Numbered from the stretch's first letter, positions 1 to 64,000 are shown. The stretch: 64,000 nucleotides of DNA from an uncultured Holophagales bacterium (GCA_963842525.1 CAWJGT010000001.1:192001-256000), one strand, 5' to 3'. Notes: generated from the letters alone by a model not told the origin. Translations and numbers: made by a program.

Positions 1-1
1 G

Positions 2-2203
2 GCGAACGACGCCGGTCATCACGATCGGGCCCTGCGCCTGGCGGTCCTCGCTGCGCACGAAGGCTGGCTTTCCCCCGCGGCACCGGAGGCCGAAGCGCAA
101 CTCGCCCGGGCAGCGCACGCATCCTCGTTGATAGCGCAGACCCGGCACATTGTCGGGGTAGACTCAGCGTCATTCAGTCCCGACGGCCGGTGGGTGGTGA
201 GCGCCTCCTCGGACAGCGCGCGCGTGTGGGACGCGGCGACGGGAAAGGTCGTCTTCGAGGTTAACGCCGATGTTATGAATTCGATTTCGACCGCATTCTT
301 GAGTCCTGATGGCCGGCGAGTGGTGAGCAGCTCTTTTCTCGGCGCGGTGCGTGTTTGGGACGCGGCAACGGGGAAGGCCCTCTCCGAGGTGAAAAACGCC
401 GACGGGAGGCCCCTCTCGTTCAGTCTGGACGGGCGCCGGGGGGTCAGCGCCTCTTTAGACGGCACAGTGCGTGTGTGGGATGCGGCGACGGGCCAGACCT
501 TTGCCGAAGTGAAGCACGAAAAGTTGGTAAAAGTGGCTTCGTTCAGCCGGGACGGGTCTCGGGTGGTCAGCGCTTCTTTAGACGGCATAGTGCGTGTGTG
601 GGACGCGGCGACGGGCAAGACCTTTACCGAAATGAGGCACGATAAGTTGGTAACCTCCGTTTCGTTCAGTCGAGACGGGTCTCAGGTGGTCAGCGCTTCT
701 TTGGACGGCACGGTGCGGGTATGGGCCGCCACAACGGGGAAAGTCCTCAGCGAGGTGCGTTACCATGGGACGAGCACCTTCGCCTTTTTCAGTCCGGATG
801 GGTCTCGGGTAGTCGGCGCTTCAGAAGATGGCACAGTGCGGATATGGGATGCGGCAACGGGAGAGCCCTTGGCTGAGGTGAAGCATGATGGAAGCGTGAG
901 CGCCGCATCGTTTAGCCTGGACGGTCGGTGGGTGGTCAGTGCTTCTGAGGATGGGGCGGTACGTGTGTGGGATGCGTCAACGGGAAGGACCCTGATCGAG
1001 GTAAAGCATGATGCGAGGGTAAACTCCGCATCGTTCAGCCCGGACGGGAAGTGGGTAGTCAGTGCTTCTGAGGATGGTACGGCGTGTGTGTGGAGTGCGT
1101 CGCCGGGGAGTCCCCTGGCCGAGGTGAAGAACTCTTCCGCAATGCTGTCGGTGACGTTCAGTCCGGACGGCAGGAGCGTGGTAAGTGGCTCCGATGACGG
1201 CACTGTGCGTGTGTGGGACGTGGTGACGAGGAAGCCCTTGGCCGAGGTGAAGAACTCTTCCGCAGTGCTTTCTGTGTCGGTCAGTCCAGATGGCCAAAGG
1301 GTAGTTAGCGGCGCCAATGACGGCACTGTGCATTTCTGGGACAGGTCGAGACATTCCCTTCGCGAAGCGAAGCACGAGAAGAGAGTGGGTTCTGTCTCTT
1401 TCAGCCCGGATGGCCAATGGGTGGTCAGCGCGGCTGCTTTCGGCACTGTGCGCGTGTTGGATGCAGAGACGGGAAAGTCCATCGCCGAAAACAGGAACCG
1501 GGATTTATTGTTGGTTCGAGCGTTCGCATCGTTTAGTCCAGATGGGCGGCGGGTGGTCAGCGCCGCTGCTTTCGGCACTATGCGTGTGTGGGACGCTAGC
1601 CAGTCCAATGGACAAAGGCAGGCCGACCTGCTGTTAGGCGGGAATGGCCCATCGTCCAGAGGGGGGATAGCCTCACCGATCGATCCAGTGATTTCTGCGG
1701 CGTTCAGCCTGGATGGCCTGAGGATCCTCGGTGTCACCAAGAAAGGTAGAGTGGGCGTGTGGGACGCTGGCGCGGGGAGACTCATTGCCGAAGTGAAAAA
1801 CGACGCTCAAGTGTCCTCCGCGACCCTCAGTCGTGACAATCGAAGAGTGGTTGGCGTGTTTGACGCTTTCGCGAGAATTTGGGACGCTGCCACTGGGCAG
1901 ACCCTCACCGAAATGAAGCACGAACATGAGGTGAATACTGCGTCGTTCAGTCTGGACGGTCGTAGGTTAGTCACTGCTTCGGAGGATCGCACCGCAAGGG
2001 TATGGAACACCCAGTGGCTTGCGCTTCACGGGCAGAATCTAATCGATGCCGTTTGCCGGGAAAAGCTGAACGGTGCGAAAGTCCTCTCATCTCGAGACAT
2101 CGAAGTAGCACCTGTTCTCCGTGGCCGAGAAGGCAAAGAGGTCTGCGCGCCCGCTACCTGGCTAGACCGTCTGAGAGGCTTTCTTGGCGAGCGCACCCAC
2201 TGA
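2..2203 (+). CDS. WD40-repeat beta-propeller protein, C-terminal part (5' end outside window)
   Basis: About 14 repeats of the form ASFSPDGxxVVSASxDGTVRVWDAATG; frame is open from base 2. Confidence 0.92.
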   Translation, partial: ANDAGHHDRALRLAVLAAHEGWLSPAAPEAEAQLARAAHASSLIAQTRHIVGVDSASFSPDGRWVVSASSDSARVWDAATGKVVFEVNADVMNSISTAFLSPDGRRVVSSSFLGAVRVWDAATGKALSEVKNADGRPLSFSLDGRRGVSASLDGTVRVWDAATGQTFAEVKHEKLVKVASFSRDGSRVVSASLDGIVRVWDAATGKTFTEMRHDKLVTSVSFSRDGSQVVSASLDGTVRVWAATTGKVLSEVRYHGTSTFAFFSPDGSRVVGASEDGTVRIWDAATGEPLAEVKHDGSVSAASFSLDGRWVVSASEDGAVRVWDASTGRTLIEVKHDARVNSASFSPDGKWVVSASEDGTACVWSASPGSPLAEVKNSSAMLSVTFSPDGRSVVSGSDDGTVRVWDVVTRKPLAEVKNSSAVLSVSVSPDGQRVVSGANDGTVHFWDRSRHSLREAKHEKRVGSVSFSPDGQWVVSAAAFGTVRVLDAETGKSIAENRNRDLLLVRAFASFSPDGRRVVSAAAFGTMRVWDASQSNGQRQADLLLGGNGPSSRGGIASPIDPVISAAFSLDGLRILGVTKKGRVGVWDAGAGRLIAEVKNDAQVSSATLSRDNRRVVGVFDAFARIWDAATGQTLTEMKHEHEVNTASFSLDGRRLVTASEDRTARVWNTQWLALHGQNLIDAVCREKLNGAKVLSSRDIEVAPVLRGREGKEVCAPATWLDRLRGFLGERTH

Positions 2204-2294
2204 GCGCCGTTTCAAAACCTTGAGGCGGCGACATACCGGATGTCGGCGGGTAGCGAGAACAAGTCGCGAAGGGTCGTCGGGCACTATGCCGGCC

Positions 2295-2623
2295 TCACTC
2301 CCACGGGATATCCGGCATCCGCAGCCGCTCGACCTCCCGCCCCTCTCCCAGGACGGTCGTCTGCAAGATGTCCTCGACATCCTCGACGGTGACCTGCCGG
2401 TACCACAGGTTGTAGGGCCAGACGGCGACCGTGATGCCCTGGCTGCAGTGCTTGAGGCAGCCGGTGCGGTTGACCATGACGTGGTCGCGGATGCCCAGCT
2501 CTTTCACCCGGTCCTTGAAGCGGTGGTAGACGTCTATCGAGCCGCGCGGGCCGCAGCTCGGCTTGGCCGAGCTCGGGGGCGCTCGTTGGTGCAGACGAGG
2601 ATCTGGATCTGGGGCTTCGGCAT
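2295..2623 (-). CDS. Thioredoxin-like (2Fe-2S) ferredoxin, with a one-base frameshift in the C-run near 2578 (probably a sequencing error)
   Basis: MPKPQIQILVCTNERP joins (P)SSAKPSCGPRGS...RTGCLKHCSQGITVAVWPYNLWY when one base is restored. Confidence 0.85.
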
Positions 2624-2677
2624 GGCGGGATCATATCCGAGCGGGTCCGGTAGAATGCCCGGGCCTGGAGACGCCCC

Positions 2678-3082
2678 TTGCCCAGCCGCTTCGCCCTTAC
2701 GCTGCTGGCGCTCTGCGCGCCGGCGACCCTGCTCGCGTTCTGCGTGGACGCCGCGCCCCTGCGGTGGATCGCGGGACTGGCGGTCGCGGTCTTTCCAGCG
2801 GCCCTCATGGCCCTGGGCGCCGGCAGCCGGCCGCGCTGGCTGCCGGCGGTTTTCATCCTCCTGGGGATCCTCCTGGCGACGGGTTTCCTGCTCCTTCTTG
2901 CGTTGCCCCGGGGGGGACCCGACGTGGGCGGGCTCCCGCTCGGCACCGCGCTGATGCTGTTCGGGTTGGTCCCGGTCCCCTTCGCCCTTGCCTGTTGGGC
3001 CTATATCGCCGGCTTCGATCGCTGGCTGCGGGACGAGGACCTGGAGCGGCTCCGCCGGCTGCGCGACGGTGGGGAGGCCTGA
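2678..3082 (+). CDS. Small integral membrane protein upstream of the symporter
   Basis: About 4 hydrophobic segments; stop lies 1 nt before the symporter GTG. Confidence 0.7.
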   Translation: MPSRFALTLLALCAPATLLAFCVDAAPLRWIAGLAVAVFPAALMALGAGSRPRWLPAVFILLGILLATGFLLLLALPRGGPDVGGLPLGTALMLFGLVPVPFALACWAYIAGFDRWLRDEDLERLRRLRDGGEA

Positions 3083-3083
3083 C

Positions 3084-4619
3084 GTGCCTCTCCTCGACCG
3101 GCCGCTGATCGCCGTCTCGGCGCTCGTCTATCTCCTGGTCACACTCGCCATCGGCGTCTGGTCAGTGCGGCGGACGCGGACCCCTCGCGATTTCTGGATC
3201 GCCGGGCAGGGGCTGGGGGTGCTGGTCACCGGGCTGGTCACCATGGCGGCGGCGTTCAGCGGCTTCGTGTTCCTGGGGGGGCCGGGGCTGACGTATCGGA
3301 TGGGCCTCACGTCGCTCTTCATCAACCTGCCGATCGGATTCACCTCCGCCCTGCTGGGCTGGGCCGTGGCGAAACGTCTGCGCCTCCTCGCCGAGGTGCG
3401 TGAGGTCTATACGGTCCCGGACGCGATCCTCTGCCGGTTCGGCAGCCGGTTGACGTCGGGCACGGCGGCCGTGGCGATCCTGGTGGGGACGGTCGGCTAT
3501 CTCGGCACGCAGCTCCTGGCTCTCGGACGGCTCCTCGAAACCGTGCTCGGCTTGCGCGGCCTCGCAGGCGGCTGGAGCCTCGCAGCCGGCGTGGCCATCG
3601 GCCTCGGCGTCCTCCTCTTCTACAGCGTCGCAGGGGGGATGATCGCCGGGGTGTACACCGACGTGTTCCAGGGCACCTTGATGATCCTGGCCGCCTGCAC
3701 CATCTTCTACTACGCCATGGAGGCGGGGGGTGGCCTGGGATCGATCGCGGCGAGCATCGCCGGCTCGGAGCGGTTCGGCCGGGCCTTCCTGGAGCCGTTC
3801 GGCACGACGCCGGTCCTCACGGCCCTGGGCTTCTATTTCGTCTTCGGGGTCGGCGTGCTCGGCCAGCCGCACATGCTTCACAAATTCTTCATGCTGAAGG
3901 ACCCGCGGCGCCTCAAATGGCTGCCGGTGACCCTCGGCGCCTCCCAGATCCTCTGCCTGCTGATCTGGTTCGGCGTGGGGATCGCGGTGCCGGCGCTGGT
4001 GGCCCAGGGCAAGCTCCCTCCTCTGGCTCAGCCGGACGACGCTGCGCCGGCCTTCCTCCTGCGGTTTGCGCCGGAGGCCGTGACCGGGCTGGCCATCGCG
4101 GGCATCCTGGCGGCAATCATGTCCACGGCGGACTCCTTCATGAACATCGGGGCCGCCGCGCTGGTGCGCGACCTGCCGCGGGCGTTCGGGAAGCGGACGG
4201 CGGACGAGCTGCTCTGGGGCCGGATCGCGACGGTGGGCGTCACCCTGGCCGCCGCCGGGCTGGCCTTCCTCTATGGCGACCTGATCGCCTTGCTCGGCAC
4301 GTTCTCCTTTGGCACGTTCGCTGCCGCGCTGGCGCCCGCGCTGGCCGTGGGGCTCAACTGGAAACGGGTGCCGGCCGTGGCGGCGACGGCGTCGATCGCG
4401 GTGGGAACGGTCCTCAATGTGGGTCTCGAATTCCTGGGGCGGCAGACCTTCTTTCCTTCCTGGCCGAAGCCGCCGCTGCCCCCCGGCGCTCTTCCCACGG
4501 CCGTCTCTCTCGCCGCCTCGTTCACGGTGCTGTTCGCCGTGACCGCCTGGGTGGGCCGGCGCGGAGAGGCTGCGATTCCATCCATCCCCCCCGACATCGC
4601 TGCGGTGATGGAGGTCTGA
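3084..4619 (+). CDS. Sodium:solute symporter (PutP/PanF-like)
   Basis: DFWIAGQGLG, SGFVFLGGPG, GGMIAGVYTDVFQG, GQPH, AAIMSTADS motifs; about 13 TM segments. Confidence 0.92.
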   Translation: MPLLDRPLIAVSALVYLLVTLAIGVWSVRRTRTPRDFWIAGQGLGVLVTGLVTMAAAFSGFVFLGGPGLTYRMGLTSLFINLPIGFTSALLGWAVAKRLRLLAEVREVYTVPDAILCRFGSRLTSGTAAVAILVGTVGYLGTQLLALGRLLETVLGLRGLAGGWSLAAGVAIGLGVLLFYSVAGGMIAGVYTDVFQGTLMILAACTIFYYAMEAGGGLGSIAASIAGSERFGRAFLEPFGTTPVLTALGFYFVFGVGVLGQPHMLHKFFMLKDPRRLKWLPVTLGASQILCLLIWFGVGIAVPALVAQGKLPPLAQPDDAAPAFLLRFAPEAVTGLAIAGILAAIMSTADSFMNIGAAALVRDLPRAFGKRTADELLWGRIATVGVTLAAAGLAFLYGDLIALLGTFSFGTFAAALAPALAVGLNWKRVPAVAATASIAVGTVLNVGLEFLGRQTFFPSWPKPPLPPGALPTAVSLAASFTVLFAVTAWVGRRGEAAIPSIPPDIAAVMEV

Positions 4620-4620
4620 C

Positions 4621-5520
4621 ATGGACCGAGACCCGAACGTCCGTTTCCTCGTCAATCCAGCGGCCGGGCGCGGCGCGGCCCGCGACTGCATCGACCGCCT
4701 CCGCGTTCTGGCGTCCCAGGCGGGCGCCGGCCTGGTGATCACCCGTAGGGTGGGCGACCTCGCCGAGCAGGCCCGCAAGGCGGCCGAGGACGGGGTCGAG
4801 CGGCTGCTGGTCGTCGGCGGGGACGGCACGGTGCATCAGGCGATCCAGGGGCTGGCCAACACCTCCTGCGCCCTGGGTGTGGTGCCGTTGGGCTCCGGCA
4901 ACGACCTTGCCGCGACGCTGGGAGTTCCCCGCGACCTCGAGGTGGCGGTCCGACAGGCGCTGATGGGACCGCTCCTGTGGATGGATCTGCTCCGCCTGGG
5001 GGAGACCTTCTCCGCCAGCTACTTCGGGCTCGGCTTCGACTCGGAGGTGACCCGGGTCGCGAATCAGGTGAAGCGGCTGCGCGGGCCGCTCATCTACCCG
5101 TATGCGGTCTTCCGCACCCTCGCCTCCTTCGAGCCGCCTTCCTTGAAGATCGTCCACGACGAGGGCACCTTCGAAGGGCGCGTGATGTTCACAACGGTGG
5201 CCAACATCCCCCGCTTCGGAGGGGGCATGCAGATCGCCCCCATGGCCGACTTCGACGACGGCCTGCTGGACCTGGTGATCGTCAAGGCGATCTCCAAGCT
5301 CAAGCTGCTCACGGTTTTCCCCAAGGTCTACGGCGGGAAGCACGTCGGCCATCCGGCCGTGACCTTCGCCCGTACGCAACGGGTGGAGATCACGGCCGAT
5401 CGGGAGTTGGAGATTTATGGCGGCGGCGAGCCGGTGCGGCCGATTGCGGCGGGAGAAACTGCCGTCGTGGAGGTCGTGCCGGGTGGGCTGCGGGTGGTAG
5501 GTCGCCCCTCACCCCCCTGA
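4621..5520 (+). CDS. Diacylglycerol kinase family lipid kinase (YegS/BmrU-like)
   Basis: NPAAGRG, GGDGT, PLGSGNDLA, FGGGM..AP.A..DDGLLD. Confidence 0.92.
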   Translation: MDRDPNVRFLVNPAAGRGAARDCIDRLRVLASQAGAGLVITRRVGDLAEQARKAAEDGVERLLVVGGDGTVHQAIQGLANTSCALGVVPLGSGNDLAATLGVPRDLEVAVRQALMGPLLWMDLLRLGETFSASYFGLGFDSEVTRVANQVKRLRGPLIYPYAVFRTLASFEPPSLKIVHDEGTFEGRVMFTTVANIPRFGGGMQIAPMADFDDGLLDLVIVKAISKLKLLTVFPKVYGGKHVGHPAVTFARTQRVEITADRELEIYGGGEPVRPIAAGETAVVEVVPGGLRVVGRPSPP

Positions 5521-5563
5521 CCCCCCTCTCCCATCCGCACTCACACCCACCGGGAGAGGGGGG
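5505..5563 (+). repeat. CCCTCACCCC..CCCTCTCCC-loop-GGGAGAGGG palindromic repeat spanning the kinase stop codon
   Basis: Same family as the copies at 19914, 23787, 43018 and 62652. Confidence 0.8.
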
Positions 5564-5571
5564 AAAAGTCT

Positions 5572-5940
5572 CTAGGGTGCGACCTTGAACTCCACGCCCT
5601 GGGCCAGCGGGAGGTCGGCGCCCCAGTTGATCGTGCAGGTCTGCCGGCGCATGTAGGCCTTCCAGGAGTCGGAGCCCGCCTCGCGTCCGCCGCCGGTCTC
5701 TTTTTCGCCGCCGAAGGCGCCGCCGATCTCAGCTCCCGATGTGCCGATGTTGACGTTGGCGATGCCGCAGTCGCTGCCGGTCGCCGCCAGGAAGCGCTCG
5801 GCGTGCCGCATGTTGAGCGTGAAGATCGCCGAGGAGAGCCCCTGCGGCACGCTGTTGTGGATGCGGATGGCCTCGTCGAGGTCGTCGAACTCGAAGACAT
5901 AGAGGATCGGCGCGAAGGTCTCCTCGCAGGTGATCGGCAT
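5572..5940 (-). pseudogene. Duplicated 3' fragment (122 codons) of the aldehyde dehydrogenase at 10953-12494
   Basis: Nearly identical to 10953-11321; differences are mostly synonymous. Confidence 0.93.
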
Positions 5941-6194
5941 CTGCCGTCAGCGCCCAGTCCTCTCCGGCGCTCCTCAGGAAGACCATGATGGCCTTTCATG
6001 AGCTTCGCTCCTCCTCCGGCGCAGACTAGAGGAGCGAAACTTACAGAAGCATTACAGTGGAGCCGGACCGATCCCTCGGTGGCTGCGGGCATGTGAGCAG
6101 GAAACGTGAAAAAGGCCGCACCTGCTCGATTCACAGAGCATTGGGCCGCTGCCTCTGAATTTCACCACCAGTGCGATCCAGAGAAGGCGAAAAA

Positions 6195-6408
6195 AGGCCC
6201 CGGAGGGGCCCATGGCATGTAGCCCGGGGCCAGAGCGAGGAACGAGCGGCGGCCCCGGGTCTGGAAACGAAAATATTCCCAAGCCCCGGAGGGGCGGCAG
6301 CAGACCGATAAGGCACAGGCTTGCTGCCGCCCCTCCGGGGCTTGAAGATTTTTGGGCCTCTCTACCCGGGGCCGCCGCTCGTTCCTCGCTTTGGCCCCGG
6401 GCTACACG
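6195..6408. repeat. REP/REPIN-like nested inverted repeat (long hairpin)
   Basis: Outer arms about 6219-6260 / 6364-6405 and inner arms about 6280-6302 / 6322-6344 are near-perfect reverse complements; GCCCCGGAGGGGC cores. Confidence 0.85.
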
Positions 6409-6441
6409 CCTGAGCCTCTCTAAGGCTCTTTTTTTGCAACA

Positions 6442-6656
6442 ACCGTCTTCACTCACGACCTCGACTTCGGCCACCTGCTCGCGCTCACGCATGCTGCCGG
6501 CCCCAGCGTTATCCAGGTCCGAGCCGAGGACGTGTTGCCCGCGAGCATCGGCTCGGTCGTCCTCCGCGCATTGCGCCAGCACCACGAGCTATTGGCATCA
6601 GGGCGCTTGTAGTCATAGAGCCTGCCGATTTCAGAGTCCGTATCCTACCAATCTAA
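6442..6656 (+). pseudogene. 5'-truncated DUF5615-like PIN-domain toxin remnant
   Basis: TVFTHDLDFGHLLALTHAAGPSVIQVRAEDVLP...(frameshift)LVVIEPADFRVRILPI*; no start codon. Confidence 0.75.
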
Positions 6657-6672
6657 AGTCAATCTCCTTTGC

Positions 6673-6733
6673 CGCCGAACGTGGTTGGTGCTCACCGGCG
6701 GCGTCAGCCGTCCCCTGCATGCCCTGGTAGGCG
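6673..6733 (-). mobile_element. Degenerate attC-like site
   Basis: Minus strand CGCCTACC...GTTCGGCG, 14 nt after the 6748 stop; left box is complementary to the cassette start GTTAGGCG. Confidence 0.55.
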
Positions 6734-6747
6734 ATCGGTTGAGATAT

Positions 6748-7305
6748 TTACATTGGTCTTAGGTCCTCGGGACCATTGACTGCCATTCCGATGGCGAAAA
6801 GCTGCGCCGAGCGTTCGCCGGCCAGTTTGGCGAGCGATGGGTTTTGCTTAAGGTCACGGCAGAACTGGTTCGCGGCATCATGAATAGCCTCGAGGAGCGT
6901 TGTTAAAGGTACAACTACGATACTGGCGGCTTCACCTGAGCCTGCCAATAAGCGATGCATGGTGGGCTCGTCCTCGGGTGTTCCGACGAGGAAGATACGC
7001 CGCGCTTGAGCCGACTCGCTGTAGCGAGACCGTGGGGATTGCGTGTGAAGCAACCCACAACGGAAGGCGTAGAGTTCGAGTGACGTACAGGCTAGATTTG
7101 AGAGTGGGTGGAGATATGCGTCGCACCAAGCGACGAAATGCTCCGGTTTAACCTTCGGAGCGCTCAAAGGCCGGGACAGCCACGCCATGGTGTCGATGGC
7201 CATGAGAGAGAGTGAGAGCGCCGGCAGCCATTTCCCGGATCTGCTACAAAGTTCAGAGCCATCGATGAGATCTAGGATCCGATCTTCTGCAGTCTGAAGG
7301 GACAT
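6748..7305 (-). CDS. Cassette-borne hypothetical protein with HEPN-like RxxxxH motif
   Basis: Helical protein with AIDTMAWL and LYAFRCGLLHTQS; lower GC than the backbone. Confidence 0.75.
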   Translation of the reverse strand: MSLQTAEDRILDLIDGSELCSRSGKWLPALSLSLMAIDTMAWLSRPLSAPKVKPEHFVAWCDAYLHPLSNLACTSLELYAFRCGLLHTQSPRSRYSESAQARRIFLVGTPEDEPTMHRLLAGSGEAASIVVVPLTTLLEAIHDAANQFCRDLKQNPSLAKLAGERSAQLFAIGMAVNGPEDLRPM

Positions 7306-7320
7306 GATTATTTACCCGGT

Positions 7321-7394
7321 CGCCTAACCACTGTTGCTGCTCAGCAGCCAGGAAGCGAAGCTTTCTGGTCCGCTGGAGCAGCCTGGGTAGAAGG
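7321..7394 (-). mobile_element. attC-like site
   Basis: CCTTCTACC..GCTGCTCCAGC..GCTGAGCAGC..GTTAGGCG; imperfect palindrome with one unpaired base, between two tightly packed ORFs. Confidence 0.7.
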
Positions 7395-7402
7395 TGCGCC
7401 AC

Positions 7403-7918
7403 TCATTGGTACGCCTTCCACACTCGTGCAGACAGAAGGAGCAGGAAACCAAGCATGAGGAGGTAGTACCGAACCGCATACCAGCGTTCGGCTTTCTTGC
7501 CGATGTCCTTCTCAACTGTCCTGGCGATCTCCAAGATCGTCTGCCGATTCTCGAGCAAGGCCCCGATCTTCTCAACATTCATGACCTCGCCAGTATCGGA
7601 GTCGGCTACGGGAATGCCTCCTTGCAGCGCCGTCGAAAGTCTCTCGACAGACTCCAGGTTTTTGAGTTTCTCGACGCCGACACGCTGAAGGTGCACAGTG
7701 GACTCAATTCTCTTGAATGCAGCAAACGCGGCGCCCACGAGCGTCAGCATGGCTACTAGCTCTAAAGTCGTTGAATTCCAGCCCAGTTTGGCCGGCTGGA
7801 GCATTGGCGCTAGGTACCCCAACACAGCGGTGGATAGACCTGCCATGAAGTAGTCGAACTTCTCGGCTGAGTCTCGCCAGAACTCGTAAGCTCGGTTGCT
7901 CCCATTCTCGGTCATCAA
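7403..7918 (-). CDS. Cassette-borne hypothetical membrane protein (about 3 TM)
   Basis: Two N-terminal hydrophobic helices, coiled middle, C-terminal TM; AGGAG SD upstream. Confidence 0.8.
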   Translation of the reverse strand: MMTENGSNRAYEFWRDSAEKFDYFMAGLSTAVLGYLAPMLQPAKLGWNSTTLELVAMLTLVGAAFAAFKRIESTVHLQRVGVEKLKNLESVERLSTALQGGIPVADSDTGEVMNVEKIGALLENRQTILEIARTVEKDIGKKAERWYAVRYYLLMLGFLLLLSARVWKAYQ

Positions 7919-8709
7919 TTGCTCCTAGCCCTAGCCCAGCCCGCGCCTTCTAACCTCATCGTGAACTTCTACCCACCCCGCCGGCAGTTTGCCTCGGGCC
8001 TGCTTCCGGCTTCCAAATCCGCGGGAACGAGGTGCATCGCCATGCCTCTATGTGCTTTACCTAATTATACTTAGGGCAAGCCTACGTTGTTCCACGATTT
8101 TCGTCAATGGCTCAGTGATTGGCCGCCTATGGGAGTCGGGCCATAGATGGCCCGGTTTGCTTTGGAATTGGGAGAGCGGTGCGTGCGGCTCCGGGGTTGG
8201 AAGGCGCTGCTGCCAAAGAGCTTACAGGCATCGGCCCCACCTCTGGGGCGGCGGCATGGACGGTCACCGGCCGACCGCCCATGCCGCAGGGGACTGGTTT
8301 TACGCAAAGACTTCCAGAGAGTTGAGGCGGACAGGCGCAGCCCTCTTGACATCCTGCCTTCCTCATCCCTATCATGTGCTGCGGGTCGATTTCGATCCAG
8401 AGTATCATCAAAGACCGATGAGGAACGAGAGGAGAGAAGAGAATGACTGAATTCGCCTATGTAGGGACGCTGGGAGCACTGCCGTGGCTCATCGCCGCGC
8501 TGGCAGGCATGTGCGTCCGCAACGAGGCGATCCAGGCAATTCCTTCAGGAGCAGCCCTTCCGTGGCCGCAACCGCGCCAGCAGCGCTGCAATGCCGTCGT
8601 CTGTTCCCGCCACTTCCGCAGTCGATCTGCTGGGGCTCCGTTCCCCCAAAGCCAGGCGGCGGCGCAGCGGCGCAGCGGCGCAGCATCCCTCCGGCTGCAG
8701 GCAATCAGC

Positions 8710-9200
8710 CCGTATCCACTGCAGAGACCGTTACCGGCGCCAGCGTAAGTCTTCCGGCGCGGATCAGCGTATCCGCTACAGCTCAGCGTATCCGCCGCAG
8801 AGAACGCTATCCGCCGCAGATACCCTTATCCGCCGCAGATACCCTTATCCGGCGTAGATAGCGTTATCCAGCCCAGATAAGCTTATCCAGCCCAGATAAC
8901 GCTATCTGCGGCGGATAAGCGTATCTGCCGCAGATAAGCTTATCCAGCGCAGATAACACTATCCGCCGCGGATAACGTTATCCGCGGCGGATAAGCTTAT
9001 CCGGCCCAGATAAGGCTATCTGCCGTAGATAAGCTTATCTGCCGTAGATAACGCTATCCGCCTCGGATAAGCTTATCCGCCGCAGATAAGCTTATCCGGG
9101 CCAGAATAAGCTTATCCGGCGTAGATAAGCTTATCCGCCGCAGATAACGCTATCCAGCGCGGCCAGGCTTATCCGGAACAGATAACATCCTCTGCCGTAG
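8710..9200. repeat. 19-bp tandem palindromic minisatellite, about 25 units, consensus GCTTATCCGCCGCAGATAA
   Basis: Direct reading; TTATC-N7-GATAA with GATAAGCTTATC junctions; units decay at the edges. Confidence 0.95.
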
Positions 9201-9292
9201 ACACGCCTATCCATGCCGTCCAAGCTCATCCGTGCCGCTGCAAGCTTATCTGGAGAAGCTACCGAAATCGTGCCGGGAGAGCACCGGTTGAA
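9173..9292. repeat. 120-bp direct repeat, copy 1 (copy 2 at 10812-10931, just downstream of ALDH)
   Basis: agataacatcctctgccgtagacacgcc...gggagagcaccggttgaa present at both sites with few mismatches. Confidence 0.93.
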
Positions 9293-9415
9293 GGTGCCGA
9301 CCGCGGCGAAAACGACGGCGCGCAGGGCGAGGTCGGCGTCGTCCATGACCAGGATGCCGTTGTTGCCGCCGAGCTCCAGGAGGGCGCGGTCGAGGCGGTC
9401 GGCCAGGACCTTGCC
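9293..9415 (-). pseudogene. Internal ALDH fragment (copy of 11604-11732)
   Basis: GKVLADRLDRALLELGGNNGILVMDDADLALRAVVFAAVGT; 6-nt deletion relative to the gene. Confidence 0.9.
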
Positions 9416-9461
9416 CCCTTGCCGCAAAGTCCGCAAAGAGCTAGCTCTCCGAGGCCTTGCA

Positions 9462-9506
9462 TGTAGCTACAGGGGACTTGACGCCGGATCTTTTTGTAGC
9501 TACATT
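9462..9506 (+). promoter_or_regulatory. brnTA promoter with two palindromic operators
   Basis: TTGACG(9478)-17 nt-TACATT(9501); TGTAGCTACA at 9462-9471 and 9495-9504. Confidence 0.75.
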
Positions 9507-9512
9507 CGGCGC

Positions 9513-9791
9513 GTGGCCGCTTGGGATGAGCAGAAACGGCAAGCCAACCTCCGCAGCCACGGGCTGGATTTCGACGGATGCGAAGCGGTGTTCGACCATC
9601 CTGTCGTTACCCAGGAGGACTCCCGCATGGCCTACGGCGAGCAGCGGATCAACCTGCTCGGCTGGTTGCGCGATCGAGTCGTCCACATGACCTATACGGA
9701 GCGCGGGGAGGAGCTACACGTGATCTCCCTGCGGGAGGCAACCAAACATGAAGTCCGGTACTACTTCAAAGCCATTTCCGATGAAGCCTGA
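9513..9791 (+). CDS. brnT: BrnT family toxin (DUF497)
   Basis: WDEQKRQANLRSHGLDF...YGEQR...HVISLREATKHE. Confidence 0.92.
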   Translation: MAAWDEQKRQANLRSHGLDFDGCEAVFDHPVVTQEDSRMAYGEQRINLLGWLRDRVVHMTYTERGEELHVISLREATKHEVRYYFKAISDEA

Positions 9792-10068
9792 AGAAATCAC
9801 CTCTGCAATCGCGATGGCGCCGGAGCGAGTTGACGACCCGGAATGCCCTTATGACCCCAACGACCCTGCAGCAGTGGAGGCGTTTTGGAAGAACGCTACC
9901 GTGCTTCGACCCGGGCAGCGCGGACCGGGAAGAAGAGCCAAGAAGATCCTGCTCTCAGTGCGGTACAGCCCAGAGGTCGTAGAGTATTTCAAGTCAACTG
10001 GCGAAGGGTGGCAGACACGCATGGACGAGGCGCTCAAGGAATGGATGACATCTCATCGCGCGGAATGA
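9781..10068 (+). CDS. brnA: BrnA family antitoxin (DUF4415)
   Basis: RGP..K..LSVRYSPEVVEYFKSTGEGWQTRMDEALKEW; overlaps brnT. Confidence 0.92.
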   Translation: MKPEEITSAIAMAPERVDDPECPYDPNDPAAVEAFWKNATVLRPGQRGPGRRAKKILLSVRYSPEVVEYFKSTGEGWQTRMDEALKEWMTSHRAE

Positions 10069-10110
10069 TCGTTGTACTCAGTCGCGGTGGAGCATCCAGG
10101 TCTTGGCTGC

Positions 10111-10171
10111 GCCCAACGCCCTTCAAGCTGAGCGACCGGCGCAGCCGGATCGCTCCGGCGCGGGGTTAAAC
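10111..10171 (-). mobile_element. attC site
   Basis: Minus strand GTTTAAC (RYYYAAC, contains the DUF2442 TAA stop)-GCCGGAGCGA..TCGCTCAGC-GTTGGGC (GTTRRRY). Confidence 0.8.
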
Positions 10172-10405
10172 GGCCACTCGCACGTGCTCACGGAGAAACT
10201 CAGGAGCGAGATCGGCACCGTTCTCCCACCCCAGCGTGTGATAGGAAAGCGTGAAGCGCTTGAATAGCTCGACGTCCCGGAGAGGACCGAAGACCGGACC
10301 ATCCAGCTCTTCACTCAGATCGACCTCGCCACAAGTGCCATCGTTGAAACGCAACCAGACTATGTGGTCACGCACATACCGCGCTTCTAAGACATGCAGA
10401 AACAT
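10166..10405 (-). CDS. DUF2442 domain protein (putative antitoxin)
   Basis: VWLRFNDGTCGEVDL..L.GPVFGPLRD..LF...TLGWENGADLAPEFL. Confidence 0.9.
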   Translation of the reverse strand: MFLHVLEARYVRDHIVWLRFNDGTCGEVDLSEELDGPVFGPLRDVELFKRFTLSYHTLGWENGADLAPEFLREHVRVAV

Positions 10406-10408
10406 AAG

Positions 10409-10547
10409 CTACTCCAGCGGGTTAATCGGCTTCAGCGGAAGCTTGTGCTGCGCGAGCCGCCAGTCTTCCGCAAGCTACTCCTGACTCGATCTCAACGGTA
10501 ACCTCGAACTCCCCGTACTCCGCGTGGAAGTGACCTGGAGCATGATC
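10409..10547 (-). pseudogene. DUF4160 remnant (5' truncated, internal deletion)
   Basis: DHAPGHFHAEYGEFEVTVEIESG...EDWRLAQHKLPLKPINPLE*. Confidence 0.8.
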
Positions 10548-10772
10548 CCGCCCCGAAGGGGCAAAGGCGTAAAGCCTGGGGTTTCAACCCCAGGACCGCG
10601 ACCCAATCCAATCCTCAGCCCCGAAGGGGCGACGGCATGGGCGAGGGGCGCGAGCCCCGCTGTCGGGTGGCTGGTGGAGAATGCCTGCGCCCCTTCAGGG
10701 CTCCCAGGAAATTTGGGGGCGCCAACCTGGCGCTGAAGCGCCAGGCTTTATGCCCAGGCCCCTTCGGGGCCT
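10548..10772. repeat. REP-like cluster of GCCCCGAAGGGGC palindromes in inverted arrangement
   Basis: Four GCCCC(G/TTC)..GGGC cores, with CCTGGGGTTTCAACCCCAGG and CCTGGCGCTGAAGCGCCAGG hairpins. Confidence 0.8.
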
Positions 10773-10952
10773 CCCAACCGAAGCCGAGCGAATCTGACAA
10801 AGTAGAATTAGCCGGTACAGATAACATCCTCTGCCGTAGACACGCCTTTCCACGCCGTCCGAGCTCATCCGTGCCGCTGCAAGCTTATCTGGAGAAGATA
10901 CCGAAATCGTGCCGGGAGAGCACCGGTTGAACCCGCTTTGCCAAGCCGGGAC

Positions 10953-12494
<1,542 letters not shown>

Positions 12495-12560
12495 GGATCA
12501 GATCTCTCCTGGTGGGGGAATTCCTGGGCTCGGGACAAGAAAGCATATCGTAGAACCGCG

Positions 12561-14546
12561 ATGGTCCGCTTCGTCCCTGCTCTATTGCTTGTTTTTACGG
12601 CCGCCTGGTGCGGCACGCAGGATGGGGGTGCGACGTTCGCCGGCAGCGCCACGGCAGCGGCCTCGCTTCTTGCAGTCCTTGTCTGGAAGGGCTGCTCCTG
12701 GCGCGATCCCCTGCGGCTCGGCAGGGCCGGCCGCTGGCTGTTGCCAGCCCTGTGGGTGGCTGCTGCGCTGAGCGCCTGGGCCTCCCCCGTCCCCCGGGCC
12801 GGGCTGGGCGGCCTGATCCTCCTGCCGGCCTTCTTCGGGCTGCCGGATGCGATTGCCCGCTGCTGGCCCGGCGAAGCGCAGAGGAGGCAGGGGATCCGGG
12901 CGGTCTCGGGGTTGGTCGGCGCGATCGCCCTGTGGGCCCTTCTCGGCGTGATCCTGGGGGATACACCCCGCGCCGCCTTGCCGCTCGGCCATCACAATCT
13001 GCTCGCCGCCTGGCTGGTGATCACGCTGCCGTTGGCCGTGCTGCCGGCCCGGGAGCGCGGGCCTTGGCGCCTCCTGGGAATCGGGAGCGGCCTGCTGGGC
13101 ATCGCGGCGGTGCTGGCGAGCCGGTCGCTGCTCGGGGGCGCCGCCCTGGCCGTCGAGGTCGTTGGCGCCGCATTCATCCTCCGCCGGCGGTCGTGGGGAA
13201 GGGCGTTGCTGGGGGTCGTTGCCCTTTCCTTGGTCCTTGTCCTCGTGCTCCAGGGGCCACGGCTTCTACGGATCGCGGCAGGAGAGGACAGCTCGTCCCA
13301 GGCGCGCGCGGTCTATGCGGAAGCGGGGTGGAGAGGCTTCCTGGCCCGGCCGCTCGTGGGCTGGGGACCGGGCTCGGCCGGTTGGACGGCCGCCCTGTTC
13401 CTGGCTCCCCGGCCCGGGGTCAACCCCTGGGGAGAGGCGGTCGGCGAGCTCCACTCGCTCCCCCTCCAGCTCGCCTACGAGCTGGGCCTCGCCGGCCTTC
13501 TGCCCGCCCTGGGAGCCGTCGGGCTTTTCCTCCGGCGGCGGTTCCGCGAGCGGCGGGAGGCGGCCGACCCCGCCCTGCTCGCGGCGGGGCTGCTCGGGCT
13601 TGCGGGGGCCGCGATCGCGGCGCTCGGCACGGCCGCCCTCCACGTGCTGGCGCTCCCGGTGGCCGCGGCCGTCGCTGCCGGGGCCTGCCTGGCCGCACGG
13701 TCTGGAGATGCAGCCGGGGAGAGCGCCGTGCCGGTGCGCGTCTACGCCCTCGCGGCCGTCCTGGCCCTCGCGCCGCTGCTGGCCGCGCAGAGGAGCTACG
13801 ACCGGGCGGTCGCCGCCGACCTGTCCGGCGACCGGGACCAGGCCCGGCAGGCGCTCGCGCAGGCGGTTCGGCTCGATCCCGCCTTCCCCCTGTACCGCAT
13901 GCGGCTGGCTCTACTTCGGGGGACTGAGGCGGCCGAGCTGGCGCGGCGGGCGGCCGAGGATGGGCATGCGGTGGCCGCGGCGTGGACCGTGGCCGGCATC
14001 CTGGGCGAGGCGGAGGGCCGTCCCTGGGCTCCGGCCGCCCTGCAGACCGCCTGCTCGCTGGACCCTCTCGCCCCCTTCCCGCCGTTCTACCGGATGCTCG
14101 CCGATCCCGCCGCGCCCGAAGCCGCCCGCCACGGAGCGCACGCCCTGCTCGCCGAGCCCCGGCTGGCTGCGGCGGTGTTCTGGAAGCGGCATCCGGACCT
14201 CTTCACGCGCGCCCTCGAGGAGGTCCGCACCTGGCCGGGTGTCGATCCGGGTTGGAAAGAGGCCCTGCTCGCCTCCGCCCCCGCGCCGGGAATGCCGGGA
14301 GACGAGGGCGAGCGCGCCCGCCTCGCCCTGGAGATCGACGCCGAGCGCAGCACCTCGCTCTCCCTCTTCCTCTTTCATCGCCGGCCGTGGCCGGCCCAGT
14401 GGCCGCTCGTCGCGGTCGCGCGAGGCGCGCTGGAGCGCCTCGATCTGCCGGCCGCGACGGCGCTCGCGACCACCGCCCCGTCGGCCTTCACAGCGTTCGT
14501 CTGCCGTCCCCGGTCAGTCCCTGAGCGCCCCCTGCCCACCCGCTGA
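12561..14546 (+). CDS. O-antigen ligase-like membrane protein with C-terminal TPR-like region
   Basis: GHHNLLAA, SR, RPLVGWGPG, LHSLPLQLAYELGLAG motifs; many TM segments. Confidence 0.8.
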   Translation: MVRFVPALLLVFTAAWCGTQDGGATFAGSATAAASLLAVLVWKGCSWRDPLRLGRAGRWLLPALWVAAALSAWASPVPRAGLGGLILLPAFFGLPDAIARCWPGEAQRRQGIRAVSGLVGAIALWALLGVILGDTPRAALPLGHHNLLAAWLVITLPLAVLPARERGPWRLLGIGSGLLGIAAVLASRSLLGGAALAVEVVGAAFILRRRSWGRALLGVVALSLVLVLVLQGPRLLRIAAGEDSSSQARAVYAEAGWRGFLARPLVGWGPGSAGWTAALFLAPRPGVNPWGEAVGELHSLPLQLAYELGLAGLLPALGAVGLFLRRRFRERREAADPALLAAGLLGLAGAAIAALGTAALHVLALPVAAAVAAGACLAARSGDAAGESAVPVRVYALAAVLALAPLLAAQRSYDRAVAADLSGDRDQARQALAQAVRLDPAFPLYRMRLALLRGTEAAELARRAAEDGHAVAAAWTVAGILGEAEGRPWAPAALQTACSLDPLAPFPPFYRMLADPAAPEAARHGAHALLAEPRLAAAVFWKRHPDLFTRALEEVRTWPGVDPGWKEALLASAPAPGMPGDEGERARLALEIDAERSTSLSLFLFHRRPWPAQWPLVAVARGALERLDLPAATALATTAPSAFTAFVCRPRSVPERPLPTR

Positions 14547-14840
14547 GCGCTCTCCCGGAGGGAGCCCGAATCTCCACAACCTCTGTGGAAAACCCTGTGG
14601 GAAAGTGCCTGGCGGAGGGCCGGAAAACGCGGTACCACAGGGGTTTGGTCCTCTTTGCCCAGATTTTTGTGCAACCAAGTTAAGTCGTTTGGAATGAGAA
14701 GTTTGAAAAATTAGGTCCGCTTGATGATTGACGTTTTGTGACGGCACACCCCTCGCGGGAGTGACATTTTTTCCCCCAGACGGAGAGGCGAATTTCAAGC
14801 GCAAGTTTTCCGCAGGCCGAAGCCTGGGGGAGGGGGTCGA

Positions 14841-15981
14841 TCAGCCGTAGATCTTGCCGACGAACGGGCCGGCCATGAACTCCTGCGCGTCGATCTGGCT
14901 CTGCAGGCAGACGCCCTGGAGGCCCCTTTCGAGGAGGAGCCGCGCCGACTCGGCGAGCCCGGCGGAGGTGGTCGACTGGATGGCTTTCAACCGGTGGCCG
15001 GCGATCTCGATGGGACGCACCACCTTCGAGGCTCTCATGCCGCCGGAGCACGCCGTCCGGATCGCGGCCCTCGACCGCGGCGAAGATCACCACCAGGTCG
15101 TCGTTGTCGACCAGCGGGACCGTCTCGAGCATCCGCCGGTGGAGGTACTCGATCTGATCGACCCCTGCGGGCGCTTCGGCCAGCAGCGCCTTCACCCAGG
15201 CGTAGTGGCCGGGGTAGCGGAGGGTCTTGTAGTCCAGGTTCCGGACGCGTCCCTGGAGGGCGGTCGGGAGGTCTGCCGCCCCCCCGGAGGTCAGCGCCTC
15301 CTCGTAGAGGACGCCGTTGATCAGGATCGGGCGGACGCCTTCGAGCGACGGGACGGCGATCGTCTCGAAGTCCTGCACCACGCGCGAGGGTTGGACGTAC
15401 TCCGTCGCCACGCCGATCGTGCTCCAGGTGAAGGCGTAGTAGTGGGGCGGCTCGGCCACCGAGGTCAGGGCTCCCACCCGCATAGCGATCCGGTCGACCG
15501 ACGAGACCCCGTGCTGGCGGCAGAAATCCTGGAAGAGCCGGTGCGCCAGGACGTTGACGAAACCGGGGGCAAGGCCGGTCTGGAGGATGTAGCCCTGCTC
15601 GGCGCCCGCGGCGATGCGCTGGATCTCCTCCGTCTCCTCGACGTGCTCGGTGAGGTTGGCATAGTGCAGCCGGTGCCGGCGGGCGAGGCCGGCCATGCGG
15701 GGCGCCTCCTCACCCGGCAGGCAGTCGAGGAGGATGTCCGCGTCGTCCAGCACGCGCTCGAGCTCCGGCCCCGAGCCGTCGGCCGGCAGGTGGAAGGGCT
15801 CGACAGGGTCATCCTGGGAGGAGCCGCTGCGGATCCAGTCGACGGCCTCCCGGGCGGCCTCGTCCCGGGCGTCGCCGATGTGGAGGGCCATCCGCGCGTC
15901 CCAGAGCTCGCGCAGGAGCAGGCCGGTCGCCCTTCCCATGCCGCCGGCTCCCGCGATGACGATCTTGTAGGGTCTGCTCAT
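14841..15981 (-). CDS. Saccharopine dehydrogenase / lysine 6-dehydrogenase family, frameshift near 15037
   Basis: IAGAGGMG, TGLAPG, YAFTWSTIGVATEY, TSGG, YKTLRYPGH; C-terminus AIQSTTSAG is in another frame. Confidence 0.88.
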
Positions 15982-16121
15982 GCTCGCACACAATCGAGCC
16001 CGGCCCCTCGTCCCGACTGGTCCGGACCCGCCTCTCGCTGTCTCTCGCGGTGGGAGATGACTGAGAATGGGGACGTTGCCCCCGAAAGCCGGGGCATCCT
16101 AGCACCCGCCGTCCCGAGGGG

Positions 16122-17300
16122 TCAACGAACCGGGTCGGGCACCCTCCGGCGCACCACCTGGCCGGCCATGGCCGTGCGGTTGCGGCCGGTCTCCTTGGCG
16201 ACGTACATGGCCGCGTCCGCCAGCCGCAGCAGGGCGCTCTTCATGTCCTCCAGGGACAGGTCGTCGGCCAGGTGGCGCCGCAGGGTGGCGACGCCGATCG
16301 AGCAGGTCTGCCCCTTGAGGTGCAGGGCCTCGGGCTGGATCTCGCCCGGCTGGGAGCAGAAGGTGGTGCCGATCACCCGGTCCCGGATCTCTTCGGCGAC
16401 GTCGATGGCGGTCTCCAGGTCGCACCCCGGGAGCAGCAGCACGAACTCGTCGCCGCCGTAGCGGGCCGGGATGCCGTTGCGCTTGGCCACCGAGGAGCGC
16501 AGGAGGTGGCCGACCTCGCGCAGGACCTGGCTGCCCGCCAGATGGCCGTGCGCGTCGTTGACCCGCTTGAAGTAGTCGAGGTCGATGAAGAGCACGGCGA
16601 GGTCCTGCTCCTCGGCCTGGCAGCGGCGGATGGTCTCCGACAGCGCGATGTGCAGGTAGCGGTCGTTGTAGAGGCCGGTCAGGTTGTCGCGCTTGGCGAT
16701 CTCCTGCGCCTGCCGGCCGTCGAGCACGTTCTGGATGGAGATCGAGATGTAGCCGGCGAAGATCTCCAGGAGGTTGCGGTCCTCGCGGCTGTAGTCGGGG
16801 GCGTCGGTGCGGTTGATCAGCTCCAGGACGCCGCAGACCTCCTGCTCGATCCGGATGGGGACGGCGATCAGCGAGTGGGTCTGATACCTCGTCTCCTCGT
16901 CCATCTGGCGGTAGAAGAACCGGTCGGTCGGGGCGTTCGAGGTGACATAGGTCTCGCCGGTCAGATAGACGCGCCCGGCGATCCCCTGGTCGGCCGGGAT
17001 CGTCCGGCCCACCAGGCCGGTCGACTTGTCCCCGAAGGCGGCGATGAAGGTCAGGAGGTTCTTGCGCCGGTCTTCCTGCTTCTCGGCCGGGTTGTCGAGC
17101 AGGATCGATCCTGCCGCCGAGGGGACGAAGCCGTTGGCCCGGCGCAGGACCTCGAGCAGGTTCTCCGCCAAGCTGAGCTCCAGGGGGAAGACGGGGGTGG
17201 CCCGCCTCCGCTCGAGGAAACGGACGAGCTGGATGTGGTCGAGGCTGTGGCACTCGATCGCCGTAGGCAGTCCGGGAGCGGGTTGTTCGGACCTCTTCAA
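16122..17300 (-). CDS. GAF-sensor diguanylate cyclase
   Basis: GAF (GIAGRV, SLIAVPI, GVLELIN) plus DNLTGLYN, FKRVND.HGH, RYGGDEF. Confidence 0.93.
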   Translation of the reverse strand: MKRSEQPAPGLPTAIECHSLDHIQLVRFLERRRATPVFPLELSLAENLLEVLRRANGFVPSAAGSILLDNPAEKQEDRRKNLLTFIAAFGDKSTGLVGRTIPADQGIAGRVYLTGETYVTSNAPTDRFFYRQMDEETRYQTHSLIAVPIRIEQEVCGVLELINRTDAPDYSREDRNLLEIFAGYISISIQNVLDGRQAQEIAKRDNLTGLYNDRYLHIALSETIRRCQAEEQDLAVLFIDLDYFKRVNDAHGHLAGSQVLREVGHLLRSSVAKRNGIPARYGGDEFVLLLPGCDLETAIDVAEEIRDRVIGTTFCSQPGEIQPEALHLKGQTCSIGVATLRRHLADDLSLEDMKSALLRLADAAMYVAKETGRNRTAMAGQVVRRRVPDPVR

Positions 17301-17333
17301 GACGGTGCTCCTGCGGCGGCGCTCGTCACGGCG

Positions 17334-18137
17334 TCACCGGGTCGATCGATGTAGTGTCCCCTCCGTCCGGGAACCCATGCGCGCTGGACCGGCAGTGCTG
17401 ACGATACCAGAACTTCCGGTACGGCGGAATGCGGGATCCACCAGACCGACCGCCTCCGCCGGGCACCGCTGGTCTTCGCGGCCCAGGACGCGCCACCCGT
17501 CTTCCGCCGCGGGCAGCACCCAGAGCTCGCTGCCGGCCGGGAGGCTGGCTTCGACGCCGGCGCAGTCGCGGAGCAGCACGGCGGCGCGCGGGCCGCGCAG
17601 GAGCAGGAGCATCCCTGCGAGGAAGGTGACGCAGGAGAGGAGGGCGAGCGAGATCGTCAGCCCCTGCCGGACGGCGAGGGAGACGCGCGGCGGGAGCGGC
17701 ACCAGGAGCAGCGCGAGGGCCGCCCAGGCGAGACAGGCGCCGGCGAGCACCATCCGGCGGCGGTTCTCCAGCCAGAAGCCCCAACCGGACGGGGAGCTCT
17801 CCGGCTCTACCACCCCGCCAGACACCCCGAGCTGCTGCCGGACCAGCTCCAGGTTGTCCTTCAGCCAGGGGTCCCGGCCGAGCGAGCCCTCGGCCCGGCG
17901 GTACCAGAGGAGAGCTTCGGGCAGCCGGCCGAGGTGGTGCGCGGTCGTCCCCAGGTTGTAGGCCAGGAGGGGGTCCGATCCGTCGTAGCCCGCGGCATAG
18001 ACCTCCAGGGCCTCTTCGAGATCCCCGTTCCGGAACAGGCGGTTGCCCTCGCGCAGGGCCGAGGAGGCATCCGTGGCGCCGGGGGGCGCCGCGCCCGTGA
18101 CGAGCAGGAGGGCGAGCCAGAGAGGGGCCGCTCGCAT
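17334..18137 (-). CDS. BatE-like TPR membrane protein
   Basis: Signal peptide, TPR (YNLG), two TM segments; last gene of the Bat operon. Confidence 0.75.
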   Translation of the reverse strand: MRAAPLWLALLLVTGAAPPGATDASSALREGNRLFRNGDLEEALEVYAAGYDGSDPLLAYNLGTTAHHLGRLPEALLWYRRAEGSLGRDPWLKDNLELVRQQLGVSGGVVEPESSPSGWGFWLENRRRMVLAGACLAWAALALLLVPLPPRVSLAVRQGLTISLALLSCVTFLAGMLLLLRGPRAAVLLRDCAGVEASLPAGSELWVLPAAEDGWRVLGREDQRCPAEAVGLVDPAFRRTGSSGIVSTAGPARMGSRTEGTLHRSTR

Positions 18138-18144
18138 CGCGGCC

Positions 18145-19977
18145 TCACCGCAGCCGCTGCAGGAGCCGGCGGGAGCGGGAGACCGCCTCCGAGATCAGGT
18201 CCCCGGTCGCCGAGAGCTGCGGCGCATAACGGAGGTAGTGGAGGTCGTCGGCCAGACGGACGAGCTCCTCGGCCGCGGCCGGGTCGGCGCTACGGGCTAC
18301 CAGCAGCTCGCGCCAGCGGGTCGAGGGGGTCCCGGGCGGGATGTCCCACCGCGCGGCCAGGTGCTCGCGCCAGACCTCCTCGATGCGCGCTGCGGCCTGC
18401 CGTGGCCGGCTCTCGGCCGCCGCCTCGCCGAGCTTGCGGTCGAGCCCGTGCAGGGATGGCCGCGCCGTCGCCGTCGCCGCCGTCGCTCCCGTCGCCTCCG
18501 TCGCAGACACCGCCGGGTGGCGCCGCCGCGCCAGGGTGACGACCAGGGCGATCCCCCACGGCAGCGCGAACAGCCAGGGGAGCGTCCGGTCCCAGGAGAG
18601 CAGTCCGCTGACAGGGGTCAGGGCGGCGCTGCGGATCGGGTGGGGCTCGCCTTTCGCCGTCGGGCCGGAGATCCGCGGCAGGGCGCGGATCGCGAGCGGC
18701 GGCACCGCGGCGCGGCGGTATTGCCGGCTCTGGGGATCGAAGTAGGAGATCTCCGGCACCTGCAGCTCGATCCGGCCGGCCCGGTCGGGGACGACCACGT
18801 AGCTCCAGGTACGCTTGCCCTGGAGCACCGTCCCGGCGAATTTCTCGTCCCCCTGCTGCTGGGGCGGATGGACGGTCAGGCCCGGCGGCGCGTCGATTTG
18901 CGGCTCCGGCACGGTCTGCAGATTGCCCTGGCCGGAGAGCGTCACCGTCAGCGTGGCCGCCTCGCCCATGTGGAGCTCGGGCGGCTCGACGTGTGCAGCG
19001 AGCGACATCCGGCCGACCGCGCCGCCGAAGCCGGCCGGCGCCGGAGGGAGCGGCTGGACGTCCACCGAAACCGGGTTGGTCCGCAGGCGGGCCTGCTCGG
19101 GCCGCGCCAGCGGAGGACCGAAGAAGCGCCGCTCGAGGACGCGCACCAGGAGGTCCATCTCGGTCGGCTCGAGCGTGCTCCGCCCGGCGCGCAGCGGGAA
19201 GATGGCGCGCTGGAGCAGGGGCATCCGCCCGTACCGCTGGCCGCCGACGTCGACCATCTCGGTCGTCAGGCGCTGCGGCAGCGGGAGGTCGCGCACCCAG
19301 AACCCCCGGAAGGTGGGCAGCTCGCGCGGCTGGACGGAGCTCACGTCGTCGCGCGTGTAGAGATAGACCGTGTAGACCGCCTGCTGGCCGACGAACGGCC
19401 GCTCCGGCTCGACGGTGGCGCGGAGGAACACCGCGGGATCGCGCGGGGCCGGGCGCCAGGGGGGCCGAATGCGGCCGAAGAGCTGCTCGAAGGGGTCCGT
19501 GGCGTGGTCCCGCGGATCACTGCCGAGGCCGGTCGGCTCTTCCTGGACCGAGACCTCGCGGTCCCGCAGGCGCACGGTCTCGTCGCGCATCCGCAGGACC
19601 ACCGAGCGTACCCGTGCCTTGCCGGTGGTGACGGGGCGCAGCCGCCACGAGATGCGGGACGCGCTGGAGAGGGCGCCATTGACGAGACGGAAGTCATCGG
19701 ACTGATAGGGGCCGCCGACGACCTCAAAGTTCTCCAGCTCGAAGGAAGGGCGGAAGCGCAGCCGCCCGAGGCCGTTGCTGCGGACCTCGATGGTGAAGGA
19801 GACCGTCTCGTCGATGCCGATCACCTCCGGCTCCAGGGCCGCCTTCACGATCACCTCGCCGGCGTGGCCGGGCACGGCGAGGACCGTCAGCAACACGAGA
19901 AGGAGGGCGAGCGTCCCCCCTCTCCCGGCGGGGGGTGGAAGGGAGACGGGAGAGGGGGCCAGGGGGTGAGGTTTCAC
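18145..19977 (-). CDS. batD: BatD family protein (N-terminus derived from a palindromic repeat)
   Basis: FGGAVG, LTVTLSGQGNL, YFDP motifs; GTGA overlap with the upstream stop. Confidence 0.85.
   Translation of the reverse strand: MKPHPLAPSPVSLPPPAGRGGTLALLLVLLTVLAVPGHAGEVIVKAALEPEVIGIDETVSFTIEVRSNGLGRLRFRPSFELENFEVVGGPYQSDDFRLVNGALSSASRISWRLRPVTTGKARVRSVVLRMRDETVRLRDREVSVQEEPTGLGSDPRDHATDPFEQLFGRIRPPWRPAPRDPAVFLRATVEPERPFVGQQAVYTVYLYTRDDVSSVQPRELPTFRGFWVRDLPLPQRLTTEMVDVGGQRYGRMPLLQRAIFPLRAGRSTLEPTEMDLLVRVLERRFFGPPLARPEQARLRTNPVSVDVQPLPPAPAGFGGAVGRMSLAAHVEPPELHMGEAATLTVTLSGQGNLQTVPEPQIDAPPGLTVHPPQQQGDEKFAGTVLQGKRTWSYVVVPDRAGRIELQVPEISYFDPQSRQYRRAAVPPLAIRALPRISGPTAKGEPHPIRSAALTPVSGLLSWDRTLPWLFALPWGIALVVTLARRRHPAVSATEATGATAATATARPSLHGLDRKLGEAAAESRPRQAAARIEEVWREHLAARWDIPPGTPSTRWRELLVARSADPAAAEELVRLADDLHYLRYAPQLSATGDLISEAVSRSRRLLQRLR
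19914..19972 (-). repeat. CCCTCTCCC/GGGAGAGGG repeat in frame in the batD N-terminus
   Basis: Encodes PHPLAPSPVSLPPPAGRGG. Confidence 0.85.
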
Positions 19978-20795
19978 CAGTCCTTCCCCTGAACGGCCTT
20001 CTGGCGGGACCGCTTGGCCGCCTGCTGGCGCCGCTGCTGGCGCTCGAGGTTCTCGACGGCCTGGAGGAGGGCCGCCGCTTCCCGTGCGTTCATGTCCGGC
20101 TGGTTCTGGAAGCGCGGGGCTTGCGAGCCCTGGCCTCCCTGCTGCGGAGGCTGCTGTCCCTGGCCTTGCGACTTGTCCTGCCGGTCGCCGGGCTCGTTCG
20201 ACCGGCTGGGGTCCTTCTGTGGCGAGCCCTGGTCGCCGCCGCGGCCCGAGGGTTGCCTCTGCCCCTGCGGGCGCCGGCCGCGCGAGCCCTCGCCCGGACC
20301 CCGCATCCGCTGCTTCTGCTTCTCGCGCTCGCGCAGGGCGAGCTCGAGGTTGTGCTTGGCGTCCGCATCGCCGGCGGTCCTGCGGAGCGTCTGCTTGTAG
20401 GCCTCGACCGCTCCGGCGGCGTCGCCTGAAGCGAGGCGCGAATTGCCGAGGTTGTACCAGGCCGCCGGGGCGAGCTCCGGATCGGCCCCGCGCACCGACT
20501 TCTCGAGCTGTCTGATGGCCCGCCGCCCATGGCGGGCCGCGAGGTGCGCCGTGCCGTTGTTGAACTGGGCCCGCGGATCCTCGGGTGCGATCCGCAGCGC
20601 CGTGTCCGCCAGGTCCGCCGCCTCGTCCATCTCGTCCTTTTCGTAGGCTTCGATCGCCTTGCCGGTCCGCTCGCGCGGGTTGTACAGCCAGCGCTCGGCC
20701 CAGGCAGGGAGGTGTGGCTTCCATGGCAGGGCAGGCAGGGAGGGCAAGGCGGCCCAGCCGGCGAGCAGGAGAATGGGGACGATCTTAGGAGACAT
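19974..20795 (-). CDS. BatC-like TPR protein
   Basis: AWYNLGNS, YKQTLR, AKHNLELA, Q-rich linker, ends KDW. Confidence 0.85.
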   Translation of the reverse strand: MSPKIVPILLLAGWAALPSLPALPWKPHLPAWAERWLYNPRERTGKAIEAYEKDEMDEAADLADTALRIAPEDPRAQFNNGTAHLAARHGRRAIRQLEKSVRGADPELAPAAWYNLGNSRLASGDAAGAVEAYKQTLRRTAGDADAKHNLELALREREKQKQRMRGPGEGSRGRRPQGQRQPSGRGGDQGSPQKDPSRSNEPGDRQDKSQGQGQQPPQQGGQGSQAPRFQNQPDMNAREAAALLQAVENLERQQRRQQAAKRSRQKAVQGKDW

Positions 20796-21816
20796 GGCTC
20801 TTCCGCATGAGGGGTGTGAGGGGGGACCAGGGGGCTACGGCGAGGTAGAGCACCAGGGCCGCCACCGCGGCGGCGAGCGGCCACTGGAACCGCTCCTCCA
20901 GCGTGCTCAGGCTCTGGCTCTCCAGCGTCCGCTTCTCCATGCCGTCGATCCGCTGCAGGATCGGCGTCGGGTCGGCGGCGGCGCTGGTGACCCGCAGATA
21001 GGAGCCGCGAGTGGCACGGGTGAGCCCTTCGAGCACCTCCTCGTGGAGCTTGGTGACGACGAGGCTGCCGTCCGCCTGCCGCTTGAAGCTGCGGCTGCCC
21101 GCCCCGGCGGAGATCGGCACGTAGCCGCCCTCGGGAGTCCCGACCCCCAGGGCGTGGACCACGACCCCCTCCTCCTTGAGGCGTGCGATCCGTCCGTCGA
21201 TCCCGCCGCCGTGATCCTCCCCGTCCGAGAGCAGGACCAGGACCCGGTGCTTGTCGCCTCCCTCGCCGAACAGGCGGAGGGCGGCTTCCAGCCCGGGAGC
21301 GAGCTCGGTCCCGGGGGTCGGCAGGGAGCCCGGCTCGATCGTGTCCAGCAGCAGGTCGATCACGGCGCCGTCGAGCGTGAGGGGAGCCAGCACGACGCCC
21401 GTCCCCTCCGTCTGCACCAGGCCGATCCGGTTGCCTGGCATGGCGCGGGCCATTCGCCGCACCAGGCTCTTGGCCACGAAGAGCCGCGACGGAGCGACGT
21501 CGTAGGCCCCCATGGACAGCGACGAGTCGACGAGGAAGACCACGTCGACCCCCTGCCGCTCGACCTCCTGCGTCCCGGTCCCCCAGCGCGGCCGGGCGAG
21601 GGCGAGCGAGGCGCCCAGGGCGGCGACGGTCAGGCAGACGACCGAGATCCGCATCCGGCGCGGCGAGTAGGTGGGGAGCAGCCGGCTCCACAGGCCGCGC
21701 GAGGCCCATGCCGCGTCCGCGGCGAGCCGGCGCCTCCACAGCAGCACGGCCGCCGCCGCGACCGCGAGGGGGATCGCCAGGGCCAGCCAGAGGAAGCGGG
21801 GGTCGGCGAAGGTCAT
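20785..21816 (-). CDS. BatB-like VWA protein
   Basis: ALARPRWG, DSSLSM MIDAS, PLTLD, LSDGEDH. Confidence 0.9.
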   Translation of the reverse strand: MTFADPRFLWLALAIPLAVAAAAVLLWRRRLAADAAWASRGLWSRLLPTYSPRRMRISVVCLTVAALGASLALARPRWGTGTQEVERQGVDVVFLVDSSLSMGAYDVAPSRLFVAKSLVRRMARAMPGNRIGLVQTEGTGVVLAPLTLDGAVIDLLLDTIEPGSLPTPGTELAPGLEAALRLFGEGGDKHRVLVLLSDGEDHGGGIDGRIARLKEEGVVVHALGVGTPEGGYVPISAGAGSRSFKRQADGSLVVTKLHEEVLEGLTRATRGSYLRVTSAAADPTPILQRIDGMEKRTLESQSLSTLEERFQWPLAAAVAALVLYLAVAPWSPLTPLMRKSHVS

Positions 21817-22829
21817 GGCTCGGCCGTGATCCTCGCGCCCGCGGCGGCAAAGGGGAGGAGCAGGAAGCCCAGGCCCGCCCAGACAAGCGGCGGAAAAGCC
21901 TCGCGGTAGCGGACGTAGCGCTTCACCTGGAGCGGCGTCTTCTCCAGCCGGTCGATCTCGTGGAAGACCCGCTGCAAGCTCTCGGGATCGGTCGCCATGA
22001 AGAGCTCGCCGCCCGTGCGCTGCGCAATCTGGCGCAGCAGCTTCTCGTCGACCGGCAGGTGCATCAGGACCCGCCGGGTCTCCGTCCGGCCGGTGACCGG
22101 ATCGGGGGCGGGGAAGGAGACCGGCACGAGCCCCGCGCTTCCCCCGACGCCGACCGTATAGACCTTGATCCCGAGCCCCTTGCAGACCGCGGCCGAGGAG
22201 AGCGGGTCGATCTCGCCGGCGTTGTTGATGCCGTCGGTGACCAGCACGATGACCTTGCTCTTGGCCGCGCTCTCCTCGAGGCGCGCCGCGGCATTGGCGA
22301 GGGCGACGCCGATCGCCGTGCCGTCCGGCAGGGTGTTGAGCTCGACCGAGTCGATCAACAGGTCGAGCATCTGCCGGTCGGTGGTGAGCGGCGCCCGGGT
22401 CATGGCGCTGCCCGCGAACACGATGAAGCCGATGCGGTCCCCGGGCCGGCCCGCCACGAAGTCGCGGACCACGCGCTTGGCCACGGTCAGCCGGTCCTTG
22501 GGCTGGAAGTCCTCGGCCCCCATGCTGCCGGAGATGTCGAGCACGATCTCGATGTCGATCCCTTCTGTGAGGCTCTCTTCCCAGGCATAACCGAGCTGCG
22601 GCCGGGCGAGCGCCAGGATCAGGCAGGCGAGCGCCACCAGGCGCGCGTAGAACGGGAGGTGCAGGCGCCAGGAGCCGCTGCCCCGGGTGCCCCGCGATCC
22701 CGCGGGAAGGCGGCTGTAGGTCAGCTCGCCCAGGGCCGGCTGCCGGTGGTGCCGCCAGGCGAGCAGGGGCAGGATGGCGAGCAGGAGGAGCCACCAGGGA
22801 CTGGCGATATGAGGGAAGAGGTCGCTCAT
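21813..22829 (-). CDS. BatA-like VWA protein
   Basis: ALARPQ, DISGSM, GTAIG, TDGINNAG. Confidence 0.92.
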   Translation of the reverse strand: MSDLFPHIASPWWLLLLAILPLLAWRHHRQPALGELTYSRLPAGSRGTRGSGSWRLHLPFYARLVALACLILALARPQLGYAWEESLTEGIDIEIVLDISGSMGAEDFQPKDRLTVAKRVVRDFVAGRPGDRIGFIVFAGSAMTRAPLTTDRQMLDLLIDSVELNTLPDGTAIGVALANAAARLEESAAKSKVIVLVTDGINNAGEIDPLSSAAVCKGLGIKVYTVGVGGSAGLVPVSFPAPDPVTGRTETRRVLMHLPVDEKLLRQIAQRTGGELFMATDPESLQRVFHEIDRLEKTPLQVKRYVRYREAFPPLVWAGLGFLLLPFAAAGARITAEP

Positions 22830-23944
22830 CCCGCCTTCTCCAGCCGCTCGGGCAGATCGACCGGCTCGACCGGCCGCAGGTGCTGCTCCATCACGCGCGC
22901 GATCTGGCGCGCCGCGGCGACGCGCTCCCGTGTCCGTTCCTGGCCGACCTCCTGCCGCGCGAACTTCACCAGGTCGCAGGCCCTCAGCAGCTCCGCCGCC
23001 GGCCGCACCAGGGCCCCGGGCAGGCGGAGAGCGAGCCGGCGCTGGATCTCGCTCGTGGTGCTCTCAAGGGCCGGGATGTCGAGGCTGCGGCCCAGGTACT
23101 GCCGGAGCGCCCGGCTGAGGCGCGTGTGGAGCCTGACCGTGGACGGCTCATCGCCCAGGCGGTCGAGCTCGCCCAGCAGCTCGTCGAACGGAGGCAGCGG
23201 CGGCCGGGCCGCCTCGGTCGCCGCGACGGTCCGGCGCCCCTGCCGCCAGACGGCCCAGAGGGCGAGGAGTGCCACGGCGGACAGGGCCGCCAGGGTCCAC
23301 CAGAACGCGGCGCCGATCGGCAACTGGCGCGGCGGCGCGGCCGGCTTCGGCTTGGGGTCCTTTTCATTGGATGGGAAGACCGACCGGACCTGGACCGCCA
23401 GGCCCGCGGGGGTCTGCACCTGGAGCGTCCGGTCGCGCAGAGGGACGGCCACCGCGACCGGCGGCAGCTCGACCCGGCCGGTGCGGAACGCCGCGAGGAC
23501 GACCCGCTGCCGCCAGACCGCCGCGCCATTCTCCTCGCCGGTCCTCTGGGCCTGCCCCTTCTCCAGGACCTCCGCCTCGCCCCAGGTCCGGCCCCGCTGT
23601 TCCCAGACCGGGAACCGCGGATCGCCCGCGAGGCTCGCCGGGTCCACCCGCAGGGTCAGGACGGCCTCGATCCGGTCCCCCACCGTGACCTGCCGCGGGT
23701 TCAGGGTGACGTCGAGGCGGGGAGCGGGTTGGGCCAGGGCAGGGAGGGACAGGAGGACCAGCAGGCATCCCAGGGCCGCCCGGAGCCCCTCACCCCCCGG
23801 CCCCCTCTCCCAACCGCCCTCCCTTCCTCCGGGAGAGGGGGAGGAAAAACGCACAGATCCGGATGAGGCTGCCTCCTGCGAGGCTCCCCTCGCCCGGTGG
23901 TGGGGGAGGGCGGACTGGGAGAGGGGTCGGGGGTGAGGGCTCAC
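22826..23944 (-). CDS. Bat-operon hypothetical membrane protein with a repeat-derived N-terminal extension
   Basis: LRQYL, ALESTTSEI, DLVKFA; GTGA overlap with the DUF58 stop. Confidence 0.8.
   Translation of the reverse strand: MSPHPRPLSQSALPHHRARGASQEAASSGSVRFSSPSPGGREGGWERGPGGEGLRAALGCLLVLLSLPALAQPAPRLDVTLNPRQVTVGDRIEAVLTLRVDPASLAGDPRFPVWEQRGRTWGEAEVLEKGQAQRTGEENGAAVWRQRVVLAAFRTGRVELPPVAVAVPLRDRTLQVQTPAGLAVQVRSVFPSNEKDPKPKPAAPPRQLPIGAAFWWTLAALSAVALLALWAVWRQGRRTVAATEAARPPLPPFDELLGELDRLGDEPSTVRLHTRLSRALRQYLGRSLDIPALESTTSEIQRRLALRLPGALVRPAAELLRACDLVKFARQEVGQERTRERVAAARQIARVMEQHLRPVEPVDLPERLEKAG
23787..23941. repeat. Inverted pair of CCCTCTCCC/GGGAGAGGG repeats inside a reading frame
   Basis: Copies at about 23787-23841 (+) and 23885-23941 (-). 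Confidence 0.85.
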
Positions 23945-24915
23945 CGCTGGAACCTCCGGCGCCTCTGCTCGAAGAAGGCCAGGATGGTCTGGAGATACGG
24001 CCGGTCGGTCCGCAGCTCCAGGTGGTCCACCCCCAGGCGGCGGGTCAGGCGGGCGAGATCCTCGCGCTCGCGGCGCCGGCGCTCGGCGTGGTGGCGGCCC
24101 TGCTTGCGGCCGTCGACGAGGGCGACCCGGCCCGTCTCGGCATCGCGCAGCACTACCGGGCCGACCGCGGGCAGCTCCTGGTCCCGCGGATCGACGATCT
24201 CGACCACGATCACGTCGTGGCGGGCCGCCGCGGCCTTGAGCGCGCGCGTGCAGGGAGCGCCCAGGAAATCGGAGATGATGAAGAGCACCGAACGCCGCTT
24301 GAGCGTGGCAAGGACCGCGTCGAGCCCGCTCTCCAGGTCGGTCTGCCCGTGCGACGGCCGGTCGAGCACCTCGCGGACCAGGCGCAGCACGTGCGTGCGG
24401 CGGCGGCGCGGCTCCAGGAACAGCTCCAGCCGGTCGCTCATCAGGGCGGCTCCGACCCGGTCCTGGTTGCGCAGCGCCGCGAAGGCGAGGAGCGCCGAGA
24501 TTTCGGCCGCCAGCTCCCGCTTGAGGATCGCCCGCGAGCCGAAGCTCAGGCTCCCCGACACGTCGATGGCCAGGAAGATCGTGAGGTCCCGTTCCTCGAC
24601 GTACTTCTTGACGAACGGCGTGCCCATACGGGCGGTGACGTTCCAGTCGATCGTGCGGACGTCGTCGCCCGGCTGATAGGGGCGGACCTCGGCAAATTCC
24701 ATCCCGAGACCCTTGAAGACCGCGTGGTAATCGCCGGCCACCCCCTGGTCGACCAGACGGTTGGTGGCGATCTCGATCCGCCGCACCTTGCGCATGAGGT
24801 CGGCAGGCAGGCGCGAGGCCTTCCTCTCGGCGGGGACGTCGATCCGCCGGGCCGGCTCTCCTGCCGCTTCGCTCCGGCGGGACAGCGGCTTGCGCGGTGC
24901 GAAAAGACCGAACAT
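23941..24915 (-). CDS. DUF58 protein
   Basis: FKGLGMEFAEVRPYQPGDDVRTIDWNVTAR, ISDF. Confidence 0.93.
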   Translation of the reverse strand: MFGLFAPRKPLSRRSEAAGEPARRIDVPAERKASRLPADLMRKVRRIEIATNRLVDQGVAGDYHAVFKGLGMEFAEVRPYQPGDDVRTIDWNVTARMGTPFVKKYVEERDLTIFLAIDVSGSLSFGSRAILKRELAAEISALLAFAALRNQDRVGAALMSDRLELFLEPRRRRTHVLRLVREVLDRPSHGQTDLESGLDAVLATLKRRSVLFIISDFLGAPCTRALKAAAARHDVIVVEIVDPRDQELPAVGPVVLRDAETGRVALVDGRKQGRHHAERRRREREDLARLTRRLGVDHLELRTDRPYLQTILAFFEQRRRRFQR

Positions 24916-24927
24916 GGGCTTCGCCTG

Positions 24928-25917
24928 CTAGGGAACGGGAATGCGATCGAGCAGCTTCGCGACCATATGATCCGTTGTGATCTCCTCCGCCTCGGCCTCA
25001 TAGGTCGGGATGATCCGGTGGCGCAGGACGTCGGCCGCCAGCTCCTTGATGTCCTCCGGGATCACGTAGCCGCGTCCGCGCACCAGGGCCATGGCCTTGG
25101 CGGCGCGGGCCAGGAACAGGGTCGCCCGCGGCGAAGCGCCGAAGGCGATCAGGTCGGTCAGCTCGCCGAGGCCGGCCGCGCGCGGCTCGCGGGTGGCCAT
25201 CACCAGATCCAGGACGTAGTTGCGGATCTTGTTGTCCAGGTAGACGGAGTCGACCACCCCGCGCAGGGCGAGCAGCCGGTCGCGGTCGACGACCGGGCTC
25301 GGCCGCAGGTCGTGCTCGACCAGCATGCGGTCGAGGATCTCCGCCTCCTCGGCCCGGCTCGGATAGGAGATCTTGAGCTTCATCATGAAGCGGTCCACCT
25401 GGGCCTCGGCCAGCGGATAGGTCCCCTCCTGCTCGATGGGGTTCTGCGTGGCGAGCACCATGAACGGCTCGGGGAGCTTCCACGTCCGGTCGCCGAGGGT
25501 GACCTGGCGCTCTTCCATCGACTCCAGCAGCGCCGACTGCACCTTGGCCGGCGCGCGGTTGATCTCGTCGGCGAGCAGCAGATGGGTGAAGACCGGGCCC
25601 TTCCGGGGGAGGAACTCGCCGCTCCGCTGGTCATAGATCAGCGTGCCGACGAGGTCGGCCGGCAGCAGGTCGGGGGTGAACTGGATGCGCTGCGAGTCGA
25701 TCGCGAGCGTCTGCGCGAGGGTCTTGACCGCCAGGGTCTTGGCGAGGCCCGGCACCCCTTCGATGAGGATATGGCCGCGGGCCAGAAGGCCGACCAGCAG
25801 GCGGTCGAGCAGGTAGTCCTGCCCGACGATGACCTTGCGCAGCTCGGCTTCGATCCGCTTGACGGTGAGCATCTCCCGCTCGAGATCACGGTTCAGGGTG
25901 GCGACGTCGACGTTCAT
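24928..25917 (-). CDS. moxR: MoxR family AAA+ ATPase
   Basis: GVPGLAKT, RIQFTPDLLPAD, DEINRAPAKVQSALLE, TQNPIEQEGTYPL. Confidence 0.95.
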   Translation of the reverse strand: MNVDVATLNRDLEREMLTVKRIEAELRKVIVGQDYLLDRLLVGLLARGHILIEGVPGLAKTLAVKTLAQTLAIDSQRIQFTPDLLPADLVGTLIYDQRSGEFLPRKGPVFTHLLLADEINRAPAKVQSALLESMEERQVTLGDRTWKLPEPFMVLATQNPIEQEGTYPLAEAQVDRFMMKLKISYPSRAEEAEILDRMLVEHDLRPSPVVDRDRLLALRGVVDSVYLDNKIRNYVLDLVMATREPRAAGLGELTDLIAFGASPRATLFLARAAKAMALVRGRGYVIPEDIKELAADVLRHRIIPTYEAEAEEITTDHMVAKLLDRIPVP

Positions 25918-26081
25918 AGGCCGATGGCCGGAGGTGCAAGTGAGGTGCCATGGAAAGTGCTCGCCGGCTCCCTCACAAGCGCCGGGTAAATATATGGCGG
26001 CATAGGCCTCTACGGCGCCCAACCGGTCGTCGCTCGGCCAATTTGGCACCTGTCCTTCATCCTTCTGATAGTTTGCTCCTC

Positions 26082-26858
26082 GTGCGTCCGCCGATCCTCA
26101 AGAAATCCCTGGGCCAGCACCATCTGGTGGATGGGTCCCTCTGCCATCCCCTGATCCGGTTCCTGGCGCCGACGGGGCAGCGGGTCCTGGAGATCGGCCC
26201 CGGAGGAGGAGTGCTGACGGCCGAGCTGCTCGCTGCCGGTGCCTGGGTGATCGGTTGGGAGCTGGACCTCGACTGGGCCGCGGAGCTGCACCGCCGTCTC
26301 CCGGACCAGGATCTCCGACTGGTGATCGGCGATGCTTTGGAGATCGCATGGGACCGCCTGCCGTCGCCGACCCTGGTCGCCGGCAACCTCCCCTACAACG
26401 TCGCGACCGCCATCCTCGAGAGGCTGCTGCCGCATCACGACAGGGTGCCGCTCGCCGCCGTCCTGGTCCAGAAGGAAGTCGCCGACCGCCTGGTGGCCGG
26501 CCCCCGGGATGAAGCCTACGGCTCGCTGAGCGTGATCATCGCCGCCTACGCAAAGGCGAAGATCCTCAGCCGGGTCCGCCCCGGCAGCTTCCGTCCGCCC
26601 CCCAAGGTCGAGAGCGCCTTCGTCGGCTTCGAGCTCCAACTCCCGCCACTGCCGGCCGAAGAGATGCCCTCCTTCATCAAGATGGTCCGCCTCGCCTTCG
26701 GGCAGCGGAGGAAGACCCTCCGGAACGCGCTGGCGGCCGGCTGGGGAAGGGAGAAGGCTGAAGCCGTGCTCCGGGCGGCGGGAGTGCCCGATCGGGTGCG
26801 GGCGGAGGAGCTCGGCCTGGAGAGATTTTTAGAGATTTACCGGGCCTCTCGGTATTGA
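26082..26858 (+). CDS. rsmA: 16S rRNA dimethyladenosine transferase
   Basis: KKSLGQH, EIGPGGG, NLPYNV, FRPPPKVES, QRRKTLRN. Confidence 0.94.
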   Translation: MRPPILKKSLGQHHLVDGSLCHPLIRFLAPTGQRVLEIGPGGGVLTAELLAAGAWVIGWELDLDWAAELHRRLPDQDLRLVIGDALEIAWDRLPSPTLVAGNLPYNVATAILERLLPHHDRVPLAAVLVQKEVADRLVAGPRDEAYGSLSVIIAAYAKAKILSRVRPGSFRPPPKVESAFVGFELQLPPLPAEEMPSFIKMVRLAFGQRRKTLRNALAAGWGREKAEAVLRAAGVPDRVRAEELGLERFLEIYRASRY

Positions 26859-26906
26859 CGGTTGGTTCTACCGGAAGTCATACTAAACAGGAGGAAGAGA
26901 TGTACC

Positions 26907-27164
26907 ATGCCGACCGTCAAAACCGCGATCTCAATCCCAGAGCCCCTGTTCAATCGCGCCGAGAGCGTGGCACGGGAGCTTCAGATCTCTCGCAGCCAAC
27001 TCGTCGCCAAAGCATTGGACGAGTTCGTTAAGCGATTCGAGAGACAAACGTTGATCGAGGCCATCAACCGGGCCTACGCGGACGACCCGCCGAATGCAGA
27101 GGAGAAGCAGTTGTTGCAGGGAATCCGAGAGAAGCAGCGGAAGTTGCTGGAGTCCGAGAGTTGA
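26907..27164 (+). CDS. Ribbon-helix-helix antitoxin (ChpI/MazE6-like)
   Basis: KTAISIPEPLF..AE..A..L.ISRSQL; overlaps the toxin start. Confidence 0.87.
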   Translation: MPTVKTAISIPEPLFNRAESVARELQISRSQLVAKALDEFVKRFERQTLIEAINRAYADDPPNAEEKQLLQGIREKQRKLLESES

Positions 27165-27517
27165 TCCGGCAGGGGGATGTTTATTGGTTCGATTTCGGAA
27201 AACCCTCGGGATCTGGACCTGGGTTTCTTCGTCCCTGCGTTGTGGTGCAGGCCGATGCTTTCAACGAGAGCCTTCTCAATACAGTTGTGGTTTGCGTTTT
27301 GACGTCCAATCTCCTCCGAGCTCGGATTCCGGGTAATGTTCTTTTGGATGCAGGCGAAGCAGACTTGCCGGAGCGGAGCGTCGTTGTTGTCTCTCAACTC
27401 TTTACCGTGGATAAGGAAGATCTGCTGGACAAGATCGATACAGTCTTACCTGAGCATATTCGACAGATCTTCGAAGGCGTCTATCATCTCTTAAAGCCGG
27501 AGGACTTCCCCCTCTGA
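27161..27517 (+). CDS. mazF: PemK/MazF family toxin
   Basis: QGDVYWFDF..P.GS.PG..RPCVVVQ.D.FN, LTSN, PGNV, SQLFTVDK. Confidence 0.92.
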   Translation: MIRQGDVYWFDFGKPSGSGPGFLRPCVVVQADAFNESLLNTVVVCVLTSNLLRARIPGNVLLDAGEADLPERSVVVVSQLFTVDKEDLLDKIDTVLPEHIRQIFEGVYHLLKPEDFPL

Positions 27518-27636
27518 CCGGCCGGCAGCCTCCATGAAGCGGCGGATCTCCGCGCGGCGTGCCTCCAAGCTTGCCGTGCCCGCTGTGCTAGACTTTATGC
27601 CTACTTGAAGGCGAAACCTTCAACCAGGACCTCAAC

Positions 27637-30177
27637 GTGTCTGTGGCCATTACCAAGACGACGAAGCCGCGCGAGCGGGCGAGGATCTCGCCGGAGAAGG
27701 GGAGCGAGCTGCTCGGCCTGCTGCTGTTCTGCGTCGGCCTCTTCCTCGCGCTCAGCTTCGCCAGCTACCGGCCGGACGACCCGAGCGTCTTCCACCAGGT
27801 CGCCGAAGCGGTCAAGGCGAAGAACTGGACCGGCGCCGCCGGGGCGCACGTCGCGGCGGTCGCCTTCGGCTTCCTTGGCCTGACCTGCCTGCTCATCCCC
27901 TTCTTCCTGCTGGCCACCGGCTGGCGGCGGCTGCGGCGGAAGGGGGCCCAGAAGGTCGTCGGCCGCGGCTTCGGGGCCGTCCTCCTCCTGGCGGCCACTC
28001 CGGCCCTGCTGCAGCTCACCCTGGGCCGGATCTCCTGGCGGGAGGGCTCCGTCGCCACCGGCGGCGCCTTCGGCCAGCTCCTGGCCGAGCTGCTCGACAA
28101 GCGCTTCAACTTCATGGGGACCATCGTCATTCTCCTGACCGGGGTCGCCTGCGGCACCGCCCTCGTCGTCCAGTCGACGCTCGGCGACCTGCTGGCGGCC
28201 TGGCGGGAGAAGCTCCGCCAGATCTGGCAGGAGCACGTCCTGGCGCGGGAGCGCCGGCGGGAGCGCCGGGAGAAGGAGCGCGTCCGGCGGCGGATCATCA
28301 CCAAGCACCTCCAGCGCGTGGTCGAGGAGAAGCAGAAGAAGGAAGAGGCGCCGATCCGGACCGGCGCGGTCCCGGTCAGCCGCTCGGTATCTCCGGCATC
28401 CCCGGCACCGCCGGAGCCGCCGCCCGGGCGCCTCGACCTCCCCCTCCGGGCCGGCCGGGTCGCCGAGCGGTGGGGAGATGCGGACCCCGGCATCCGCCGC
28501 GTGAGCGCCTCGGAGCTCCAGGAGGACGAGGAGTTCCACGCCGTCCGCGCCGCCTACGAATCCCTGCAAGAGGGGCCTCGGCCGTCTGCGTCACCGTCCA
28601 CGTCGTCCCCGTCTCCACGTTCTGCCCGGTCTCCGAAAGCGGCCCCACAGCCGCAGCTCTTCACTCCGACCGAGATCGCGCCGGGTACCCTGCCGCCGGT
28701 CAACCTCCTCCAGATGGGGGACGGCAAGAACGCGATCGATCAGGCCGAGCTGGTGCGCCTGGGCGAGGTGATCCGGACCCGCTGCGAAGAGTTCGGCGTC
28801 GAAGGGACTATCGAAGGCATCAGCCCCGGCCCGGTCATCACCGTCTTCGAGCTCCAGCCGGCCCCGGGCGTCAAAGTCAGCCAGGTCGTCAACCTCCAGG
28901 ACGACCTCGCCCTGGCGCTCAAGGCCGAGTCCGTGCGCATCGACCGCATGCCGGGTCGTTCGACGCTGGGGATCGAAGTGCCGAACCGCGAGCGCGCCAT
29001 GATCCGCCTGGGTTCGCTTCTCTCCGACGACCGGTTCCGGAAGGCGCCTTCGGTGCTGACCATGGCGATCGGCACCGACATCCACGGCGAGCCCTTCTAC
29101 GCCGACCTCGCCACCATGCCGCACCTGCTGGTGGCCGGCGCCACCGGAGCGGGCAAGAGCGTGGGCCTCCAGAGCATGATCACGTCGATCCTCTACAAGG
29201 CGACGCGCGAAGAGGTCCAGTTCATCTTCATCGATCCCAAACGGATCGAGCTGGGGGTCTACGCGGACATACCGCACCTGAAGTGCGAGGTCGTGGTCGA
29301 TCCCAAGAAGGCGGCCAACGCGCTGCGCTGGGCGGTGGCCGAGATGGAGCGGCGCTACCGCCTGCTGGCCGAGGTCCACGTCCGCTCGATCGCCTACTAC
29401 AACCGGGCGATCCAGGACCCGCAGGTGCAGCAGCGCCTCGCGCTGACTGAAGAGGGCGAGAGCGTCTTCACCGCGGCGGACCTGAAGCCGCTGCCCTACT
29501 ACGTCGTGGTCATCGACGAGCTGGCCGACCTGATGATGGTGGCGTCCTCGGATGTCGAAACCTCGATCGCCCGGCTCGCCCAGATGGCCCGTGCCGTCGG
29601 CATTCATCTGATCATCGCGACCCAGCGGCCGTCGGTCGACGTGCTGACCGGCACGATCAAGGCGAACTTCCCGTGCCGCATCTCCTTCGCCACCGCCAGC
29701 CGGCACGACTCGCGGACCATCCTCGACCAGGTGGGCTCCGAGAAGCTCCTGGGCAAGGGCGACATGCTGATGATGCCGCCCGGCTCCTCGCGCATCACGC
29801 GCCTGCACGGCGCCTACATCTCCGAGCAGGAGACCGCGGCGCTGATCCGCTGGCTCAAGAAGCTCGGCAAGCCCGATCTCGATCCCGACGTGCTCAAGGC
29901 GCCGGACAGCGAAGGCAGCAGCGCGAGCGGCGACGGCGACAACGACGACGAGCTCTACGACGAGGCGGCCCATCTGGTCGTGGCCGAGCGCCAGGCCTCG
30001 GCGAGTTTCCTCCAGCGCCGCATGCGCGTCGGCTTCTCCCGCGCCGCCCGCCTCATCGACATGATGGAGCGCGACGGCCTCCTCGGTCCCGCTCAGGGCA
30101 GCAAGCCCCGCGAGGTCCTCGTCAAGCCCGACTACTTCGAAGAGATCGACGGGGCGCGGCTGGGGGTGGAGGAGTAG
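27637..30177 (+). CDS. ftsK: DNA translocase FtsK
   Basis: 4TM N-terminus, PHLLVAGATGAGKS, DELADLMM, ATQRPSVDV, gamma domain LQRRMRVGFSRAARLID. Confidence 0.97.
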   Translation: MSVAITKTTKPRERARISPEKGSELLGLLLFCVGLFLALSFASYRPDDPSVFHQVAEAVKAKNWTGAAGAHVAAVAFGFLGLTCLLIPFFLLATGWRRLRRKGAQKVVGRGFGAVLLLAATPALLQLTLGRISWREGSVATGGAFGQLLAELLDKRFNFMGTIVILLTGVACGTALVVQSTLGDLLAAWREKLRQIWQEHVLARERRRERREKERVRRRIITKHLQRVVEEKQKKEEAPIRTGAVPVSRSVSPASPAPPEPPPGRLDLPLRAGRVAERWGDADPGIRRVSASELQEDEEFHAVRAAYESLQEGPRPSASPSTSSPSPRSARSPKAAPQPQLFTPTEIAPGTLPPVNLLQMGDGKNAIDQAELVRLGEVIRTRCEEFGVEGTIEGISPGPVITVFELQPAPGVKVSQVVNLQDDLALALKAESVRIDRMPGRSTLGIEVPNRERAMIRLGSLLSDDRFRKAPSVLTMAIGTDIHGEPFYADLATMPHLLVAGATGAGKSVGLQSMITSILYKATREEVQFIFIDPKRIELGVYADIPHLKCEVVVDPKKAANALRWAVAEMERRYRLLAEVHVRSIAYYNRAIQDPQVQQRLALTEEGESVFTAADLKPLPYYVVVIDELADLMMVASSDVETSIARLAQMARAVGIHLIIATQRPSVDVLTGTIKANFPCRISFATASRHDSRTILDQVGSEKLLGKGDMLMMPPGSSRITRLHGAYISEQETAALIRWLKKLGKPDLDPDVLKAPDSEGSSASGDGDNDDELYDEAAHLVVAERQASASFLQRRMRVGFSRAARLIDMMERDGLLGPAQGSKPREVLVKPDYFEEIDGARLGVEE

Positions 30178-30219
30178 GGGCGGCTGCGGATCGTGTAGGC
30201 TGTGGCGGGGAGGACACCC

Positions 30220-30465
30220 ATGCTGACCATTGAGACCATCGCCACGGTGACAGAGGACGGCACGATCATGGCCAAGGCGCCGGGGTCCGTACCCAAGGGA
30301 CGGCACCGAGCCGTCATTGTTCTCGAGGATGCACCTGTCGAGGGAGCGTCTGATCGAGAGGCGCGTCAAAAATTTCCAAACATGGCCTCCTTCCGCGAAG
30401 GCCTCGGCGTGCCGGTCCATCCGGGCAACACGGTCCTTGAGATGCGCGAGGACGAGAGATCGTGA
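30220..30465 (+). CDS. Small hypothetical protein, probable orphan antitoxin
   Basis: ATVTEDGTI beta motif, ends MREDERS; stop overlaps GTG-ATT-TAC. Confidence 0.65.
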   Translation: MLTIETIATVTEDGTIMAKAPGSVPKGRHRAVIVLEDAPVEGASDREARQKFPNMASFREGLGVPVHPGNTVLEMREDERS

Positions 30466-30575
30466 TTTACGCAATCGGAGTCGAGGTCATTCCGTAGTTT
30501 CTTTGCCGCCTCTTTCTTTACCGTCTTTGGGAGCAGCGTCGGTATAATCGAGGCTACTGAACTCCTTCGGTCGCG

Positions 30576-32816
30576 ATGGCGAGCTCTCCGGCATCACGCC
30601 CTCCCAAGGTCTTCATCAGCTACAGCCACGATTCCCCGGAACAGATGGATCGTGCGCTGGCGCTCTCCGACCGTCTGCGTTCGCACGGAGTCGATTCCTG
30701 GATCGACCAGTACGAGACCTCGCCCGCGGAGGGATGGCCTCGGTGGTGCGCGAGACAGGTCCGGGAAGCGGACTTCGTCCTCGTCATCTGCACGGAGACC
30801 TACGAGCGTCGCTTTCGTGGCATCGAAAATGGAGGCCGTGGGCTTGGCTCCGTCTGGGAAGGATACCTCGTCACGCAGGAGCTTCATGACGCGTCGGCCC
30901 GCAATACGAAATTCGTTCCTGTTGTCTTTCCCGGTGCTGTTTCGGAGCACATCCCGGATCTCCTGCGCGGAGTGACCCGCTACGAGGTGGGAGGCGACGG
31001 AGGCTACTGGCAACTCTACCGTCGACTGAGCGGTCAGGCCGAAACCCCTGCGCCACCTCTGGGGGCTCGTGTCCCTCTGCCCGCCCGGGAACGTCGTGCG
31101 GAGCGGTTCACGCTGATTCCCGACCCGCGATACGAGAACGAACAGATGAGAGCCCTGGCCGAGAACCTGGAGAAGGCCTACCGGCGTCTCGAGGAGCAGA
31201 CCGTCGCAGGTGGTGAGACGAGCACCGTCCGTGAAGAGATCCTGCGCCTCAGGCGGGAGATCCGGGACAGCGGAAGGCTTCAGGCCGGAGATTTCCTGGC
31301 TGAAGGTCGCTTCAAGCTCCTCGAGCCGCTGGGCCGCGGCGGTTTTGCCATCGTATGGAAGGCCTACGATCGGCAGCGTCATGAATTGGTCGCGGTCAAG
31401 GTGCTCCACGGTCTCCATGCCGAAGACCGTACGCGGCGAGAGCGTTTCTTTCGGGGTGCCCGGAAGATGGCCGAGCTTCACCACCATGGGATCGTGCGTG
31501 TGCTCGAAAGCCACCTGGAGGACGCGGGCAACCACTTTTTCGTCATGGAGCATGTAGACGGCGGAGATCTCCGCCAGGCAGTGCTCGAAGGCCATCTGCG
31601 GCGGGGCGAGATCCTGCCCCTGATCCTTGCCGTGGGAAGGGCCCTGAGCTTCGCGCACGATCAGGGCGTCATCCATCGGGACGTAAAACCCGCCAACGTC
31701 CTGTTGAACGGGCATGTCCCCAAGCTCACGGACTTCGACCTGGTCCGTGCCTTCGATACGACCGGAGGGACGCAGACCCAGGGCCTTCTGGGCACCTTTC
31801 TTTATACGGCTCCTGAGGTGCTGAGCAACGCCAAGGACGCAGGCATCGCGGCGGACGTCTATTCGCTTGCCATGACGGCGGTGTTTGGGTACTACGGTCG
31901 CGATCTTCCTGCGGACGTCTGGCGCCGGCCGGAGATCTTCCTGGAAAGGATTTCCTGCCCACCGGGGGTACGGGAGGCGCTCTGCCATGGGATCGCCTGG
32001 GAGCCTGAGGAGCGCCCCAACTCGGTCACTGAGCTGTGCCGGAAGCTTCGCGATGGGTTTTCCGGCGACCGGCCGGGTCGGAAGAAGCGAGCCCGCCAGC
32101 CCCAGCCGGGAGAAGAGAGGGTGAACGAAAAGGACGGGTCGATACTGGTCTATGTGCCAGGCGGAGTGTACGCGCTGGGAGCCATAGACATTTCACCTGC
32201 TGAGAAACCCGTCCATCGTGTGCTGCTGAGCCCGTTCTGGATGGCGAGACATCCGGTCACCCACGAACAGTACGGACGCTTCCTCAAGGAAAACCCCGAG
32301 GCTCGCCAACCCGCGCATTGGACGGACCGGCGCTACAACCAGCTCCGACAGCCTGTCGTCGGTGTGAGTTGGGAAGAGGCAAAGGCCTATTGCGCTTGGG
32401 CGGGGCTCCAGCTACCTACCGAGGCTCAGTGGGAGGCTGCGGCCCGGGGGAGAGACCGGCGGCGCTACCCCTGGGGAAACACGGAGCCGAGCCCGGAGCA
32501 CGCCAATTTCAACACCCGGGAAGGCCGGACGATGCCTGTCGGAGCGTATCCGGATGGGGCAGGACCCTTTGGAACGCTGGACCAGGCAGGTAATGTCTGG
32601 GAGTGGTGCGAGGATGTTTGGAATCCCGTGGCCTACCGCGAACGCGATGGAGTGTTGAACCCGGTAAGCGCGTCTGGTGATCCCCTTTTTCGTGCCTTGC
32701 GCGGGGGCTCCTGGCTTGGGTCGACATCGCTTCTTGAGCCAGCATACCGAAGCTGGGCCAGAACCTCGACTCGGATCGGGTACATCGGCTTCCGCTGCTG
32801 TCTGCCGGCTTCTTGA
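30576..32816 (+). CDS. SEFIR/TIR-like + Ser/Thr kinase + FGE-sulfatase (SUMF1-like) multidomain protein
   Basis: KVFISYSHDS; GRGGFA, AVK, HRDVKPAN, DFD, APE; LPTEAQWE.AARG, GNVWEW, RGGSW, GFRC. Confidence 0.92.
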   Translation: MASSPASRPPKVFISYSHDSPEQMDRALALSDRLRSHGVDSWIDQYETSPAEGWPRWCARQVREADFVLVICTETYERRFRGIENGGRGLGSVWEGYLVTQELHDASARNTKFVPVVFPGAVSEHIPDLLRGVTRYEVGGDGGYWQLYRRLSGQAETPAPPLGARVPLPARERRAERFTLIPDPRYENEQMRALAENLEKAYRRLEEQTVAGGETSTVREEILRLRREIRDSGRLQAGDFLAEGRFKLLEPLGRGGFAIVWKAYDRQRHELVAVKVLHGLHAEDRTRRERFFRGARKMAELHHHGIVRVLESHLEDAGNHFFVMEHVDGGDLRQAVLEGHLRRGEILPLILAVGRALSFAHDQGVIHRDVKPANVLLNGHVPKLTDFDLVRAFDTTGGTQTQGLLGTFLYTAPEVLSNAKDAGIAADVYSLAMTAVFGYYGRDLPADVWRRPEIFLERISCPPGVREALCHGIAWEPEERPNSVTELCRKLRDGFSGDRPGRKKRARQPQPGEERVNEKDGSILVYVPGGVYALGAIDISPAEKPVHRVLLSPFWMARHPVTHEQYGRFLKENPEARQPAHWTDRRYNQLRQPVVGVSWEEAKAYCAWAGLQLPTEAQWEAAARGRDRRRYPWGNTEPSPEHANFNTREGRTMPVGAYPDGAGPFGTLDQAGNVWEWCEDVWNPVAYRERDGVLNPVSASGDPLFRALRGGSWLGSTSLLEPAYRSWARTSTRIGYIGFRCCLPAS

Positions 32817-32828
32817 AGAGGCGCCATG

Positions 32829-33358
32829 CTCCGCAGAACCAGTGTCAGCTCACACTGGAGCGATGTCCCGGGACACTGGCCCAGCGTACGCTCCGCAAAC
32901 CCAGTGTCAGCTCACACTGGAGCAATGCCCCGGGACGCTGGCCCAGTGTACGCTCCGCAAACCCAGTGTCAGCTCACACTGGAGCGATGTCCCGGGACAC
33001 TGGCCCAGCGTACGCTCCGCAAACCCAGTGTCAGCTCACACTGGAGCAATGCCCCGGGACGCTGGCCCAGTGTACGCTCCGCAAACCCAGTGTCAGCTCA
33101 CACTGGAGCAATGTCCCGGGACATTGGCTCAGCGTACGCTCCGCAAACCCAGCGTCAGCTCACACTGGAGCAATGCCCCGGGACACTGGCCCAGTGTGCG
33201 CTCCGCAAACCCAGTGTCAGCTCACACTGGAGCAATGTCCCGGTACATTGGCCAAGCGTACGCTCCGCAAAACCGGCGTCAGCTCACACTGGAGCAATGT
33301 CCCGGGGCACTGGCTCAGCGTACGCTCCGCAAACCCAGTGTCCGCTCACACTGGAGCG
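32829..33358. repeat. 62-bp tandem repeat, about 8.5 copies
   Basis: Units start at 32829, 32891, 32953, 33015...; each has a CCAGTGT-cagctc-ACACTGG hairpin. Confidence 0.96.
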
Positions 33359-33377
33359 CGTGCCGGGCCAGGTGCCA

Positions 33378-33557
33378 TCACTTCCAGCCCGCAGACGGTC
33401 GCAGCCGCACGGCGCGCAACACCTCGACATTGGCAAGCTCAATGGTGACGCGTGAGGGCCATGCCGCGAGGCTCTCCATCAGTGCATTGTTCTCCGCTTC
33501 GGGTAGCACCAGCTTGACCAGAGCCGAGGAGTCCAGATAGAGCAGCTCGCCACCCAC
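33378..33557 (-). pseudogene. 3'-truncated VapC/PIN toxin
   Basis: LYLDSSALVKLVLPEAE...ELANVEVLRAVR then ends next to the 62-bp array. Confidence 0.85.
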
Positions 33558-33558
33558 C

Positions 33559-33837
33559 TCAGTCCTCCTGGCGCTGTTCCGTAAGCGCCTCCGAAATCGT
33601 GATCTCGTGGGGCCGATCCGCCGGCGGTCCAAGCTCCGTGAGATCGAGCCGGGCCGGCACGACGCGACCGGCGGCGATCAGCCGCTCCACCGCCGAGCTT
33701 TGCCCCGGCAGCGGCGCCAGGATGGCGACAGGCTCGTTCCGCTCGGTCACCTCGAAGCGTTCTCCCTCGGTCACCCGTCTCAGGTAATGACTGCGGTTCT
33801 GACGCAGCTCGCGGACGCCCACTTGTTGGGCTTTCAT
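33559..33837 (-). CDS. Phd/YefM family antitoxin
   Basis: VGVRELRQN.SHYLRRV..GERFEVTERNEPVAILAP. Confidence 0.9.
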   Translation of the reverse strand: MKAQQVGVRELRQNRSHYLRRVTEGERFEVTERNEPVAILAPLPGQSSAVERLIAAGRVVPARLDLTELGPPADRPHEITISEALTEQRQED

Positions 33838-33854
33838 CTTCCAATCCTCCAACA

Positions 33855-33872
33855 TGTAGCACTTTGTAGCAC
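33855..33872 (-). promoter_or_regulatory. Probable Phd operator (GTGCTACA direct repeat)
   Basis: TGTAGCAC twice, 10 nt apart, just upstream of the antitoxin. Confidence 0.55.
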
Positions 33873-33911
33873 ATTGCGGGAGGGTGTCGCTCGTATTAGC
33901 TTGCGCACTTC

Positions 33912-34407
33912 TCAAGAGCGAAGGTCCAATGGAAGCAGGAGTGTCCAAGACGTGCCGGACTCTCCAACCTTGCGGAAGCTCTCTGACTCGTAGAGATGCC
34001 TCGCGAAATTGGACGGACTCACGCTCAAGCTGAGCGCAGGGAAACCGTCTTCGCGAGCCACGGCAATGAGCGCCCGAACGAGAAGGCGTCCAAGTCCCCG
34101 GGAGCGATGGGCAGGATGCACTGCGACCCCGAGCTTCCGGCGTGCTGGCGTCTACGAAACCGTAGGAATGGAGCTGAGGCGTCCAGAGCCGGAACCAGGC
34201 GGCTCCCAGCCGTGCACCTTTCTCCTCAGCAACGACAGCGCGATCGCCCGGCCGCCCCCAGCCCCCGAGAAACTTTCGGGCTTCTGGTTCTTCCCGAAAC
34301 GCCTCGAGCGAAGGACGTGGTGTATCAGGACTCCAGAAGAATGCCTCGAAGAGCATCTCTTCAAGAAAGACCAGATCTGCCTCGTTGCCTGGCCGGACTT
34401 CCGCCAC
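33912..34407 (-). CDS. GNAT acetyltransferase, frameshift near 34133
   Basis: GAAWFRLW..SYGFVD..TPE / LGVAVHPAHRSRGLG..SLSV..N.A..LYE. Confidence 0.85.
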
Positions 34408-34414
34408 AGGAGCG

Positions 34415-35338
34415 CTACCCGAGCCCGATCTCCTCAAGAGACCGGGCTGTCAGCGCCCTTTTCGCCAGGAAGCTCAAGCGGTCTAAGGAATCGATCTCCT
34501 CGACCTGCCGGCGGACCCGGTCGGGTAAGGCTCCGAAACGCTCGCCGAGGAGATCGAGGAAGAGTGTCCTCGCCCCCTGCTCCCGACCCTCTGCCATCCC
34601 CTCGCGCCGCCCCTCTTTACGTCCCTGCGCGATCATCCGCTCTGACCAGGTCATCGCCATGGTTTGGACCTCCCGGTTCTCGTCGAGGTGGCCCAGAGCC
34701 TGGAACTCCCGGGCCTCCTCAGGTGTCAATTGTATATAGTATTCGACACAGTCGACCAGAAGAAGTCGCTGGACGTCGTTCAGCCCGGCGGAGGCGATCT
34801 TCCGCAGGCAGGCCAGCTTGTGCTCGGCGCGGCTTTGGGAGCCGGGGTCCATCAGGGCCGCCAGGGCCCAGGCCAGAGGCTCCGGCCGGACGAGGAACTC
34901 CGTGGCGTTGCAGCCGGCGAGGCCGAAGCTGACGTAGCGAAAGGCTTCGAGGTCCGCTCCGAGGACATCGTCTTCCAGGGCCTCCCGGTGGATGCCGGGC
35001 TTGCCTCGCTGGACGTAGACCACGATGGAGAGGATCCGGCAGTTGTGGCGAGCCTGAATCTGTCCCCGGTAGTCCCTGAGCCGCTTTCCCATCCCATCGG
35101 TCGCGCGGGCCTCGATCTCCACGTGCACGAACAGGTGCTCGCGCCGTCTCTTCCGCAGAGGCACTTTCGCGAGGAGATCGAGCTCGCGGCGGGTCCCCTT
35201 CCGCCAGTCCGTGAAGAACTCCTTGTCCAGGAAGACCGCCCTGGAGAGGTTGAGCTTCTCTGCGATCTGGGGGACGACCAGGCGCAGGAGGTCGGGTAGA
35301 AAGGCCCTGAACAGGCCCTTGAAGATCCGGTCATGCAT
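34415..35338 (-). CDS. Rpn/YhgA-like PD-(D/E)XK putative transposase (DUF4351-type C-terminus)
   Basis: HDRIFKGLF..F, FLDKE, DLLAKV, HVEIE, GRKEGRREG, RFGALP. Confidence 0.85.
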   Translation of the reverse strand: MHDRIFKGLFRAFLPDLLRLVVPQIAEKLNLSRAVFLDKEFFTDWRKGTRRELDLLAKVPLRKRRREHLFVHVEIEARATDGMGKRLRDYRGQIQARHNCRILSIVVYVQRGKPGIHREALEDDVLGADLEAFRYVSFGLAGCNATEFLVRPEPLAWALAALMDPGSQSRAEHKLACLRKIASAGLNDVQRLLLVDCVEYYIQLTPEEAREFQALGHLDENREVQTMAMTWSERMIAQGRKEGRREGMAEGREQGARTLFLDLLGERFGALPDRVRRQVEEIDSLDRLSFLAKRALTARSLEEIGLG

Positions 35339-35495
35339 GACGCGGCGTCTCCCGGAGGACGGGGCTGCCGTCCCTCGGCGCGCACGCCTCCGTGTCTACC
35401 CCTTAAAAAGACGAAAAACCGTACCCAAATCTGTCATAACTCGGCAAAGTTGTTGAAATCTGGCGTTCCGCCTTGAATGTTCAGGGTGCCTGCGG

Positions 35496-35526
35496 AAACG
35501 AAAAGGGCGGGTTTCCCCGCCCTTTC
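35496..35526 (-). terminator. Intrinsic terminator of ctpA
   Basis: AAAGGGCGGG-gaaa-CCCGCCCTTTT followed by T-rich tail on the minus strand. Confidence 0.8.
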
Positions 35527-35561
35527 AGCCGTTCGAGCCCCACCCGCAGGCAGGGCAGCGT

Positions 35562-37196
35562 CTACAGCTTCCCCTTCGGGCTCTCCTCGCCGCGCTGGAT
35601 GCGCGGGTTGGCGATGTTGATCTCGCGACGCTGGGCGAGCATCGTGGCGGCGCGCTCGAAGAGGTTGAGGGCGGACTGGATCTGCGGATCGCCCCCGGCG
35701 AGCACGCGGTGCCGGGCTTCCTGGCCGAAGAGGCCGTTCAGGATCTCCGCCCGGGTCTGGAGCTCGACGTAGTCGCGGACCTCTTCCTTGGCGAAGGCCT
35801 CGTCGACCTCCTGCTGCGTCGCGAGCTTCTCCTTGACCAGCCAGTCCTTGAACTGGTCCACCACTTCCGGGCCGGGCTTCCAGTCGGCCGATTTGATGCG
35901 CGCCTTGTTGCGGCCCATGTAGTCGATGCCGAAGCTCAGGTAGGCGTTGCGCGCCAGCAGGAACTGTGAGAAGGGCGAGAGCTCCTCGTCCTTGACCACC
36001 ACGTCCGGGGTGATGCCGCCGCCGCCGTAGACCTTGCGGCCCAGGTCGGTGCGGAAGATCTCGTCGGGCGTCACCTCTTTGCCGAGCATCTCGGGGGAGC
36101 CGGCGTCGGCGTGGGTGTAGTAGTCGAAGTAGGAGCTGTAGTCGCGCTGGATCAGCCGGCCCGACGGCGTGTAGTACTTGGCCGTGGTGAGAGCCAGGCC
36201 CGCGCCGTAGGAGAGGTTGTAGACGGTCTGGACCAGCCCCTTGCCCCAGCTCGGGGTGCCGACCACGAGGCCGCGGTCGTGGTCCTGGATCGCGCCCGAG
36301 AGGATCTCAGCCGCCGAAGCGGTCCCCTCGTTGATCAGCACCACCACGGGCACGTCGAGGGCCGGATACTTGCCGCTCGCCTTGTAGGACTGGTAGGAGT
36401 CGCGCGTCCGGCCCTTGGTCTCGACGATCGTGCTGTCCTCGGGCAGGAACTGGTCGGCCACCTCGATCGCCTGGTCGAGCAGGCCGCCGCCGTTGTTGCG
36501 GACGTCGACCAGGAGCTGCTTCATGCCCTGTGCCTTGAGCTTGTCGATCGCCTCGGCCACCTCGCGGCCGGTGCCGCGGGAGAACTCGGTTACCTGGAGG
36601 TAGCCCGTGGTCGGAGTGAGCATGTAGGACTGGCGCACCGTGGTCTGCGGGATCTCGGCCCGGGTGACCGACATGGCGAGCGGCTCCGGGAGGCCGCGGC
36701 GCACGATGGAGATCTTCACCTGCGTGCCTTTGGGCCCCTTGAGCTTCTGCACCGCCTCGTCGAGGGACATGGAGTCCGTGGGCTCGCCCTCGATCGTGCT
36801 GATCACGTCGCCCGCCTGGATCCCCATGCGCGAGGCCGGAGTCCCTTCGAGGGGCGAGATCACCGTGAGCTGCCCGTTGCGCACCCCGACGAGGATGCCC
36901 AGACCGTAGAAGCTGGTCTGCTGCTTCTCCCGCATCCCCTCGTAGGCCTCGGGCGGGAGGAAGTTGGTGTGCGGGTCGAGCGCCCGGATCATGCCGTTGA
37001 TCGAGGAGTAGACGAGGTCGCGGTAGCTCACCTCGGCGCCGTACTTCTCGTGCGCCACGTTGAGCAGCTCGGTGTAGAGCCGGAGGGAGTCGCGCGTCTC
37101 GTTGGTCAGGGCGAGGAGGCGGTCGCCCACCAGGCCGCCCACGACCAGGGACAGGGTGAACAGAGCGATTGCGGTGATGCGCCAGGAACGTCTCAT
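35562..37196 (-). CDS. ctpA: S41 carboxyl-terminal processing protease
   Basis: LDPH, PDZ, DVRNNGGGLL, TASAAEI, GKGLVQ, YYTPSGRLIQ. Confidence 0.95.
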   Translation of the reverse strand: MRRSWRITAIALFTLSLVVGGLVGDRLLALTNETRDSLRLYTELLNVAHEKYGAEVSYRDLVYSSINGMIRALDPHTNFLPPEAYEGMREKQQTSFYGLGILVGVRNGQLTVISPLEGTPASRMGIQAGDVISTIEGEPTDSMSLDEAVQKLKGPKGTQVKISIVRRGLPEPLAMSVTRAEIPQTTVRQSYMLTPTTGYLQVTEFSRGTGREVAEAIDKLKAQGMKQLLVDVRNNGGGLLDQAIEVADQFLPEDSTIVETKGRTRDSYQSYKASGKYPALDVPVVVLINEGTASAAEILSGAIQDHDRGLVVGTPSWGKGLVQTVYNLSYGAGLALTTAKYYTPSGRLIQRDYSSYFDYYTHADAGSPEMLGKEVTPDEIFRTDLGRKVYGGGGITPDVVVKDEELSPFSQFLLARNAYLSFGIDYMGRNKARIKSADWKPGPEVVDQFKDWLVKEKLATQQEVDEAFAKEEVRDYVELQTRAEILNGLFGQEARHRVLAGGDPQIQSALNLFERAATMLAQRREINIANPRIQRGEESPKGKL

Positions 37197-37276
37197 AGCT
37201 CTAAGAGTGTAGCATCCCCGGGGCCGGTCCTTGACTTTGAGGGGTGGCGGCTCGATGATCGGCAGGGAGACCCGCG

Positions 37277-37606
37277 ATGTTCGGCCTCGGCGTACCTGAG
37301 CTCATCTTCATCTTCGTGCTGGCGCTGCTCATCTTCGGCCCGAAGCGGCTGCCCGAGCTGGGCCGTACCGTCGGCCGGGGACTATCCGAGTTCCGCAAGG
37401 CGTCGAACGATCTGCAGCGGACGCTCAATACCGAGCTGGCGCTCGACGAGCCGGTCGTGCCGCCGTCGCTCCGCCCGAACCGGCTGCTGGACTCCCTGGT
37501 CAACCCGCGGACGGCTGCTCCGGCCGCTCCCATGGCACACGCCGTGCCGGTTCTCGAGTCACCGCAGGAGCAGCCCCCTGTGAACGAGCCGGTCGAGCCC
37601 CAGTAG
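37277..37606 (+). CDS. tatA: Twin-arginine translocase TatA/TatB family subunit
   Basis: MFGLGVPELIFI..ALLIFGPKRLPELGR. Confidence 0.88.
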   Translation: MFGLGVPELIFIFVLALLIFGPKRLPELGRTVGRGLSEFRKASNDLQRTLNTELALDEPVVPPSLRPNRLLDSLVNPRTAAPAAPMAHAVPVLESPQEQPPVNEPVEPQ

Positions 37607-37633
37607 CCGCACTCTGGCCGCCCCTAGCCCCTG

Positions 37634-38410
37634 ATGGCACATCAGCCCGCGCGCATCCCGGCCCCGCCGACCGAGGAGGAGCTGTCCCGCATGTCGCTCC
37701 TCGAGCATCTGGAGGAGCTGCGCAAGCGCATTTTCTGGGCGCTCCTCAGTCTGGTCGTGGCGTTCGGCCCCTGCTGGTACTTCCACCAGCAGATCTTCGC
37801 CTTCCTCGAGAGGCCTATCAAGGAGCTGAGGCCGGACGAGAAGCTGGTCTTCACCGGGCTGACCGACCCTTTCATCCTCTACTTCAAGGTGTCGACGCTG
37901 GCGGCGCTGTTCCTTGCCGCGCCGTTCGTCCTCTACCAGCTCTGGCAGTTCGTGGCCCCGGGCCTCTACAAGCGCGAGCGCTTCTTCCTGATCCCCTTCC
38001 TGCTCTTCGGCTCGCTGTTTTTCCTGGGCGGCGGGGCCTTCGCCTACTACGTGGCGTTCCCGCGGGCCGCGGACTTCCTGCTGTCGATGGGGGAGAGATT
38101 CGAGCTGATGCTCACGATCGAGCGCTACTACAGCTTCCTGCTGACGATGATCCTCGGCATGGGGCTGATGTTCGAGCTGCCGGTCGTGATCCTGGTGCTC
38201 GCGGGGCTCGGCGTGGTGACTCCGCGTTTCCTGCTGCGCCACTTCCGCTGGGCGGTCCTCGTCATCTTCGTCGTCTCCGCGATCATCACGCCCACCCCGG
38301 ACGTGGTCAACATGTGCGTCTTCGCCATCCCCGCACTGGGGCTCTATCTGCTGGGCATTGCCGCAGCCTACATGGTGGCGCCGAAGGCTAACCGTACCCC
38401 AGAGCCTTGA
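37634..38410 (+). CDS. tatC: Twin-arginine translocase TatC
   Basis: LLEHLEELRKR, FVAPGLY, FELP, ITPTPD. Confidence 0.95.
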   Translation: MAHQPARIPAPPTEEELSRMSLLEHLEELRKRIFWALLSLVVAFGPCWYFHQQIFAFLERPIKELRPDEKLVFTGLTDPFILYFKVSTLAALFLAAPFVLYQLWQFVAPGLYKRERFFLIPFLLFGSLFFLGGGAFAYYVAFPRAADFLLSMGERFELMLTIERYYSFLLTMILGMGLMFELPVVILVLAGLGVVTPRFLLRHFRWAVLVIFVVSAIITPTPDVVNMCVFAIPALGLYLLGIAAAYMVAPKANRTPEP

Positions 38411-40283
38411 GGCGCGCCCTCTCCTCGTCGGTCTGCTCCCGGGCCTTGGGCTGCGGCCGGCTTTGGCGGTCGGCGAGCCAGCGGCGGAGAAGGTCGGAGA
38501 GCTGAGCCTCGGCCGGGAGGCCCTGGCCGGCGAGGTTGCGGGTCTCGCCCGGATCGGCCTTCAGGTCGTAGAGGTAGGCGCCGTCGGCGAAGAACTTGGT
38601 GTTTCCCTGGCTGAGGATGTACTTGTGGTCCGGGGTGCGGACCATCAGGCCGAGCCGGCCGGCATGCTCGGCGAAGATGGCGCGCCGCCCGTGCTTCCCC
38701 TCGCCGGTCAGCTCGCGCAGGTCCTTGCCGTTCTGCGACGGCACTTCGAGGCCGGCCGCCTTGACGAGGGTGGGGAAGAGGTCGAGGGTCTCGACCAGGC
38801 CGTGGATGCGCTGCCCCTGCCGCTCGCTGCCCGGCCAGCGGATCATCAGGGGCACGTGGGTGGTCGTGTCGTGGAGCCCGACGTGACGGTAGCGGACACC
38901 GTGCTCGCCGAGGCCCTCGCCATGGTCCGCCACCACGGCGACGACGGTGTTTTCCAGCAGGCCCCGGCTCTCCAGGAACCCGAGGAGGCGGCCCACCTGG
39001 CGGTCGAGGTAGGCGACCTCGCCGGCGTAGAGGTCGCGGTTCCCGCCCAGGACTGGCTCGTCGAAGTACCGCGGTCCGGTGGGCCGGAACGGGGCCCACT
39101 TCCGCACCGGGCCGAGGCCGGCGGGCGCGGCCGGGCGAAAGCCCAGGGAGAAAGGCTCCGGCGGGGTGTGGGGCGTGTGCGGGTCGAAGAGGTGGATCCA
39201 GGCGAAGAACGGGCGCTTCTCGGCGACATCACGGCCCGAGAGCCAGTCGAGGGTCATGTCGACCGCGATCTCGCCCGAGAAGTGCTCGGTGGCGCGGGTG
39301 ACCTCGTCGAAGCCCTGGCCGAGCCCCGAGTTGTGGTCTCCCAGGTGGGCGGCGGAGATGAGGGCCAGGGTCTCGTAGCCGGCCCCCTTCAGGATCTCGG
39401 GGAGGGTCGTCTGGCTCCGCGGCAGGGGCGTGCGCAGGTCGTAGACGCCATGGTTCTTGCCGTAGAGGCCGGTGAGGATCGAGGCGAAGCTCGGGTTGGT
39501 GACGTTGAAGACGCTGTAGGCGTCGAGCCAGACGTCGCTCTGCTCCGCCAGGCGGTCCATGGCCGGGGTGAGGCTGGGCTTGCGGCCCCAGGCGCCCACG
39601 TGGTCGGCGCGCAGAGTATCGATCCCGATCAGGAGGATGTTGGGCCGGCCCGGGCTCGCGGGGGGCTTCGCCGGCGCCGTGCCGCGCTGGTAGACCGCGG
39701 GGCTTCCCCAGAGAGCCGAAGGGAACGGCAGGCCGCGAGCGATCACCTCGGGCGGCGCCCGGAGCTCGAGGATGAGGTCGATCTCACGGCCGGCAAATGC
39801 CGAGAGATCAACCTCGATCGCGGCGGGAGCGATCGGTCCCATCGGCGCGACCGGGGCCTCCTGGACCCCGACGACCTTGCCCGGCGCCTCGCGCAGCTCG
39901 ACCCGGTAGGTGCAGGGACACGGTTTCTCGGCGCCCAGGGGGATGAATGAGAAGTAGGCCTCCGGGCCGACCTTGAGGTGCCAGACGAGGCGGGAGCCGG
40001 CCACCTGCTCCAGGGCCCGGACCTGCCCGGCCGTGCGCCGCGGGAAGGCGATGAGCTGCTGGGGCGCGACCAGGCGCATGTCCCGCACCTCCTCGGCGCC
40101 GAGGAACGAGATCCGCTGGATCGACACCCGCAGCCACTTGTTGTCGATCGGCATGGCCTCGACCTTCGGCTTGGCCTGCCACAGGTCGAACCGCTCCCAC
40201 GGCAGCTCCGGAGGCACAGCCGGCTCCCGCCGGCAGGCGGTGAGCAGGAGGAGGGCGAGGAGCGGGAGGAAACGGCGAATCAC
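38388..40283 (-). CDS. Sulfatase / alkaline phosphatase superfamily lipoprotein
   Basis: LLLTAC lipobox, PNILLIGIDTLRADH, TNPS, DPHTP, ADHGE, RLKALGY. Confidence 0.88.
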   Translation of the reverse strand: MIRRFLPLLALLLLTACRREPAVPPELPWERFDLWQAKPKVEAMPIDNKWLRVSIQRISFLGAEEVRDMRLVAPQQLIAFPRRTAGQVRALEQVAGSRLVWHLKVGPEAYFSFIPLGAEKPCPCTYRVELREAPGKVVGVQEAPVAPMGPIAPAAIEVDLSAFAGREIDLILELRAPPEVIARGLPFPSALWGSPAVYQRGTAPAKPPASPGRPNILLIGIDTLRADHVGAWGRKPSLTPAMDRLAEQSDVWLDAYSVFNVTNPSFASILTGLYGKNHGVYDLRTPLPRSQTTLPEILKGAGYETLALISAAHLGDHNSGLGQGFDEVTRATEHFSGEIAVDMTLDWLSGRDVAEKRPFFAWIHLFDPHTPHTPPEPFSLGFRPAAPAGLGPVRKWAPFRPTGPRYFDEPVLGGNRDLYAGEVAYLDRQVGRLLGFLESRGLLENTVVAVVADHGEGLGEHGVRYRHVGLHDTTTHVPLMIRWPGSERQGQRIHGLVETLDLFPTLVKAAGLEVPSQNGKDLRELTGEGKHGRRAIFAEHAGRLGLMVRTPDHKYILSQGNTKFFADGAYLYDLKADPGETRNLAGQGLPAEAQLSDLLRRWLADRQSRPQPKAREQTDEERARLKALGYG

Positions 40284-40481
40284 GGCCCGGGAGTTTAGAA
40301 CACCCGGTCGTAGACGTCGCGCAGAGCCAGCCTGCAGCCGATCGAGGGGGAGCTCGACGGAATCCTCGATCCGGTCCGTCTCGGTCAACAGCCAGCCGTC
40401 CTTCTGGCGCACCCAGTGCTCCTCGACGGTAACCCGCTGCTTCGGTTCCGATGCCATAGAACCAATGTAGCACAGCCCGGA

Positions 40482-41462
40482 TCAGGCGGGCTCCGCCGGT
40501 TGGCGCCGCCACCGCTTGTGCCACCAGACCCACTGCTCGGGGCGGCGGCGGATCTGCTGCTCGATGGCGGCGGTCATGACGGCCGTGGCCTCCCGCGGGT
40601 CGTCGGGGAGGTCGAGGGCGGGGTGGAAGGTGACGAGGTGGTCGCCGTCCGGGAGGCGCTCGATGAAGGAGGGGATCACCCGCGCTTTCTGGCGGAGAGC
40701 GATCTCGGCGGCTCCCACGGGGGTGAAGGCGGGACGGCCGAAAAAGGGGACCCAGACGCCGTCGACCTTGGTGTCCTGGTCGATGAGCATGGCGAGGGCG
40801 CCGCCGCTGCGCAGGGTGCCGAGGAGCTGGCGGGCCGCTCCCGGGGTGCCTCGCGCGATGGTGGTCGTGCCGAAGTGGGCCCGGAGGTCCACCAGGATCT
40901 TCTGGACGGCCTGGTCGTCCAGGGGCCGGGCCACCGCGGCCGGCGGGAAGCCGCTGTCCGCCAGGACCGTGCCGATCAGCTCCCAGTTGCCGCAGTGGCC
41001 GGTGAGGATCAGGACCGGCCGGCCGGCGGCGCGCGCAGCCTCCAGCTCTTCGCGGCCTTGGACCGCGAGGTGCCGCAGGATCTCCTCGCGGTCCCGCTTC
41101 AGGAAATGGAGGAGCTCGGCAAGGTTCATCCCCGCCTGGAGGAAGGCGGCCCGGCCGATGCGCCGGCGCTCCGGCTCGGGCACCTCGGGCAGCGCGAGGG
41201 CGAGGTGGTCCAGGGACCGGCGGCGGTCACGGCTGGAGAAGCGCCAGGCGAGCCGGCCAAGGGTCCGGCCGTAGGCCAGGGCAGCCCGCCGCGGCAGGAG
41301 GCCGAACCAGAGAGCGAGGCCGCGGACGGCCACCGGCAGCAAGGCGGACCGCAGACCGCTCAGAGCGCGGCGGCGCCGGGATCTGCCCGCTCCGGACGCG
41401 GTCCCGGGCGCCGAGGAGGACCGGATCAGCCGGATGCCGGATTCTTCACGTGGTGCCGGCAT
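40482..41462 (-). CDS. lpxL: Lipid A lauroyl/late acyltransferase
   Basis: TGHCGNWE, LIDQD, VPFFG, PEQWVWWHKRW. Confidence 0.88.
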   Translation of the reverse strand: MPAPREESGIRLIRSSSAPGTASGAGRSRRRRALSGLRSALLPVAVRGLALWFGLLPRRAALAYGRTLGRLAWRFSSRDRRRSLDHLALALPEVPEPERRRIGRAAFLQAGMNLAELLHFLKRDREEILRHLAVQGREELEAARAAGRPVLILTGHCGNWELIGTVLADSGFPPAAVARPLDDQAVQKILVDLRAHFGTTTIARGTPGAARQLLGTLRSGGALAMLIDQDTKVDGVWVPFFGRPAFTPVGAAEIALRQKARVIPSFIERLPDGDHLVTFHPALDLPDDPREATAVMTAAIEQQIRRRPEQWVWWHKRWRRQPAEPA

Positions 41463-42000
41463 CGGATCCCAGGTAGCGCGCGATCAGCTCCTCCCACTGC
41501 CCGCGCGCGTGCAGCACGACCTCGCACATCTCGCGCACCACGCCATCCCCTCCCTTGCGCAGCAGGACCCGGTCGACCCGCCCCCGCACCTCGGCGACGG
41601 CGTCGGCCGGGGCGAAGGAGAGGCCGCAGCGGCAGAGGACCGGGATATCCAGCAGGTCATCGCCCAGGTAGGCGACCCGCTCGGCGGCCGTGCCGTGCGA
41701 CGCCAGGAATTCGTCGAAGGCCGGCTCCTTGTCGGAGCGGTCCATGAGCAGGGCGTTCATCCCGATCTCGCCGGCGCGGACGCGCAGGGCCTCGCTGATG
41801 CGGCCGGAGAGGATGCCCACCTTGAGCCCCGCCTTCTGCGCCAGCTTGAGCCCCAGGCCGTCGCGTACGTGGAAGACCTTCAGCTCTTCGCCTGCAGAGC
41901 CGTAGACGAGGCGGCCGTCCGTGAAGACGCCGTCCACGTCGAAGAGCAGCCATTCGAGGGCCCGGGCGCGCTCCGCCAGGGTTGCATCGGTGAGGATCAC
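41446..42000 (-). CDS. kdsC: KDO 8-phosphate phosphatase
   Basis: DVDGVFTDG, FHVRDGLG, GDDLLD, GGDGVVRE. Confidence 0.93.
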   Translation of the reverse strand: MILTDATLAERARALEWLLFDVDGVFTDGRLVYGSAGEELKVFHVRDGLGLKLAQKAGLKVGILSGRISEALRVRAGEIGMNALLMDRSDKEPAFDEFLASHGTAAERVAYLGDDLLDIPVLCRCGLSFAPADAVAEVRGRVDRVLLRKGGDGVVREMCEVVLHARGQWEELIARYLGSDAGTT

Positions 42001-42008
42001 GCCGCCTC

Positions 42009-42998
42009 TCAAAACAGCTCCAGCCGCCACAGGTCGTGCAGGTGGACGACCCCTTCGAGCCGCCCCTCCGGATCACAGACGAAGAGCGAGGTGATGCGGT
42101 GCTCCTCCATCTTCTGGAGAGCGGCGGCGGCAAGCTCGTCGCCCGGGATGGTCCGCGGGCTGCGGTGCATGTGCTCAGCCGCCGTGTGGCGCAGGAGCCC
42201 GTCGTCGGTTTCGAGCGCGCGCCGCAGGTCGCCGTCCGAGATGCAGCCGAGGAGCCGCCCTTCGGCGTCGACCACCGCGGTGATCCCCAGTTTCTTCCTC
42301 GACATCTCGTAGATGGCGTCGCGCATCGGGGTCTCGGCCGTCACCTGCGGCAGGGCGTCGCCCGCGTGCATGAGCTGGTGGACCCGGAGCAGGCGCCTGC
42401 CGAGCCGGCCGGCGGGGTGGAGGCGCGCGAAGTCCTCGCGGGTGAAGCCGCGCGCTTCCAGGAGGGCCATGGCCAGCGCGTCTCCGAGAGCCAGGGTGGC
42501 GGTGGTCGAGGCGGTCGGGGCCAGGTTCAGCGGGCAGGCCTCGCGGTCGATGGCAGCAGGTAGATGGATGTCGGCGATCCGGGCGAGCGGGCTCGCCGCA
42601 TTGCCGGTCATGGCCACCAGCGGCACCCCGAGGCGCTTCAGGGTCTCGACCAGCCGCAGCAGCTCCTCGTTCGTACCCGAGTAGGAGGCGGCGAGCACCG
42701 CGTCGCCGGGGACGATCATCCCCAGGTCGCCATGGACCGCTTCGGCCGGATGGAGGAAGAAGGACGGCGTGCCTGTCGAGGCCAGGGTCGCCGCGATTTT
42801 CTTCATCACGAGGCCGCTCTTGCCCATGCCGGTGCAGACCACCCGGCCGGGGCAGGCACGCAGCAGCTCGACCGCCTGGTCGAACCGCTCGTCGAGCTGG
42901 TCGACAAGGCCCTCGATCGCCGCGGCCTCGGTGCGCAGGACCTCGACGGCGACCTCGCGGGAGGTCCTGACGGCAGCGGGCTTTTCGGCGAGGCTCAT
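42009..42998 (-). CDS. kdsD: Arabinose-5-phosphate isomerase (KpsF/GutQ)
   Basis: GMGKSG, STGTPS.F.HPAEA.HGDLG, LAPTAST, CBS pair. Confidence 0.95.
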   Translation of the reverse strand: MSLAEKPAAVRTSREVAVEVLRTEAAAIEGLVDQLDERFDQAVELLRACPGRVVCTGMGKSGLVMKKIAATLASTGTPSFFLHPAEAVHGDLGMIVPGDAVLAASYSGTNEELLRLVETLKRLGVPLVAMTGNAASPLARIADIHLPAAIDREACPLNLAPTASTTATLALGDALAMALLEARGFTREDFARLHPAGRLGRRLLRVHQLMHAGDALPQVTAETPMRDAIYEMSRKKLGITAVVDAEGRLLGCISDGDLRRALETDDGLLRHTAAEHMHRSPRTIPGDELAAAALQKMEEHRITSLFVCDPEGRLEGVVHLHDLWRLELF

Positions 42999-43186
42999 CG
43001 GCCGCCCTCCCGAAGAACCTCACCCCCTGTCCCCCTCTCCCATCTCCCACCCTCCCATCCCCGGGAGAGGGGGGACGTTGTTGATGCCCTTGTGGCGATC
43101 TCGCGGAACGGCTCCGGATGCGTTCCCCCTCTCCCGGCGGGGGGTGGAAGGGAGATGGGAGAGGGGGACAGGGGGTGAGGTCTCAT
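42995..43186 (-). other. 63-codon repeat-derived bridge ORF between kdsA and kdsD
   Basis: ATGA overlap at both ends; made up of an inverted pair of the CCCTCTCCC repeat (about 43018-43075 and 43123-43181). Confidence 0.7.
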
Positions 43187-44013
43187 GCCGCAGCCTCCAC
43201 CACGACCTTCCTCAGCTTCACCAGCGATTTGAGCAGCTCCTCCGCCCGCTCGGGCGGGAGCTGGACGGCGCGGTCGGAGAGTGCCCTGTCCGGCTCGGGG
43301 TGGACCTCCAGGAAGACGCCGTCGGCGCCGGCGGCCACGGCGGCGCGGGCGAGCGGCTCGGCGAAGCGGCGGTTGCCGCCGCTCTCCTCGCCGCCTCCGG
43401 GGAGCTGCAGCGAATGGGTCACGTCGTAAATGACCGGGATGCCCTCGTCGTGGAGGATGGCAAAGCTCCGCATGTCCACCACCAGGTTGTGGTAGCCGAA
43501 GGAGACACCTCTTTCGGTCACGGTCACCCGGTCATTGCCGGCGCTGCGGGCCTTGTCCACCACCTTGCGCATGTCGTCCGGCGCCATGAACTGGCCCTTC
43601 TTGATGTTCACGGCGCGGCCGGTCGCGGCGGCGGCCACGACCAGGTCGGTCTGGCGGCAGAGGAAGGCGGGGATCTGGAGGACGTCGCAGACCTCGGCTG
43701 CCGGAGCGCACTGGTGCGGCTGGTGGACGTCGGTCAGGACCGGCAGTCCGGTCTCTTCGCGGGCCAGCTTGAGGATCCGCAGCCCCTCCGTGAGGCCCAG
43801 GCCGCGGAAGCTGCCGATCGAGCTGCGGTTGGCCTTGTCGAAGGACGCCTTGAAGATCAGGCCGATCCCCAGCCGGTCGGCCAGGGCGGCCAGGACGTGC
43901 GCGGCCTCCAGGGTCCGCTCCTCGCTCTCCACGACGCAGGGGCCGGCGATCACCGGCAGCGCGTCCCCCCCGAGGACGATCCCGGGGGCCAGCTCGACGG
44001 GACGGACCGCCAT
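43183..44013 (-). CDS. kdsA: KDO 8-phosphate synthase
   Basis: AGPCVVES, KASFDKANRSS, QIPAFLCRQTD, NIKKGQF. Confidence 0.96.
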   Translation of the reverse strand: MAVRPVELAPGIVLGGDALPVIAGPCVVESEERTLEAAHVLAALADRLGIGLIFKASFDKANRSSIGSFRGLGLTEGLRILKLAREETGLPVLTDVHQPHQCAPAAEVCDVLQIPAFLCRQTDLVVAAAATGRAVNIKKGQFMAPDDMRKVVDKARSAGNDRVTVTERGVSFGYHNLVVDMRSFAILHDEGIPVIYDVTHSLQLPGGGEESGGNRRFAEPLARAAVAAGADGVFLEVHPEPDRALSDRAVQLPPERAEELLKSLVKLRKVVVEAAA

Positions 44014-44015
44014 CG

Positions 44016-45767
<1,752 letters not shown>

Positions 45768-46559
45768 TCAGGTCTCGGACCCTCGCAACCCTCCCCGCAA
45801 TCCTCTCAATAATCGCTCGACACGCTCCAGATCTTCCCGCGTATCCACTCCCGGCGAGGACCTCTCCGCCAGCAGCACACGGATCGGGATGCCGTGCTCC
45901 AGCGCCCGGAGCTGCTCCAGCGACTCGCTGCGCTCCAGCGGCGTCGGCGTCAGCTCGGCGAGGCGCAGCAGCGCCGCGCGCTGATAGCCGTAGATGCCCA
46001 GGTGCTTGAGCGGCCGGGCGCCCCCTTCCTGCCGCGGATACGGGAGGGGCGAGCGGCTGAAATACAGGGCGTACCCCGCCAGGCTCAGCACCACCTTGAC
46101 CGCGTTCGGATTGCCCGCCTCGTCGTCCTGCGCGTCGGCGGCCAGGGTCACCACCGGGTCCTCGGGGTGCTCCGCGAGATGGCGGGCGATCCGCGAAATC
46201 GCCTCCGGGTCGATCAGCGGCTCATCCCCCTGGATGTTGATCACCGCTGCCGCGCGCCAATGCCGGGCCGCCCAGGCGATGCGGTCGGTGCCGCTGGCGC
46301 AGTCGGCCGGGGTCATCTCCCAGTTGCCGCCGAAGGCCTCGACGGCGCGGGCGATCCGCTCGTCGTCCGTCAGCACCACGACCCGGTCGAGCCCGCGCGC
46401 CTGGGCCACCTGTGCATACACGTGCTCGATCATCGGCCGGCCGGCGATCGGCAGCAGTGGCTTGCCGGGGAGTCGAGAAGATCCGTAGCGGGCCGGGATC
46501 GCTCCCACGATACCCGCGCCGCCGGAGGCGGTGGTGATCGGGGAAGCGGATGGGTGCAC
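45768..46559 (-). CDS. kdsB: CMP-KDO synthetase
   Basis: IPARYGSSRLPGKPL, SGTDR, NIQGDEP, LEQLRALE. Confidence 0.95.
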   Translation of the reverse strand: MHPSASPITTASGGAGIVGAIPARYGSSRLPGKPLLPIAGRPMIEHVYAQVAQARGLDRVVVLTDDERIARAVEAFGGNWEMTPADCASGTDRIAWAARHWRAAAVINIQGDEPLIDPEAISRIARHLAEHPEDPVVTLAADAQDDEAGNPNAVKVVLSLAGYALYFSRSPLPYPRQEGGARPLKHLGIYGYQRAALLRLAELTPTPLERSESLEQLRALEHGIPIRVLLAERSSPGVDTREDLERVERLLRGLRGGLRGSET

Positions 46560-46621
46560 AGCCTAATCTAAAGCGATCGGGTGGGGGGTGTCAAACGGGG
46601 TGAGGTAACATTCCGCGGCTC

Positions 46622-48838
46622 ATGAGATCCCGCGTCCTCCTCCCGACCCTCGCACTTGCCTTTTCCATTGGAGCCTGCGGCGGCAGGGAGACGGCCGGCC
46701 CGGTCCGGCTGCTGGTGGACGGCGAGCATGCGCCCGACGTCCTGACCGAGCGCCGCGACGTCGCCAGCCCCCCGGCGCTGGGCGGGAACCGTTTCCTCAC
46801 CGGGTGGTGGCCCTGGCGCAATGAGGGGACCCTGGTCCTGTCGCCCATCGTCCAGGGCGCCCGGATGGAGATCGTCCACCTGGATGCCCCGGGAGCTGGA
46901 CGGCGGCGGACCCTGGCGCTCGACCTGCTCCAGGCGGCGCCGGACCGCAAGGTGCGCGTCAAGGCCGCCGGCCGCAACCTCGGTGCCTTTCCCTTGACCG
47001 ACCCGGTCGAGATCCCGCTGCCGGACGAGCTGCCGGTGGGGCGGGTACTCGTCGAGCTCTCCTTCGAGGAGGGCTCGCGCGGCGTGGTGGCCGCGGCGGT
47101 CCGGCCGTCGCTGCCCGAAGGACGGGTGCGCGTCCGCGACGCCGATCTGATCCAATCCGGAGACTCGCTGGTCGACCTGGTGCAGCCGGTGTTTACCGGC
47201 GGCGGGGAAGAGACCCTGGTGGGCGCCTTCGTCCCGCCGGCCGAGCCCGAGCCCGGCCAGCGTTTCGTCCTGACCCTCGAGCGGGAGGACGGATCGCCCA
47301 TCCGCCGCTTCTCATGGTCCCCCAGCCTCTGGAACCGGCTGCGTGGCACGAGGGACTTCGCCCTGCCCCTCGGCGAGGACGTCGGTGGATTCGTGCGCGT
47401 CCGCCTCCAGGCGTACGGCAAGGGACCGGCGGGCCGCTGGCAGGGGCTGGGCCTCCAGGGCGGGAGCCCCCCGCCCCCTCGAACACCGGCTCCCGCGTCG
47501 GACCCCTTCCCGCCGCCGCGCCTGGTCATCGTCTACATCATGGACGCCCTGCGCGCCGATACCGTCGGCATCCAGGGCGGGCCGCCGGGCATCTCGCCGA
47601 CCTGGGACCGGCTCGCCCACGAAGGAGCGCTCTTCCGCCGCCACCGGAGCGTCGCTCCCAATACCCTGCCGTCGACCAAGGCGCTCTTCACCGGCCGGAC
47701 CTTCGTCTCCCACGGCGGCTGGAAGCTGGAGCCCGAGGACGGTCCGACCCTGGCCGAGATGTATCCGGCAAGCCGGCTATCGCACCGGCCTCTTCTCGGG
47801 GAACGTCTACATCGGCCCGGCCTATAAGACCGATCGCGGCTTCGAGCACACCGCCCCGGAAGTCCAGATCGACGCCTACACGATCACCGAGCAGCGCCCC
47901 TACAACGACAATGCGGCCCAGGCGCACAGGTCCGCCCTCGCCTGGCTGCGGTCTCTGCGTCCGGGCGAGAAGGCCTTCCTCTATATCCATACCATCCACC
48001 CGCACAACCCCTACGACCCGCCGGAGCCGTTCCAGTCGCAGTGGACGCGCGGCATCCCCTCGACGATCGACGGCAGCACGAACACGCTCCACGATGTCAA
48101 ACGTGCCCGCCGCCAGACGAGCGAAGCGGACCGGCGGCGGCTGCGCGGGCTCTACAACGGCTCCTTCGCCTACAACGACGCCGAGCTGGACGGCTTCCTG
48201 CGGCAGGTCTCCGCCCTGGTGCCGCCGGCCGACACCCTGATCGCCCTGACCGCCGACCACGGCGAGGAGCATTTCGACCACGGAGGCATCCTCCATGGCT
48301 TCACCCTCTACGAGGAGCTGCTGCGCATCCCGCTGCTCCTCTGGGCTCCCGGGCGGCTGCGTCCCGCCGTGATCGACGCGCCGACCGACACGCTCGACCT
48401 GCACGCCACCCTGATCGGGCTCTCCGGGCTGCGGCCGCCGGCGGGGCACTCGACCCCGGGCCGGTCGCTGCCGGCCGTAGCGCGTGAGGAAGCCGCGGAT
48501 CGGCCACATCTCGCCGCGGCCTCCAGCGTCAAGGGCGGGATCTATTCGGCCAGCGCCGGCCGTTGGAAGGTGGTCTGGGCGCCGCGGGTCGGCATCGGCT
48601 GGGGGAGGGGGACGGCATCGGCCGTTCGCGCGATCCCGAGTACCTCTATGACCTGGAGAAAGATCCTGGGGAGAAGGTCAACCTGGCGGGCCAGGGGGAC
48701 CTCGCCGCGGCCTGGCTCCGTTCGCGGCTCCTCTCCTGGATCGAGCGCAACCGCAAATCCGAGGACGAGCCGAAGAAGAGCGAGCCCCTCGATCCCGAGA
48801 CCCTGGGCCGTCTGCGCGCCCTCGGATACGCGAACTGA
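46622..48838 (+). CDS. Sulfatase-superfamily lipoprotein, frameshifts near 47765 and 48605
   Basis: SIGAC lipobox, DALRAD, NTLPS, HPHNPY, ADHGE, YDLEKDPGE, RLRALGY across three frames. Confidence 0.85.
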
Positions 48839-48906
48839 CCTCCCGATTCGGGCGATTCGGGCCACCACATTGGAGAAAATACCTCTCCGGCGTAAACTTC
48901 CCCTTC

Positions 48907-49310
48907 ATGGACCAGGAAGAAGTCCCGCGGATCCTCGGCCTGCTCGACGGTGCGATCCACCGCTCGCGCCGTTCCCGGCGTGAGATCGAGCGAACGCTCG
49001 GGCTGGGGCAGGGCTATCTGGGCAGCTTGCTCAAGGGCCGGATCGAGCTGAAGGTCCGGCACGTCTACCTCCTGGCGCGGGAGCTGGGCCTCGAGCCGCT
49101 CTCCTTCTTCGTCCAGGCCTCGCCGCCGAAAGAGACGGGATGGCTCCAGCAGCTCGGCGTTTCCACCGAAGCGCCTGCCGCCCTGCCCTCGGAGCCCGCC
49201 GCTGAGGAGACGCCTCTCACCCGCGCCGAGATCGAGGATCTGGTCCGTAAGACGTTGAGGGAGGAGCTGGCGAGGGTAGGAGAAGGGCGGAGCAAGCTTT
49301 CCTCGCCTAG
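48907..49310 (+). CDS. XRE-like HTH regulator (3' end uncertain; ORF runs to 49449)
   Basis: SRREIERTLGLGQGYLGSLLKGRIELKVRHV. Confidence 0.7.
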
Positions 49311-50646
49311 ATTGTGGCGAGCTTTGCGGTTTTCGCGCAGCTCCCGGAACAGACTCGCGACGATCTTGAAGAGATCGACGGTCGCCTCGTTGCGATTGAC
49401 CGCCTCTCGGAGCATGAGCAGAGCGGCGATCGCCTCCCTGGCGATGTAGCGGGTCCGGAAGGTCTCCAACATGCTGGTTACGAGACGGTGGACTCGGTCC
49501 TTTTTTCCTTGCATCAGCCAGACGGCTGCCAAGTCGAAGGAGATCAAGCAGCGTCATAGGAAAGGCCTTCCCGCTCGAAGTTCTCGCGAACCTGCTTGAA
49601 GGCCGTCTCGGCGATATTCGAGCTTTCCCAGGCCTGACATAGATTCTGACCCTCTAGGCCCCGCAGCTTGAGGAGGCGATCCGATCGGCATGGTGCCTAT
49701 ACAGCGGCCGCATCTCCCAGAGCTGACGACGGGCAGTCCGGTACTCGCCCAATTCCACCCGGAACAGCAGCAGGTTATGTAGCACATGGAAAGTCAGCTT
49801 GGGTCGCGGTCACGGTGAATAAGCCGGAGTCCGCGCGCAAGCAGGCGTATGCCCTCTTCGGGGTCCCCCGTATAGCCAGTGTGCAGTCGCTTTCTTGATC
49901 AGCGCCCGCCCAGCATCATGGAGTTGCCCTGCTTCCGAAAGAGATTAAAAGCCAGATCGAGCAGCCGGAAGGCAGCTGGGAACTGACGCTGATCGCAGAA
50001 GGAGAGAGGCGGCAAGCTCGGCGAAGCCGGGCACGCAGCAGCGGTGAGCCCGTGAACCGTTCCGTGATGAAGCTCGAGAGCGCGTTGGATCGCGGTCATC
50101 TGCTAGCAGAATTGGTCGGCAACCCGATACGCATTGGCCAACTCCCCCCAAGCTCGGGCCTGAGGTCCGCAGGGGCATGCCAGGGCCATACTTCTGGGGA
50201 TCGAGCCTCTGGGCTGCTTCGGCGCTAGTTTGGCGAGATGGACCATGGCCTTTGGATCCCGATGCCGTAGGGCCAGAAGCCCGCTCCAGGAGCGCTTCGC
50301 ATAGAGCCATGAGTCCAGAAATCCGGCTCGTCGGTGGAACGCCCCATAGAGAAGCCGAACGTACCTTGCTCGCAGCTTCGGCCCTTTCGTGCACCAGCGC
50401 CGGTGAGCCTCCAAGGACAGCTGAAGGCGGCCGAAATGGCGCATTCGTAATCGCGTTCTGCTCGGCCGATGTCGTGGCACTGCCCGCCCGGCCGGGCCGG
50501 AACATGGTTCTTGCCAGAGGGGCCATGAGATCCCGACAGCGTGCGCACCCACTGAGCAGGTGACAGACAACGTCCCTTGCCTCAGGGGCGCTAAGCCGGC
50601 CTAGCAGGAAACTCTCCAACGCTCTAGAGCTGGGATGCTCACCCAT
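49300..50646 (-). pseudogene. Zn-finger (HxxxCxxC-like) + TPR-like protein, multiply frameshifted
   Basis: HPSSRALESFL..CHLLSGCARC; ARAWGELANAYRVAD; FDLAAVWL.QG; REAIAALL fragments in different frames. Confidence 0.7.
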
Positions 50647-50726
50647 AGACTCTCCCTCCTCTAGGTTCCCGGAAGGCAGAAAGTTTCAATGATTCTCTCA
50701 CACTTTGGGCGTGAAAGGACGCAACC

Positions 50727-50763
50727 AAAAGGAGGGCGGCGACCGCCGAGGCGGCCGCCCCCC
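50727..50763 (-). terminator. Intrinsic terminator after the small peptide gene
   Basis: GC-rich stem GGCGGCCGCC-tc-GGCGGTCGCC followed by CCTTTTGGTT. Confidence 0.6.
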
Positions 50764-50776
50764 GTGCCCCGGACCA

Positions 50777-51090
50777 TTAGCCGTTCAGATCGAGCCCAAG
50801 CCGCGACTCACGTTCCCTGTGAGTCCGTTCGGACTGCATCCCTATCCCGCGAGCTCCGTCATCTGTGGTCCCGTCCGGGGCGTCCGATCTCCTTCTCTGG
50901 TCGCCCCATTCGGGTCCAGCCCACCCCCCCGCTCCCCATCCGCCGACCACAGCTCGACGAACCAACTCCAGACCTTCCCGACGACGTCCCAGTCCCCGGC
51001 CTCGACCGGATGGGGGAGGGCGAGGCCCAGGGCGAGGGTCAGGACCAGGACGGGGGCTCCACGACGGACCAATCTGCGCCATGTGGACAT
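50777..51090 (-). CDS. Small secreted peptide with a GxGLDPNG motif (3' part probably frameshifted)
   Basis: AGGAGG SD, signal peptide to VEA, VWSWFVELW, GERGGGLDPNG; further PNG/DLNG units in other frames. Confidence 0.7.
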
Positions 51091-51385
51091 GACGTGTCCT
51101 CCTTGGCCGCGGGTCGTCCGAAACCGGAAGAGGTGCCGGCGCCCGCGGCGCCGCGTTGATCGCGGTGCTCTGGGCTCGTAACTTATACCCGAAAGCAGAC
51201 ACAGTGGTACGCCCAGAAATCTGAAAACAAGCGTTTCCTTCGCGCCAAGCCTTTTACTGTATGTTGACGTTTTATCCGCAGCGACAGTCCGGCAACAGGG
51301 ATCTTGTGCCTAGATGGCAGTTCCCCGTTGACAAACGCCCGGCGATGCCGAAGAATGATCCGCGTTATGGCAAAGGAGGATTTGC

Positions 51386-51593
51386 TTGCGGGAAAACGGA
51401 AAGCGGGTCGCGAAGCATCCGAAGGTCGGTGTGTTGCGGGGTTTTTTGCGGTCGCTCTCGGTCGCCGATGCAGGTCTCCTGCTGCATATCCTGGACTGCC
51501 CGCGGTGCACTGAGCTGGCGCGCAGAGGAGCTCAGGCCCAAGCCGGTGCGGCGCCGGAAGCCGCAGCTCGAGGCGGCGGCCAGCGGGGATTGA
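51386..51593 (+). CDS. Small Zn-finger-like protein (end uncertain)
   Basis: AAGGAGG SD; KHPKVGVLRGFL...HILDCPRC resembles the N-terminus of the 50646 gene. Confidence 0.5.
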
Positions 51594-51670
51594 GGGTGGT
51601 CCCCGGCCCTGTCCCATGGCCCTGTGAGGGTTCGGAAGGCGGGTGCCGGGGACGTTTTCAACCCCCTTGC

Positions 51671-51900
51671 ACAGGGACCGCGGTCCGCGCGATACGGACC
51701 GCGAAACCACGACCTGGAGTGGCGGTCCCTCTCACAGGGACCGCGCCACGTGTCACGCGGACCTTGGGTCCTGCCCGCCGACCGGGCTCCCCCCGACAGG
51801 TTTCGCGGTCCGCCTGACCGGACCCACGGTCCGCGCCACAGGGACCGGAAGGCCTGACCGTGTTTCGTGGTCCCGATGACCGGGACCGCGGTCCGCACCG
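51671..51900. repeat. Degenerate tandem repeat, about 21-bp period, GGACCGCGGTCC palindromic core
   Basis: Recurring ggacc/ggtcc half-sites at about 21-nt spacing. Confidence 0.7.
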
Positions 51901-52023
51901 GCCGGCTCGTGCGCGGTCGCAGCGCTCGGCTGAAGCTCATCCGAAAACGCGGCAGCGCCGTATCCCGGTCGGAGACCGCCGTCAGGTAGACTTTCCGGCG
52001 GATCACCTGGGGAGAGAGGAACG

Positions 52024-62830: not shown

Positions 62831-64000
62831 TTAGGGGACGTCCAGCACTGTCCCGTTCCACCGCTCCCGCGCCAGGTCTTCGACGATCACGGCGAGCTGC
62901 CGGGCTCCCTGGGGAAGGGAGATGGCGGCGGTGTGGCTCCAGCCCTTCTCCGGCGCCGCGATGCCGGGGAGCGGCTCGTGGCGGATCTGGAGGGTGCCGT
63001 CGGCGCCGACGAACGCGAGGGAAAGGCGGACGGCGGCGGGATGGGCCGGGCTGGAGGCCTGGAAGGGCGCGATGTCGAGCTGCAGTCGGGTGGGATCTCC
63101 GGGCGTCCCGGCCGCAAGGTCCGTCCGCAGCGGCAGGGTGCGGTCCAGGGAGGCGTCGTCCAGCAGGCGGCGGAGCCGCGCCTCGGCGACCTCCGCGGGC
63201 GTCGACGAGCGCTGCCACTGGCGCGCCCGCAGCCGCTGTCCCGAGCGCAGTTGCGCCTGCACCGCGTGCAGCCGGCCGTCGCGCGGATCGGGCGCCTGGA
63301 ACCAGAGGTGCCAACGCCCGGCCAGGCTGTCGAGAGTGGAGTCGAGCTGCGCCTCGAAGGCGACGAGCTCGCCGGCCGTCACGTTCACCAGCGCCCGCAG
63401 CGGCGAGAGGTCGGGCTGGATCTTGGTCTGGACGATCCCTTCCCAGCGCAGCTCGGTGTCCCGCGGTTTTTTCGGGGCCATGACCGGCGGCACCGAGCCG
63501 GAGCTTCCGAGCGTATCGCCGCCGCCGTGGTTGACGCGGAACCGGTCGACGTCCTCGGGCGCGTTGTCGTGCTTGCCCAGCTCCTCCGGCTCGCGGAAGG
63601 GCATCGGCACGGTCACCCAGCCGTAGGCAGCGAGCAGGCGGGCGGCGTCCATGATGATCGCGGCGCGCTCGGGAGCCTCGGCGGTGTTGGCGGCAGGGGC
63701 GGAGCCGGCTTCCAGCCGCTTCAGCTCCTGCGGCGAGACCTGGAAGCCGTCCGCGATCAGGAAGAGGAGGCGCGGCCCGGCCTGCGGCGCGGCCAGCCGC
63801 GTGACGAGCCGGTCGCACTGCCGGCGGAGGGTGGCGGCGTCCGGCCGGGAGGACGCTCCCGCCCCTGTGGTGGGACGCCCTCCGGGAGAAGGAGAAGGGC
63901 GGTCCCGCTGCCGGCCGGCGCGGGCCACGAGGTCGGCCAGCGCCTGCTCCACCCGGCGCGGCTCGCGGTTCGCCGCCAGGAAAACCTGCGGCTCGGGATC
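62831..64000 (-). CDS. Hypothetical protein, possibly VWA-related (5' end outside window)
   Basis: Frame open to the window end; LFLIADGF; C-terminal LAVIVEDL beta domain. Confidence 0.7.
   Translation of the reverse strand, partial: DPEPQVFLAANREPRRVEQALADLVARAGRQRDRPSPSPGGRPTTGAGASSRPDAATLRRQCDRLVTRLAAPQAGPRLLFLIADGFQVSPQELKRLEAGSAPAANTAEAPERAAIIMDAARLLAAYGWVTVPMPFREPEELGKHDNAPEDVDRFRVNHGGGDTLGSSGSVPPVMAPKKPRDTELRWEGIVQTKIQPDLSPLRALVNVTAGELVAFEAQLDSTLDSLAGRWHLWFQAPDPRDGRLHAVQAQLRSGQRLRARQWQRSSTPAEVAEARLRRLLDDASLDRTLPLRTDLAAGTPGDPTRLQLDIAPFQASSPAHPAAVRLSLAFVGADGTLQIRHEPLPGIAAPEKGWSHTAAISLPQGARQLAVIVEDLARERWNGTVLDVP

Follow-up and report, generated by a model that had tools for sequence, protein, structure and literature searches.

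The DNA analysed here is a window of 64,000 nt (CAWJGT010000001.1:192001-256000, assembly GCA_963842525.1; the genome is referred to below as G000), and all coordinates are those of this whole stretch. It contains an operon read on the minus strand, whose order according to NCBIfam is pyrG, kdsA, a short bridging ORF, kdsD, kdsC, and a lipid A acyltransferase gene. The features around the kdsA/kdsD junction, in the direction of transcription, are the following:

43183 to 44010, minus strand: kdsA (3-deoxy-8-phosphooctulonate synthase, KDO-8-P synthase); NCBIfam NF003543, 381 bits
43194 to 43198, minus strand: GGAGG in the final kdsA codons, 7 nt before the ATG at 43186-43184, read from the sequence
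43185-43183, minus strand: TGA stop codon of kdsA
42995 to 43186, minus strand: bridging (putative relay) ORF of 63 codons, from the ORF listing and the sequence
43121 to 43181, minus strand: first repeat unit on the mRNA (C-rich arm), A-CCTCACCCCC-TGT-CCCCCTCTCCC-loop-GGGAGAGGGGG, a member of the repeat family
43078 to 43120, minus strand: spacer of the doublet, 43 nt, also present in other 163-nt copies of the genome, such as C25
43017 to 43077, minus strand: second repeat unit, inverted (G-rich arm), ending in GGGGGTGAGGT
42994 to 43016, minus strand: 23 nt from the hairpin to kdsD codon 2, TCTTC-GGGAGG-GCGGCCG-ATGAG, carrying the present kdsD Shine-Dalgarno sequence
42009 to 42998, minus strand: kdsD (KpsF/GutQ-family arabinose-5-phosphate isomerase); NCBIfam TIGR00393, 339.5 bits
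41446 to 42030, minus strand: kdsC (KDO-8-P phosphatase), overlapping the end of kdsD in the same tightly packed operon; NCBIfam

The bridging ORF opens with an ATG (43186-43184) that overlaps the TGA of kdsA (43185-43183) in the sequence gcggcATGAgacc, and closes with a TGA (42997-42995) that overlaps the ATG of kdsD (42998-42996) in the sequence ggccgATGAgcc, the minus strand across the junction reading ...gtgGGAGGctgcggcATGAgaCCTCACCCCC...GGGGGTGAGGttcttcGGGAGGgcggccgATGAgcctcgcc... Both ends are thus stop/start overlaps of the ATGA type, each with a Shine-Dalgarno sequence in the upstream frame and, since the two ATGA are 188 nt apart (2 mod 3), the first ATG is in frame with the second TGA. 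The initial annotation, made from the sequence alone, had described a 63-codon ORF starting on the kdsA stop and stopping on the kdsD start, and the ORF listing and the sequence agree with it in every detail. The open frame alone means little, because two of the three minus-strand frames are free of stop codons across the insert, in a genome whose contigs have 65 to 69% G+C. Codon-position GC gives the ORF no coding signature (GC1/2/3 of.64/.73/.67, against.75/.45/.94 for kdsA and.74/.48/.91 for kdsD), and the NCBIfam search of the operon matched its 63-aa product to no family. The informative, non-trivial feature is the geometry of both ATGA ends, and not the open frame itself.

The insert crossed by this ORF is a 165-nt inverted doublet, whose arms (43017-43077 and 43121-43181, of 61 nt each and 43 nt apart) are 89% complementary, in agreement with the inverted pair of palindromic repeats previously annotated between kdsA and kdsD, and each arm contains its own palindrome of 11-12 bp. 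The predicted RNA fold of the insert reaches -154.5 kcal/mol (z = -8.8), with none of 200 shuffles folding equally well. The hairpin begins 2-3 nt past the kdsA stop, and its stem is not followed by a U-tract. Before its present start, the kdsD frame is interrupted by the TGA of the second unit (43022-43020). We also considered, and rejected, that the Shine-Dalgarno sequence of kdsD is masked: the longer fold pairs its GGGAGG locally, but the 43-nt hairpin over it behaves like shuffled sequence (z = 0.10, with 98 of 200 shuffles folding equally well). An Rfam identity for the insert was discarded as well, the only matches being sub-threshold miRNA hairpin models, the best of them with 43.5 bits against a gathering score of 77.

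By its sequence, the repeat unit matches the family described under the names of BoxC, PIT, or "G/C-rich intrastrand triplex motif" (Holder 2015, PMC4666352). Within the 9.95-Mb genome, the 61-nt arm has 407 BLAST matches, and the 12-base terminus, with one mismatch allowed, occurs 805 times, corresponding to about 805 units. These 805 termini group into 631 blocks; 464 of the blocks are single units and 152 are doublets. The units terminate in CCTCACC / GGTGAGG, and their conserved end reads ...GGGAGAGGGGG-NCA-GGGGGTGAGG, followed by T (54%) and then by pyrimidines. In a taxonomic scan that took a single genome for each species, the motif GGGAGAGGGG-N4-GGGGTGAGG was present, among the matches listed, in Chloroflexota, Planctomycetota, Acidobacteriota, Armatimonadota, Proteobacteria, and others.

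No autonomous element for the repeat was found in the genome. The search for a RAYT parent gave 20 matches to PF01797, 8 of them full length, and none of the best 11 of the 20 has a unit within 2 kb. Likewise, the 41 left-right pairs of termini lying 0.5-6 kb apart, inspected for a parent insertion sequence (IS) with the same ends, include no unit with a transposase that recurs; the single size class that does recur, of 1.3 kb, was rejected as an IS, as it corresponds to a segment of an NRPS gene with in-frame units on both sides. A longer mobile unit was also discarded: the BLAST matches in which other copies reached into the end of kdsA proved to be similarity of G-rich flanks, and one of those extended copies has a longer outer inverted repeat.

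Comparison of the junction in relatives indicates that its ancestral state is a direct NTGA stop/start overlap. The search began with 41 relatives and was extended to the whole family of 92 genomes, and 84 junctions were scored; the 13 unscored family genomes comprise 5 with no kdsA match, 5 broken at a contig end, and 3 with broken alignments. At 74 of the 84 junctions, the kdsD frame can be followed upstream without a stop to an ATG, GTG, or TTG that overlaps the TGA of kdsA (73 flagged by the scoring plus G088, added because the ORF from its overlapped ATG has 328 codons), 7 have no NTGA overlap, of which at least 2 (G057 and G060) have a longer overlap, and 3 are bridged. The empty site that the initial annotation had proposed to look for is found in G004, from the same genus, which reads gcggcGTGAGCGTCGCTGAAAAG, and the kdsD 5' end in the window, ATGAGCCTCGCCGAAAAG, is orthologous to GTGAGCGTCGCTGAAAAG of this empty site. 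The GGAGG at 43194 to 43198 has its counterpart in a GGAG at the matching position of the empty site, which identifies it as the old kdsD ribosome-binding site, now presumably serving the bridging ORF, where the old geometry GGAGG-N7-ATG is retained. Since kdsD has its own strong Shine-Dalgarno sequence at ideal spacing (GGGAGG-N7-ATG, with the GGGAGG at 43011-43006), it could also initiate independently.

A junction was counted as repeat-bearing if the stretch from kdsA codon -23 to the KdsD core contained at least 3 hits of the motif. All 18 such junctions keep the reading frames continuous, 15 in frame and 3 bridged, with none uncoupled, a frame retention well beyond chance across species, even though these 18 would represent perhaps about 10 independent configurations, because the relatives are kin. 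At 14 of the 18, KdsD is extended N-terminally by the repeat, which is read in frame with it beginning at the overlapped start, the extension consisting of a single unit in G001, G003, G082/G072, G066, and G019/G083, and of a doublet or larger array in G079, G084, G076, G064/G052, G077, and G095. In G006, the repeat forms instead a C-terminal extension of KdsA, the end of which is still ATGA. The same unit is read in different frames in G082 and G019, and both return to the kdsD frame. In genus g5, the kdsA stop and the KdsD core are 71 to 254 nt apart in the in-frame cases, versus 11 nt in 8 of the repeat-free junctions. The survival of in-frame copies is in part trivial, since an essential gene has to remain translatable.

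The three remaining junctions are out of frame and bridged from NTGA to ATGA, by ORFs of 63 codons in G000, 64 in G005, and 88 in G074. Relative to G000, G005 has indels of 2, 5, 3, and 19 nt, not all of them multiples of three, its spacer is unrelated, and the middle part of its bridging peptide is completely different; its ATGA, 18 nt further on, is non-homologous to that of G000, and the ORF stops exactly on that ATG. The bridge of G074 crosses a different, unrelated MITE with 21-nt terminal repeats, and its downstream ATGAGCGGCTCT matches the ancestral start of G053. Outside the 18, the contig-broken G002, G009, and G067 have a unit right after the NTGA and a frame open to the contig limit, and G086 has a unit in frame. 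The counter-example comes from another family: in G034, a related unit lies in a 195-nt uncoupled spacer after a TAG stop, and its relative G037 likewise has no kdsA/kdsD overlap.

The junction itself appears to be duplicated. ATGAG stands on both sides of the insert and only once in the empty site, and both copies share the architecture GGAGG-N7-ATGAG. The 23 nt between the hairpin and kdsD align locally with the kdsA 3' end of G005 with a score of 20, equalled by 7 of 805 null flanks, and with the kdsA 3' end of the same genome with a score of 18, equalled by 9 of 805, both scores being uncorrected for five comparisons. With this moderate support, the approximately 23 nt at 42994 to 43016 are likely to have arisen by duplication of the junction together with the 3' end of kdsA, followed by divergence; such a duplication would provide a complete ribosome-binding site and start downstream, with the old ones still upstream. 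The alternative offered in the initial annotation, that ATGA is a target-site duplication that makes insertions coupling-neutral by mechanism, thus stands here only in modified form, as a junction duplicate of about 23 nt. As a rule of the family it fails: among 148 doublets, the 4-nt flanks are identical in 7 versus 0.7 expected, no longer identity was found, and the 10-mer similarity between flanks equals that of the shuffled control. In the modified form, too, the duplication does not set the frame. A distance between the two ATGA of 0 mod 3 gives a fusion, 2 mod 3 a relay, and 1 mod 3 an ORF overrunning the kdsD start, and only 0 and 2 are seen at the kdsA/kdsD junction.

The placement of the family across the genome was analysed with our own crude GC3-based caller, which yielded 6044 genes covering 69% of the genome. 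A called gene reads toward 242 of the termini (-80 to +60 nt), with 0-3 nt between the stop codon of that gene and CCTCACC in 127 cases; therefore, the kdsA copy (TGA-ga-CCTCACC, 2 nt) represents the usual placement of the family. The 135 termini with stops at 0-4 nt use TGA in 79 cases, TAG in 42, and TAA in 14. Regardless of gene calls, 194 of the 805 termini have a stop triplet at 0-3 nt, compared with 49 when a control offset is used. The blocks with genes on both sides lie mostly between co-directional or convergent genes. Of the 631 blocks, 152 lie within called genes, as do 188 of the termini, where all five stop-free frames are used; the NRPS gene mentioned above is among those carrying units in frame.

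Tightly placed between co-directional genes are 123 repeat blocks. In 33 of them, the downstream frame has no stop as far back as a start located at the upstream stop. A bridging ORF that ends -4 to +10 nt from a candidate start downstream is present in 17, an ORF that spans the repeat but ends somewhere else in 15, and none of these in 58. The bridging ORFs listed across repeat copies number 19, and 12 of them run from NTGA to NTGA. Six of the 12 stop on the terminal GGGGGTGAGG of the element itself, and at those six the downstream gene appears to begin with V-R followed by hydrophobic residues, as if the original NTGAGG start had merged with the repeat terminus; the other six stop on a separate ATGA or TTGA past the element. 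Two of the 12 loci, C25 and C33, were compared with genomes of the same genus. The empty sites of C25 in G004, G002, and G001 are ATGA overlaps, and in this genome the locus shows a GTGA, 68 codons, and an ATGA, the downstream ATG having no Shine-Dalgarno sequence. The empty sites of C33 in G001, G005, and G003 are also ATGA overlaps, and here ATGAGCT is present twice, with the second unit read in frame. Judging from the relatives and these other copies, the double-ATGA geometry at kdsA/kdsD is not a one-off.

A test of phase, for which start-codon calls are not needed, compared these blocks with co-directional gene pairs without the element and with gaps of 60-400 nt. The downstream gene is in the frame of the upstream gene in 22 of the 123 element-bearing pairs and in 421 of the 1241 controls (Fisher p = 2.5e-4), a result that rests on the crude GC3 gene caller and whose null may not be exactly uniform, because the doublet lengths are mostly 1 mod 3. 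This depleted phase is the one allowing neither fusion nor NTGA relay, and its depletion puts frame retention in this genome well away from chance, a genome-wide comparison of the kind proposed in the initial annotation.

The best reading of these data, which we hold to be probable, albeit with some reserve, is that of a selected ribosome relay keeping kdsA and kdsD coupled. A ribosome relay had already been proposed in the initial annotation, and the data support it in part. It starts from the anatomy, the ancestral state, and the conserved continuity described above, to which it would add the translation of the ORF, the unwinding of the hairpin, and the relevance of both to kdsD. Among the 20 sequencing runs listed, which share at most 0.12 of the sampled words with this DNA, none is of RNA. 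A doublet of the BoxC/triplex-motif type would have inserted into the ancestral 4-nt NTGA overlap, leaving at the kdsA end the old kdsD initiation site, which would now open the 63-codon frame through the stop-poor hairpin; a copy of the old junction, of approximately 23 nt, would hold the present kdsD ATG, preceded at N7 by a GGGAGG that belongs to it. Ribosomes finishing kdsA would start the bridging ORF, unwind the hairpin and cover its C-rich RNA during translation, and terminate on the kdsD start, where they would re-initiate. Such a relay would maintain the coupling and avoid an untranslated, structured gap of 190 nt in the operon, and hence polarity, the bridging peptide being a by-product. 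The hairpin, however, may need no rescue, since PIT/BoxC units are reported to have no terminator or promoter activity in E. coli (Maher's work, as presented in PMC4666352).

The same anatomy could also be a neutral by-product of an insertion with a short junction duplication, in which kdsD is translated from its own GGGAGG-N7-ATG, the ORF exists only because an old start was left in stop-poor DNA, and its stop is a passive, duplicated TGA. Two of the three frames are indeed open across the insert, the ORF shows no codon bias, the junction appears duplicated, and a duplicated TGA would stop the ORF in a third of cases by phase alone. Passive duplication, nevertheless, would not anticipate that G005, after losing the duplicated NTGA, still has an ORF stopping exactly on a different ATGA, nor that the uncoupled cases are 0 of 18, that the third phase is depleted genome-wide, and that the downstream start of C25 lacks a Shine-Dalgarno sequence, so that we consider this explanation rather unlikely, if one to be taken seriously.

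It is also conceivable that the hairpin is mainly a regulatory RNA element setting the kdsA:kdsD ratio, for example by offering a site for processing or stabilisation, by terminating transcription in part, or by braking translation at the kdsA stop, with the ORF only modulating its effect. We find this improbable: most repeat-bearing relatives read the repeat within KdsD or KdsA, which fits poorly with a conserved role at the RNA level, the stem has no following U-tract, and the lack of terminator activity of PIT/BoxC in E. coli (PMC4666352) also speaks against it, even though the stem is very stable, the hairpin begins 2-3 nt past the kdsA stop, the family is located 0-3 nt after stops at 127 of 242 termini, and REP-type repeats, described as lying mostly downstream of ORFs, are thought to act through RNA (PMC3733652). 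That the 63-aa product is a functional small protein we regard as very improbable, in spite of its intact ORF and good ribosome-binding site, given its GC3 of 0.67 versus 0.91-0.94 in the neighbour genes, the absence of a family match, the completely different middle of the G005 peptide, and the reading of the same repeat in all five stop-free frames elsewhere in the genome.

Beyond this locus, the repeat might be an operon-compatible selfish element that settles after stops or in overlaps and persists within operons only if translated, either as terminal protein extensions or through NTGA-to-NTGA relay ORFs, a view that we put forward only tentatively. Its ends may be shaped for translation, as they are free of stops in five of the six frames; the terminus GGGGGTGAGG offers a GTGA stop/start in addition to an SD-like GAGG, and CCTCACC, at the opposite end, is anti-SD-like. 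If true, this would establish a general rule tying the spread of a repeat to translational coupling, where small palindromic repeats are commonly seen as intergenic passengers or RNA-level regulators. The selected relay at kdsA/kdsD has a natural series behind it, of about 80 genomes plus a dozen further loci in one genome, in which a repeat in a coupled pair seems to be tolerated only where ribosomes can pass from gene to gene. If reporters confirm it, the relay would explain how very stable hairpins persist inside essential operons, give an annotation rule for repeat-derived hypothetical small ORFs, and offer a handle on the weight of stop/start overlap coupling in GC-rich bacteria.

The repeat family, the in-frame palindromic insertions known from Rickettsia palindromic elements (RPEs), and ATGA coupling are already known. 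In the literature covered, which took in neither the supplements of PMC3733652 and PMC4666352 nor the Chunjie paper, we found no description of an NTGA-to-NTGA repeat-derived ORF over an operon hairpin that recurs both within one genome and between species. Those two supplements may list intragenic or operon copies.

The closest known system is the E. coli BoxC/PIT/"TMECO" unit, CCCTCTCCC-loop-GGGAGAGGG-NNNN-GGGTGAGGG, present in 23 copies, five of them in inverted pairs, which are described as always intergenic, never transposase-linked, and without a preferred distance to ORFs, related G/C-rich motifs occurring in more than 260 genomes (PMC4666352). The units described here resemble it in block order (a C-block, then two G-blocks 3-4 nt apart) and sequence, the arm CCCCCTCTCCC...GGGAGAGGGGG-ACA-GGGGGTGAGG fitting Table 1 of PMC4666352, and in being dispersed multi-copy units, often in inverted pairs, with no transposase link and present in many phyla. 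They differ in their first loop, of 21 nt versus 3-5 nt in E. coli (PMC4666352); with the ITxF loop definition of 1-6 nt, the second loop (3 nt) fits and the first one fails, some relatives, such as G084, having a 3-nt first loop. They also differ in copy number, of about 805 units versus 23 in E. coli and 443 in Microcystis (PMC4666352), and in their location, with 152 of 631 blocks in genes and 127 termini abutting a stop, contrary to the always intergenic E. coli copies. The present copies would extend to translated sequence a family whose E. coli members have until now been described as strictly intergenic, and no mention of relay ORFs was found for BoxC/TM in PMC4666352.

As in REPs and REPINs, two inverted palindromic units form a single long hairpin (PMC3116915, PMC3337134, PMC3733652), and REPs are likewise described as lying mostly downstream of ORFs, with some copies in genes and with ends that can supply a stop. 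Contrary to the REP/REPIN-RAYT systems, the units carry no GTAG or CGTC tag but terminate in CCTCACC / GGTGAGG, no unit is located within 2 kb of any of the 8 full Y1-transposase genes, and at about 60 nt they are longer than REPs as described. With RPEs, the repeat shares the survival of palindromic copies in frame within protein genes (PMC10969869), represented here by the KdsD/KdsA extensions in 15 relatives and by the NRPS gene. Sequence and host are unrelated, however, and RPEs are described as encoding a conserved peptide whereas the units here are read in five frames; the summary in PMC10969869 describes no out-of-frame bridging. The Chunjie element of Geobacter uraniireducens is a classical MITE with 9-bp direct repeats and, unlike the repeat here, is A+T-rich with 21-bp TIRs (PMC3184786, PMC10969869). 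Of the features of a classical MITE, the present repeat has the terminal inverted repeats, but neither a fixed-length target-site duplication nor a parent IS was found.

Translational coupling by overlapping stop and start codons (ATGA) makes the translation of a gene dependent on the ORF upstream of it. The kdsA/kdsD junction resembles this system at both of its ends, where the overlap is of 4 nt and the upstream frame contains a Shine-Dalgarno sequence and terminates on the start that follows; it departs from the usual arrangement in that the coupling would be chained through a non-coding, repeat-derived ORF over a hairpin of about -150 kcal/mol.

Across the genome, units of the palindromic repeat family (BoxC / PIT / G/C-rich triplex-motif type) are frequently placed directly behind stop codons. 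Among the 242 repeat termini, that is, the conserved unit ends CCTCACC / GGTGAGG, that have a gene read toward them, 127 lie 0-3 nt past the stop of that gene. A stop triplet is found 0-3 nt away at 194 of the 805 termini, against 49 of 805 at the control offset, and all three kinds of stop codon are represented among those preceding termini at this spacing. The placement may reflect either target choice or selection. The window holds two further termini, which differ from the 24-base end at 1 and 2 positions:

19948-19971, plus strand, repeat-family terminus
23788-23811, minus strand, repeat-family terminus

The KDO/lipid A cluster, where a repeat doublet separates kdsA from kdsD, is tightly packed throughout, including two overlaps downstream of this junction:

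42009-42030, kdsD/kdsC overlap, 22 nt
41446-41462, overlap of the kdsC ORF with the longest acyltransferase ORF, 17 nt

In relatives of genus g10, KdsD carries Pro/Ala-rich N-terminal extensions without repeats (loci L022, L023, L067, L080, L086, and L087), in which the distance from the kdsA stop to the KdsD core ranges from 53 to 233 nt and which are all in frame with the start overlapping the kdsA TGA. Since these repeat-free extensions vary in length while always keeping the frame, the KdsD N-terminus is a permissive, length-variable region. In another relative (G074, locus L047), the kdsA/kdsD junction holds a different element, a MITE roughly 260 nt long whose terminal inverted repeats measure 21 nt (GGTAGAGACGTCCCAGTCCGTT...). 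It is likewise bridged, here by an 88-codon ORF running NTGA-to-ATGA.

Elsewhere in the genome, a condensation-domain segment of NRPS genes is flanked on both sides by in-frame repeat units (contigs C20:42803-44107 and C30:21207-22510), so that the repeat family is predicted to be translated within large synthetase genes. On contig C3 (73174-73359), a 163-nt doublet is enclosed by an outer 25-nt perfect inverted repeat (ggtggtggcgcgggcgggaga ... tctcccgcccgcgccaccacc), which indicates that the element also comes in longer versions. The genome has 8 full-length Y1 (IS200/IS605-type) transposase genes, none of them near the repeat family; three are clustered within 4 kb on contig C34 (527792-531498).

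Among the matches listed (L101-L180), genomes with the exact motif GGGAGAGGGG-N4-GGGGTGAGG belong to many different phyla, with Chloroflexota, Proteobacteria and Bacteroidota among them, and its true spread is wider than these matches show.
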